Positions 1 to 64,000 of a stretch of 64,000 nt of DNA are shown here, piece by piece (position 1 is the first letter of the stretch; every line of letters starts with the position of its first letter). Location: assembly GCA_965644315.1 (NCBI GenBank), contig CBFFRQ010000094.1, positions 62,001 to 126,000 of the forward strand, written 5' to 3'. The notes under the pieces were generated by a model. It saw only the letters and a program-made list of their open reading frames with translations, was not told the origin of the DNA and did not search any database. Source of the stretch: Caecitellus pseudoparvulus. Lineage: Eukaryota > Protista > Bigyra: Bicosoecida. The translations under genes were made by a program, and so were the position numbers.

Positions 1-3000
1 CTTCACTTCCAATCGTTGCTGTTTCCGGCACGGTTGCTTTGATGGGCTCTGCTGTCCAAACAGGCACCTCGTTGACATCCACCAGCTCCACCGTCACCAC
101 TCCCGACCTTGGCTCAGAGTCCATGCCAACGTCAACCACGCGCACCTCCACGTCAAAGGCAGCACCCAAGGCAGAGATTGCTTCACTTTCATAGTCGAGC
201 ATGCGGCACGCTTCAGTGGCAAGGCGCAGCACGCCAGTGGACTCGTCCACAGTCAAGTACTCCGAGAACGGAGACGGCGCAAGAGAGAAGGTGTACCTCA
301 TGAAGGCTGCAGGCTGCGTGGGGAACGTTGTGTCCTCGTCGGACACAGCAACAGAGCCAATGGTGAGCGCTCGTGGCGCACCCGTCGGCGACAAGCACTC
401 GGGCACAGCAAACACCTGCCCGTCAACGATGCTCACAGGGTCGTTGGCGTCTGTGAGCCTCACCTGCACAGTCCCAAGACCTTCCTTCCCTGACGCATCG
501 TTGATACGAATGGGGATGGAAATAGGACCAGTGGAGGCTTCAAAGTTCAACACAGCGGCCTGGGCAGCGCGGGCAGCGTCGGTGCTTGCATCTGCGATGG
601 ACAACTCCCCGGTGGCTGGGTGAATAGACCAGACCAGAGCGGCTGAGGATGATGCGATGGAGAACACCAGGGTCGCAGGGTCTGAGTCTGGATCGGCAGC
701 AGAGAGGAAAGCAACATGTGTCCCTGGTTCTGGGGACTCAGACACCTCCAACACTTTACCATCCTCTACGAGTACTGGCGCCTCTGGAACATCCTCCACG
801 GCCACACGGATGGTGCTGACTGCGCACAGAGCACCAGGGTCGCATGCACGAATACGCAAGTTAAACTCCGGTTTCGTTTCAAAGTCCAACTCTTTGTCTC
901 CAATCACGGCAAGGTTGCCGCACGAGATCGTCCACACGCTGGACTCGTCCAGCAAAGCCCACGAGAGGTCGGCGCCCTCGGGATCCGAGGCAAGGGAGGT
1001 CAGATCCATGGGTTTGACCGGCCCTTCCTTGACGTAAATGTCACTCCTCTCAAAGGTTGGTGGCTCGTTCACATTGGTGACGGAAATGCGTGCCGCACCC
1101 TCCACAACGTGGTCGCCGTCTGTTACTGACACGACCATGGGGTGCACATTGTGCACCAACTCTTCGAAGTCAAGCTCAACGCCCTCCATGAGCGTGAAGA
1201 CTCCTGCTGGGCTGAGGTGGAAGAAAGATGAACTAGAAACCATGGAGAAGCGGAGCGTAGTTCCCAAGTCCTCGTCAGTCGCAACAAGCACGCCATCCAC
1301 CGCGTCACCTGCAGACGCTGTCTCAGGAATCGTCAGCTTGAACTCGGCGGATGCGAGTTTGGGTGCCTCGGGCACATCACCCACATTCACCTGCAGTGTG
1401 GTCTCGGACACAACATCCAAGTTGCAGGCATCGGACACCGACAGTGCCAACTTGAGCTCTCGCTTCTCTTCAAAGTTCAGGGAGGCCCCGCTTGACACCG
1501 TCACCAAGCCCCTTGTGCCATCTAGAGTGATCCAAGGATTATCTTCCAGTGTGAAGAGCAGCAGACCACACTCGCCCACATCTGGATCGCGTGCATGGAG
1601 GTCAAGTCTGAACTGCTCTCCAGCTTCGGAGTTCTCCGGAATCGTCACCGACGGCGTGGCGTGGAACGCTGGTGGCTCGTTCACATCCAGCACCTGGATC
1701 AGAACTGCCGCCGAATCGGAGGAACCTGCTGAGTCCGTGGCTGTGATGGCTACGCCAATTGTGGGCGTGTACTCATGATTCAGGCTCACGCCCTCCACCA
1801 GGGACAGCACGCCGGTGCTTGATTCAATGGTCAGGGAGCTGCGCACGACCGTGGCCAGAGCGGCATTGGGACCGCAGAGGCTCTTCACAATGGACCCTGG
1901 CGAACGCACTTGAAGCTTCGTGAACAGGGATGGCGACACAACACCAACAGGAGGGCTGGTGAACAGGTCGGATGCCCCGTCAGCGGACCTGGAGGAGCCA
2001 GCTCCAACAACGGCTCGAACGACAGACCTTGACTCAGCGTCGCCTTGCAGCGCGATGTAAATCTTATGCTGCTCATACACTGCCAACGCATCAAAGCTCC
2101 CAGACGCAATGCGGGTCCCTGCTTCATTCACGACGGTGACTTCTGCGTCAGTGCCAGGCGAGAATGCAAACGCAAAGCGAATAGCAGCTCCATCCGCGCT
2201 CGTAAACGCAAGCTCGACGTCGGCCAGCTCCTGCATGTGCAGCACTACAAACGGTGCATCGATTAGCAAGGGCACGGTTGTCATGGACGGCAGCGTTGTC
2301 GAACCAGAGCTCCAACAGTTGGTGGACGAAATGCTGTACTCGAGGCGGTCTGCGGCATCCTGGTCCGTGGCAACAACGGCAGAGCCCAGCTCAACACCGG
2401 GAACGTTCTCAGTCACCACCAAGTCCCCAGGCAACACAACCGGGGCGTCATTTGCATCTTCTACGTGCACTACAAGCTCCGAGCGCACCTCGTTGCCTGC
2501 CATGTCTGACGCGCGCACCACCGTTGTCCTACGTGGCATGGTTTCGAAGTCAAGGCGCTCTGCAAGCGTGATGCTGCCGTCAGGCAATGCAGCGAAAAGG
2601 GGCGAATCTACCGAGTATGACACAGAGTCCCCCTCATCATCATCAGAGCAATCCATACGAGCGATTGTGGTGCCGACAGCCGCACCCTCAGAGATGCGAA
2701 TGGTGGGCAAGGCTGTGCACCGAGGCGCTTCGGGCACATCCAAGACCAAGAAGGAAAAGGAATGCTCCACAACCTCACCTGCCTTGTCGGTGGCCGACAC
2801 TACAACTCGGTATTCCTCCACAGCTTCGTGGTCAAACACGGAGCTTGGCTTTGCTTGGACACGGACGACACCTGTTGCTGCGTCTACGGACAGGGTGCCG
2901 CTTGCGTCCGACACGATGGCAAACGTTGCTGAGTCATCTTCATCTTCGTCGGTTGTAATGAGTGTCGCAATCGTGGCGCCTGTGGAGCTGTAGTCTCCTT

Positions 3001-6000
3001 CGTCCAGCTTGAATGCACCAGCAGGCAGCGCCGCAAACACGGGTGGGAAGTTGGCATCTGAAATGGTCACGAAAAGGTCAGAAGTTGCGAAGGAGCCTGA
3101 CGAGTCAATGACTCGCACTCCAAGCTTCATGGTTGTTCCCACTGCCAACTTTGATTCATAGGACAGCGAAACTTCGCCAGTGGGCTGCAAAGAGAGGAAC
3201 CTGGAGGCGATGTCATCCGTCATGCTGGGCTCCAGCGAGAACGCCAGCTTGGCTGCATCAGCTGCGTCCTCATCGGAGGCGTGAGAAGCAAAGTTGAAAA
3301 TGACAGAGCGAGAAGGCTTGTTTTCGGGGACGGAGCGCTCGAATCTCGCGGCGGAGAACACAGGGGCGTCCGGTCGATCCAGCACGGAAACGGACACAGT
3401 AGAAGTGCCTCGAAGCAGACCAGCATCGGTGGCAACAGCAGTGAACTTCCACTCGGAGCGACCTTCATGGTTCAGCAAATACGGTTTGGAAACCACAATG
3501 CCCCGCTCTCCGTCAAGTGCGAATGGGGAGTCGGCTGCTCCCTCCAGAGAGAACGTGAGAGCAGACGAGCCCTTTGCTGCTTCGTCAGGGTCAGAGGCGG
3601 AAAGGCGGCCCACCAACACCCCAGCAACGGCGTTTTCCGCCACGACGAAGCGAACATGCTCAGAAGACATGACAGGTGCTTCGTTTACGTTGTCCACAGA
3701 GACTGTGATCGGAACAGCAGGGGACGCCAGTCCACCTTCATCTGTGACCCGGACGCTGACGTCGAGCGACTTGCGTGACTCTGGCAGCGCCTCAAAGTCA
3801 ATGCTGCCTGCGCTTGTAACAAAGAGCTGACCAGATGCCGCGTCGATTGCGACCAGGCCACCAGCAGAGGCGAGCAGCGAGTATCGCAACACCGCTCCTG
3901 CATCTGGGTCCCTCGCACTGAGAGGTGCACCGATACTCTGGCCGGCTGGGGCGTTCTCTGAGACACGGAATGTGGCATCGCTGCCAACCTCCAGCAGCGG
4001 AACTTCGTTCATGTCCATGACCTTCACTGTCACGGTTGAGAGTGTTGACAGTCTCTCCGCGGAAGCATCCTTCACTGCCACTTCAAGAATGATGGCCGGG
4101 TCCCTTTCGAAGTCCAGTGCACCCAGCGCTGCCCCCTCTGCTGTGAGGACAATGTCCAAGCCACTTGTTGAGAATAGACTCGAGTGCTTTCCGCTCGAAA
4201 TAGAGAGGCTCAGCGGTGTCCCTTCTGGGTCAGTTGCGTCCACCCGGCCAACGACCTCCCCTGCGAGCTTGGAGCTAGCAGAGGTGGCTTCCGCCACTGA
4301 AAAGACTGACGACGAGACAAGCGGCGCTTCGTTGATGTCTCCAACACGAAGTGTGAATGTTGAGCTTGACCTCAAGCCCCCCTTGTCCTGTACACGCACT
4401 GTGCATGTATGCTCGGATGCAGTCTCAAAATCCAAAGACCGTTCCAAGGAGACTGCACCAGAAGTTGAGTTCACGAGAAGCAGAGGGCAGGAACCCTCTG
4501 TGAAGAACGCCAGAGATGCATCCAGATCGGGATCCACAGCGGATAGCGTGGCAATGACGGTGCTTGTTGGCGTGGTTTCAGGCACAGCTGCGCTGAGCCC
4601 CAGCACGAACTGAGGGGCCTCGTTCACGTCCGACACTACCACAGTGAAAGACTCCGACGCCACCTGGCTGCCGTCAGTGACCGTAATCACCAACCCATAC
4701 CCAGCCGAGGGCGCACTTTCATAGTCAAGGCCTGACCCTGGAGCAGTGAGCACTCCTGAACAGCTCGAGAGGGCGAAGAGGCCGCTGGGATCCTCAAGTG
4801 TGAACACCAGTGGCTTGCTCCCTTCCGTGCTCACTGGAACAGTGTAGGTGAAGTCACTGTTCTCTGTGGCAGAGATCGATGCAGGCAGTTCTAAAGCCAG
4901 CATGTCATCGAGGTTAGTCACCTTCATGGTAATGAGAGCAGTGGACATGAGGCCGGCCTGGTCCGTGACGGCAATGGTGTAAGGCGTGGGCGATCCACTT
5001 TCAAAATCGAAAACTGAACCATGGCTTCCACTCAGAATGTCATTCTCACAGCCAGCTCGGACATCTCCCGTCAAGGGGTCGAGTTGCAGAAGCTTGTCTG
5101 CGCTGCACAGAGGCGCATCGTCAACACTTGCGGGGAACGAAAAACGCAGAACATCGTCAGTGTCCTCGTCGTGGGCGGAGATTGATGCAACAACCGTCCC
5201 AATTGGTCTGTTCTCGGCCACTGAGAAGCTCTGGTCTTCGACGATAGGGCGCTCATTCACACCCACCACCCGAAGTGATACAACAGAGGAGGAGCGCAAG
5301 CCGCTGTCGTCCGTGGAAGTGATTGAAATCAGAACCTCTTCATCCGCCAAAGTATCCGCGTCGTATTCACTCCGATCTGCTGACGGCTTGATGAACAGCT
5401 CCAGTTTGCCAGAGTCCGTACCAGGCCTCAGATCCACAAAACTGCCGTCGGAGCCGCGTGCTGATAGTGTGGACACCACAGCAGCGGGAACTTCATCCTT
5501 GACATCAAGGTATGCAATGACCATTCCAGGCATGGCGCTTTCTTTCATTGCGATACAAGCAATGGCTTCTTCTTTGCATGCTTGCGCTGAGCGTGAGACA
5601 ACCGAGACAGGGCCGAAGTCTGAAAGAGACACCGCGGGCGGTTCATCCACATTCAGAACATCGAGAGACAGGATGAAATAGGTGGCTGCTGTCTGGTCCG
5701 AGTCATCCTCAACACGCATCTCAAATCCCACCATGGGGTATGATGTTGCCTCGGCGTCCACCAAGTCGACAAGCCGTAGCTTCGCTGCTCGGTTGTCCAC
5801 GTGTTCAAGCTTGAATGGTACAGGGTTTGCGCCAGGATGGCAAACAGACAAGTGTTGCCCAGACGGCACTTGACCACCCACGCGGGTGATGAGGATGCCG
5901 TCGAGGTTCATGGTCGCCACAATGTCGCTGTCATCTGTGCGGTGGCTCTTGAACAGTGTCACAGACTCAGAGGATACCAAGAGTCCGACAGCAATCTGTG

Positions 6001-9000
6001 GTGAACCCGGAACGGAGGCTTCGGACACTCCAACACTAGCCACTGTCTCTGACACTACGCTACAGCTTCCTCTCTTGCAAATTCGAGCTTGGGATGATTC
6101 TGCGGCAAGGGTCCACACAATCTGAATGGGAGTTCCGTCCTGGGTTCCGTCCAGCAGCACCATCAAGTCGCTGACAGCGCCGGCACGAAGCCTGAGGTGC
6201 TCAGGGGTGCCCCCTGTGGTGGCACGCACAGGCACTGGGGAGAAGCTGGCAGTCCCTGTTGTTTCCGGCCCCCAGCACAAGTCATCAGAGACCACGCTGA
6301 AGGTGACCACATCACCCACATCGTTGTCCACCGCCCGAAGCTCGGTGGCCAGCAGTGTGCCGACAGGGGTGCCTTCGGAGATGCTGACGACAACATTGTC
6401 CAACACTGGGGTCTCATTCTCATCCAGAACGATCACAGTCACCATCGCATCGACCCGAGTCCCAGCCTTGTCCGTCAGCTGCACTGGCAGGAACAAGGTG
6501 GGTGCAGACTCGAAGTCCAACCGGACATCTGAGCGAAGTGCAACTTGTCCGTCCGCCTTGACAGAGAAAGGTGTACGTGCACTGCCTCCCAGCGCAAAGG
6601 TGACCTCCTCCTCAAGGTCGGGGTCGATGGCTTCCAACCTGAACAACACAGATCCAGGCGAAGCAGATTCAGACACGGCAAACTTGAGGCTCGTTTTCGA
6701 CAGGACGGGGGCGACGTCATTTACATCTTGCACTGATACAGTCACAGCCACCCTGCCGGCGATGCCCTCCGGGCTGGTCGCTTCAACCACAAGATCATAC
6801 GTCTCCTGAAGCTCGCGATCAAGCAAGACCGCCCGGTTCACCACCACTCTGCCATCGCTTGACACATCGAAGACCCCACCGGTGTCCCCTTGCACGATGC
6901 GGTACTCAGAGACTGGTAGGTCGGAAGAAACGCTCAGCACAGTTTCCATGGGCGCCGCTCCTTCAGAAACGACTGCCATAAGTGGAACTGCCGACAGACG
7001 AGGGGCTGCTGATTCGGATGCAACGGTGGTGATTCGAATCTTGCAGGAGTCCGTGGGCCGGCCGCCCTCCTTGGCTGAGACAAAGGCGGTGCCTTCAAAT
7101 ACAGCAAACGCCTCCAAGTCCACACCAGCTGCCACAGAGAGGACGCCTGTGACAGGATCCACCACGAACTCCTCAAGACCGTGGAGTGCAAACGTCACGG
7201 CGTCCCCATCTGCGTCCCAGGCAGCCAGCGTGCCGACCACGGAGCCTGCAGCAGCACCCTCGGGCACACTGAACTGTGCGAGCTTCGACAGCAGCGCTGG
7301 GCTTTCATCAACATCCCCAACGACGACGGTGTACCTAGCGACGGCAGCGAGAGCTGTGGAGTCCAAGGCCCGGATTGAGACCCACATGTCTTCGTGGCTG
7401 GCTTCAAAGTCAACGTCAACATCCTCTGTCAGGAACACAGTGCCAGATCGAGCATCAACGGCAAAACGTCCCACATGCGATGAAGTCTCCACAGAGTAGG
7501 TGAGCGAATCTGACGCGGCACCGTCGTCATCGTGGGCGCCCAGAGAACCAACGAGGGGAGCACCCACCTTGCTGTTCTCCAGAAGAACGAGCGTGGCAGA
7601 GCGCAGAGTGGGGGGCTCTGCCAGGTCCTGAATGTGCACAGACACAACCAAGGGGACTGATGTTGCTGCAGGGGAGCCCGAGTCCACGGCAACCAGCGTG
7701 AGGGAAACGGTGCTGACGGCCTCATGGTTCAGTGCGCCCCGCACAAACAGCTGCCCGGTAGAACGCTCGACGGCGAAGAGGGCTGGGTGGGAGCTCTTCG
7801 CGATATGCATGGTGTGTGTTTGATCTTCGTCAGAGTCCCTGATGAAGGACAGCAGGGGAGGCCCAAACGCAGTGCCGGGCGGGGTGTTTTCCTGAACAAC
7901 GAGGACCTTGGGGGTGACCGAGGCGAAGGTGGGAGCCTCATTTGCATCTTCAACCTGAATCACCACCTCACACTCCGCACGCAGGCCACCGCCGTCCTCC
8001 ACAAGGTACGACAGGGTGTACTCTGGCACGCGTTCGTGATCTAGGGCCCCTGCCATGGCACCTCTGGGTGTCAGCAGCACCTGCCCCGTCGGGTCAACAT
8101 CAAAGAGTCCAGCTCCGCCGCCCAGGGTCGAGAACTTCAACTTTCCGTTTGCCCCAGCGTCAACATCGCTCGCGGGGAGGCGCGAGCCGAATGGGCCTCC
8201 GGCCGAAGTCTCAGAAGCATCTTCGGAGATGGTGAGCACGGCATCCTCGCAACTGGGAGCTTCGTTCACGTCCAGCGCGACAATGCTCACGTGTGAGGTG
8301 GCCACATGCCCCATGAGGTCCGTTGCAGATACGACTAGATCGTAGGAGCTCTGCGAAGACGATTCAAAGTCCAAGACGCCAGCAGCGGTTGACACCAAGT
8401 ACCCATCGCCGTCGATGGCGAAGGATCCTGTTGGGTCCCCTTTGCTGATGCGCAGCGAGATTGAGTCGCCTGCATCGGGGTCACGTGCTTGGAGGGGAGC
8501 CCCAAACTGCGCCCCAGGTGCCACATCTTCGGGGACCGCAAAGAGTGCATCTGCAATGAAAGGTGCTTCGTTGACATCTTGAACGAGGACCTTCACAGTG
8601 ACTGTAGCAAAGCGTGGAGAAGGGTTTACTCCGTTGTCCGTCACTCGGACGGTCAGCTCGTGCACAGGTGTTGACTCGGCGTCAAGCTTAGCTCCTTCAG
8701 CTAACAGCAGCTGGCCGGTGTGGGGATTCAAGGTGAACGTCTCCCCTGCTCCCCCGAGAATTGCGAATGTGTGGACCTGGTCGGCATCTGCGTCCTCAAC
8801 GGCAAGTACCGCTCCCACCCGAGCACCCCCTGCCGCGTCTTCTGGTACTCTGCGGTGCAACGTGCCGTCCTCGTGCAATCCGACAAACATCGGAGCATCG
8901 TTAATGTCCTCCACAGCCACTGTGACGGTTGCACGGCTGCTGCGCGTGTCGCCTCCGGAAGGACCCGTGAGAGCTTCCACATGCACGAGGTGTTCACGAG

Positions 9001-12000
9001 CCCGCGAGGCATCAAGGCTCGCATCAGCACGTAGTTTAAGGTTCCCTGTGTGCTCATCAACCGAGAAAAATGAGTTGGGAGCCGCCAGGCGGTACCAAAG
9101 ACGGCCGAACGCGCCTCCGTCAACATCCATGGCATCGATGCCCGAGTCGGGCAGGACAGTCCCACTGCGCTGGTTTTCTGGAACTGAAACCCGCACTCCT
9201 TTCACTGAAGGCGCCTCATGCACGTTCTTGATGCGAATAAGCACTTGGCCGCGTGCCTTGGCGGATGGCACGCCGTTGTCAGTGGCGGTCAACTCTGCCA
9301 CAACGGCGGGGACCTTGAAGTCCCGCAGTGCGGCCTTGTTGAGGGACAAGTCGCCGGACAGTCGTTCGACCCCAAACGTGCCTGCAAGGTGAGTAGGTAC
9401 CTCAAGCAGCTCAAGGGAGAAGGTGTGCTCTTGGTCTTCATCGGCATCTGCCAACCCCCATTCTGTGCCGCGAGCAACAACGGTCCCGGCACTTGCCGTC
9501 TCAGCCACATCAACGCACGCAACGTACAAGGCAGGGCAGCCAGGAACGACTGGGTTCGAAAAGACAGGCGCATTGTTGCTGTCCTTCACGTGCACATGCA
9601 CGATGCCCTCGCCAGCCAGGGCTTCTGGGGCACCGTCGTCGTGCACCTGCACCTTCAGGCCGTGTGCAAGCTGCGTTGCGTACGACAGGCCGGCAGGTCC
9701 CACCACAATTGCACCAGTGCTGCGATCAACGACGAACGTCCCATCAGAGTCTTCGCTGGCCTGCACACAAAAGTACTTCAGGGAAGCGCCCGGAATGGTT
9801 GACGAGACGGTGGCCCGGAAGGTCGCCGGCACCTGCTCGAGCTCCAAGGCGATTGACATCTTCGCCTTGCCTTGAGAGACCTGAACTTCGTTCACCAACG
9901 TGTCAATGACAATGCGTGTTTCACCTGCGTCGCTCTCAGTGGAGCGCTCTACACAAGATGCCTCCTTGCACACCTTCACAGTCAGCTCCGACTCCTTGAG
10001 GTGGACAGACAGCACAGCTTCGTCTGCTGCCAGACGCAGTGACGTGCCAACCTGGAGGAGTGCCGTTGCTGAGGTTGTGGTTGCCACCCTCACAGGCTGA
10101 GGCAGGAGCCCACCGGAGCGGACGCCGATACTCTGCTGGCTCCAGCAGGAAGCAGACAACAAAGAGAACGTGTGCTGGTCCATGACATCCTCATCTATGA
10201 AGGCGATGAAACCGACGACTGTGCCGGGCGCTGCTGCCTCTGACACGCTGAACTTGGAGGATTGGACGACCGGGGCATCGTTCGCGTCCCCCACATGAAT
10301 GGTGAGCTTGCATGAGTCAGTGAGACCTGCCTCGTCCGTAACCGTGACAGGAAGGCTCACCTTCGTGCGTGCTTCAAAGCTGGCGGGCCGCGGACCAACT
10401 GTCAGGATCCCATCCGCGGACAGCGTGACTGCGCCCTCCTCGTCGGCGTCAGCCGTCGCGAATGTGTGCACGTCACCCTCATCCTCGTCGTCCACCAGAA
10501 GCCTGGCGATGACAGTGCCAGGCACAGCTGCTTCGCTGACCTTGTAATTCTGTGCGCAAGCTTCGCTCAAGTCTGGAGCATCTGGGGAATCCAACACGTG
10601 GACAACTGCAATGGCTACGCTGTGGGCGGGGTATGCCTCAGGCCCGACGGCCAGGACTGTAAGGACGTGCTCAGCCTTGGTGGACAAGCGCAATCGGGAG
10701 CCGTCATTGACAGTCAGCTTCCCATCCAAACCCATGCCAAAGGTGTTGCCTTGGTTCCCAGAGACGATCTGGTGATGCCACTCCAGGTCAGGCGTCGAAG
10801 GCTGCAGTGCGAGAAGGCCGATGGCGGTGCCGAATGGAGCGTGCTCGGGCACCTGGAAGTGGAACACGGGTACCTCGAGGTCTCCCAACTCTGGCGTTGC
10901 ATAGTGGGTGGCGTGCTTTTCAGCGGCCCACTTCTGAGGCACTTTTTCTATGCTTTCTGCTGCGATGACACGAACCTCGGTGGGCGCTGCTGCGCGCTGC
11001 CCTTGAGCATCCACAGCCTGCACAGACATGATAACGTTTAGGTCAGCCGGAATCTCCCGTTTGGTAGTTACAGTGCGTGTGGAGTTGGATGCTTCGTCAA
11101 AGGTCACGGTGTGCTTGGTGGGGGTCAAGCGAAGCGCACCTGTGCGTGTGTCGACCGTCACCCAGTCGCTGGCCCGCGCAGCGAAGTAGCGCATGTCCCC
11201 AGACAGGGAAGCTGTGTCTACGTCGGAGGCTCCCACAACACCAATGACCTCTCCATCCGCGTAGCTAGCGCCCGCCAGAACGATGATTTCGACGCTTGCT
11301 GCCAGCATGACTGGTGCCTCGGGTGCGTCGTCCACAACAAGACGCACAGTCTGCTGGCTGGAGGCAGCATGTGGGTCTGTGGCGGAGATGGTGAGCGTGT
11401 ATGATGGCTGAGTCTCATAGTCGAGGCTGACACCTTCAGCAAGGCTAAGCTGGCCCGTCACAGCGTCGATAACCACGCGGTCGGCGTCGCGACTGGGGAC
11501 AACCGCGTACGAGATCGCCTCGCTTTCAGGGTCAGTTGCCCGAATGGGGGCCCCAAAGCTGGACCTTGAAGGCAAAGATTCAGACACGTGCAGTGTGGTG
11601 GCAGGCACTGAGAACATCGGTGGCTCATTGACGTCGGAAATGCCAATGGTCACCGTGGCGGGCGCGGCGTTTGCTTGACCGTCCGAGGCCACCACATTGA
11701 GCGTGAAAGATGTTGCCCCACTTTCCGCATCCAGCGCACTGGCATCCCGGACAAGCACCCGCCCAGTATCATGGTCAACCTCGAAGACGCCGGGGGAGGA
11801 TGCCGCTGCCACAAAGTACTTCACATCATCGTCCTCAGCGTCAGTGGCAGACAGGGTGCCGACCAGGCTTCCCTTTACAGCATCCTCTGCGACGTCAAAC
11901 GAATGGCTCTCCATAACAGGCGCCTCGTTCACATCAACCACCTTCACAGTGATCGTTTCTTCAACTGACAGCGCGGGGGAAGCGCTGTCTGTTGCGCGAA

Positions 12001-15000
12001 CGCGGAGTGTGTAGCTGGGTGTGCTCTCGTAGTCGAGGGGTGTCTCGCCCACGAAGGTCACCATGCCGTCTCTTGCGACAGCGAAAGGTGTGCCAGAGCT
12101 GAGCAGCTCAAGTGAAACTGTTTGCTCCTCGTCAACATCGCCAGCAGTCAGAGTTGGTGTCAGCACAGCCCCCGCCTCCGCGTCTTCAGGGATGGACAGG
12201 TCCACCACTGTAACGAAAGGCGCCTCGTTCACATCAGTCACGATGACGTGCAGGGCGCACTCCTCGCCGAATGTGGAGCTCCCTTCGTCGGTCGCGACAA
12301 GTGTCAAGTGAAACGCGGGTTCAGTCTCGAAGTCCAAGGCCTTTCGTAGAGACAGGGCACCAGTGCCCTTGTCGACCGCGAACGTGCTGCCGGCGTTGCC
12401 CTTTGAGATGCTGACAACCATTCCATCCCCCTCTGGGTCGGAAAAGTCGCAGGGGTTGGCCTGAGTCCAGTCTGCCGGCACTGCGTCCTCTGGAACGCGT
12501 ACTGTAGCTGCGTGGAGGCCAGATGGCGGTTCGTTGACGTCTTTCACGTGGACTGTGACATCTGCAGTGGCCGAGAGGCGTGCGGGCCCAGGCACGTCCA
12601 AACCATCGTCCACTACCTGCACCACAAGGGAGTGAGACCGTTGGGCTTCGAAGTCCAGCCCCTCTGCAGCTACCTTCAGCTGCCCTGACTGCGCGTCGAT
12701 CTTGAACAAACCCGCTGCGTTGCCAGCAACGATCGAATACATGAGCGTCTGTTCAGAGTCATCATCGATTCCGAGAATGGGTTTGCCGACCAGCGTGTTG
12801 ATGGAAGCGGTCTCTGCGACAGAGCGGCTGGTAGCATCAATGGAGGGGGGGCGGTTGCGGTCTGCCACAACGACGGTCACCGTGGCAGTGCTGGTCGCTC
12901 CGCGGGCATCTGACAGGCCCAGCAGTAGCTTGTAGGATGCAGCACCTGATGACCTGGCATCCAGCCTTGCAGACCCGTGGAAGAGGCTCCCGTCACGAAC
13001 GATGAACCAGGGCTTGCCAGCTTCGTCGGCGCCATTCCCAGACACAATCGAAACTGTGACTTCGTCGCCATCCTCATCCTCGATGGCGAGGGACTTGCCA
13101 CCGATGGCCATCCACGGTGCGATGTCTTCGGGCACCAAGAGCTTGGCGTCCAACAGCAGCGGGGCGTCATTCTCATCTTGGACCTTGATTGCCTGCTGCA
13201 CCTCCACGTGTGCGCCAGCTGCGTCTGAGGCAGCAATCGTGAGCACGTAGCTTTGTGCGTGCTCAAAGTTGAGTGGCTCCAGAAGGGTGACGATCCCCGC
13301 GTCCGAGACGGCAAACGTGTTCAGTGGGGCTCCACTGACAATGCGGAAGGAAAGAGCGTCTCCTGCATCTTCATCGCCGATGTCAAGGCTCGTGACCACG
13401 GTGCCGATCGCGGCAGCCTCACTGACACGCACAGCAGCGGGCGCGCCACCTGCTCCATGGAAGCGGGGCGCGTCGTTCTCATCAGTCACCTGCACTGTGA
13501 CAGAGATGGCACCTGAGGCGCCCCTCGGGTCCATGACGATGACTTCCAGGAAGTGTACTCGTTGAGTTTCATAGTTCAGCGCCTTTGCAACGGTCACCTG
13601 GCCGTCCTTTGACACTGAAAACTTGTCACCCCCCGTGTTCATCATGAACAGGAGAGAGTCGCTGTCTTCATCGGTGGCGATCAGGGGGGCACCAACTTTC
13701 TCCCCCACAGGCGCATGCTCTGATACAGAAAAGGTGACGGCGGGCATGCCGTGGGGCGCATCGTTCTGGTCCACAACCAGCACACCCAGATGGTGTTCAG
13801 TAGTGCTCTCCTTGTCTGACGCTGTGATGGTGAGCTTGTGCGCTGGCAGCGCTTCGAAGTTCAGGCCCCGGCTTCCGACCAACAGCTGCGAGCCCTTGAG
13901 CACGAAAGCGTCACCTTCATTCCCTGCAGCGATGGCAAGTGTGACGGCGTCCCCCTCCTCGTCAGTCACCGACAGATCAGCAACGAGTGCCCCAGGGCTG
14001 TTCTCGAATACACTCACGCTTGAAGGTGCATCCACGAACACAGGGGCATCATTTGCGTCGGTGACAGACAGGGAAACTCGCGCGATGTTGGAGAGGCCCC
14101 CTCCGTCCACGAAAACCCCGTCATCTGTCGCCTGAACGAGCAGCTCATAGCTGCGTGCAGCCTCATCTTCGAAGTCCAGCGGCTTCTCCAGGACAAGGAA
14201 CCCCCTGTCGTCGACAGAGAAGATGCCAGCTCCGTTTCCTTGGAGGATGCGGTAGGAGAGTGCGCCTCCGTCATCCAGGAATGGCAGGGGAGACTTTGAC
14301 AGTCGGCTGCCCACATCGACTCCTTCTGAGACCTCGACTGTGAAGGAGCCACCAGTTGGGGCGGCGTTCGTGTCATCCGGTGCAACAAGGACGACATACT
14401 TGAACCCAGGTGACTTGTTGTCGCACCGGGAAGTGTCGCCAACCACCCTCGCACACACGCCCAAGACGGCAAGCACAGGGAACTCTGGTTTGTTGTCTGT
14501 GACGATGTCTGGGCTGCCCAAGGGGTAGTAGTCTTCGGAGTTAATGTTGACGATGTCCCCATTCGTTTGCAGCTCGAGCCACAGCATGGGCCGTTGGGCG
14601 GGAACGGTGCGGGGCCTGTCAAAGAAACGCAGTGCCCACGGGACAAACTCAATGTCGCCGCCATCTTCAGCAAAGGCCGCGAGCCGGGCAACCAGCTCGC
14701 CCTTCCGCGCTCCAACCTTGGCGGGGACAACAGCGTACTGCTCGTCATTGGACCACTCGACTGTCCTGGCCGCCGCCATGTCCTCTGGGGTCATGCAGCT
14801 GCCCGGGCAGCTGAACTTGCTCAAGCCTGAGATTATGTTCAGCCACTTGATGCCTTCAGGCTTGTCTGTTACGGCCACACTGACCCAGAAAAAGGCCTGC
14901 AGGTTGCCCACGCCGCTGTCCGTCACGCGCACCTTCAAGCGCATGGTGTGCACGCCGCTTTCGAAGTCGAACGCTGCGTCAGCGTAGGTGGACAGCACGC

Positions 15001-17774
15001 CAGCAGTCGTCAACTGCAGGGTTGTCAGGGCACCCTCAACTGGGGAAAAAGTCATGGAGTCGCCCTCGGCATCTGTGCAGACACTGGACAGGTCGGCCAG
15101 GAACACGCTCTCGGTCGTGCCCTCCTCCACAGACAGGTCCGTTGGCACGCGAGCCGGGTCGCAGACAGGGGGTGTGTTGGTTGCTGCAGTGACGGTGGCC
15201 GACACCGTCGCCGTCGAGGCCAAGCTGGGCACCCCAGAATCCTTAACTTGCACCCGCATGGTCATGGTCTCCGATGTAGCGCCTTCTGGTACCACCCCCG
15301 CCAGGTCTGCCCGCACGCGGATGGCACCGGTGAGGGCATCGATGGACAGGAACGCCGTCGCAGGGCCGCTCTCGGGTACGATAGACCACATGAATCGCTG
15401 GGAATCCGACTCGGGGTCAGCAGGGGCTGCAGCCTCCCCGATAACAGAGCCCACCGGAATGGTGGCTGGCGTGGTGACAGCGAAGTCTGCCGCGAGGGGG
15501 GGCTCGTTCACATTCACGACTGACACTCGCACTGCACCGTACCCCACAAGACCGCCCGAATCCTTCGCTGAAATGGCGAGTACATGCTCAGGCTGTGTTT
15601 CAAAGTCAATGCTGGCGCCCTCGGCGACGACCAACGTGCCGTCCGCAGACAGTGCGAAAGTGGCTTCCCCAGCAATGAGGCTCAGCAGCAGCTCACCAGA
15701 GTCATCTTCATCCACCGCATGCACGGTGCCCAGGACTGTGCCTGGAGCGGCATTCTCTGGGATGCGGAACACGGCGTCAGCCACCACCGGCACGTCGTTC
15801 GTGTCGATGACCTTGATGGCCACCTCCCCAGCGACGGAGGCGCCGGCGGCGTCAGTCACAATGACGGGCAGCTCATAGCGCTGGCGCCTTTCAAAGTTCA
15901 GGCCTGCAGACTTCAGAGTCACAGCGCCTGAAGTGCGGTCCACTGCAAAGAGCTTCGTGGCGTCGTTGGTGATGGCTGGGTCAACAGTGTACGCAAGAGC
16001 GTCGCCCTCGTCCCCGTCCAGAGCCGAGACCTTTCCGAGCACAGTTCCCGCAAGAGCGCTTTCCCTGACCTCCAGCGTGGTGGGGAGCAAAGTGGGCGCC
16101 TCATTGACGTTGACCACTGATAGCTCTACAGAGCATGTGGCAGAGAGGCCCCCTTGGTCGGTGGCGGTGACGGTGACGGACTGCCGCCCGGTGGGCAGGC
16201 TGCCACGCACAGAAACGTCCCCAGAGCGCACGCCAACGGAGAGGAAAGAGCCGGCCTCAGCATTCAGGGAGTACGTGACAAAGTCCCTGAAGTCGACATC
16301 ACTAGCCTCCACGGAGAACAGTCTCAGGCCCACTTCTGCACGCTCAGACACTTCCACAGAAGAGCTGGGGCAAGTTGTGAAAGTTGGCGCCTGGTTCCTG
16401 TCGACGATAGTCAGCGTCACGACGAGCTCTGCCACAGACGTGGGTGTTCCGTCCTTGTCCATGGTTGCTGAGATCACCATTTTCATAGCCGGGCATTCGA
16501 TGAAGTTGATCTCGGCGGAGGAGATGACAAGCTCGGCAGTGTGCGGGTCCAGGTCGAAGGTTGCTGGCGTCTCCGTGACATTGCACTGCTGAATGAAGGA
16601 CAGGGAGTACTCGACAGTGCTGCCTGCCAGGACGGTGACGTCGGGTGTGATGAGGGAGACTCGAGAATGGACACCCTCCTCCAGGGACACGCGGGCCTCC
16701 AGGCCATCAGCGAAGGTCACAATGGGTCGTCGCACTCCGCCCGAGCAGGTGCTCCCGAATGCGCACTCGGCAACGTCGGTGCGCGTGGAGGCAGGCCCTG
16801 CGACGGGGACGGAGTAGAATCCCTCTGGAACAGTCTCAGGTTCGCCGGCCCCCGAACGGCAGAAGACGCTTTCACCCCCGCACTCGCGCCCTCGAGCGGT
16901 CGTGGAGCCTTCCGGGCAGTAGTACCCCGCCTCGCAAGGGCCGGAGCAGGAAGCATCAGGAAGGCCAGTGGTGCTGCCAAATCGACCAGCAGGGCATGGA
17001 GCACTCGCACCTCGAACGCAGAAAGTGCCGACAGGGCACGGCTCCTGGCTGTGCTTGGTTTCCTCTTCTCCGAGAGTTCGGTAGCCTGGGGAGGCTTGGA
17101 TCGGCCGTGCAGAGCCAGGGGGGCAGAAGCGCGAAGCGCCACCACCGCAGCGAGTCTCTCGGGAGGAGGTGCTGCCTGCGGCACCGTAGAACCCTGCTTC
17201 AATGGCCCCTGAGCACTCCGCAGTGGTGCTGCCACCTTCGCCCCAGCGCCCGGCAGGGCACTTGGTGCAAGACACGGCGCCTGACGTCGCGCTGTACGTG
17301 CCGGCAGGGCACACAACCTCCGCATCCATGCCTTCGCTGGCGCAGAAACTGAAAGAAGAAGGGGGCGTCGTAGAAGGGTGCGGGGCGGCGCACACTCGTG
17401 GGGCGGTGCGCGGGAACGCACTGGCCAGGGCGCGCAGGTTGGCACTTCAATGCCCCGGCGTCGGACGTCAGGGCTTCTCCGGTGGCGAAGAATCCCGCCT
17501 TGCACATGCACGATGTCTTGCCAACGACCTTCCCGTCCTTGAGCTCCACCCCTGCGTGGGTGACAGCAGAGGGAGGATTGCGGAAGTGCACCAGGTGGCA
17601 CAGAGTCAAGGCTGCTGCTCCAGGCCTTCACTGCGCGCAAGGCAGCGGCGGCGACAGTGTACACTCACCTCCAGGGCACATCGCTCCAACTGGGAGTGAC
17701 GGGAGCTCGTCAGCTGCGTTGGCTGCCGCGAGGAGGGCCACGGCAAGTACCGTGCTCCAAGCACGACCTGCCAT
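1..17774 (-). CDS. Giant cadherin-repeat cell-surface protein (signal peptide + GCC2/GCC3-like Cys-rich repeats + ~50 cadherin repeats); 3' end lies outside the window
   Basis: ATG at 17774 (MAGRAWSTVLAVALLAAANA, signal-peptide-like). Predicted exons are 17774-17669, 17551-17422 and 17348-<1, with GT-AG introns that keep frame. The frame at 17347 equals the frame at position 4, and the ORF track shows no stop-terminated long minus ORF here. CPAGTYS/CPAGRWG-type repeats lie at about 17550-16740. DxNExP/DxNDxP linkers recur every ~300-350 nt with LD(F/Y)E and A.D.D motifs. Confidence 0.93.
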
Positions 17775-18315
17775 GGCGTTGCAAGCGCGCTTTGCAGTGC
17801 CTTCCTGCGGGCGGTGGCAGGAAGAGGCGATGCAGGAGAGGGAGGGACGTGTACATGGCACATGAAAGGAGGTCTTTACCTTGTTGAAACGCCACAAGGA
17901 TGGCAGGGAAGCTGCGCTGTGAGCGGCGTGGCAGGCAGGAGTCACTCAGGTGTGCCCGCCCGATTTCTAGCGCAAGGAAGCGCAATTGATTCGAAACACG
18001 AGCACGCATGCTAGCATGCAATGGTTGTGCATGAGGTTTCGTTTGAGGTGGGGGGCGGAGTGATGCGTGGGCTCGTGCCCTTCTTGCGAGCTTGTGGAGG
18101 GGTGGAAGGGGGGGGGAGCGGTGTCTCGGGGGGTTCACGAAACTGGCGGGCGCACCGCCCCCCCCGAGCGCACGCCAAGGCCCCCCCGCCCAGATTCACC
18201 GCCTGCCGCCACACTGCAACGTCCCGCTCATGCACTGGAGCGCAGCTAATCTTGTCTGATCCTCTGCCCCTGACGCACCAGGCACTTCCCACTTCCGTCA
18301 GCGCCCACACGCAAG

Positions 18316-20537
18316 ATGTTGGCACGGCACGCAGTAGCGTTGACAGCTGCCACTGCACGGCGCGGGTGTGCAGCCCACTTGGCTGCCTGGACACCCGGGT
18401 GCCATGTGAGCACAAGCGCTGCGAGTTTCGCCGGCGGCGCTGCCAGGTGCGTGAAGCAGGTGGCGCAGCGCGGAAATTGGCGGGCGCAACACTCGACGAC
18501 GGACTGCCGGGCCACTGCGAGCACCAAGTGGCGCCAGCGTCCGCGGGAAATTTCCGGTGTACTTGCCTGCGCCAGGTCCGCCGCAAGGGACATGCTCCGC
18601 CCCTCGCACCCTTCGCAGTAGCGACCTGAGCAAGGAGGAGCTGGCTGCCAAGTACCCTTCCCTGGCGCGTGGGCTGTTCGCGGGGCGCATCGAGTCAGGG
18701 GGGGTGCACCCCTTCCCCGAAGTGCTGACTGCTGAGCAGGTTAGGCAGGCAGCAGTGCGAGACGGGTTGGGCGTGCCGTGCACAGCGCTGCGCTCGCGCG
18801 TTTGCAGACCGAGACGCTGGGCATGCTGGTGGACCCCGTGGAGAAGTTCATGTCCACGGACAATGATGCCGCGCAGAACGACCGGGATGCGGCAGTGCCT
18901 GCCGAGGTGCGTGGGGCGCCTGTGCGCTGCGTGGCGATTTCCGCACGGCTGCGACACCCAGCGCGGCGCAGATCACGGAGGGGCTGAAGTCCATGGGCGC
19001 CTTTGGCATGCAGGTGCCAGAGGAGTTTTCCGGCATCGGCCTGAACAACTCCGCCTACGCGCGCATGGTGGAGATCGTCGGCAAGCACGACCTGGGTGTG
19101 GGCATTTACCTGGGCGCACACCAGAGCATCGGCTTCAAGGGCATTCTGCTGGACGGCAACGACGCGCAGAAGGAGAAGTACCTGCCCCGCCTGGCCACGG
19201 GGGAGTGGCTGGCCGCCTTTGCGCTGACGGAGCCGGGCTCTGGCTCCGACGCTGCCTCCATCAAGACCCGCGCCACGCTGAGTGAGGACGGCAGCCACTA
19301 CGTCCTGAACGGCTCCAAGATCTGGATCTCCAACGGCGGGATGTGCCAGCTGTACACGGTGTTCGCGCAGACGGAGGTGACGGACCCCGTGACGGGCGCC
19401 AAGAAGGACAAGATCACCGCCTTCATCGTGGAGCGTGACTTCGGCGGCATCACATCGGGGCCCCCCGAGAAGAAGCTCGGCATCAAGTGCTCCAACACCG
19501 CCGAGGTGTCCTTTGACGGCACCAAGGTGCCGGTGGAGAACGTGCTGGGCGAGGTGGGCGGCGGCTTCAAGGTGGCCATGAGTATCCTGAACTCGGGGCG
19601 CTTCGGCATGGGTGCGGCGCTGTCTGGGACGATGAAGTTCCTGGTGGCGGGGGCGGCTGAGCACGCGACGCAGCGTGTGCAGTTCGGGCGCACGCTGAAG
19701 GAGTTCGAGGCGGTGAAGGGCAAGGTGGCCGACATGGCCCTGCGCCTGTACGCGACAGAGGCCATGGCTTACCTGGTGGCGGGGCAGATGGACCTGGACT
19801 CCCAGGACTACCTGCTGGAGGCAGCGGTGGGCAAGATCTTCGCATCGGAGAACGCGTGGCATGTGGCCGATGAGACCATCCAGCTGCTGGGCGGGCTGGG
19901 GTACATGGAGGAGTACCCGTACGCGCGCATCCTGCGGGATTTGCGCATTTTCCGCATCTTCGAGGGCTCCAACGACATCCTGCGCCTGTTCATCGCCCTG
20001 ACGGGCCTGCAGAGCCTGGGCGCGGAGCTGAAGCCCCTGCAAACCGCGATGAAGAACCCCCTGGGCAACCTGGGCACACTGCTGCCGGCAGTGGTGGAGA
20101 TGGGCAAGGCCCGTGCAGGCATGCCCAGCAAGCCTGAGCTGGCGTGGGCGGCGCCTGCCCTGCGCCCTGGCGCGCAGGCAGTGGAGGGCGCCACGGCCGC
20201 CTTTGGCGCCGCCTGCAAGGAGCTGCTCATGAAGCACGGCAAGGGCATCATCGAGCAGCAGCTGCACCTGGGCCGCGTCGCAGACTGCATCATCGACCTG
20301 TCCACCGCCACCGCCGCACTCTCCCGCGCCACCAAGGCCGTGAACGAGGGCTCTGCCACTGCCGAGCACGAGGTGGCCCTGGCCAACGCCTGGGCCGCCC
20401 AGGCCACTCGGCGTGTGCACGAGAACGTGGGTGCCTTCTCCGGCGCACGGGCGGTGGAGGACAAGGCCGTGCACGCCATCGCGGAGGCGGTGTTCGCAGC
20501 CGGCGGCCCCGCCACGACACACCCCCTGGGCATTTGA
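18316..20537 (+). CDS. ACADVL: Very-long-chain acyl-CoA dehydrogenase, mitochondrial
   Basis: Motifs YARMVEIVGKHDLGVGIYLGAHQSIGFKGILL, AFALTEPGSGSDA and RDLRIFRIFEGSNDILRLF, plus the VLCAD C-terminal extension. Exon 1 (18316-18446) is transit-peptide-like, followed by three short introns. Confidence 0.92.
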
Positions 20538-20589
20538 GCGCACGCCGTGTGCTGGCCCGTCACCAATGCACCCTGTGCATGCATTGCCT

Positions 20590-22296
20590 TCACAGCGCCC
20601 TGCTCTTGCCGCGGCGTGAGAAGATGTCCGACGCGAACGCCGCGAACTCCTCTTGGCTGCACGCCTTGGCGATGAAGGGGTGCAGCAGCAGCTTCTCCGC
20701 CGTCGCGCGCTTGGGGCCGTCCTTGGCCAGGGCGCACTTGAGGAAGTGCACGAACTCCTTGCTCCACCGCGAGGGGTCGGCCACGCTTGGCGCGCCAGTG
20801 GTGGTGATGAGGAGCAGTGCGCGCAGGGGCGGCTCGTGCAGGTACGGCGGCTCGCCGTCGGCCATCTCCAGCGCCGTGATGCCGACGCTCCACACGTCCA
20901 CCTTGTCGTCGTAGTCCAGGCCCTTGATGAGCTCCGGCGCCATCCAGTATGGCGTGCCCACCACGGAGCTGCGCTTCTGGCGCTCCTCCGTCAGCGCCGA
21001 CGCGAAGCCGAAGTCCGCGATCTTCACGGCGCCGTCCCACCCCACCAGGATGTTGTCACTCTTGATGTCTCGGTGCAGGTGGTGCGCCCTGTGCATGTAG
21101 GCGAGGGCCGCCAGGATCTGCCGGCAGGCGAACGCGATGCAGGGCTCGGGGAAGGGGATGGTGGGCCCCAGCACCTCTGTCAGCGTGCCGCCGTGCACCA
21201 GCTCCAGGATCATCCACAGGTTGCCCTCGTGCGAGTACGTCTCCTTGTACCCGACGATGGCTGGGTGCTGCGACATGCTCTGCAGGGCGATCTCGTTCTG
21301 CAGCGCTTCCAGCTCCGTCAGCGGCGCGACCTTGATGGCCACCCACTCCTTGGACGTGCGCTCCTGCGCGATGTACACCGCCCCCGACGCGCCCTCTCCC
21401 AACTTCTTGCGCACGCTGTACTTCACCGTCGGGTCCCCCGGCGTGATGCACGCGGCGGAGGCGGCGGCGGCCGAGAAGTCCTCCTTTCGTGGCAGCTTGG
21501 GCGGTGGCCCCTGCATGTGGAACTGCAGCGCATCCAGCACGGCGTCGGGGTTGTCGTCCACCTCCGACTTGGAGATGCCAGAGGCCCCCAGCATAGCTTC
21601 CCACTGCGGCGGCAGGCCCACGAAGCCATTGGGCGCCGACGCGTCCACCTGCACGTGGTATTCGTGCTTCACGTTGAAGGGCTCCCCGATGAGCCAGCCG
21701 GCAGACTTGTCCCCTGTCTTCTTCCACCGGTCCTCTGCCTTGCGTGGCGCGACGTGCTCTGGCAGCGCCGTCGTGCTGATGGTCTCCTTCGCCACGCCTG
21801 CACAAGCCAGGCCCAGCAATGCAGCGCCGACGCGTGAAGCGCCTCCAGTGCGACAGCACCCAGCTCCGCGCACGCACCTTGCGGTAAGTCTGCTGCCCAC
21901 ACGTCGGGCAAGCCCTTCAACGTGCCGCTCTGCGCACGGTGCAGAGCGGGGGGGGGCTGCACCCTCTGCTGCAGTGCACCTGCAACGCCTGCGGCGACGC
22001 ACCTGTGTGTCAAACTCCACGTGCACCATGCGCTGGACGTTGGACGGCAGGGAAATGCCGCCACTCGCCGCTGGCATGGTGGAGGAGGGCCGGGCAGGCG
22101 CAGTCAAGCTCGCTGCCTGCGTGGCTGCCTCCACAGCCGTCGGCGTGCCTGGCGAAGGGGGAGCGTGGGCACACCTCATGCGGCGAGGTGGGGTGGCGCA
22201 CAGCGGCAGCGCCCAGCACGCACCTGCAGGCACCAGGCGTGCTTGGCGCTTGCTTGAGAAGATGCTCCACCCTCCGCCGCCCTTGTCTGCTGCCAT
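20590..22296 (-). CDS. p21-activated (PAK/STE20) Ser/Thr kinase with two CRIB/PBD motifs
   Basis: Kinase motifs LGEGASG, HRDIKSDNIL, DFG and SVVGTPYWMAPE. CRIB motifs ISLPSNVQRMVHV..LKGLP..W and IGEPFNVKHEYHV..FVGLP..W. ATG at 22296; short introns in the 5' part. Confidence 0.9.
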   Translation of the reverse strand: MAADKGGGGWSIFSSKRQARLVPAGACWALPLCATPPRRMRCAHAPPSPGTPTAVEAATQAASLTAPARPSSTMPAASGGISLPSNVQRMVHVEFDTQVRRRRRCRCTAAEGAAPPRSAPCAERHVEGLARRVGSRLTARCVRGAGCCRTGGASRVGAALLGLACAGVAKETISTTALPEHVAPRKAEDRWKKTGDKSAGWLIGEPFNVKHEYHVQVDASAPNGFVGLPPQWEAMLGASGISKSEVDDNPDAVLDALQFHMQGPPPKLPRKEDFSAAAASAACITPGDPTVKYSVRKKLGEGASGAVYIAQERTSKEWVAIKVAPLTELEALQNEIALQSMSQHPAIVGYKETYSHEGNLWMILELVHGGTLTEVLGPTIPFPEPCIAFACRQILAALAYMHRAHHLHRDIKSDNILVGWDGAVKIADFGFASALTEERQKRSSVVGTPYWMAPELIKGLDYDDKVDVWSVGITALEMADGEPPYLHEPPLRALLLITTTGAPSVADPSRWSKEFVHFLKCALAKDGPKRATAEKLLLHPFIAKACSQEEFAAFASDIFSRRGKSRAL

Positions 22297-22772
22297 GGTG
22301 ACGGCAGGGCCGGGTGCTGGATCGACCTGCCGCTGCCTCAGCCGAGGAGAGCGCCGGCACAGCAAGTCCTGTGCACGGGCCAGGCGAAGAGGCAGTGGTG
22401 TGTGTAATGAATCAAGGGCTAGGGTGGGTCGCTGGGAGGTGCGACGAGCAATGGATTGTACAATGCCTGCGTCTCTTGTCGCTGCGGTTGGAGATCAGGT
22501 GTCACAGTTTCTAGGAGGGCATGAGCAGGAAGCGCTGTGCGGGCTTTGCACCTCTGCACCGTCCGCTGCACAACGCACGGCGAGAATCACAATTCTTCCA
22601 CCCACGATACACATCCCTGCCCACTCCTCGCGCGTTTCCGACGCTGCACCGCCCGCTCTCGTCGGCTCCCCGAGCTTCCGTACCTGGCTGCAGTGCACCA
22701 GACGCCTGGCGCCTTTGCTGCCCTCCCAGGACAGCTGCGCAACACCGCCCGCCCGCCCCTGAACCAGCCAAG

Positions 22773-24024
22773 ATGTTCGCAAATGCGTACCAGGTGCGTG
22801 TCCAGTGCCACTGGCGTGGCCAGCGTGTGTGTGTGCCTGGCGTGCGGACTGCAGGCAGAGAGTGCGAGCTTGGGCAACTTCCGCACGTGACCGTGGCGTC
22901 GGTGCCCTGCCGCGGCCCGGCCACCACCATGAAGGCCAGGAGTATGCTGTGTTCATTTGCCGGCATTTGCGCGGTGGCATGTGTGGTGGCTGCGTCGTGG
23001 GGCACCGGGCCAGTGCATGCACCTGGGCTGTGGTCGTGCCTGATGAGAGGTCGCGCGCCGTGGGAAGTTGCCCCTGCGTCTGCACCTCCCCCTGCCGCGC
23101 GCAGCGTCCGCGCCTGCGTTTACCACACGATACAACCCACTTGTGAGCGCAAGGCACTCGTGTTCCCCCTCCCGCCCCGCTGCGCAGGCTGGTTTCCTGA
23201 GCGTGCTGTACAGCATCGGCTCCAAGCCCCTCGCCATCTGGGACAGCCAAGTGCGCAATGGGCACATCAAGCGCATCACGGACGGCGACATCCAGAGCAG
23301 CGTGCTGGAGATCTGCGGCACCAACGTCAGCACGACGTACATCACGTGCCCCGCCGACGCCAAGAAGACCCTGGGCATCAAGCTGCCCTTCCTGGTCATG
23401 ATCCTGAAGAACCTGAAGAAGTACTTCACCTTCGAAGTGACGGTGCTGGACGACAAGAACGTCCGCCGCCGCTTCCGCGCCTCCAACTACCAGAGCACCA
23501 CCCGCGTGAAGCCTTTCATCTGCTCCATGCCCATGCGCCTGGATGAGGGGTGGAACCAGATCCAGTTCAACCTGGCGGACTTCTGCCGCCGCGCCTACGG
23601 CACCAACTACATCGAGACGCTGCGCATCCAGATCCACGCCAACTGCCGCGTCCGCCGCATTTACTTCTCCGACCGCCTGTATGCGGAGGAGGACTTGCCC
23701 GCCGAGTTCAAGTTGTACTTGCCCATCTCCAAGCAGGCCGCTCAAGCGCAGGCCCACGCTGCCGCTGCCGCCCAGGCACAGGCTGCCGCCGCCAAGCAGA
23801 GCCAGCACGCGGCTGCAGCAGCAGCTGCCGCGGCGGCTGCCCCAGGCGGCATGGCGGAGGGGGGGGGTGATCTGGGGGAGGAGGGGGATGTGCACTTGGG
23901 GCATGGCGAGGGGGGTGCCGGGGAAGGCGAGTACGCCCCCGCACCTGCTATGGCTGCCGAGGGGGGCGTGGAGGGGGGTGACGGCACCCCTGCCGCGGAT
24001 GGTGCCGGGCATGAGGACATGTGA
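22773..24024 (+). CDS. CFAP20: Cilia- and flagella-associated protein 20 (BUG22) with low-complexity C-terminal tail
   Basis: MFANAYQ | intron 22794-23187 | [15 protein letters not shown]...[22 protein letters not shown]...[10 protein letters not shown], closely matching the conserved CFAP20 sequence. Confidence 0.97.
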
Positions 24025-24454
24025 GAGGGCTCAACACCTGTGATGCAGGCCTCTCGTGGCGCGCCCAAGGGGGGGGGTCTCCGCCGGTGTGGCGGTGTGT
24101 GAGAGCACACGCCTTTCTACGCGGCGATGTGCATGCAGGCCGCCTGCCTGCGCAGTGCGCAGCTGCCGCACTGCCAGTGCGCCCGCCACAACAAGCGGCC
24201 TGCGCAGGGGTTGCCAGGCGCAGTGGCCAGCCTTCCCCCACAATACACCCTGACTCGCAACACGGAACGGCGTGCCCGCCACCCACTGAGCTTGCCTGGA
24301 GTGTACCTTTTGGGCTGTGCAGTGCTTGCACGCCAGAGTCTTGGGTGTCGCGGCTGGGAAGGGCGTGTAGGGGGGGCTCGGCGGACCAATTTCCGCACCG
24401 ACGCGCCGCAGGATTTGAGGCGCCCCCCACGCCACACGCCGCCCGACACACACC

Positions 24455-27400
24455 ATGGCGGAGGGGGGCGGCAAGGAGTACAACATGTGCGGCGTGCCAG
24501 TGCAGATGCCGGCGGGGCTGAAGCCGTTTCCGTCGCAGCTCGCCGTCATGTCCAAGTGCATCGCTGCGCTGCGCAATGGTCACAACGCGCTCCTGGAAAG
24601 CCGTGCGTGAGCGCCTGACGCGCCGCTGCAGCGTGCCAGGGTGCCAGACGTGGACAAGGCACTCCCACCTGCTCGCCCATGTGCCCTGACTGCGCCACCG
24701 TCTCGCGTCTGCGTCTGAGAGGGCCCGGCAGGCTGTGCATGCGCGCAGCAAGTGCTGGTGCGAGGGCGTTACGGCGGCCAACGGCACTGCCCCCTTCCTC
24801 CCCTCGCAGCCACTGGAACGGGCAAGACCCTCGCTTTACTGGCCAGTGCCTTGTCCTGGCAGCGCAAGGAGCGGCAGGAGCGCTGGCAAGCTGCCGTTGA
24901 CGCGGCAGTGGCGGAAGGTGCGTGGCTTGTGGAAGGCTGAAACGCGTGCGAAACGCGACCACACTTGCCCCTGTCTGTCTTTTCCACTGCGCGTGCAGCG
25001 ATACGAGAGGCGCCAGAGGACGCACCTGCTGCGTTTCGACGTCGTCGGCGCCGACTTCGGCTGCCGCCAGTGCCCAAAGTGTTCTTTGCGTCCCGCACGC
25101 ACTCACAGCTGGCGCAGAGCGTGAAGGAGCTCCGGCGCTGCTCGCACTACCACAGCGCCACCCTCACCGCGTCGGCAAGTGTGCCCGCCAGTGGCAGCGC
25201 CGCTCCCTCCCTGCCCTGCACCAGTGGCGCGCCTGCACCCCCCCTGCAAAGCTTCGCGTACAGCGGCGGAGAGGAGGCGACTTCACAGCCAGGCCCGTCA
25301 GGCGCACCCCCCCCTGCACCCCGCGAACCCGCGACTGTGCATGCCGATCGCACCGTCGCCCTGCGCATGACTGTGCTGGGTTCCCGGGAGCAGTACTGCG
25401 TGCACCGCACCGTGTCCAAGTCCAAGGCCAAGGAGGAAGACTGCCGCACGGCCGTGGCGGCGGGCAAGTGCGGACACTACCACGGCGCGCAGGCCCTGCG
25501 CAAGGGTCTGCCCCCCGTGTGGGACATTGAGGAAGCGGTGTCGCGCTCCCGGGCTGCGGGGCGCCACCGTGGCGGGTGTCCCTATTTCGCCTCCAAAGCC
25601 GCCCTGGACACCGCCGACATCGTGCTGTGTCCGTACACGTACTTGGTGGACCCTGCGGTGCGTGGCGCCATGGGCATCGACGTCGGCGGCGCCGTGGTGA
25701 TTTTAGACGAGGCACACAATATCGAGGGTGTCGCGCGCGAGGCGGCGTCGCTGCGCCTGTCCTTGCACAGTGTGGAGGGCGCCGTGAGTGCCCTGCGGCA
25801 TGCGGCGACTGCGGGATTTGCGTCGCAACTCGCCACGACCGTGGCGGCGCCCCTGGAGGCCATGGGGGAGTGGCTGCGGACCCAGAGCACTGCCATGGGT
25901 GTGGCGCCACCACCCCCCCTGACCGAGACAGAGGCGGGCACTGTGGCGGTGCACCGAGGGGGGCGACGGGGCGGGGGTCGACGGGGGGGGGCTCGCGGCG
26001 GCCGAGGCGGTGACACGCCTGCCATGGCAGCTGCACGTGACAAACACCGGGTGCTGACCATTCCCGAGTCACTACGGCAGCTGGAAGAGGGCTGGGGCCT
26101 GGCGGGTCCCGCCCTGGAGGGGTGGGTGGTCGCAGCTGACGAGCTCAGTCGCATCGTGCAGGAGGCGGTGAGCGAGCAGGCAGAGGAGGGGGGGGGCGGT
26201 GAGGGGTCGTACCTGCGCACTCTGGCCAAGTCCGTGCAGAGCGTAGTGGAGGCGGTGAACCGCACGCTGGTGTTCTGGCTGCGGGCGTCGGAAGGCGCGT
26301 TCCGCCGTGACTTCCGCCTCGCGATAACGTTTGACAGCGCCCTGGACGGCCACGGCAACGCCAGCCCGACGCCGTTCCTGGAAGTGTGGTGTCTCAGCGC
26401 CAAGGCGGCCATGGCTGACTTGGCGCGCAAAGCGCACAGCATCGTGCTGACCAGCGGCACCCTGGCGCCGCTGGACTCGTTCGCTGCGGAATTAGGCGTC
26501 CCCTTTCCCGTGCGACTGGAGGCGGCCCACGTCATCCAGCTGGGGCAGCAGCTGTTCGCAGCGGTGCTGCCACACGCCATTCGCAAGGCGCCAGGCGGCG
26601 GCACTGACATCGGCACGGGGCTGAAGGCCGTGTACAGCAGCACGCAAACCACGACGTACCGCGACGGGTTGGGCGTGAGTCTGCTGACCCTGGCACGCGC
26701 CATGCCAGGCGGCATGCTGGTGTTCCTGCCTTCCTATGCTCTGCTGCACCGCTGCCGCGAGCGGTGGCAGGAGACGGGGCTATGGGAGGAGCTGGACAGC
26801 GTGAAGCCCGTGTTCCACGAGCCGCGGGGGGGCGGCAAGTCAGGCGACGACTTTGACTCCGCTCTGGCGGGGTACCGTGCGGCAGTGGTGGCGCACACGC
26901 CCCTGCGCATGACGGCAGCCTATGGGGCGCAGAGTGGCACGCCGCCTGGCGCCCCTGACCAGCCGCTGCCCAGGGGGTGGGCCCACACTGACGGCCCATG
27001 CGCCGGTGCGGCCGGCCCGAATTCCAGGTGCCCGAACGGAGCACTGTTCCTGGCAGTGTGCCGGGGCAAGGTGTCGGAAGGCATTGACTTCGCAGACGAG
27101 TTTGCGCGGTGTGTGGTGTTGGTGGGCATCCCCTACCCCTCCTTCAAGGACCCGCAAGTCGTCGCCAAGCGGGCGTTTCAAGACACCGCCGCAGCCCGCG
27201 CAGTCGCCGCGCAACGCAGCACGCCGTCACCGAGCGAGGGCGTGCTGACGCCCCAGGACGGCAGTGCGTGGTATGCACAGCAGGCGTTTCGGGCGCTGAA
27301 CCAGGCGCTGGGACGGTGCATTCGCCACCGCAACGACTTCGGCGCAGTGGTTCTGGTGGACCCGCGTTTCAACGAGGAACGCACGCTGAGCAGCCTGTCG

Positions 27401-28138
27401 CGGTGGTTCAGAGGCGCTGTGCGCAGGGGCATGAAGGGGGGGGAGGTGCTGGCGGAGTTGGAGGCATTTGCGCGGCAAGTGCCTGACGTCGTCGCCGCCC
27501 GCATCGCCGCCCAAGCCGCGCCGTCCACGCCGCCGGCACCCACCCCTGTCCCCTCTGGTGCGGCTGTCGCTGCCGGGGGGGGGGGTATGCCGCCCCCCCC
27601 GGCTTCGGACGTCGTGACCAGCAGTCAGTTCCCGTACACGCTGCCTGGCGCCACGGCGCTGAGCGCAGCAGCCGGGTTTGGCGGCGTGACGAGTCACACG
27701 CTGACGCAGCACCGCAGCCAGCCGGGCACCCAGAACACCAGCCCGAACACAAGCCGCGCCAGCTCTGTGCCGAAGAGTGTGAAGGCGGGCACACCCCCCA
27801 CACAGGTGGCGAGCGCCCCCCCCCCTCGGCCCACCGAGGCACCCCCTCCCTCTCCCTCCGTGTACGCCAGTTTGGACACCGGCATGGGGGATGGAGGGGG
27901 GGGTGGCCTGTCGCCCACCTCCCGCCTGGCCAGCCAGGAGGTATCCTCGCACTGCACGACCTTCCTGGAGACAGGCAGCCTGCTGGGCTTGTCGTCAGAC
28001 AGCGACAGCGACTCCATCGCCAGTGCGGGCGTGGCGGTGAGCCTGCCACCGCCACGTCTGACCACCGTGCCAGTGGCACGGCACGCGTCACCCGACGTGC
28101 TGCCACCACACGCCAAGCGGGCTCGCACAATGCATTGA
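24455..28138 (+). CDS. BRIP1: Fe-S DEAH helicase of the XPD/Rad3 family, FANCJ/BRIP1-like
   Basis: PFPSQLAVM...NALLES|PTGTGKTLALL, ASRTHSQL, Fe-S cysteines (SREQYC...C...C...CPYF), ILDEAHN, LTSGTLAP, AVCRGKVSEGIDF and RALNQALGRCIRHRNDFG. The PSQLAxM N-terminus favours FANCJ over RTEL1. Confidence 0.85.
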
Positions 28139-28323
28139 ACCTCACGTCACGTGGCGCCCTTGTCGCGTGGGCGGGGCGGAGGGGGGCGTGCTTCGCTTGC
28201 GTTTCAGGGCGTTTCACAACGCACCGAGGCAGCAGGTGCGCTCCCGCTGTCAGCGGTCCGCCCCCACAGTGCACAGGCAGTGCTTGCCGCTCCACTTCAC
28301 TGTGCGCGGCGTTGGGATTGGGC

Positions 28324-30575
28324 TCACTCGGCCACCAGGCCTCGGAAGTCGCGGAATTGCCCCGAGGGTGCAGGCGCTGCTGCGTCGGAGGTTTGCACGC
28401 CGCTGCGCTTGGGCGCCACAGCGGCCTGCGCTGGCTTGGGGGCGGGCGCAGCGGCCTTTTGCTTCAGCACATCAGCGAAGGACTTGCCAGCGGCGCCCTT
28501 GCTACCCCAGGCGCCGCCTGCTGCGGCAGCAGGGGCTGGTGCGGGGGCTGGTGCTGGTGTGGGAGCTGGCGCTGGCGCTGGCGCGTCGGCCTTGGGCGCA
28601 GTGGCCTCCTTGGGCACGGCAGGCGCCTGCGCCGCGTCGGTGCCCGCGACAGCCGCCGCCATGGCAGCTGAGGGCGTGGCGCCAGGGGCCAGGGTGGCAC
28701 CGGCGGGGGGCCGCATCATGGCCGGGGCAGGCGCCTTGAGGGCAGCCGCGTAGCCGCTGCGCTTGGGGGCGGCCTCTGCACCGCCACTGGCGCCGCCCGT
28801 GGCCTTGCGTGCGCCGCCCAGTCGGGGTGTGGTCTTTTCGTCAAAGGTGGGCACGGGCTGGCGTGGGGCGGGGGCAGGTGCGGGGGCGGCCTCGCTGGCC
28901 TTGGGGGGGCGCCCGCCACCACGGTTGCCGTCCCGGGTGCCGCGCTCGCGGCCACCTCGGCGGTTGCGACCCGCGTCGCGACCACCGCGTCGCCCGCCGT
29001 CGCCACCTGCGGCACCCTTCTCATCCGAGCGGCCCGAGCCACCACCCCCCGTGGACCCAGCGGCCCCCCCCTCCTTGGCCTTGTCCCCGAACACCATGGA
29101 GCGGTAGTCCACAGAGGACACGGAGTCAACCGAGTCAAAGCGGGGGCGCCCATGTGCCAACGCAGCATCCATGCTCTCGGACCGCTGGCGGCGGATGAGG
29201 TTGGCGTCGGGTGTCTCGCGCACCGCCAGGGGGTGTGCTGCGGCGTCCATGCCCTGCGGGCGGGACGCTTCGATGCTGGCTGCCGTGACGCTGCGGATGA
29301 TCTGCATCATCTGCTCGGCGGTGTACGCCTGGTAGGGGCCCGTGTACCCCATGGGTGCTGCCGCCAGGGGCAGCATGGGGAACCCGCCTGGCATGCCGCT
29401 GCCGCCCATGCCGCTGGCGCCAGGCATGGGGTATGCGCCTGGGAAGGCCACAGGCATGCCGGTGGGCATCCCCGTAGGCATGCCAGTGGGCATGCCGCCT
29501 GGGATGGGGAAGGCCCCCCCTCCCGGCATGCCGAGGGGGGCAAAGCCGCCAGCGGGGGGGGCCTTGGCGGCGCTGGGCGCCGCACCGCCCGCTGTGAGGA
29601 GGTTCTGGAACCAGTTCTCGGACTTCATGCGAGCGCGCACAGGGGCGCCTGCGAAGGTGACATCCGCTAGCGCCTCCTCTGTCGCCACCGCCTCCGCCTC
29701 GGAAGCCATGCGGACGAACCAGGTGTCAGCCCACTGCAGGCTGACATCCACGGGTGTCGCACAGCCCGGGGCGGAGAAGATGCCACGCACCTCCTCCTCC
29801 TTGGTGCCCTCTGGGATGCGGCGCAGGATGATGGTGGTGCGCTCAGCCTGTGGCGTGGGGGGCGAGGGGGGTGAGTGCGTGTGCGCCAGGCCAGCGGCAC
29901 TTGGCCAGGCGGCAGAACAGGGCGGTGAGCGGTGCGGCGCAGCGCCGGCGGAGTATGGGGACACACCTTGACGTTGGGCCGCATGCGAGTGTTGTCAGCG
30001 GAGAGTGTGACCTTGTCACTGCCCTGCACGGCGGCAGCCACCGCCTCCACGCTCACGCCCATGCTTTTCAGGAGGGGAAATCCCGCAACGACAGAAATGG
30101 GCACGAAGCCCTGCGTGTCCATCTGCCCCACCAGGAAGGGGTCCTTGGACAGGTTTTCCCGGCTCAGGTAGTGCTCCACCTGCTTCAGGATGGCTGCTGG
30201 CTTGTCTGCGGTGGGCGCGGCAAGGGCGTGCTAGCGTCAGCTGTGCAGGGCCGCAGTGGGTCAGCACAACGCGCAGCGTTGAGGCCGCGTGCGCGCGGGG
30301 AGCCGCGCTGGCAGGCGCGCCAGCACAGGACACTGCCATTTTCTCCACGCTGCGCTTGCTTCCATGCGCAGCGGGCCCGCTGCCGGCCCACGCTCGCCGT
30401 GCACAGCACACCGAACGCACCTGCTTCAGACACTGGAGCGATGCCCTTGGCCGCATCCCCGGCGGTGGAAGGCGAAGCTGAGGCGGGGAGGGGGAGGAGC
30501 ACCATGCACGCTACTTGGTGCGGCGGGGCATGTGCGGAGAGCGGTGCTGGGCGGGGCACTGCACGCACCAGACAT
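28324..30575 (-). CDS. La-related RNA-binding protein, LARP4-like (La motif + RRM-like domain + disordered tail)
   Basis: La motif KQVEHYLSRENLSKDPFLVGQMDTQGFVPISVVAGF. RRM-like RTTIILRRIPE..EEVRGIF...TWFV...PVRARMK. Predicted ATG at 30575 with three introns. Confidence 0.85.
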
Positions 30576-30930
30576 GGCGGCTGTGCGCGGAAATCGGCCC
30601 GGCCAAACCCAGGCACCTGCTTGGAACGCAGCGTCGAGTGCTGCGCCGGCTCGTTCACGGGAGCGGGGCGAGGGCACGCTACAGCTGCAGGGCAGTAGCA
30701 GGCTCAGGCAGGGAGGGTGGGCATGGGAAAGTATCTGGCCCGGGGCACTGCGCACGTGCTCCGGCCGATTTCCGCGGAGAGCGCGCAGGGCGCTGGGGCC
30801 TGCACTTTCCACCCGCCTGCCACGCACACCGCCCCGCCGCGCTGCCTGCGCATGTGCACCCCCTCGCCAGGCGTAGTTCGGGGGCCGAACCGCCCCTCGT
30901 GGCCCGCTCGCCTCGCCCCTGTCAGCCACC

Positions 30931-33900
30931 ATGCAGTCTGGCCAAGGCGTGGCCGGTGCGCAGACCGCTGCAGGCGGCAGCGACGACCGCAGCCAGATGC
31001 TGCACTACCTGCAGCTGGCCCTGAACCAGAACGACGCGACGCGCCGGGAGGCAGAGCAGATTTTCGCCCAGGCAGAGGCTGGCAACCCCGTGCGTGCGGG
31101 CCTGCCGCCCGCAGCACGCCAACGCCAGTGCCACACGCGCCACTCCCACCGTCTCCCCCGTGCGCCCTCTTGCAGACCCAGTACTACCTCATCCTGGGCA
31201 ACATCATTGCAGATGCGACTGTGCCCATGGACGTCCGGCAGCTGGCTGCGCTGAACTTCAAGAATGGCCTGGAAGCCAAGGTGCGTGGGGTGCAGCGTTC
31301 AGGCAGGCGGCCGGCGCAGACGACGCCGTTCACGCTGGCAGGCCTCACGTGCCGCGCACCTGCCACTGCACAGAACGAGTACATTCAGGAGGAAAAGGCC
31401 AAGCGCTGGCTGAGCGTGGACGAGACGTCCCGCTCCACCATCAAGACCAACGTGCGTTCTGCTGGCGTTTCGCCGGCGCTTAACCGGCGCCGCCGCAGAG
31501 TGGCAGTCCGCACGCACCACCGTCTCCCCTGCGCCCCCTGCTCCAGCTCTTGACTGCTTTGGAACAGGGCGCGACCAAGGCTGCTCGCCAGGCCGCTCAG
31601 GTGCGTCCTGCGTCCCCGCCGCTGCCACTGGCGCTCTCACGCGCCGCCGTCCCTCCCTCAGGCCATGGCCGCTGTGGCTGCCATCGAGCTGCCACAGCGC
31701 AAATTCGGCTCCGTCATCCTGAACCTGTCCAAGGGCATCCAGGGCACCAGTAGCCCGGGTGTCGCAGTGGCTGCCGTCACCTGCCTCGGCTTCATCTGTA
31801 GCTCCCTGAAGCAGGGCGGGCTGGGGGCAGAGGAGATCTCTGCCATCCTGGAGGCAGTGGTGGGCATTGGCATGCGGGAGGGGCAGCCCGTGGAACTCAC
31901 CGTGTGCGTGGCCCGCCGCGGAGCGTGCCGTGCCCATCCTCCAGCATCCACGCCCACACTCGTTTCCCCCCCCGCCACAGGGCCTCGCTGGAGGCGTTCG
32001 AGTTGGTGGTGCCGTTCTGCGAGAGCGTGTTCGCAGATGGCAGGCAGCGGCAGATCGTGCTGGGGCACCTGTTCAAGGCGCTGGAGCACAGCAACATGGA
32101 CGTGCTGCGTTTCGCGTTCATCGCGCTGAACACCATCGCCCGCCTGTTCTACGGCAACCTGGGCCCCCACATGGCGGACCTGTTCCAGTACACTTCCACC
32201 GCCGTGGCCAAGTGTGCCGACAGGCGCGTGCAGGTGCAGGCGCTGGAGTTCTGGAACGTCATCTCCGAGACAGAGGTGGACATTGAGGAGGGCATGCAGG
32301 AGGGGCCCAATTTGAAGTTCACGGGCATGGCCCTGGACCGCCTCATCGGCATGGTGCAGTTCGTGCTGCAGTGCCAGAACGAGGACCCCGCCGACACGTC
32401 AGAGCAGCTGTCCAAGATGGGTGGCGTGTTGCTGCGGAACATGGCGCGGCTGGATGGGCCCACCACCCTGGGCAAGATGATGGGCTTCATCAACCAGCAC
32501 TTCGAGTCGGCCGAGTGGCGCCAGCGCGAGGCTGCCACGCTGTCCCTGGGCGCCCTGCTCTCCTGCCTGGACAGCTCCGTGCAGCCCGTGGTGGAGGGGT
32601 CTGTGGCGGGGCACACCCTGGCGCAGGTGTGCCAGTCCGCCCTGCCCACGCTGCTGCAGCGCCTCATCGGGCCGTACACGGCGCCCGGCATGGCGCAGCG
32701 GGAGCCGCACCCCCTCGTGCGTAATACGTCTGCCTGGGTCATCGCCGTCATCGCCGAGGCGCACTTTGACGTCCTACGCAGCCTGGCTGGCGTGAGCACG
32801 CCAGGCGGCACGCCGGGCGCCAGCTGGGCGGAGTTCCTACAAATCGTCGAAGGCGCGCTGCAGGACGAGCCGCACGTGGTCATGCACGTGTGCCACATCA
32901 TCCACAACGTCGCCCACAGCACGGCGCAGGCAGACACCGCCCAGCGCAACATGCTGTCGGGGCAGTACCTGAAGCTGTTCAAGGCGCAGCTGAACGTGCT
33001 GGCGTCAGAGGGCGAGGACCCAGAGCTGGTCAGCGCCTGCGGCACCTGCATGGTGCAGATGGTGGAGGATGCCCCGGAGACGGAGGCCGAAGCGCTGGGG
33101 CAGCTGCTGCCCGTCGTGTACGACAAGGTGGACGCGTCCCTGACGGTGCTGAAACAGGCGGGGGGGCTGCCTGCCCAGCGCATGGCCGCCTCCACGCAGC
33201 TCATGGCGTACTGCTCCATCATGCAGGCGCTGGTCGGGCAGCTGCCCACGACGACCCTCCTGCAGCCCCTGCCTGGCGGCTCCGTCATGGCGGCCCGCCT
33301 CATCGAGCAGCTGGTGCGCGTGGCGTCCGCTGACGCGGGTGCTGCGTTGGAGGAGTCACTCATGGTGCTGCTGTCCATCGTGGAGGCGTTGGAGGAGCAG
33401 TTCGAGCCCTTCTTCGCCCACACCGACTCCATCATCCGCAAGTGCCTAGCTGACCCCGAGCAGGAGCTGCAGAGCATTATGGCGCTGCTGCTGGTGGGCA
33501 CCCTGGCCCGCGCCTGCCCGCTCGCCCTGGCGCAGAAGGGCCTCGCCCTCCAATACGTCCAGCTCATCGCCCGCACCCTGCACGTGCCCACTGTGCCGCC
33601 CAAGGTGAAGGCTGCCGCAGCCCAGGCCCTGGGCGAGCTGGCAGTGGCCATGGGCCCCGCCTTTGCTGAGATGGCCTCTGACGCCATGCAGCTGCTGGCC
33701 AACTTCCACGCTATCCCCTTCCCCGCCGACGACGAGCTGCAGGCCGAGACGCTGATGGAGATGCGCTCGGCGCTGTTCGAAGCGTACATTGGCATTCTGC
33801 AGGCCTTCTACGGCGACAAGCCCAAGGCGCAAGTGCTGGCCAGCCACCTCCCCGGCGTCGTGCGTTTCATCCAGCAGATGTACCAGGACTCCCTGGCCCA

Positions 33901-34192
33901 CGAGCTGGCCCGCGAGACGGACGTGTTCAAGTTCGTCTGCTCCTTCATCCTGGACATTGTCGCCATTTTCGGAGCGGACATGCCCCCCCGCCTGGGCCTC
34001 ACCCTGCGCACGCCCACCGGGCAGCCCACCTGGCTGACAGAGGTGGTGCAGTTCTCCAACAAGATGGAGCGGGAGGAGTGGGCGGAGGAGGAGGGCCTGC
34101 CAGTGTCAGAATTCGACTCTGCCCGCAACAGCGACGGCGAGCCGCTGTCCACCAACGGCGCCGACCTGTACAAGGCGCTGGGAGGGCAGTAG
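30931..34192 (+). CDS. KPNB1: Importin beta-1-like HEAT-repeat karyopherin
   Basis: IBN_N-like RREAEQ...VRQLAALNFKNGL...RWL, AAIELP, QALEFWNVISETEVD, WRQREAATLSLG and VRNTSAW. Five short 5' introns. Confidence 0.85.
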
Positions 34193-34244
34193 GCCCGCAC
34201 ACCCACGACCCGACTTCCCCCGTTGACACATCACATGCACCGAC

Positions 34245-34535
34245 GGCCCAGACCCGGTGGGCAGCCTGCTTTGCCGCAGAATGCATTGCACACCCCTCAT
34301 CGACCACCCTTCACAGTCTGGCGGCCCAGACCCGGTGGGCAGCCTGCCTTGCCGCAGAATGCATTGCACACCCCTCATCGACCACCCTTCACAGTTGCCC
34401 GGCCCAGACCCGGTGGGCAGCCTGCCTTGCCGCAGAATGCATTGCACACCCCTCATCGACCACCCTTCACAGTTGCCCGGCCCAGACCCGGTGGGCAGCC
34501 TGCCTTGCCGGAGAGTGCATTGCACACCCCCCCAT
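34245..34535. repeat. 78-bp minisatellite, ~3.7 near-identical copies
   Basis: The unit GGCCCAGACCCGGTGGGCAGCC...CACCCTTCACAG starts at 34245, 34323, 34401 and 34479. Confidence 0.97.
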
Positions 34536-34542
34536 CACACAC

Positions 34543-36273
34543 TCACGTGTGCCGGTGCATGTACTCGCACAGCCGGCACTCAGCGAGGTGGGCACAGTGA
34601 GACAAGTGCTGGGCAAATGCCGGGGGCAGGCTTCCCCCGTGCTCCTGCTTCCAGTCGAAGAATTCCTCGTACATGGCGTCGTTGGCGGAGATGTCTTCCA
34701 GGAAACCCACCAGCTGCTGCACCGAGTCAAAGTCTCGTGCGTTGATGAACGCATCACGCACCGGCGCAAAGGCGTCCACATTGGGAGCCCCCAGCACCAC
34801 TGGCACAGTGCCGGCCAGGATGGCTTGTGAGAATTCCGGGTTCAGGCTGTGCGGGGGGTGGAGGTTTGGGGGGGTTGCAAGAAGCGCGGGGAAGGGGCGT
34901 GCACTGTGCTGACTACACGTTGGCGGACTCACAACGAGTTCTCCAGCACTGCGTCAGTGATGAAGAGGAACTTGTACGTGCCGATAAAGTCGATGCGGGT
35001 GGACAGTTGGAAGGGTTCGCCACTGGCCTCTTGCACAGGCAACTCGGTGTTCTTCCAGTGGATATAGGAGTGCAGGTGGGCGCCCGTGCCACCTGGGCCC
35101 ATGGCCTCGATGAAATTCTGCACCCACTCGCGATCTGAGGGCGCGGGGCCGTGTTCCGAGAAATACGCCATGAAGCGGTCGGGGCGTTTGGGAGGGTGTG
35201 GCGCCAGGAACTGCGCCGGATCCCGCCCCCACGGGCACACCAAGGACACGGGCAGAGTCGACGCCAGGTCTGGCGTCATGGTGACGTCGAACTGGGAAAC
35301 TAGTGCTGGGTCCGTCGTCCACTCCTCACGCCCAATGGTGTTGTCGTAGTAGAATTGCACTCGCAGCGGCAGGGCGGGGGCCTTGCCCTCTGGCACTGTG
35401 TACGCGCCACCCCCGCCTTCGACATCTGCTGCGCCCAGGATGTGACCCGGGGGGGGGCTATCCCCGGGGCTGAGGGGGGTTGCGTAGGACGGGCGGTGGC
35501 GGGCAGGGAAGGGAAAGCCAAGCTCACGGGCGCGGGCAGCTCCGAGAAATTTCTCGTGGTTCACCGTCTCGGCCACCCACGCATCCGCCGAAGCAATGGC
35601 CCCCTCATCTCGCACAAAGTTGCAGCTGTACTGGCATTGCTTGTGTACCTGTGTGGCGTGCGGGGGGGATGGGGGGGAGGCGGTAAGCTTGCCGTGGAGG
35701 GGGAGTGGTGACGTTGCGCATCGCACCTTCACACCAGCTGCGGCCCAGTTCAGCGTGACGTCCTTGCCGTATCCCCAGCCAGTCCACACCTGTGGCGGAG
35801 AGGGGGGGGGGGTGAAGGGGTTGTGCAATTCACTTTGCGCAGCACCGAAGCCAGCTGGCGTGCCCACGCACACCCGTGTTCCACAGCCCCCCGCCTTCAC
35901 CCAGCACAATGGTGCGAGTACGACCATCGCTCTGAAAGGGCGCTGGCGCCTCCTGCACTGCGTTGGCCTGAGCGGGCTCGGCTGGGGCGTGTTGAGGTTC
36001 GCCTCCAATTTCCGCATGCACCATGCCCCGGTGGTGTGGGTGGGCCAGGCGCTGCCGGGGCGGCCCCCGCGTGCGCCCCACGCCCGTCATCTGCTTGTAC
36101 CCGACGTACCCCAGCGCTGCCAGCACCAGCATCACCACAACCAACGCCACACTTGCGCCAGGGGAACTCGGTTGTGGCTTGAGTTGCCGAGGCACAGTGC
36201 CCCAGCTTTCCGCCGGCCCCGCTTCCGCCTCCGGTGCACCCCCTCCCCCAGGGCCACGGCGGCGAGAAGCCAT
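34543..36273 (-). CDS. Glycosyltransferase family 10 (alpha-1,3-fucosyltransferase-like) type II membrane protein
   Basis: N-terminal TM anchor (VALVVVMLVLAALGYVGY), CQYSCNF, YKFLF...AILAGTVPVVLGAPNV..FAP..FINARDF...YEEFFDWK...CRLCE. Three introns. Confidence 0.82.
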
Positions 36274-36403
36274 GAAACCCCTTGCCAGGCACCTCTCCTG
36301 TCGCGAACTCCTGCCGTGTGCGGTCATGGGCCGGCCTTCGCTTCCGTGCGTTGCATTTTTGCAGGGTCGATGAAACTGCACCCACGCACACCTCGACAGC
36401 ACT

Positions 36404-38181
36404 TCAGTACCGATCCGCACTGACGTCAGCCGCCTCCTTCCGCAGGCGCGTGACTTCCCTGTTCTTGACTTTGTTCCGGGGCTTGCCGCCGCCCTTCTTC
36501 TTCGCGCCCTTCTTCGCCATGCTGCGTTTCACGCGCTCGCGGATCTCTGCGTCGGTCAGACCCAAGTGAGGCGTGCCGTCACCCCCCCCACGTGCCGCCG
36601 CCCGCGCCAAGCTGCCCTTCAACAGCGCCGCCTTGGAAGCCACATTCACCGCATGGCTGCGAGACGGCAGCACCCGTCGCCCGTCAGCGCGTCGCCGCAA
36701 ACCGTCGGGGATGCGCCCTAATTCCGCATCTGTCGGCCCCGCCTCCTCAGGCACCTCCCCCGGCAGGTCCAGGGGCTCTGCTGAGAAGTCGTGGTCGTCA
36801 GCCGCGGCCTCTGCGTCCAGGGCTGTCGGGGAGGCTGATGTGTGAGGGGGGGTGGAGGGGGCCGTGTCCCCCCCCCCTCCACCTGCCGCGGCCGCAGCGG
36901 ACGCCGGCGCCGCTCCACCCGCTTCTTCCTCCTCCTCCTCGTCACCGCTGCCACCGCTACTGCTGCTGTCCTCGGCTGGCGCCTCCTCTGCCGCCTCCAC
37001 CTGCTGGGCCAGGGTGTGTGCGAACAGCTGCCCGCCCTCATCCGCCAAGTCAGCGAACACCTTGGCGTGGTGCGCTGAAAAGCCACTGGCAGCCACCTGG
37101 GCGTCCAGGGCTGCTGTGCGGGGGATGAAGGGCAGGGTGGGCGGCACAGACACGCCCATGAGCGTGCAGGAGTCCTCTGGGACATACCCGAACCGGGCGC
37201 GGAAGAACTTCATGAGGCCGGCGACGTCCCGGTCAAACAGCTCGGTGGCGTTGGGGTGCTCCGTGGACACCATCTGGGGAAAGTCAATCATCGTCACGGT
37301 GCCGGTGGGGGACACCATGATGTTGAACTCGTTAAAGTCGCAGTGCACCAGGCCCACCTGGGCCATGCGGATGAGGATGGACATGCACTGCTCAAAAACT
37401 GCGCCAGGGTTTGTCACGCTGCTGACCTGGCACAGCGGACGCCCCATGACACGGCTCATCAGCACAGCGTGTCGAGAGCAGTCAATTGGTGTGGGAGTGG
37501 GGAACTCAGCCTCCTTCAAAGCCTGTGCGGCGACAGGGGGCGGGGGACGTGCGTCTGGGCTGTTCGTGAAACGCCGCTGAAACGCCACACGCACCGTCAT
37601 GAACGCATACTCCTTCAGCGCCCCCAGACGGGACATGTACAGCCAGGAGGCACTTTGCCGATGTTGCAAGTAGTCTCGTTTCTGTGCAGGGCATGGGCGG
37701 GGACAGTGACTGCGTGCTGCCTCAGAACCTGCTCGCCAACGCAAAATGGCGCCTGTTCCCCCTCGGCACGCACGCTCTTGATGGCGCGGAAGGAGGTGCG
37801 GCCCAGGCGCTGCAGCTTCAGCACCAGCTCGTCGCCTTCCGCGTTGGTGGCCAGGAAGATGTCGCTCTCCTTGCCCACGCCGATCTGGCTGCCGACACCG
37901 GTAATTGAGCCGCGTTGCAGCATGGCCCGCAACGCCAGGTAGTCATACCCGCCATACGTCAGCTTGTACCCATCGTACTTGCGCCGGTCGTGGGACACCA
38001 GCTTGAACTTGAGCAGCGTGGACATGACCTTGTGGATGCCCCCATGGCGCAGGCCTGCCAGACTCGCAATCAGCTCCACCGGCACCAGGTCGTGGTTCTT
38101 CATGCCCTGCTCCACGGCAGACAGGGCGCGGAAGTCATCCCGCGTCAGGAAACGCAAATTCCGCACGTCCAACTTGGGCAT
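36404..38181 (-). CDS. RIOK2: RIO2 atypical kinase (40S maturation)
   Basis: Winged-helix DFRALSAVEQGMKNHDLVP...YDGYKLTYGGYDYLAL, IGVGKESDI, RLGRTSFR, HCDFNEFNI and MIDFPQMVS. Two introns. Confidence 0.96.
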
Positions 38182-38643
38182 GGTGATCGGCTGTGGGCTG
38201 GCGCGTGCAGACGGGCACAGGCGGCGGCAGGCGCGTCGCTCGTGGACGCAGCGGCCGGCGCGTGGTTGGGCTGGAGGGTGGAATTTGGCCCGCTCGGACC
38301 AGTGTGTGCGTGCAGAGCAGAGGGGGGGGTTGGATAAATTGAATGTAAGTGGGAGTTGAAGAATTGAAATTTGAAGGGTTGGCCGGGGTGATACGGGGCC
38401 TTGTTGCCTGGAAAGTCGTGCTTGGAGTGATAGCTTTGTTGGGCTGCGTCGGCGTGGTTGGCTTGCGCCTTCGCTGCAGGCAGGTGCCCTGTATTGTGTT
38501 CATAGGAAGGCCACAGCGGCTGAGACGTAGAAGGGAGAGTCAAATTGCCTGTGGGGGCAGTCCAGTGACTGCCTCGCCTTTTGCATTTCTGCTGCGGGCG
38601 AGGTTTTACGCAGCCTCTGCGGAAATCGGTCTCACCAGTTGCC

Positions 38644-40359
38644 ATGCCAGTGCAGTCCACGCTGCAAGGCGCCGCCGCGCCCGACTCGTACACTTCCTTC
38701 CTGGATGCCCTCCTGCGTGAGGCCCTCCTGGCACTGCAGTCGTTCACACAGAACTTCACGCTGGTGTTTTACCTGCGGGCGGGTCTGGCCTTGCTCACGC
38801 GTGTGCTCACGTTGCTACAACGCAGCCCCGCCAAGCTGCTGTCATGGCACCACCTGCTGCACGAGTCAAAGCTGGACTTCCGCGTGGGAGCCGTGCGCCT
38901 GGGCCTGTTCGTGGGCGGGTTTGCAGCCCTGTACCGCCTGCTGCGTGCCTTGCTCAGTGCAGCGTTGCCCGACGCTTGGCAAGCGGCTGCCGTGTCAGCT
39001 GCAGGAGCGGGGGTGGCACTGGCAGCCCTGCCGGCCGAGACACGGCGCACGTTTGCGTTGTATGCCTTTGCACGCGCACTGCAGTGTGGCTGGGGAGTCC
39101 TGGCCCGGCTCGGGCTGGTGCCGGCGTCGGTACTGGGCGGAGCGGCGAGTCTCTTCGCAGTCAGCAGTGCGGCAGTCATGCAAGCGTATGTGCTGCACCC
39201 AAAGACCCTCCCGCCCTCGTACATTTCGTTCATTGTGCGGACTGGGCCCATCGCTGCGCCTGTGCTGCGCGCTGTGCGTCTGCAGCAGGCAGGTGCTGCG
39301 TTGCCGCTTGACCTGCGCGCCTGGCTGCAGCGCTACGTCAGCACACAGCACCCGTCCTTCTGGCGCACATGGTTTGGAGCAGCGCCACCGCCCTCCAAGG
39401 CACCTGGGCCTGTGCCTGGCTGCAGCATCTGGCTGCAGCCTTCATACCCGGGTACCAGTGGTGTTGGGAGCGGCGGGTTGAGTGCTGGACTGTTGCCGCA
39501 CTCGGTTGCCGTGCAGCGACTAGCCATGGGCCAAGACACAGCCTATGCGGCAACGACTCGACGAGAACTGTGGCGTGGACTGCTGCAGGCGATTGGGTGG
39601 ACGCCCACGCCTGAGCCTGGCCGATTTCCGGGCGGGGAGGTGGACCAGGTCGCTGCGCGGCACGTCACTATGCCGGCACACTTGCAGCGCATCCCCGCCG
39701 CACTCATGCACCCACGCCAGCGCTCCAGTGTGCTGCAAGCCCTGCAGACAGCCGTGGACGCCAGTCGCCGTGTGCTGCCCCTGTACACCAGTCTGAACCT
39801 CGTCCCCCTCGCCGTCTTCCGCTGGCGCAAACTGCTCAGCTCCCCCAGCTGCGCGCTGTTCAAAGCACTCACGTCAGCCCTACAGTCCTCCGCGTTCATA
39901 GGCGCCTTTGTGGGCAGCTACATGGCCATGATTGACTTGCACCGGTGGGCATGTCGCGGCGACCACCCAGCGGTGTACTGGTTGGCAGGGCTGGTTGCCG
40001 GGTACACCGTGCTGCTGGAGCGCCCCTCCCGCCACGTAGATCTGAGTCTGTACGTCCTGCCACGAGCGCTGGACTCCCTGTACAAACGACTCGCCAAGCG
40101 AGGCATGGTGGTGTCCATTCCACACGGAGATGTGCTGTTGTTCGCGGTGGCCATGGCGATGCTCATGGCAACATACGAAGCCGAGAGCGGGACGAGTGAG
40201 AGGGGTGCACGGAAAGAGGGGGAGGGAGGGGGAGGGCGCACCCCCCTCATGGCGCCGTTTTTGCGGTCCCTGCTGCGATTCTTCATCGGTCCCACAACCT
40301 CTGTCGCGGAAGAACTCGCCACGTCGGCTGGCTCTGCAGGTGACCTGGTGGTGACGTGA
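38644..40359 (+). CDS. TMEM135-like (Tim17/PXMP4 superfamily) membrane protein
   Basis: RLGLFVGGFAALYRLLR, RRTFALYAFARA, LF..SSA.VM.AYV.HP.TLPPSY..FI, LLERPSRHVDLSLYVLPRA and PHGDVLLF. Intronless. Confidence 0.8.
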   Translation: MPVQSTLQGAAAPDSYTSFLDALLREALLALQSFTQNFTLVFYLRAGLALLTRVLTLLQRSPAKLLSWHHLLHESKLDFRVGAVRLGLFVGGFAALYRLLRALLSAALPDAWQAAAVSAAGAGVALAALPAETRRTFALYAFARALQCGWGVLARLGLVPASVLGGAASLFAVSSAAVMQAYVLHPKTLPPSYISFIVRTGPIAAPVLRAVRLQQAGAALPLDLRAWLQRYVSTQHPSFWRTWFGAAPPPSKAPGPVPGCSIWLQPSYPGTSGVGSGGLSAGLLPHSVAVQRLAMGQDTAYAATTRRELWRGLLQAIGWTPTPEPGRFPGGEVDQVAARHVTMPAHLQRIPAALMHPRQRSSVLQALQTAVDASRRVLPLYTSLNLVPLAVFRWRKLLSSPSCALFKALTSALQSSAFIGAFVGSYMAMIDLHRWACRGDHPAVYWLAGLVAGYTVLLERPSRHVDLSLYVLPRALDSLYKRLAKRGMVVSIPHGDVLLFAVAMAMLMATYEAESGTSERGARKEGEGGGGRTPLMAPFLRSLLRFFIGPTTSVAEELATSAGSAGDLVVT

Positions 40360-41197
40360 GCGGATTGTGGGAGGAGGGGTTGCTTGGTGTTGAGCGGGAG
40401 GGTGGATAAGCTGCGATGGGGTGTTGTGAACGGTGGTGGGAATGTGATTCCCTTCAATAGTTTGCCAGAGCCCTCTGCTGTGAAGACTTGATACTGTAGG
40501 ACTCTGGCGGGAAGCAGGTTCGGTTTCGATGAGGGGCTTCTGACGCTGGAGCTGAATACAGTGGGTCAGGGAGGTGTGGGGGCTGCCTCGTATGGTATGG
40601 ATGGGGCAATCGCTGCGGAGAGGTGAGGAGGCACCCCAAGCCGATGCTGTATTGGGTTTGGTGGACTTGTCGTTGTCCTTGCAGTCTTCGGTGTGTTAGG
40701 TGACGTACAGAGAGAGCACATGCACGCCAGCTGCGGCTTACAGTCAGTCTGAAGCCGCAGGGGTGTATTGAGCATGATGAAAGCCTCTTCAAGGGCTAGC
40801 ACGCCGGTGAGGTAAGATATCTTTCGGACTTGGTTACATGGCACACAGCCTTTGGTCGTGGCAGAACCCATCTCAAGGAAAGGTGGATTTGGTCAGGGTC
40901 GGGCTTGGCTTGCTCGTCAAATTCAGCCTTTGATGAGTCCAGGAAAGGCGGAAAACACCGTTCTACAGCAGGTTGCTGCACTCGGGTGATAGTCTTCTGC
41001 TTCGGGGCTGGTGGAGTAGGGTGATTCTTGGATCAAAACTGTCGCAAGCCAGCGGCTCTTCCTTGCGACTCTCAGGTTGAGTGACTTCGCCGCTTCGCTT
41101 GAATTCTTGGCCTAAACAGCTGAGTGAATGCATTTGCATTCATTTCTACTTCGTGCTCAACCCCCATCGTGCACCAACATTCTTCCGTTCGCGATGC

Positions 41198-44100
41198 TCA
41201 AGTCTCGCCCCCACCCTCATGCACGGATGTGCGCTGTGGACGTGCAGCCGTGAAGGACACGCGACCTCGGCCGTCCATGCGGCGGCCCCCTGACATGCGC
41301 CTGTTCCCATTGCGAGCAAATGCCAGCGCAAGCGCTTCGCATGGATCCCCTGAACCCTGTCCGGCATCTGCTTCAGGGGAGAACATCCCCCCCGTCGCAC
41401 TCGAACGCCGTTGGGCCGTGTTGGTGGCCGGGAGCTCTGGGGGCAGAGTCTGCAGCCTACGGCTTGGTGTGGCGCTTCCTTGTGGCTGAGCTGCCGGCGA
41501 GTCACGGGCACGGTTCGGTGACGTAAAATCACGAGTTGGCCTTCCAACTGGAAGCGGCTGCCGGCCTCGCCCAGTCGCCTGCAGCATCGGATTTGCTCCG
41601 TGCACTGTGTGGCTTGATGCTCCAGTGCTAGTCGATTGAAGAGGGTGCTGCTGGAACTCGACCTGGTCTGCCAACTTGCTGCCAAAGGCTGATCGTTTAA
41701 TCTCGGTGCCAGCTGGCATGGCAACCAGAGTCGACCCCGAGTCACCCACTACATCCGCCATGCCAGTCTCCACGGTCCGTCCCTGCTCCTGCAGCATGCC
41801 CAGCACACTCAACACATCAGATGCTGGACGAGACGCTGCGGGTTGTACATCGCCTCGCCGCACACACCGCTGCACCAACGCCCACATAATGCTGCCCACA
41901 CCCGGCACTTGGCTGTCGGCCACATCGCCCAGCTGACCACTGCTGCCACTTCCTGCACTGGCTGGCCCCAGCTCAGGCAGCCAGGCTCGCAGACGCCGAC
42001 CCACACGTGCCAGCAGTGCTCGCACTCGGCCACTGTACCCTCGAGCCACAGCCATCGCCAGCCACAGCAGCACAAGCACATGCCCGATGCCGGAGATGAT
42101 GGATGCAGCAGTGGCCAGTCCGCCACCTGCCGTGCCCACACCCACACACACCACCTGCACCAGGATGCCGCCATGGTCCAGGACATCCAGGTCGCTCAGC
42201 TCAGCCAGCGCCCACGGCCGACGGTGCTGCACGAGGGCCATGCTGCCCGCCACAACCACACCGACACACACAAGGCGAGCCATGATGGATGTCGTCATGC
42301 TGCCCATGACCGCCACCAGCACGACGAGGGCCATCTGCAAGGCAGGGAAGGCGTGTGTGGGCAGGAGGCGCCCGGCACCGCAACAGGCATGCTCACTGGC
42401 GCGTGCTTCCGCGACAGCAGCTGCTTTGAGCGCCTTGTCTGCACTTGTAGCATGTGCAAGGCGCACTGCTTGCTGTGGCGTGTACTGCATGCGGTACCCC
42501 ATCGTGCAGTAGGCAGGAATGGAAGCCCCCCGCGGCAGCAAGTGTTCCGACTCCCGCCACTGCCGCCACGCCAGCACACTCAGCACACCCACCGTGGCAG
42601 CCAAGCACTGCAGCGTCAAGGAGGCAGCGTACCCGCCCACATCAGCCGCATGCCCAGCGACATCGTCCGGACTGGACATGCCACGCCACACTGGCTGCAG
42701 CCCCACGATGCGGGCTTGGCCCTGGATGACACTGGGCACCACCTGCATGTACGCCGCTGGCGCCAGGAGCAGGAGGATGGTGGTCCAGGTCTTGTCAGGT
42801 GCAGGGCGAGCGCACCACAGCACAGCGGCACTGACACACAGAAGCACGGCGCCATACACGGCCATGATGATGTTGGTCATGTCATGAGGGCTGCGGCTGT
42901 CGCCTCCGCCCGTGAGACATCCTGCGCTTGGCATTGTCGCGACGTCAGCCCGCCCTGTGAGTGCGCCCAGGATGCCCAGGACATCCACGCCTTGGGCTGG
43001 CTCAGGCTGGCTGGCGTACATGGTGCCGTTGGGCAGCATGGCCTGATCTTGGCCTGCTCGCCAGGGCTGGGCCATGCCACAGACATCGGCCCAGTGGCCC
43101 AGAGTGTGCGCTGTCGCCTGCAGTGTGCCTGGCGTGTCGGCAGCCAGTAGCGCCACCTGCCCCGCCATACCGATGTACCACATGGCCAGGCGCAGGCCGC
43201 CACTGAACAGGCTCGTCGCAACACGGTCTGGAGCACGCGCATACCCGTGCACCGCGAACAGGGACATGGCCAGTCCCAGCGCTATCTGAGCGGCTGTGGC
43301 GCCAGCCTTGACGACATCTGGCGCCACGCCACCGTAGGGACACTGGCGGCATGTGGTGCAGGGGGAGGTAGCAGCCCAGCCGTCGGCACAGGCTTGGCAA
43401 GCGAGGCCGCGGTGTCCAGGCTGGCAGGCTGACAGGAGGCGCACGTCAGAGTGGGGGAGGCAAGAGCCTGGTCGCGGACAGGGGAGGATGAGGGCTTGTG
43501 GTGACGAGCAGTGTTCAGTACATGCGAGCTGGGCTGAGAAGCGGAGAGCAATCTGAAGGTGGGATGAGAAGTTGTGTGATGAAAGTGCCCAAGCCGAGCG
43601 GGGTGGAGAGGGTTGGGGTGTGAGGGATGGGCTTGGAGATGCCGAGGCAGTGGGCATGGCTGAGCTGGAGTGGGAAGGCGTGGTGCGTGGACTGGCACTG
43701 CTGCTACTGGTGCTGCTGACGCTGGGAGTGACAGAAGGGGGGTTGGTTGCTGTGGCGGACCGAGTGGGGCTGATCGTGCAGGTGCCGGATGGAGATCTGC
43801 TGGGAGTTGCCGTTGGGGATGGGGAATTCGTGGCAGTTGGCGTTGGCGTCGGCAGTGGCTCTCTTTGGCCCGGAGCGCATCCAACATCCACGGCGGCCGG
43901 GCAATCGCCACCTGTGCAGTTCCATGCACCATACAACGTGCTGCCCACACAAGAGCCCACGCCAGTGCATGAGATGCTGCAATGTTCTAGTGGAATGGAA
44001 GTGCGTATGCAGTAAATGCTTGTGCTTGTGCAGGAGTCACTCCCTGTGCAATCAACTGAAGCACCGTCCTGAAGGATGATTGAGTTTTGAACAGTGTCAG

Positions 44101-46315
44101 ACGAGCAGCTATGTGGTGCATCGCAGTGGAGAGTTGTGTTGGGAAGGGGGGATGCTGTGGGGCAACCATTGCACATGCACAGATTGCTCTCGAACTCAAA
44201 GCCAAACATTTGCATGAAGCAATCGATGGATGAAGGAGAAGGAGGTGGGCACGCACTCGTGAGTGGAGATCCAGCAGTGTTTAGGGAATTTAAGCGAGGG
44301 AGACCATCAAATATCCCCACAGGCAGACTGGTCAGAGCATCATTCCTGCTTAGGGACAACGTGGTAAGGCTGGAGAGGTTGCGAAACAAGCCGACAGGCA
44401 GCCTCGCCAGTGCAGGGTTCCAGCTCAGGTACAGGTGTGTGAGGCTGCTGAGGCCATCAAATATTCCCACAGGCAGACTGGTCAGAGCATCATTCCTGCT
44501 TAGGGACAATGTGGTAAGGCTGGAGAGGTTGCGAAACAAGCCGACAGGCAGCCTCGCCAGTGCAGGGTTCCAGCTCAGGTACAGGTGTGTGAGGCTGCTG
44601 AGGCCATCAAATATTCCCACAGGCAGACTGGTCAGAGCATCATTGCTGCTTAGGGACAATGTGGTAAGGCTGGAGAGGTTGCGAAACAAGCCGACAGGCA
44701 GCCTCGCCAGTGCAGGGTTCCAGCTCAGGTACAGGTGTGTGAGGCTGCTGAGGCCATCAAATATTCCCACAGACAGACTAGTCAGAGCATCGTTGTAGAT
44801 CAAATCCAGATGTGTGAGACTTGTGAGCCCATCAAACACACCAAGCGGCAGGCTTGTTAGTGCACCTGACCCATACTCTGATCCCCCAACGGCCAGGCTC
44901 GTGAGATTGGCGAGGCCGACAAACACCCCTGGCTGCAGCGTCAACAGTCCACTATTGCTGGTCAGCTCCAAGTTCAAGAGGCTGTGAAGGTTGCCAAACA
45001 CGCCCACAGACAGACTGTTCAGAGCTCTATTGCTGTTTAGCTTCAGGTGTGTTAGACTGGGCAGGTCATCAAAAACACCCACAGGCAGGCTGGTCAGGGC
45101 AGAGTTGTAGCTCAGATCCAGGTGTGTGAGGCTGGACAGACCATCAAAAACACCCACAGGCAGGCTGGTCAAGGCATAGTTGTAGCTCAGATCCAGGTGT
45201 GTGAGGCTGGACAGACCATCAAAAACACCCACAGGCAGGCTGGTCAAGGCATAGTTGTAGCTCAGATCCAGGTGTGTGAGGCTGCTGAGGTTACGAAAAA
45301 CACCGACAGGCAAGCTGTCTAGGCCGTGGCCGTCCAAGCTCAGGTGTATGAGGCTGCTGAGGCTGTCAAACACGCCTTCAGGCAGGCTGGTCAACACGTT
45401 GCGAAAAAAGTTCAAGTGTGTGAGGCTGGTGAGGCTGTCAAACACACCCTCAGGCAGGCTAGCTAGGGCATAGTTCCGTCTGAGGTCCAGGTGTGTGAGG
45501 CTGGTAAGATTAGCAAACACACCTACAGGCAAGCTGCTTAAGGCATCGTTGTCGCTCAGGTAAAGGCTGCCCAGGTTGCCGAGGCTGTCGAAAACGCCTG
45601 GCCGAAGGCTGGTCAGTCCCCCATATCCATTCTCACGCCCCCCCAGTCTCAGCCTTGTAAGGTTCTTCAGCGTATCAAATACACCGTCAGGCAGGCTTTC
45701 AAGGGCATCATTGAGGCTCAGATCCAGATCTTCAAGGCTGACCAGTTGGTTGAACACTCCTGGTCGCAAGCTGGACAATCCGTTTATTTCAACGATGCCC
45801 AAGCTCGTGAGGCCGGTCAAGCTGTTGAACACGCCTTCAGGCAGGCTTGGCAAGGGAGTTTCGCTAAGGGACAGGCTGGAGAGACAGGTGAGTCCATCAA
45901 AAACACTCTCATTGATGTTCGTGAAGCTGCCGAAGTAAATGTTCAATGCTGTGCACCCGCATGCAGTACAGCTTTCCAGTGTGTCACCCTCCACAACACA
46001 GCATGAAGGCAAGTAGCCCACCACTCCAGCCCAAAGGCTCACCACGCTCATCAACCACAAGAAGCTTCTCCGCCCTGCCTTTGTCTCAGTCCTCCTCCTC
46101 TTTGACCCTTGCACCCCTAAATCAGGCGTAATCTTGTTCACCTGACCACTCATTCGAAGACCAAACCCGCTGTTGTAGATGGACAACCAAGACCCTCCTG
46201 GCATGAGACTCAGCATCATACACGAATGGGCGCTTGCCATGCCTCTACCACGGCATAGATCTGGTAGTCTTTGCTGGTGTGGGTGCGCTTGCTCTGCAAG
46301 CTGTACTTGGGACAA
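41198..46315 (-). CDS. LRR receptor-like multi-pass membrane protein (~22 LRRs, Cys-rich region, Ser/Thr/Pro stalk, multi-TM domain); true start probably downstream of 46315
   Basis: Mostly 25-aa repeats LTSLPVGVFDGLSSLTHLDLSYNYA, a hydrophobic leader (FLWLMSVVSLWAGVVG), a PTPTPTATNSPSP stalk, CQPGHRGLACQACADGW, then several hydrophobic helices. Single 1705-aa ORF. Confidence 0.88.
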   Translation of the reverse strand: MSQVQLAEQAHPHQQRLPDLCRGRGMASAHSCMMLSLMPGGSWLSIYNSGFGLRMSGQVNKITPDLGVQGSKRRRTETKAGRRSFLWLMSVVSLWAGVVGYLPSCCVVEGDTLESCTACGCTALNIYFGSFTNINESVFDGLTCLSSLSLSETPLPSLPEGVFNSLTGLTSLGIVEINGLSSLRPGVFNQLVSLEDLDLSLNDALESLPDGVFDTLKNLTRLRLGGRENGYGGLTSLRPGVFDSLGNLGSLYLSDNDALSSLPVGVFANLTSLTHLDLRRNYALASLPEGVFDSLTSLTHLNFFRNVLTSLPEGVFDSLSSLIHLSLDGHGLDSLPVGVFRNLSSLTHLDLSYNYALTSLPVGVFDGLSSLTHLDLSYNYALTSLPVGVFDGLSSLTHLDLSYNSALTSLPVGVFDDLPSLTHLKLNSNRALNSLSVGVFGNLHSLLNLELTSNSGLLTLQPGVFVGLANLTSLAVGGSEYGSGALTSLPLGVFDGLTSLTHLDLIYNDALTSLSVGIFDGLSSLTHLYLSWNPALARLPVGLFRNLSSLTTLSLSSNDALTSLPVGIFDGLSSLTHLYLSWNPALARLPVGLFRNLSSLTTLSLSRNDALTSLPVGIFDGLSSLTHLYLSWNPALARLPVGLFRNLSSLTTLSLSRNDALTSLPVGIFDGLPRLNSLNTAGSPLTSACPPPSPSSIDCFMQMFGFEFESNLCMCNGCPTASPLPNTTLHCDAPHSCSSDTVQNSIILQDGASVDCTGSDSCTSTSIYCIRTSIPLEHCSISCTGVGSCVGSTLYGAWNCTGGDCPAAVDVGCAPGQREPLPTPTPTATNSPSPTATPSRSPSGTCTISPTRSATATNPPSVTPSVSSTSSSSASPRTTPSHSSSAMPTASASPSPSLTPQPSPPRSAWALSSHNFSSHLQIALRFSAQLACTEHCSSPQALILPCPRPGSCLPHSDVRLLSACQPGHRGLACQACADGWAATSPCTTCRQCPYGGVAPDVVKAGATAAQIALGLAMSLFAVHGYARAPDRVATSLFSGGLRLAMWYIGMAGQVALLAADTPGTLQATAHTLGHWADVCGMAQPWRAGQDQAMLPNGTMYASQPEPAQGVDVLGILGALTGRADVATMPSAGCLTGGGDSRSPHDMTNIIMAVYGAVLLCVSAAVLWCARPAPDKTWTTILLLLAPAAYMQVVPSVIQGQARIVGLQPVWRGMSSPDDVAGHAADVGGYAASLTLQCLAATVGVLSVLAWRQWRESEHLLPRGASIPAYCTMGYRMQYTPQQAVRLAHATSADKALKAAAVAEARASEHACCGAGRLLPTHAFPALQMALVVLVAVMGSMTTSIMARLVCVGVVVAGSMALVQHRRPWALAELSDLDVLDHGGILVQVVCVGVGTAGGGLATAASIISGIGHVLVLLWLAMAVARGYSGRVRALLARVGRRLRAWLPELGPASAGSGSSGQLGDVADSQVPGVGSIMWALVQRCVRRGDVQPAASRPASDVLSVLGMLQEQGRTVETGMADVVGDSGSTLVAMPAGTEIKRSAFGSKLADQVEFQQHPLQSTSTGASSHTVHGANPMLQATGRGRQPLPVGRPTRDFTSPNRARDSPAAQPQGSATPSRRLQTLPPELPATNTAQRRSSATGGMFSPEADAGQGSGDPCEALALAFARNGNRRMSGGRRMDGRGRVSFTAARPQRTSVHEGGGET
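44304..44790. repeat. 150-bp tandem repeat (two-LRR module) x ~3.2 inside the LRR gene
   Basis: CCATCAAATAT... units begin at 44304, 44454, 44604 and 44754 and differ by only a few bases. Confidence 0.95.
45067..45283. repeat. 75-bp tandem repeat (single-LRR module) x ~2.9 inside the LRR gene
   Basis: CATCAAAAACACCCACAGGCAGG... units at 45067, 45142 and 45217. Confidence 0.95.
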
Positions 46316-46747
46316 GCTGAAAAGTGCGAGTGCACATCCACCCAGCGCTGAAGGGGATCAGGAGTACAACCCTCTCGTTTTACAATAGGATGTAGATGCC
46401 CCACAGTGGGCTTTTGGCCGTCCCCTTGCGTAAGGATCGAGTGGGAAACTCCTCCTCTTTGGTGTCCGGCTGGTCGGCTGGCGTACACTGGCCGATCACC
46501 TATTTCATTCCACACCTTACTGAGCTGAATCGATAAAGCAGAACCGCATAAATGGCTCTGCACTATTTTGGAGCACACACTGAATGTGATTTGCGTTCAG
46601 TAATGCGCTGAAAGGTCAGAGATTGGGACAGGTATGGCTCCTGCCCGCGTTTCACACGAAACGCAGACTGTCATTTTCAGCTGCCAGCTCGCCTGCCCAC
46701 GCCCCTTTGCTTTCTTCGGCATCATGCTCCCAGCCATCCATTGGGGT

Positions 46748-47130
46748 ATGAAGTTGCTTCTCCACTCCGCCCTGTGCTCGGCCGTTGCCGCTGGTTTGCC
46801 CGGTGCTGTAGGTTGACGTGATGCGATATGCTCCGTCTTGCTGTGCTCCAGATGGCTATTGCTCGGTGCACGCACAGCGTCAAGCTTCGACACTAGTATC
46901 CGCATCGTTCACATACAACGCAGTTCAGGCCTACCCCCTTCCTTTCCGTGCCACGCTCCTGAACGAATGCCAGCACCGCTTCGCTGACGATGCTGCGTTC
47001 AGCTTCAAGTCACCCCTCTCCCGGCAACGCTGGAACTGCCTTTGACTGGCAAGGTGCTGTAGCACAGCTCTTACAGAGGCTCTACAGCCACCTACCTTCT
47101 CAAACTGCACTAAACTCAGACTTTTTACCG
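46748..47130 (+). pseudogene. Possible decayed 5' fragment of an LRR-receptor paralogue
   Basis: Signal-like MKLLLHSALCSAVAAGLPGAVG, then in another frame YAPSCCAPDG (the neighbour has AGVVGYLPSCCVVEG) and ALTEALQPPTFSNCTKLRLF. Broken by stops and frameshifts. Confidence 0.3.
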
Positions 47131-47919
47131 CAAAGTCTTAGCTGGATGCTGACTTGCGGGGATTGGTGTACGTACGTGTTCGTAGTGGCTCCTTGAAATG
47201 CAACGTCCCACAGGTGGATGGTGTCAGCGCAGGTGCAGTGACACAGGGCCAGCCTAGCGTGACTACACAGGCTTCCCAGAGCTTGATTTTTGCTCTGTTA
47301 CATTCAGAGTGAAAGTTGAATTTGTTTGGGTCGACATTATGCCTGAAACCTCAACAGGGCCTGCGGGAGAGGTGCAACTCCATCTGGGCAGAGTTTCATG
47401 AAACTCCACAGAGCTTCGGGGCTCTATCTTCGGCTTCTTCAAGCAAGCACCAACAGGACATTGTGTGGGGGCTCGATCAGTATGCATGCAACACTGCCTG
47501 CGTAGTCTGCGTGGGTGAAAGGCCCTGTGCATTGCGGAATCCGTGTCGGCGACTTCTTGGTGCGGGCTGGCGTCTCCTGCCTCCCGCCGACCCGGATTGC
47601 CGCCCATCCTTGCGCAAGCCCTGGTGATTTGCATGCTAAGGTCAAACCCGAAGACCTATAGCAGGTCCAGCATAGGCTGTTGCGTCTCCACAGCTTCTCC
47701 GCTGACCTCGTGGACGTCCAGCTCGACCTGGCTTCTTGACTCCTGTTCCCATCCGGAAGTCTTGTGCGATGCTTCCTCCCTTTACCAACCCTGGGGGCCA
47801 TGGCTCCTCAGCAAGAAAGTAGATGCCAAGTAGAACCGCTCTGACTGTCACAGCCCTGCTGCTGTGGGCCTGCAGTGCTCCCTGAAGCTCGCCCGCAGGG
47901 CACCCAGCTCCTTCTACTC

Positions 47920-50900
47920 TCAGGTCTTCCTGCGTTTTCCTCTGGAAATAATGCGGTACTCGCTCTTGCGGGTCAAAAAGGTTGACTTGGATATGAGCAA
48001 GTCTGCTCGGTCTTCCTCGATGTCGCCTGTCAGGTGTTGGGGATTCACTGGCTCGCACTTCGTGACCAGCTCAAGCAGCTCGCCGCCGTCCAGCTTCATG
48101 TACTCCGCTTCAATTACCTTGGACCCTTCCTGGAACCTCCCACATACAGTTTTCCCATCACGTGGGTCGTAGAAGTACGCCCGCGTGTGCGCACGGGTGT
48201 TGACCATGAGGTACCACTGCGGCTGCTCCATCAGGCTGAGCACATCCCCATCCTGCACTTCACTGCCGTCATCCTCGTCATCCTCTGCAACAAAAGCTGC
48301 CCCAGGCCTTGCCAGACTTGCAGCCGATCTTTCCCGCTGTCTCTTTGTCCCGCCCAGCCTTTTCTCCAACCTCTTTGGCACCTGCACAGACTTGGCAGGC
48401 ACTCTGTCGTGGCTGTCGCCATCCTCAAATGTGATGGAGTACGTGCCGTCGGCTCGCACCTGTGACACACGCCCGGGGTACCAGCCATCGGGCCCATTCG
48501 TCCACCCCCAGTCCATGGACTCTCCGTCCTCCCCTTGGCCGGGTGGGATGAATGCCCGTGCGAAGACTGAGTCCCCCTCTTGGAACTTGGGCTGGAACGG
48601 GACTGGTGGGTGGACAACTGACCTCTCCCTCGTTGCATGGATGTATCGCATGGCCTTGGGAATATCTTGCAGACCCCTCTCTCTCCAAAGCCTGCCAAGG
48701 TCCCCAACCATGAGCGTCACCGCCTCAGTCCATTCGGCCTTGGGCACGTGTGCAAGGCGGCTGTGGTCCACTTGGTCTCTGACTGGTCCAAGACGGCCAT
48801 CAGGGAAGCACTGAGCAAGCTGTGGCTGCGACTCATTCCCCAGTACAACGTACACGCAGTCCCAGCCCTGCGCATCAAATGCCCGGACGATGTCTCCTCG
48901 AATGGTTGTGACGGAGGCCGCCGCTGAGGGCTGGCCGAGACCTGCAAGGACATCCGGGCGCCAAAAGGCACCTGCACGCCGCTCCGCATCCTCTGAGAAG
49001 GCGCTCCATAATACCAGGCTTATCATCTGTGCCAGACAGTCCCCGCTCTCAGCCTCTCGCAGGCTGCGCAAGAGTGCCCAGTGCTTCGTTGCCGCCTTCG
49101 CAAGGCGCTGGACTGCCAGAGGAAGGAAGTCATCCACAAGCAGGAACACTGGCTTGGGGGGCAGTCTCACCACTCTGTCCATTATGAAGCCCTTGGAGTC
49201 TACGATGATGGTGTGTTCAGGATTGTCCCCGAGCCAAACGCGGAAGACTTGTTTCGTGGACACGGCATCCGCTCCCTCTCGAGCCACGTACAGCGTGTCC
49301 AGTCCGATCGCATCAAGACTGCCTTCAGCCGGCCTGGATGCAACTGGTGCGCGTGTTGAAAACTTCCTCACCATGTTCTTGCTTGTAACCGACGATGGTT
49401 TCGTTTGTTGCGTCCGGCGATTGGGGTGCTTGCAGAGAGCTGGCTGTGCGCTCGAAGTGTCAGAGGGCTTCAGTCTGCGTGCGTGTGCTGGGTCCACATG
49501 GGAACCCTTACCAGGCGAAGTTCGCAATGACTTCTTTCGTCGAAGTTTTCTGGCCACGTGCCCTGAAAAGTTCCCAGAGTTTGCAACGTACTTCTCCCTG
49601 CTCCGAGCCCCCTTGGCGGCGGCGTCCAGCACTGGAGCCCAGCAGATCTCTGGGTCACACTCCGTTGCAGCCCGCTTAGCAAGCCTGACTGCTGAACTTG
49701 GAATGGCTGAACCGAGCCGTTCCATCTTCAGTGCCAGGGCTGCCAGCTCCTTTGCAATCGCCTTGGCCTCTGGTGCGCTCGCCTCCCTGGCGCCTTCAGT
49801 CGTTGAGGGAGACTCTGTGACTGGCGAGGCAGCACCCTCCGGATTCTGGGCGCAACCAGGGCTCATCTGAGACCCATCAACTGGATTCGAGTCCGTCTCA
49901 GTGACGCTCAGCTCTTTCCCTCCAAATGTTTCTGATATCTTGCCTGCGACATCACAGCGCAGGATCTCCTGAGCGTAGTGGCGTGCTGCCCAGCCGTGCT
50001 TGCACGAAGCTGTGGATCCGTGGGCAGAGCAGTCGCAGATTGGGCCACATGTTCGGGGGTTAGCCAACGAGACGAGGTAGATGTTATTGGTCTGTGACTC
50101 GCTGTGGATCTCGAAGGTCAGCGTCTTGCAGTCTTGCAGGTTGATACGTTCCTCCAAGACACCCTCCTTCTTCCACCTCAGGAACATCTCGAGCCCTTTC
50201 TTTTTTGACTCTCTCGCCATTCGTTGTACGGAACTCCGGCCACCTGTCCTGTACGTCCGGGCCACTTCACGACACTGGATGTACGACACTAAACAGCCTC
50301 CCTTGTCTGGCTCTGGCCCTCCTACAAGCGCAACGAGCATCTCATAGGTTGAATGGTTGTAGCGCCGCTTCAAGACCCGGTACTTGAGCATGTTCCACAT
50401 TGACTCAACATAGTTTGTTGTGTTGTCCATGGAGCGGTCATTGCGAAACCAAAGTGCCCATGTTGGCAGCCACGCGTCACACAGCCAGTTCGCCTCCAAG
50501 TACTCCAGAGCTTTGCGGTACTTAGGATCAGCGCACACGTCCTGCTTCATGACTTGCCAGTGGCGGTGGAGCTCTTGAGGCGACGTTGCCGTGAACAGAG
50601 TGCGGGCTGCATCCGTGAAGGTGGTTTTGCTCTCTTGGTCTGGAAGGGTCATGGTGACGCTCTCGTTCACAGCCTTCAGAGCGTGGAAGTGACAGAGGAA
50701 CAGCTTGCTATGCAGCATGCGTTCCAGCATCCGCACTTCTGGAATGTGTCTGAAGGCGCTGAGTTCATGGGTATGCTCGCGAAGCGCCTGGATGGTTTCG
50801 TGCACAGGCAGCCACTTCGCCTTGCTAGCATCCTCCACCGCGCCAAAGTCGCCCAGCTGCCGCTGGGCCGCCTGGGCAGAGATCTGCAGCGAGCGGGACA

Positions 50901-52790
50901 CGTTGGGATCCTTCCCCACTTTATCCAGCAGCCTCTTCATCTTGGTCCCCACGTGCCATGCGAAGGCGGAGTGGCCATGTGGGCACTTGTCCATCATCTT
51001 GGCGGTGAGGTGAAACGCACCACCCAGCTCGGTCTCCATCTTCTGGTACGACCACACGAGAGCTTGGGCTAGGGCCCCAGGCACTGGGTTTTTCCCTGCA
51101 TGGAAGTACATGAACGCAACTGGGATGCCATGTGAGGTGTGGGGTGACCTGTACAGCCACGTGAAGAGCTTTGACTTGAACTTGTCGGTGCCTCCCGTGT
51201 CATCCTCGTACACCAGGGAGTTCATGGACTCCTTGTACTCGCTTGTAGCTGCATACTTCCTCATTTGCGGTGTGATTATGAGCAAGACACTGAAGTCCTC
51301 CGCTTGGTTGAGCTTGTTGAGGTGGAAGTAGGTGTTGGTCGTGTCTGCCGCCGCCATGTCCACACACGCCTGAAAGACGGACATCCCCCCGCGCTGCTCT
51401 CGCTTCATTTTGTCCAAATATCCCTGGATTGCGGCAGGGGAGGGGTGAATGTTGAACAGTCCATGCTTGCATCTGAGACCAGCGTCCTGCATGAGCTGGG
51501 ACGTGGCTGTGTGCTTGTCTTTGAGCATCTGGTCGTGCTCCATGTATACCTCAGGGGTTGAGCACTGTGTCTTGGCTAGGAGATAGGTAAGGATGTCAAG
51601 CATGGATGCGCCAGGCGTGCTTGCTGCCCTTTTCTGTATGATTTCCTTCACCACGGGGCATAGGGGCAGGGACATGTACTCCGCACGACCGACCTGCTTG
51701 GTCGGGTCAACGGGTTCATCGATTGCGAAGTACTTTGCAGGGGTGTGGTTATGGTGCATGCAAACCTCCAGAGTGTATCCCTTCTGACTTAGGGTCACCC
51801 GTATCCTGAAGGGGCACTGCTGGCAAAGTCTCTGTGGTGAAGCCAGAGCAGCGTCACGCTGTTGCGGATCGTGAACAGGGCTGCTTGGTTCTGGACTGCA
51901 ATCCGAACCTGCAGAGTCAGGGCTTGTGTGTGTGCATGCAAATGTCAACATGACTTGCCCCTGCTTCCCGCGCCACGGCTTGTTCTCCAGCTTGATGAGG
52001 CATCCAAACTCCCTCGCCGCTTGTGAGAGCGCTGGGCCACATTCTTCGAGCGGGCCAAATCGAATGCGCTGCCCGAGTGACCGTCGATGGACAAGCAAGG
52101 CATGCAGAGGACTGCTTGCCCCCTTTGGCGTTGGCAGGATGCTGGAGACTATGGTGTCTGTCCTGGGAGTCTTGTCCACACGGGATAGTCGGACCTGGAT
52201 GATGGTGGCCTGAGCAGTCGCATGCGCTAGAGTCACTTGACTATGGTGCCGGTGCTCCTTCAAGATGAGCGCCCCTTGATGAGACGCGGCCCGCACGGCG
52301 CGCTCGACATCCACGGGCGCCACCCCAGCATGTCTGGTTGCTGCCAGCACATCTCGCAAGCGGGTCAAGGCTTCCCTGTTCTCCAAACCGCAGTGCTTAT
52401 CTACTTCGTTGGGGAGCTTGCCGATGCTTGCCATGCTAAACACATTGCCGAGAGTCAGCTCAAGGTCTGGGTTGAGCTGCAGGCACGAGCGGATGGCTTC
52501 AATCACGCGTGCAAAGTCCAGCAGCACAGGCGCGGGAGTCTCCACATGGGAGCAAGGGCTACTGGTCATGCCGCCCTCTGAGCTGGTGCTTGTGGCGTCG
52601 CTGTCAAAGAGAGCAATCGGACTCAGGCCGAAGTCTAGATAAGCAGCCAGCCCAGCCCACGCATCCCTGTCTGGCCTTCCCTTGTGAAGCTCCGCCCAGC
52701 TTTTGGCCAAGCTGAAGGCAAGGAGGTCACTTGCTTGTGCACCATCTTCCTCCATGCCAGCCCTGACCCTTGAAGCTTCGGACTTGTTGA
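47920..52790 (-). CDS. MULE transposase portion: FAR1/WRKY-like Zn finger, DDE domain, SWIM finger, Tudor/Agenet-like domain
   Basis: FACTH...CPFRIRV...MHHNH (~51945-51745). EDDTGGT..LFT...GIPVAF, MMDK, LCHFH, YLEANW..W and TTNYVESMWNMLK (~51210-50385). SWIM YLVSL...CDC...CKH (~50080-49995). Tudor FQEGDSVFAR...WYPGRVSQVRADGTYSITFEDGD (~48585-48385). Confidence 0.9.
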
Positions 52791-54044
52791 AAAAGCGTAC
52801 ATGTGTCCAGATACGTCCACTGCACACTTGCCTGCAAGCTCGGCAAGGCTTTCCAGGTCTCCTGGGAAGTCATGGACAATGACGCGATCGTACGCGTGAA
52901 GCGGCATGTCCAACGCCACAAACGTTGGGCTCACGCTCACGCAGAGACCTTGTTGTGTTTGGGGCGACCCATCAGAGCTTTGGAGTTCAAGGGCTTCCGT
53001 GTCACTTCGCGCCAGAGCTTTGCGGACACGCCTGTCCAGCGCGTTTGTCGTGGCTTCGTCTCGGCACACAACAAGCACCCTTTCGAAGCTCTGGAACTGA
53101 GCTAACAACTCAAGAACTTCATCAAAAGGGTGATGCTTCGTTGCTGCTGCAGCAGACCTTGGGCGAGCTCCGCTGCTGTCCCCGGCCAGTGGCTCTTGGA
53201 TCACATGCAGCTGCACTGCAGTCCGGACACTGCGCCTGGCAATGGCAGTGTGCTCCGGGGCAAGGTGCAGGTACGAAAGGATGTGGGGCACGATGTCAGG
53301 TGCAGCTACGGTGCTCGTGGCGAGGACAGGGAGGCTTGCTGCTTGGGCAGCCTGGCTCAGCTGCCTCAGGGGGTCACAGTCGACTTGCGTGAGTGGCAAA
53401 TGACCCGCAGGCAGGTTCATGACGAGTGCCACAAGCATTCTATGTTCGCGTGTCGACGAAGTTGTCAACAAGAACTGCATCGCCTGTGGGATGGACACAA
53501 CTATCACGGCCCCTTGCGTCAAGCTTGGATGGAGTGCGGCATCGCTGGGAACCATGTCACCAGCCGACGCACAGGTGGCGACGCAGTCCCCGAACGAAGG
53601 CACTTGTCCGACTGCAAGCTTGCGCGCCACCTCACAGTCGCAATCAACTTCATCGGAGGGCAAGATGCACGCTGCTATTCCACTTCTAAGCAGGCGCGAC
53701 ACCTTTGCGCTATGCCGGGATGGACAAGGGCTCGCCAGGAGGACAACCCCCTGCAAAATGCCAGCCAGCAAGCCGAAAATATCCGCTTGCTCGTTATCCA
53801 GGGGCGAAATAACAAGCGAGTGCTTCCCTGCACGGGTGCTTTGAAGTACTTGGGCGTGGTGAGGCTGTGGGCTTGCTCGGCCCCCCAGCACCGCCTCGAT
53901 CGCTGCCGGTTGCCTTCCACCAGCGCCTTCAAAGGCAGCAACTGAGCTTGGGTCAGAAAGGTAGGGCTTCTGGAAGTCTAGAGCCTTGACGAGCACCGCT
54001 GTGTGTGCTCCGGTCGCGGGCTCCACCACTTGTTGGGGAGTGGC
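52791..54044 (-). CDS. Catalytically inactive RecQ-like SF2 helicase domain; N-terminal part of the transposase gene, separated by a 1-bp frameshift
   Basis: Collinear RecQ landmarks: AGKHSLVISP, GVVLLASP...LRSGIAACIL, LPVLATSTVAAPDIVPHILSYLHL, RVLVVCRD and RVIVHDFPGDLESLAELAGK. Walker A and DEAH are lost. Confidence 0.7.
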
Positions 54045-55158
54045 CTATGCCTCTGTGCCTCCGCCTGCCCCCGTGGCTGGACTGGGCGCTGCATAGCTCT
54101 CAAACTGCCGTGTCTCGATTACAGTTTCCTCTCTAGCCCCTGGAAGCTCAATATCCGCGTCGTCTGAATCCTCAGCTGTGGCTGCCTGCAGCCTGGACGA
54201 CTTGCGAGCACCACGTGCTTGGCCCGCTGCTCCTCCGGCCAAGGATGCACAGTGTCTCGGCTCCACAGCCCTGAGGCTGCTGTGGCCCTCGCTCAAGAGT
54301 GTGAGCACTTCGACTCCAAGGAGTTTGACAACTTCCTGTGTGACTTGAGCCTTTGTCCAGCCCACAGGATTACGTGAGGACTCCTGTGCTCTGCGATGGA
54401 CTGCGCTTGCGCCTGCAGCGACGAAGCTCTGGATGTACTCCTCCTTGATAGCCCATGGGTGCCTTCCTGTCAGTCTCTGTTGTACCGCCTGCAAATAGAG
54501 CAAGCAAAGTGTGGGGGCGAGTGCTTAGGAGCCGAAGATAGCGACCTACCCTTCTCGCGAGGTAGCTAGCGCCCCTGCCGTTCTTGTAGAAGCCGCCATC
54601 CTGTGCCAAGGCGAAGATTATCGAGTCCCAGGTATCTGTAGGAAGTAGGTATGTTCCCCCGCTTGACATGAGGTGCACTGTGTCGTAGCTTGCGTCCTCG
54701 GGAGTGTCATTTGTGACCTGCAGCGCATCCTCCCGGGCCAGAGTCAGGATGGACGACGCCACAGAGGCAATCTGGGCCTTTACGACACCATCACCGAGGG
54801 CATGAGAGCCCCACTGAACTTTGCAGTCCTTGATCCTGTTCCATGCTTGCGATAAATCAACTGTGGCAGGCAAATTGCCTCTGGATGAGATTCTCTGCAA
54901 CTTCAAACCAGGCCTCTTCATGGAATTGAGCATGATCTGGGCGAGGCGACGAGAAGCCAAAGCGCCAAGGGACACTGAACATGATTTCATGCCTGCAACA
55001 CGCTTGACGTATGTGTGGGTGGTGCCTTTCTGACCAACGGAAGCCATTTTAGGTGAAGGGTATCCGAAACGCCTGTGTAACGCCAGGGGGGAAATGCATA
55101 TGGGCCCGTGTCTCACGATGCCTGCAAGCCTCGAAAGAATGAACTCGTTCAGAGGCAA
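54045..55158 (-). CDS. Upstream exons of the same transposase gene (function unknown)
   Basis: A phase-0 61-bp intron 54549-54489 (GTAGGT...TTTGCAG) joins ORF 55158 to ORF 54503 in frame. The latter is in frame with the RecQ-like ORF across one TAG (54047-54045). Confidence 0.55.
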
Positions 55159-55899
55159 CTAGAACACTTGGAGAATATGTTGCGGTGCATTCGGGGTGTC
55201 AATTTTGCACACGAGAGACTCTATCGGCTAATGCTGGCTACCTCAGCGTCAAAGTAGATCACAGTGTCGTCCCCCTACTGAGCGGTTCTGGAAACACGTT
55301 CACACGTTCTGCCCCTACACTTCACTCCAAACTCACGGATCACCCAACTCAGCCACATTTTGTGCTTAACCAGCTTGTGCGATCCTTCTGAGCTCAATCT
55401 ACATCCCTCTCCCAGTAAGTGTTGCGAATGCAGCGCACACTCTTTTGGCGTGGTGGCTCGGCATTGCCGAGCAGCGCGCTGCATCGACTCACGGCGCACG
55501 CGATGGAAGTAAAGGCTTTCCCGGGGCCCTCTCGTTGCCACACTTGCTATGCTTGTCTCACACGACCCTTTTATTGCCAAGCGGGCGTGTGGCAGTGAAG
55601 TATGCACGTTGGCTTGTGGTGTCAGCTGCAACATGTGCGAGGTCAGCTCTGCGACGCGCCGCAGAACCCGTTGGGCACCACCGGGGATTGTAGGCACCCC
55701 AACGGAGACTGTGGGCAAAGGGTGTCGCATTTTACGTGTACTGCGGTGTGTTATATGTTCGAGTGGCGCTTGTGCTCGGGTGGAAAGGAATGATAGTGCT
55801 CGTGGTTGACGTTGAAACTCTTCTTGCTGGCACACCACCTCGCGAACCGGTACCTCCTGCGTGCTTGTCCATTAAACAATAAGTCCTCTCCACCTGGGA

Positions 55900-57146
55900 T
55901 GCTTGAGCCCTTGCTCGCAGAGAGAATGGAAGCCTTTGCTTCCGATGCAGCAATCTGCTGCCACCACGCACTTCCAAGGAAGAAGGTTCGAAAACTCCAA
56001 CTGGCCCTTCGTGACTTCCATGATTTCATATGTGGCGACGGCAAAGATGGCGGCAAAAGTGGGAAAAGCGGGAAAGGCGTCAAAGGAGGGAAAGGCGTCA
56101 AAGGCGTCAAAGGCGTCAAAGGCGTCAAAGGTGGGAAAGGCGTCAAAGGCGTCAAAGGCGTGAAAGGTGGGAAAGGCGTGAAAGGTGGGAAAGGCGTGAA
56201 AGGAGTGAAAGCCGTGAAAGGCGTGAAAGGCGGGAAGCGCAAGGAAGCCGGGAAGCGCGGGAAAGGCGGCTCTGCTTACGTTGGCAGTGAGGACAGCAGT
56301 GAGGATAGCAGTGAGGATAGCAGCGAGCACAGCAGTAAGGATAGCAGTGAGGATAGCAGTGAGGATAGCAGTGAGGATAGCAGCGAGGACAGCAACGAGG
56401 ATAGCAGCAAGGACAGCAGTGAGGACTCCAAACGCAAGGATGGCACTGCCACGCCAAGCGAAGGCAAAGCTCTGGGGGGCACTGCCACGCCTGGCGAAGG
56501 CAAGGTTGAAGGAGGCACTTCCACGCCTGGCGAAGGCAAAGCTGTCGGCTCTAGCACCATCGATAAGACGCGTTGGCGCATTCAGTCTCGACAACGACTG
56601 GGGAAAGCGTTGAGAAAGAAGCACCTTTTGAAGAAGGATACGCTGTTCACCCATCAGTACGAGAATGTTCGGAGCGCCTTCAACAGACTGATTGGGGTAA
56701 AAGAAGAAAACACAAAAGAAATTGACAGTTTGCGGAAACATGTTGAGGCCTTATCCCTGAACTTATACCACTGGTACGAGGTCGTCGCTCCTGGAACAGC
56801 CATTGAGTGGCTTTGCGGGAAGACGCACACCTCACGTGTTCACACTGAAGTTCGGAAAATCATCAGCAACAAAGCGGACGATGACAACAAGTCTGAGCGA
56901 CGCATCTGGGTTGCTGCCGACAAGGTTGCGCAGCTTCTGGATGAGTCCATACACGCGAACTCCTTCAAAAGGAGGGTTTGCGTTGTAGTCATCCAGCTTA
57001 TCATCCTGCTCGGCCTGGTTTTTGCCGTCGTGGACCTCTCCGGTGCTGCAATTTTTGGATCAAGCGAAACAGTTGTGAGCGGGCAAATCGAGAGCACTGT
57101 CCAGCTGCGAGGGTCACAAAGTCCCAACGCGACAGCCCTTGCGTAG
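55900..57146 (+). CDS. Hypothetical protein: (G-X-K)n collagen-like basic tract, (SSED)n acidic tract, helical region, C-terminal TM helix
   Basis: 446-aa open frame from 55806 with first ATG at 55900; TM segment VCVVVIQLIILLGLVFAVV. Confidence 0.65.
56060..56545. repeat. Coding micro/minisatellites: 9-bp AAAGGCGT(C/G), 12-bp AGTGAGGATAGC, 33-bp GGCACTGCCACGCCTGGCGAAGGCAAA...
   Basis: Directly visible arrays at about 56075-56230, 56285-56425 and 56442-56545. Confidence 0.95.
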
Positions 57147-57244
57147 CCTTAGAATGCGGGGGCGGGGCTTCTGTACGGGCTCCAAGGATACTGCAAATGC
57201 ATTTCCGCTAAACACACAGTCATAAGATTTTTTTGAGAGCGGCT

Positions 57245-57270
57245 ACCCGCCGAGTTGCAACTCGGCGGGT
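57245..57270. repeat. Perfect 26-bp palindrome ACCCGCCGAGTTGCAACTCGGCGGGT
   Basis: Self-reverse-complementary; degenerate copies at 61838-61942. Confidence 0.95.
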
Positions 57271-57784
57271 CGGGCTCCTTAACAAGTTTCGCCCTCCGGG
57301 CGCTTCAGAAGTCCAAAATGACGGGGATTAGCGTTGCTTCATGTCTCCTTTGTATCAAATTCGTTTCGTGCCGGGGGTGCCGCAGTGGGCCGCGCAATGG
57401 GATGGGGGCGGTCAGGCGTGGTGGCGCAGGCGGGGCGGCCCTCGCACGGCCCCGTCACTTTGGCCTGGTGCTGAGGTCATTTTGGCAAAAATCGCAGAGG
57501 GCACTGCGTTCGATGTGTACATGCCGGTGGTTGCATTGGCACGCGCTGCTCCGCTCTGGATGGCGCAGGAGACCGCCGCAAAGTGCGCCTTTTGGGCCCC
57601 AAATTCCGCCTCCACAGCCGGGTCGCCAACTTCCTGCGCCAGATCCCTTGCACCGCAGCGCACGTGCGCATGAAGGCGATTTCCTGCCTTTGCATTGCAT
57701 TTTAAGCGCCGTGCACGATTCATTTGTCCGATGCAGCACCCCCCTTGACTGGCTGTCTTGGGCTGCCGCCACTGGAAGTCGGCC

Positions 57785-60700
57785 CACTAGTAATTTACGT
57801 CTTCGAACCCTCTCTGGCGTAATGAGGAAATGCACATTAGAGCGCTGAACATGAGAAAATGATTGACTAGTGTTGGTGCCAGTGCGAGTTTTCACACGGG
57901 CGGCTGTGCTAGTGCCAAGTCTGTGTTAGTGAAGTGCTTGGCGTGCACCATTTGGGTTGATCTTGCTAGTGTGCCCGGGTTTTGCCAAAACTGTTCACCA
58001 CTCATTTCTCTAGGGGTAGGTTGTGCGCTAGCGCGCTAGACCTTTGCGAAGCGTCGCTAGTGTGAGCGGGGTTGGGAGCTGGTGCAGGGTCAGCTGTACT
58101 AGTGCGAGAGCTGTACTAGTACAGGAGACGTGCCTCCAGCTGCTGCTATGGCAACACACCCACACTAGTGAGCATGAAGCTGGCGGGGCCGCCGACTCTG
58201 TGCACCCTCTCCCTCGTTATTTCAAGCCATGCACGCTTCCTCTTTGGGCCGTGATGGTGTTAGTGGTCTGGGGTGCCCTGCGTCGACTGGCGTTGCGTTT
58301 CGCTGCTGGCCAACGTCTTCGCAACGCCTGCCCCAGGGGGGCCGGGCGGGATTCCTACCTCATCCCCGGCACCCAGTATACCCATCATCACCTAGCTTTA
58401 GGTTTGGTATGTCCCATTGCCCTGCGATGGTCTTTCAGGAGGGTCTGAGCGAGCGCCGCCCAAAGCAGCGTCTGGCCCAAACAGCTGTGACAAGGTGAAA
58501 CGCCACGTGCTGAATTTCAGCCTGTGCAGCCGGTGCCGCATGGCAGGAACGGTGCATGCCCCAGATAGCGAACCTACCCTCCCATGGGTCATGGGTGCGT
58601 GCTGGGCTTCGGGCAATGCGGGCGGCTGGCCCCCACTTCTCGCTCCTGCATTTCCTGGCTTTCTCCACATCCCAGCGTTGCACACACTTCCAGCCCTGAA
58701 CCTGCCGGAATTGCTGCACACCCACCCCAAACGTTCACCATGTCACTCACATTCCCCATGGGGGACCTCCACAGCGAGGAGGGAGCCCAATGGCAAGGGC
58801 CGAGTTCACTGGTGCAGGCGCTCATCTCTGCAATGCTGCCCACCAGCTCATCTGCATCAGAGCCGCCAGCGCCGTGGTGACTCGGAAGCGTCCACGTAGT
58901 GTGGTACGTTCGTCTTTCAGAGCTATCAGCCGTGCTGCCGCCGTCGTTGAGACGCCTTTGATCCTGCAAGGTGACGATGGTGCGGGCAGCTTCCCGCTGC
59001 GTGTGTGACGCTCACGCCTCCACCCGCCTTTCACCCTGACATCGTCTGCAGCCGAGACGGCCACTTTCACATCTTTATATAACAAAGATCTCGTTGGCGC
59101 AGCTGCTTTTGGTAGTATCGCCGCTATAGCTGCCCGTCCTTGCCTGTCAAACGGCTGCTGATGCCACAGCGATCGACGAGTTGCGTTGCAGAAGGCTAAC
59201 GCCAACGCCAACGCCAACGCCAACCCAGAAGCCCTCATGGCAGAGGCCATGGCCGACTGTAGGCCTGTCAAGGCACCCAAGCCGCTTGGTGTCGAAGAGG
59301 AACTTGTTTCGCTGCTGGAGATGGCGACGTCTTCGGGTACTCCTCTCCAACAAGCGATTGTCAAGGCGATGCGCAGCATGTTTGTGTGCTCTGCAACCGA
59401 CAGGCCCTACCTCCACCGCGCAGCTGGTATGGGGCAGGCGAGGATGTCCCATTTGGAGGACGCCGTGTCTCCAGCGGTGAAGGCACAGGTAAGGAAGACC
59501 TCCAAGAAGCATGCTGCGCATGCCGGAGACCACCTTACTGCTATCCTGGAGAAGGAGACTGACGCCGACCCAGTTCCATGGCCCCGAAAGTTCAGGGCAG
59601 AAGGCCGCCGCATCGGAGTCGGCCTCATTTTTGAAAACCCGGACTTCATCTTCGCTGACGCCAAAGTCTTGGTCGACACCCTGCAGGCAGCAATCAACAC
59701 TGTCGCCTCCAAGTAGGACCCTCCCCTCCAGGTGGTTGAAGACTTGGAGGAAGACGGGGAACAGCCAGAAGCACATGACTCGAACCCTGTTCAGCATGAC
59801 ACCAACTTCTCTTCGCCATGGCAGAGTATGTGCCTCGAAAGTGTGCGAGCAGCAGCGAACAAGGCCTCTCTGCAAGAGGAGATGGCCGAGCAGGGTAGTG
59901 TGCTTCGTGCTCTGGAGGACATGGTGTCGGCCAGCAAGCATGCAAAATATGCAGGTCTCGCAAAGACACTGAAGAGTGCCAGCAACAAGTGCCGCGCGAA
60001 GATCACGAGGTGAGTGGACGGGAGGTGTCTGTCATGCCTGCGCAGCACAGGATGGTGCACTCCTCGAGCTCTGCGCAGTGCGGAGTGCCTGGGAAGTTTT
60101 GGGCCGTGGCAAGATATGAAGAGGAAGTACGATCCTGTTCACGAGAAGTGCACTGGAGGGGCGACTGCTCGGTCTGACCACAGCATGACCCTGTTCGAGG
60201 TGTCATCCGAGGATCCCGAATACCGCCACAGCTGGGTGCCCAAGGTGTGTATGGGTATGCCTGTGGACCGGCTGGAGCGAAGCTGTGTCCAGTTGCTGCT
60301 TCTCCACCATAGTTCTTCGTGCCGCAGGTCAGGGGCAACCGAAGGACATCCGACCGCTCTGGGCAGCGCGCATCCTTGCTGGAGGTGGACGTTTGCCGCT
60401 CTCGCATCATTGGAGACGACTCCATCAAGGCTGTCTTCGAGTGCCCACCCCTCGGAGGATCGGGTGCCGCCTGCACCCAGTACGGCCCCAACCTCGATCG
60501 ACTGGAGGAGGCACTTCGCGGCCCGGAAGTTGTCGCCACAGGGGCTCGTGCTGTCTTGGGGTGGATGGAGGCTGCGTACAAAGTCGCTGTCAACTGCTTG
60601 AACATCAAGAACAACCAATGGGTGGTTGATTGTGGGGACCTGGGCAGCCTCACCCCCGCCGACAAGAAGCATGCGTGCTGCATGTTGGCCATGGTGTGGA

Positions 60701-61135
60701 CGTCCCTCCGCATGAAGCACCATGTGCACACGGAGCTGGTCGGGCTTACTCGTCGCCTCGTGTCCGCTTTGGGCTGATGCTCTTTGGCTTGGTTTTGGTG
60801 CCGGAGCATTGAAGCTGAAGTGCTTGTGGTCATTGAACGGCTTTACAGGTGCTTTTGAATGCATGTGGGTCACGGCAGGCTGGCCCTGTTTTACTAGTAA
60901 AGGATGTGCTACTAGGAGGAAGTGCTGCTTGCGGGAGCGCTAGTAGTGCCCAGGGCAGCTGCGCGCACTAGTAGCGCTCCCAGCACGCGGAAATTCACTA
61001 GTGCGAGGCTCCGCCACCACCTCTCACTAGTACAGGCCTGGAGATGCATTCTCACTAGGAGCGCAAATGCCCCTCTCAAATATACTTACATGACCTTTGA
61101 ACTCTGGTGAAAAAGCACGCGTCAAAACTCTGCTA
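57785..61135. mobile_element. Putative second DNA element bracketed by clusters of (A/G)CTAG(T) subterminal-like repeats
   Basis: About 10 CTAG words at 57785-58170 and about 8 at 60893-61137. ACTAGTGCGAG and ACTAGTACAGG occur in both clusters. Confidence 0.5.
59186..60777 (+). pseudogene. Spliced hypothetical gene with one in-frame TAG; 5' end uncertain
   Basis: ORFs 59186 and 59732 are in frame across the TAG at 59714-59716. Introns 60010-60078 and 60245-60327 join the remaining ORF pieces in frame to the TGA at 60777. Confidence 0.5.
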
Positions 61136-62149
61136 GCGGAGCGCTGTCAGGCGGCGGGCCGCCTGCCTCCACGCCACCTCTGCGCAGGCTGGACTCCCTC
61201 GCCCGCGACACGTATACACCACCCCGCCGGCCATTCACAATGCCCGCTGGGAGGATCCATGTCCACGTCTGAGTGCCACATGTTGCACTGGGATAGCCTG
61301 GGCGGTGCGTGGCCCTCAAGCGCTCCTCCTTCGTGCCTGGCACTCCCACACCATCACTCGAGCCACTGCCGCCCCTTCACAGGAATGGAAGACCTGACGG
61401 CCTGATCATGAGGGCCAAGCCCCACTGTGACGCGAGCTCGCCATTGTGAGTGCCCGGGGCTGCCGCGCTGGTGCCTTGTGCAGGAAGCGGCTACGTCGTG
61501 ACTGCAGGTGTCAAGGTGCAGAGCCACGCGAGCATCCTTTCCCTACCTTCACAGGCTCTCCGGGACGCAATGCTGTTGGAGACTTGGCGTGCAACCCTGA
61601 ATGACCATGGGAAGTTCGTGACAGTGCTGGACTACACGAGTGGCTCTCGATGGCAGAGGCGGGCGGCGGGGCAGAGGCATGGCCAGAGGCATCAGTGCTC
61701 CGAGGCGAATGTCGTGGACGCGGGGGCATGCATTGCAGCACACAACGCTGCCTGGCGGAGTATGGCAGGCCAGCGCGAGCTGGAAGGTGCTGCACCCTCC
61801 CCCCCCCCCCACCCCAGCAATGCACAGCCCCAGTTGAGTCGGCGGGTACGCTGGCCACCCCGCCGAGTTGGGGGAACTCGCCGCCTCATCCCGCCGAGCA
61901 AGGTCGCGAAGACTGGCCCTCCGCCGAGTTGCAAATCGGCGCCCTTGAACCCCCACAGAAACTATCATGAAGGTCAAGTTCCGCGGCAGATGCACATGCA
62001 CGAGAAGAGGCCTGCCACCAGGCACACCGCGGGAAGCAGGCTGTTCATCAGACTCATTGCCCCCCGTGCGCGAACAAGGTAGTCGTAACGGTCACAGGCT
62101 TGGTGTGGATCGTCTGCTCCATCCGGGCCAGCTGCCTCTTCCTGGGCGT

Positions 62150-62930
62150 TTTCAAGTGTGCTGGCAGCGCTGGGTACCAGACCAAATCCGAACAAGAGAA
62201 GTACGCCCAGCCACAAAAGCGCGCACGTGTTCCAGAGGCAGCATTCCCTCTCGGTATTCCAGCCTAGAGGCAGGAAAGGACACCTCTCCAACCGCACATA
62301 TCCAGTGTAGCTGCTCCTGCCATAACTCGAATCTCCACCACCTCCCCACGACACAAGAATATCACTTGGAAAGGGGGTTGGAATCACCACTGCCACGCGA
62401 TTGATGCGCGGTGGGGTTCGGGATGTCCTGGCAATCTCACGCTGCAGCGACACCCATGCCAGCTTCGACATGCCGATCATCTCAATGCGCGCCGTGCTCC
62501 CCACTCGCACGCCTACCAATGTCCCACAGCATGTGCATCATCGCCTCGGCACCTTCGGCCATGGGCACCGGGGCGAGCGGGGTGCGGTCCACGTGGCCCC
62601 TGATTGGGCCAAGGCGGCCATCAGGGAAGTAGCGAAGCCAGCATTGTTTGTGAATCTCATCTCAATACGACATACACGCAGCCCCAGACCTCCGCATCAA
62701 GCGCGCGAAGGACACTCCCTATGATACACCCAATCGCGCACACTGCAACACCCACCCGAAGCCCACTTGCCTTCAAACACAGGCATGCCCCTCCACGACT
62801 CTCAACAACGCGCGCAGGAATCCCAGGACACATCCCAATGCAAGACCACACGCCGCTGGTCCACAACCCTTCCCGCTCACCAACGCACTGCGTTTCTTAT
62901 TCAATGCCTGACTCGTCATGTGCCTGCCAG
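62150..62930 (-). pseudogene. Decayed relic of the C-terminal region of a related MULE transposase
   Basis: Translates with stops and frameshifts as VLRALDAEVWGCVYVVLR*DSQ..YFPDGRLGPIRGHVDRTPLAPVPMAEGAEAMMHMLWDIGR. The intact gene has IVRAFDAQGWDCVYVVLGNESQ..CFPDGRLGPVRDQVDHSRLAHVPKAEWTEAVTLMVGDLGR. Confidence 0.85.
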
Positions 62931-62951
62931 CTTGGTGCAGCACGCCATGCC

Positions 62952-64000
62952 TTACCCACACCGCCGCCCAATCGTGGAACCTAAGAGGCCAAAGAGGAGC
63001 TCGGGCATCTGGGGGATTTGAGGGCGCGTGTACCCCGCCTTCTCTGCTCTAGAATACCACAAGGCGGCCTGTATCCTGTCTGGCGTGACACGCGCACCAC
63101 GGGTGTACATGGCGCCCAGCCGTGAGCACGCCTCAGCGGCGTACTCTGCAATACATCGCGCGTCCTCAGACGACGGTCGAAAACTGCCCCGACCAGCATC
63201 GGTGTGGGACTTGAGTTGTCGCAGCTCCCTCGTTGCTTCAGCCAAGAGCCGCTCAGCACGGTCAGCCCGGGACTTTGCTTCTGACACCTCACTTGCCGCC
63301 GCGAGTGCTCGCTCCTCTGCAGCCAGCGCTCGTTTCTTGGCCTCGGCTGCCTGCCGCTCCGCAGCCACAGCGCGCTGCTCTGCAGCGGCCACTCGCGACT
63401 GCACCTGTCCTCGCTGACCCTCAGCTGCCGACGCGCATTGTTCTGCCTCTACAGCGCGTGATTTCGCTGCACTGACCTGGATCCCGGCCGATGCCGCACG
63501 CTGCTCTGCAGCTGCCGCGCGTGCGTTGGCCTCAGATATCGCAACCTGTGCCGCTGCGAGCACAGCTTCCAGCGAGCTGACACTGAGCACAGCTAAGTTG
63601 TCCCCGCTTTCCAGATCCACGGCCCCGTCGTCTGCAGCCAGTGCCTCCCCATGCCGCTGCTCCAGCAGCCTGCGCACAGAGCTCCCCTTTGCGCCCGCAC
63701 ACGTCAGTCGGAAGCCGGGGCCAAGGCCCCACTGCCCACCTGCATGCACGTCAATTGCCTGCATACCAGTCAACGACAAGAGCTCCTTCACCACCGTCGC
63801 GTGGCCGTTTTGACAGGCCAGGCGGAAGGCCAGCTCTTGCTGGGCGTGCACGTCCACAGCCTGGGAGCCCGTCTGCGCGAGCAGTCGCCGTACACGGGAG
63901 CCGCTTCCTTTGCTGCAGGCGGCGATGAAAGGGCTGCCGCCCCCCTCGCCTTCCAGCTCGGACAAGGTATCTTCGCTGGAGCACTGCACCAGTGTGTCAG
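62952..64000 (-). CDS. Ankyrin repeat + Ala-rich coiled coil + Sel1-like repeat protein (5' end outside window)
   Basis: PFIAACSKG...VRRLL, VDVHAQQELAFRLACQNGHATVVKELL, AEQRA heptads and EACSRLGAMYTRGARV..D..QAALWYSRAEKAG. The frame stays open to the window edge. Confidence 0.8.
   Translation of the reverse strand, partial: DTLVQCSSEDTLSELEGEGGGSPFIAACSKGSGSRVRRLLAQTGSQAVDVHAQQELAFRLACQNGHATVVKELLSLTGMQAIDVHAGGQWGLGPGFRLTCAGAKGSSVRRLLEQRHGEALAADDGAVDLESGDNLAVLSVSSLEAVLAAAQVAISEANARAAAAEQRAASAGIQVSAAKSRAVEAEQCASAAEGQRGQVQSRVAAAEQRAVAAERQAAEAKKRALAAEERALAAASEVSEAKSRADRAERLLAEATRELRQLKSHTDAGRGSFRPSSEDARCIAEYAAEACSRLGAMYTRGARVTPDRIQAALWYSRAEKAGYTRPQIPQMPELLFGLLGSTIGRRCG

Follow-up and report, generated by a model that had tools for sequence, protein, structure and literature searches.

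RecQ/SF2 helicases have been described in the KolobokH, Kolobok-1_CCri, and AcademH transposons, and the target duplications made by AcademH are 9 to 10 bp long. Literature searches returned RecQ in combination with Kolobok and Academ alone and found no published report of a RecQ helicase in the Mutator group, in agreement with the original remark that the architecture described below was not one that could be recognized. It was found in a window of 64,000 nucleotides (the whole stretch of DNA analyzed) from the bicosoecid Caecitellus pseudoparvulus. Positions 47023 to 55270 of this window, on the minus strand, probably represent an inactivated copy of a class II transposon that is 8.25 kb long, occurs in few copies, and belongs to the Mutator/IS256 superfamily. 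Its two-exon gene encodes a polyprotein with a RecQ-derived module and a DDE transposase. The 30.6-Mb genome contains seven copies of this 8,248-bp element, including the one in the window, which are 93 to 95% identical at the nucleotide level. Similarity to the six other copies stops at these limits, so that the initially proposed span of 47920 to 55158 is real but too small. An ORF at positions 55806 to 57146, considered as a companion part of the element, was rejected, as it lies beyond the limit of the intercopy similarity.

The window copy contains the four minus-strand ORFs that had been listed at the outset (47920 to 52827, 52635 to 54029, 54045 to 54503, and 54370 to 55158). Their proposed assembly into one reading frame is borne out by two other copies, C54 (L037:1413-7985, 2191 aa) and C38 (L038:1270-7854, 2194 aa), in which a single frame is open across all three exon 2 ORFs. 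Exon 1 and the intron are predicted from conservation. Exon 1 (54550 to 55047, minus strand) consists of a conserved ATG and 166 codons and is open in the window copy, with an omega of 0.41 to 0.54. It contains no known domain: there was no Pfam match and no similarity to the upstream ORF or the N termini of the distant relatives described below. Translation probably begins at the conserved ATG (55047) rather than at the TTG (55158). The putative 61-nt phase 0 intron (54489 to 54549, minus strand; GTAGGT...TTGCAG) links the two frames as originally suggested. Its pairwise divergence, 0.21, is the highest among the parts measured, and the GT..AG splice sites are kept in six of the seven copies, the donor in copy C30 being GC. 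Exon 2 (47920 to 54488, minus strand, including the TGA stop) has 2189 codons in intact copies. The single long protein thus stands, with 166 + 2189 = 2355 aa in an intact copy instead of the ~2,390 aa first estimated.

Exon 2 of the window copy is broken by one stop codon and one frameshift. The copy-specific TAG (54045 to 54047, minus strand) is in frame with the next ORF and corresponds to GAG in all six other copies. The frameshift is a copy-specific 1-bp deletion, the sole coding-region indel of the window copy relative to C54. One missing base had been predicted correctly, but inside the T5 run at 52790 to 52794; since the sequence is ACGTCTTTTTC in the other copies but ACG-CTTTTTC in the window, the base was lost between positions 52796 and 52795, just 5' of that run. 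The repaired junction accordingly contains Val in the other copies, not the Ala initially proposed. With the TAG and this deletion, the window copy cannot make the protein.

The DDE catalytic core (50380 to 51222, minus strand) contains the YEDDTGG, KMMDKCxHG, LCHFHALKA [C(2)H], and TTNxVES motifs. Residues D1096/D1097, D1167, C1266-H1269, and E1362 are invariant in the alignment of the family with its distant relatives. The best Foldseek match for the core in the PDB is ISCth4, which was also the best solved structure in an exhaustive VIA search (Z score of 12.1 over 230 residues; the P element and Hermes reached 9.2 and 8.9, respectively). In addition, the family profile matches ISCth4, annotated as "Mutator family transposase," across the TTNxVES motif with an E value of 0.0083. 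ESM Atlas features place the core with MULE+SWIM clusters at 0.96; its Atlas structure neighbors are all MULE, ZSWIM, FAR1, or SWIM proteins, and the nearest clusters carry PF10551, PF03101, and PF04434. In the window family, neither PF10551 (MULE) nor PF00872 (Transposase_mut) scored above the gathering threshold; PF00872 gave weak matches at the same place in seven of eight relatives, with E values of 2e-4 to 0.07 and at most 20.6 bits, compared to the cutoff of 21.

Characteristic of MULEs are a WRKY/FAR1 finger ahead of the core and a SWIM finger behind it, and candidates for both are present here. The WRKY/FAR1-like zinc finger (C...C...HxH; 51730 to 51999, minus strand), presumably the end-binding domain, has C852, H913, and H915 invariant in alignment A1. 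It forms a four-stranded sheet in the model, and the FAR1-bearing Atlas neighbors align from residue 1. The SWIM zinc finger (CxCx8CxH; 49996 to 50037, minus strand) has invariant C1485, C1487, C1496, and H1498, weak Pfam SWIM matches in the relatives, and a match of this part of the model to ZSWIM8 with a Z score of 6.1. Structure and profile searches therefore agree on the Mutator-type DDE core with WRKY/FAR1 and SWIM fingers that had been proposed originally, with Pfam itself remaining below threshold.

These data bear on the possibility that the element belongs to a described helicase-carrying lineage, AcademH or KolobokH, and resembles MULEs only through a shared C/DxxH transposase group. 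Such an assignment appears improbable, even though RecQ-type helicases are known from precisely these elements, the Pfam MULE threshold is not reached, and the length of target duplication that the flanking G runs allow here is similar to the one given for AcademH. It is opposed by the match to ISCth4 (IS256/Mutator) as the best one in both structure and sequence (the P element and hAT score 3 Z units lower), by the domains in the nearest Atlas clusters, and by the two flanking fingers. Moreover, the order is opposite to that in KolobokH, with the helicase upstream of the transposase here and downstream of it there, and there is no TTAA target. Sequence comparisons and structural models thus support a transposase core of Mutator type, with AcademH and KolobokH being set apart by their descriptions.

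The termini of the window copy are 5' ACGACACTGTG... and ...CCAGCGTTGCC 3'. A search of the element ends found no terminal inverted pair; the subterminal inverted sequence is just 6 to 9 bp long and imperfect. MULEs without long TIRs exist. Both ends are abutted by G-rich sequence on the sense strand: a G5 run at the 5' end (55271 to 55275, minus strand), which could be either a target-site duplication or a terminal G tract, and the stretch GGGAGAGGGGT at the 3' end (47012 to 47022, minus strand), with the equivalent GGsGsAG(G)nT in copies C30 and C31b. Of 13 copy ends, 11 have a run of at least five G's within 12 nt outside the terminus, in each case on the sense strand, against a background of 1.4%. 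In copy C31a, both flanks read TGGGGGGGG, and in C31b, one reads AGGGGGGGT and the other AGGGGGGGGT; the flanks of the other copies are imperfect. As this is homopolymer sequence, a target-site duplication would itself be a homopolymer and cannot be cleanly read.

Might the seven copies instead be a host gene family that derives from a domesticated transposase and was spread by segmental duplication? Purifying selection across the whole frame would fit such an origin, as would the lack of long TIRs, the identical right-hand neighbor of three copies, and the lack of nonautonomous derivatives (a genome search for elements with the same ends recovered the seven copies only). However, all copies end at the same two terminal nucleotides and each has a different left flank, the catalytic residues are invariant, and the G-run flanks on both sides resemble target duplications. 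Furthermore, stops or frameshifts are found in five of the seven copies; the gene is fully open in C38 only, and the 3' end of that copy is interrupted by another transposon. An immobile host gene family is therefore very unlikely, and a transposon remains the preferred interpretation.

Upstream of the zinc finger, the protein contains a two-lobed, RecQ-derived helicase-like module that lacks the ATPase motifs (52720 to 53987, minus strand, with the frameshift inside its last part). In an hhalign comparison, the window family matched its active relatives with a probability of 97.6% and an E value of 2.9e-12 over 362 columns. The structural match to SF2/RecQ proteins that was to be looked for was found: the top 50 Foldseek matches in the PDB are all WRN, BLM, RECQL5, RECQ1, or RecQ, although the model used has a low pLDDT of 58 and was built from an alignment that includes the active relatives, which may bias it toward the RecQ shape. 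Profile and model together support the descent of this module from a RecQ helicase. This genome's family has lost motifs I, III, and VI as well as motif II together with the RecQ aromatic loop; motif I is replaced by SPLDNDQA, motif II by an 11-aa deletion, motif III by TST, and motif VI by ELAAKC--A; the relatives keep all motifs. A conserved L..YF..G.S stretch follows motif VI. Pfam detected no RQC, HRDC, or zinc-binding domain in the window family and no RQC region in the relatives either. The original prediction of an N-terminal RecQ fold without catalytic motifs is thus supported. Substitutions shared between copies give the same omega of 0.29 for the helicase-like part (P = 2e-7) and for the DDE part; by this measure, purifying selection has acted with equal strength on the module and on the catalytic core, despite the lost motifs.

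Seven to eight distant relatives with the same fusion and an intact helicase are encoded on eukaryote-type metagenome contigs; the metagenome scan yielded only three loci. Seven of these proteins, with 28 to 33% identity, have the same domain order in a single ORF of 1839 to 2117 aa. The DEAD and Helicase_C domains score above the Pfam gathering threshold in all full-length relatives. The best structural matches of their profile are RECQ5 (3e-34), RecQ (5e-28), and BLM (4e-26), whereas the first non-RecQ structures follow at ~1e-15 (AncD1D2) and 1e-13 (DDX1). Sequence alignment shows the module of the window family to be homologous to the RecQ-like helicase that these relatives carry in intact form at the same position of the fusion. 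No inverted repeats were found around the gene of one relative. Scans of viral contigs and of bacterial and archaeal genomes found no relatives; separately, fragments of the protein have already been filed under a bacterial MAG. That the helicase-like part represents an independent gene or a captured one (Pack-MULE-type cargo) placed beside the transposase by chance, as its own ORF in the window, delimited by a stop and a frameshift, might suggest, is hardly credible, given that neither lesion occurs in any other copy, C54 and C38 have an uninterrupted frame, and the seven relatives have the same order in one ORF. The intact copies and these relatives instead indicate one polyprotein, not separate genes, as first proposed.

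The protein (~2,355 aa) would consist, from the N to the C terminus, of an N-terminal part without a known domain, the RecQ-derived helicase module, a linker, the WRKY/FAR1-type zinc finger, the DDE RNase H-like core with the C(2)H motif, the SWIM finger, a conserved basic region, a Tudor-like domain, and a C-terminal tail. The Tudor-like domain (48370 to 48567, minus strand), which is specific to this genome's family, is a tentative assignment: the Pfam matches that point to the C-terminal Tudor named in the original prediction are all below gathering (Tudor_5, E value of 0.003; Tudor_3, 0.0047; Agenet, 0.065), and there is a weak match to 2ldm (E value of 1.1). In BLASTP, this part matches the Tudor-like stretch of a host ORF with an E value of 2e-10. 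Exon 1 and exon 2 were searched as separate sequences. Pfam searches with the window ORFs and the intact copy revealed no MULE, SWIM, DEAD, or Helicase_C match, and no relatives were returned when the full protein, the DDE piece, and the family profile served as queries in word-indexed protein searches. The whole protein is thus missed by standard domain scans, and such elements therefore remain unannotated.

In a possible mechanism, the zinc finger would bind the short subterminal inverted motifs A[C/T]GAC[A/G]CTG ... CAG[T/C]GT, and the DDE core would cut the element and paste it into G-rich targets, probably with a duplication of ~9 to 10 bp. The dead helicase may no longer be a motor but may bind DNA or provide a scaffold within the transpososome, and the Tudor-like domain could tether the protein to chromatin. 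RecQ cores bind G-quadruplex DNA, to judge from the titles of PDB entries 6crm and 9i22. It is conceivable, if rather doubtful, that the RecQ-MULE fusions are a distinct ancient lineage of the Mutator superfamily in marine microbial eukaryotes, and that here the pseudoenzyme helicase recognizes G-rich or G-quadruplex-prone DNA and directs the element, in a single orientation, into the abundant poly(G) tracts of the genome.

The in-frame fusion of RecQ to the front of a Mutator-type transposase would be a third, independent pairing after Academ and Kolobok, which hints at a repeated benefit of a RecQ-type motor to DDE transposition. As the same architecture occurs with a live helicase in the relatives and with a dead but selected one in this genome, the role of the helicase for the transposase becomes experimentally approachable. 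The G-run flanks suggest a possible targeting rule.

Compared to known systems, the element resembles MULEs (MuDR; FAR1/FHY3 type) and IS256 (ISCth4) in its DDE core, which combines a C(2)H motif with a glutamate motif of the TTNxVES type. It further resembles MULEs in the WRKY/FAR1-like and SWIM fingers on either side of the core, and a duplication of ~9 to 10 bp, which the flanks would allow here, would fit Mutator. Unlike typical MULEs, whose proteins have roughly 600 to 1000 aa, it encodes ~2,355 aa with an N-terminal RecQ-derived module and a C-terminal Tudor-like domain, lacks long TIRs, has G runs at both ends, and is not detected by the Pfam MULE model. The metagenome proteins P0003 to P0008 and P0015 share its domain order, with 26 to 30% identity over the WRKY-DDE-SWIM part, but their helicase is intact, they have neither the Tudor-like domain nor the last ~450 aa, and they were called as single ORFs; one of them is annotated in IMG as "superfamily II DNA helicase RecQ." With KolobokH and AcademH, the element has in common the combination of a eukaryotic DDE transposon and an SF2 RecQ-like helicase; on present evidence, compared by description, the transposase superfamily differs. 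The KolobokH helicase is downstream, whereas the one described here is N-terminal, in the same polypeptide, and predicted to be catalytically dead. The module shares the two-lobed RecA-like core with RecQ, RECQL5, BLM, WRN, and RECQ1. The metagenome relatives keep motifs 0 to VI and the RecQ-type DExH...W..FR.D loop, whereas the Walker A lysine, the DExH box (11-aa deletion), the SAT motif, and the motif VI arginines are all absent from the window family.

The element is a Mutator-type transposon (window 47023-55270, minus strand) present in seven copies with fixed ends. It encodes a single protein that combines a Mutator-type DDE core with a RecQ-derived module lacking the helicase motifs, and its entire reading frame shows purifying selection. 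In the window, this protein is broken into four minus-strand open reading frames, whose translations comprise 262 aa (54370-55158), 152 aa (54045-54503), 464 aa (52635-54029), and 1635 aa (47920-52827). The original prediction had listed the same four and merged them into one frame by invoking a 61-bp intron, an in-frame TAG, and a missing T in a T5 run. The intron (54549-54489) is indeed 61 nt long, reads GTAGGT...TTGCAG, and lies in phase 0 between the 54370-55158 and 54045-54503 frames. The TAG (54047-54045) shares its frame with the ORF that follows, and all six other copies have GAG at this position. A single base has been lost close to the T5 run (52794-52790), near which the 52635-54029 and 47920-52827 frames overlap. 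However, in the alignment of all copies the others have ACGTCTTTTTC, whereas the window has ACG-CTTTTTC, which puts the loss at 52796/52795, adjacent to the run rather than within it. The repaired junction proposed earlier is one residue off, with A in place of the V seen in the other copies. The frameshift base is present in those copies, and exactly one coding-region indel separates the window from C54 (copies are named by contig). In the C54 and C38 copies, a single open frame (2191 and 2194 aa) spans the last three of the window's ORFs.

In the resulting gene model, exon 1 (minus strand) starts at a conserved ATG at 55047 and contains 166 codons, with the intron's GT following directly; exon 2 adds 2189 codons up to the TGA at 47922-47920. 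Together they encode 2355 aa, not the predicted ~2,390 aa. Six copies preserve the GT..AG of the intron, which diverges more than any other stretch measured (0.21 per site); we infer that it is spliced. Exon 1, which was searched separately from exon 2, has an omega of 0.41 to 0.54 but shows neither a match in Pfam nor a detectable likeness to the N termini of the distant relatives.

The host assembly (30.6 Mb in 215 contigs, 55 to 72% G+C) contains six near-full copies besides the one in the window (C94:62001-126000), on C54, C38, C31 (two copies, C31a and C31b), C33, and C30, with 93 to 95% nucleotide identity. All copies share the exact nucleotides at which similarity begins and stops, 55270 and 47023 in the window, giving lengths of 8,248 bp here and 8,247 to 8,248 bp elsewhere. 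In a genome search, these ends were common to only the seven places, and no short derivatives sharing them were found. Apart from the stop and the frameshift in the window, there is a stop in exon 1 of C54, two stops in C31a, one stop in C33, one frameshift in C31b, and several lesions plus a GC splice donor in C30. Only C38 carries no lesions and has both exons open; 25 nt from its 3' tip, it is interrupted by a different type of element, 4.4 kb long. The ends of this insert (L032:3735-8143, a stretch of C38 at about 150734-155142 in the assembly) are perfectly inverted (TAGGTCTCGTGAAACC ... GGTTTCACGAGACCTA) and accompanied by a TCTCA duplication; its ORFs are 363 and 635 aa long. The window copy is a pseudogene and would depend on protein from another copy to move.

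The aligned copies are mosaics, in which blocks of linked differences change partners along the element (e.g., window 54440-54600 and 54760-54870), and one divergent block covers the end of exon 1 and the intron. This pattern suggests that subfamilies have exchanged sequence by recombination or gene conversion. Elsewhere in the window, a decayed minus-strand fragment at 62512-62767 shows 42 to 56% protein identity to transposase residues about 1849 to 1933, an unnamed part ahead of the Tudor-like domain, and is what is left of a second, divergent member of the family. A 1705-aa minus-strand ORF (41198-46315), located 700 bp from the 3' end of the element, consists mostly of leucine-rich repeats (LRR_8, E = 1e-95) with internal tandem copies that are 96 to 98% identical.

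Searched exhaustively with HMMER, 1.84 billion representative proteins yielded ten matches only. Two are fragments with 97% and 90% identity, P0001 (MED5165549.1) and P0002 (MED5165410.1), on contigs of about 1.2 kb from a MAG labelled "Cyanobacteriota bacterium"; these are probably mis-binned eukaryotic contigs. Seven are proteins of 1309 to 2117 aa with 28 to 33% identity, among them P0009 (1309 aa), which clusters with the full-length P0015 (1839 aa) and is truncated; the tenth is one further fragment. POPLD and SAC3_GANP are among the eukaryotic genes on the contigs of the full-length relatives; such neighbours, along with the presence of introns, suggest that the host is a eukaryote.

Pfam gives no match to the window family, so the originally proposed domains were tested by other means. 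In the joint alignment with the relatives, the invariant positions include YEDDTGG, KMMDKCxHG, LCxFHAxKA (a C(2)H motif), TTNxVE, and a CxCx8CxH finger. Against PDB sequences, the family DDE profile matches the "Mutator family transposase" ISCth4 (E = 0.0083), with the alignment extending over the glutamate motif. Modelled with AlphaFold (pLDDT 70), the WRKY-DDE-SWIM part likewise has ISCth4 as its best Foldseek match in PDB. An exhaustive VIA search gave a Z score of 12.1 for ISCth4 (230 residues, 4.0 A), 9.2 for the P element, and 8.9 for Hermes, and it matched the SWIM part to ZSWIM8. The nearest ESM Atlas clusters by features and shape all contain MULE, ZSWIM RNase-H-like, FAR1, or SWIM domains, and in the relatives PF00872 scores slightly under threshold at the corresponding profile positions. 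These matches bear out the predicted MULE-type DDE and SWIM domains despite the silence of Pfam. The Mutator/IS256 assignment is well supported at the level of profile and structure matches. ISCth4 itself is an IS256-family transposase.

The long relatives (P0003 to P0009 and P0015) contain N-terminal DEAD and Helicase_C domains above the Pfam gathering scores, and one of them is annotated in IMG as a RecQ helicase. Their helicase profile matches RecQ-family structures first (RECQ5, 3e-34; bacterial RecQ, 5e-28; BLM, 4e-26; RECQ1, 1e-22; WRN, 2e-18), ahead of AncD1D2 (about 1e-15), which is the top match outside the RecQ family, and DDX1 (1e-13), and they retain the RecQ-type DExH...W..FR.D loop. 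A single window-family sequence reaches only E = 0.91 against Escherichia coli RecQ. The family module aligns with the relatives' profile over 362 columns (hhalign probability 97.6%, E = 2.9e-12), and the 50 best PDB matches of its structural model, which is of modest quality (pLDDT 58, pTM 0.51), are all RecQ-family helicases (E = 3e-14 to 6e-11), in agreement with the predicted N-terminal RecQ fold. In the window family, motif I changes from PTGxGKTG to SPLDNDQA, an 11-residue deletion removes the DExH box of motif II and the following loop, motif III changes from SAT to TST, and motif VI from QMxGRxxR to ELAAKC--A. Thus, the module is a RecQ fold without the usual means of ATP binding or hydrolysis. 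It is the most diverged part of the protein, with 18% identity to the relatives versus 33% among them, compared to 27% versus 37% for the DDE part. Nevertheless, it is not in free decay: substitutions common to at least two copies (38 synonymous and 32 nonsynonymous in this module) give an omega of 0.29 (p = 2e-7), equal to that of the DDE part. Neither transition bias nor the copies' mosaic history is taken into account in these estimates.

The relatives stop short of the Tudor-like region in the joint alignment, so this domain and about 450 C-terminal residues were added in the window family. The last 240 residues of the protein resemble Tudor_5 (E = 0.003), Tudor_3 (E = 0.0047), and Agenet (E = 0.065), but none of these reaches the gathering score, so that the predicted C-terminal Tudor domain is a weak assignment. 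These residues also match the Tudor-like stretch of a host ORF (BLASTP, 2e-10), which resembles PTM_DIR17_Tudor (E = 0.005). Two such host ORFs of about 800 aa, on C3 (L045:2634-5039) and C101 (L046:155-2527), have a stretch 42% identical to that of the element and are a possible source of the domain.

No long inverted repeats were found at the element ends. Just inside them are short, partly complementary subterminal motifs, A(C/T)GAC(A/G)CTG at the 5' end and CAG(T/C)GTT(T/G)CC at the 3' end, which vary together in some copies but occur in mixed pairs in others, a pattern that fits recombination between subfamilies. A run of at least five G residues lies within 12 nt outside 11 of the 13 readable flanks, on the sense strand every time (background, 1.4%); such same-strand runs on both sides would be expected from duplication of a G-rich target. 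TGGGGGGGG flanks C31a on either side, C31b has AGGGGGGGT versus AGGGGGGGGT, and the sides of the remaining copies match imperfectly. Copies of the WIN (window)/C30/C31b type seem to conserve part of the 3' G-tract. Poly-G is abundant in the window (43 G8 matches versus 5 expected from composition, with G or C runs in excess) and in the relatives' contigs L041 and L042 (17 to 25 G7 matches versus 1.5). The same repeat adjoins the right (3') side of three copies (L031:3893-9001, i.e., C54:340892 onward; C38:155174; C33:50017) and the start of contig C104 (C104:35), with parts on C23 and C212. It is at least 3 kb long, is 95 to 97% identical between places, and has a 1070-aa opposite-strand ORF for which Pfam gives no match; the repeat could be a preferred target or a partner of the transposon.

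The element would move by cut-and-paste, with the zinc finger binding the subterminal motifs and integration into G-rich DNA producing a duplication of about 9 to 10 bp. The dead helicase might serve as a DNA-binding or scaffolding part, and the Tudor-like domain could tether the protein to chromatin.

The fusion was originally described as an unrecognised architecture, and no combination of Mutator or MULE with RecQ or helicase was described in the literature searched (coverage incomplete, Repbase outside its scope). The element represents a Mutator-superfamily lineage with an N-terminal RecQ helicase, a pseudo-helicase in this genome. Among known systems, a red-algal Kolobok has a RecQ-type helicase on the opposite strand (PMC9587614), and AcademH is reported as encoding a helicase (PMC10799480) and making 9- to 10-bp duplications (PMC10045372).
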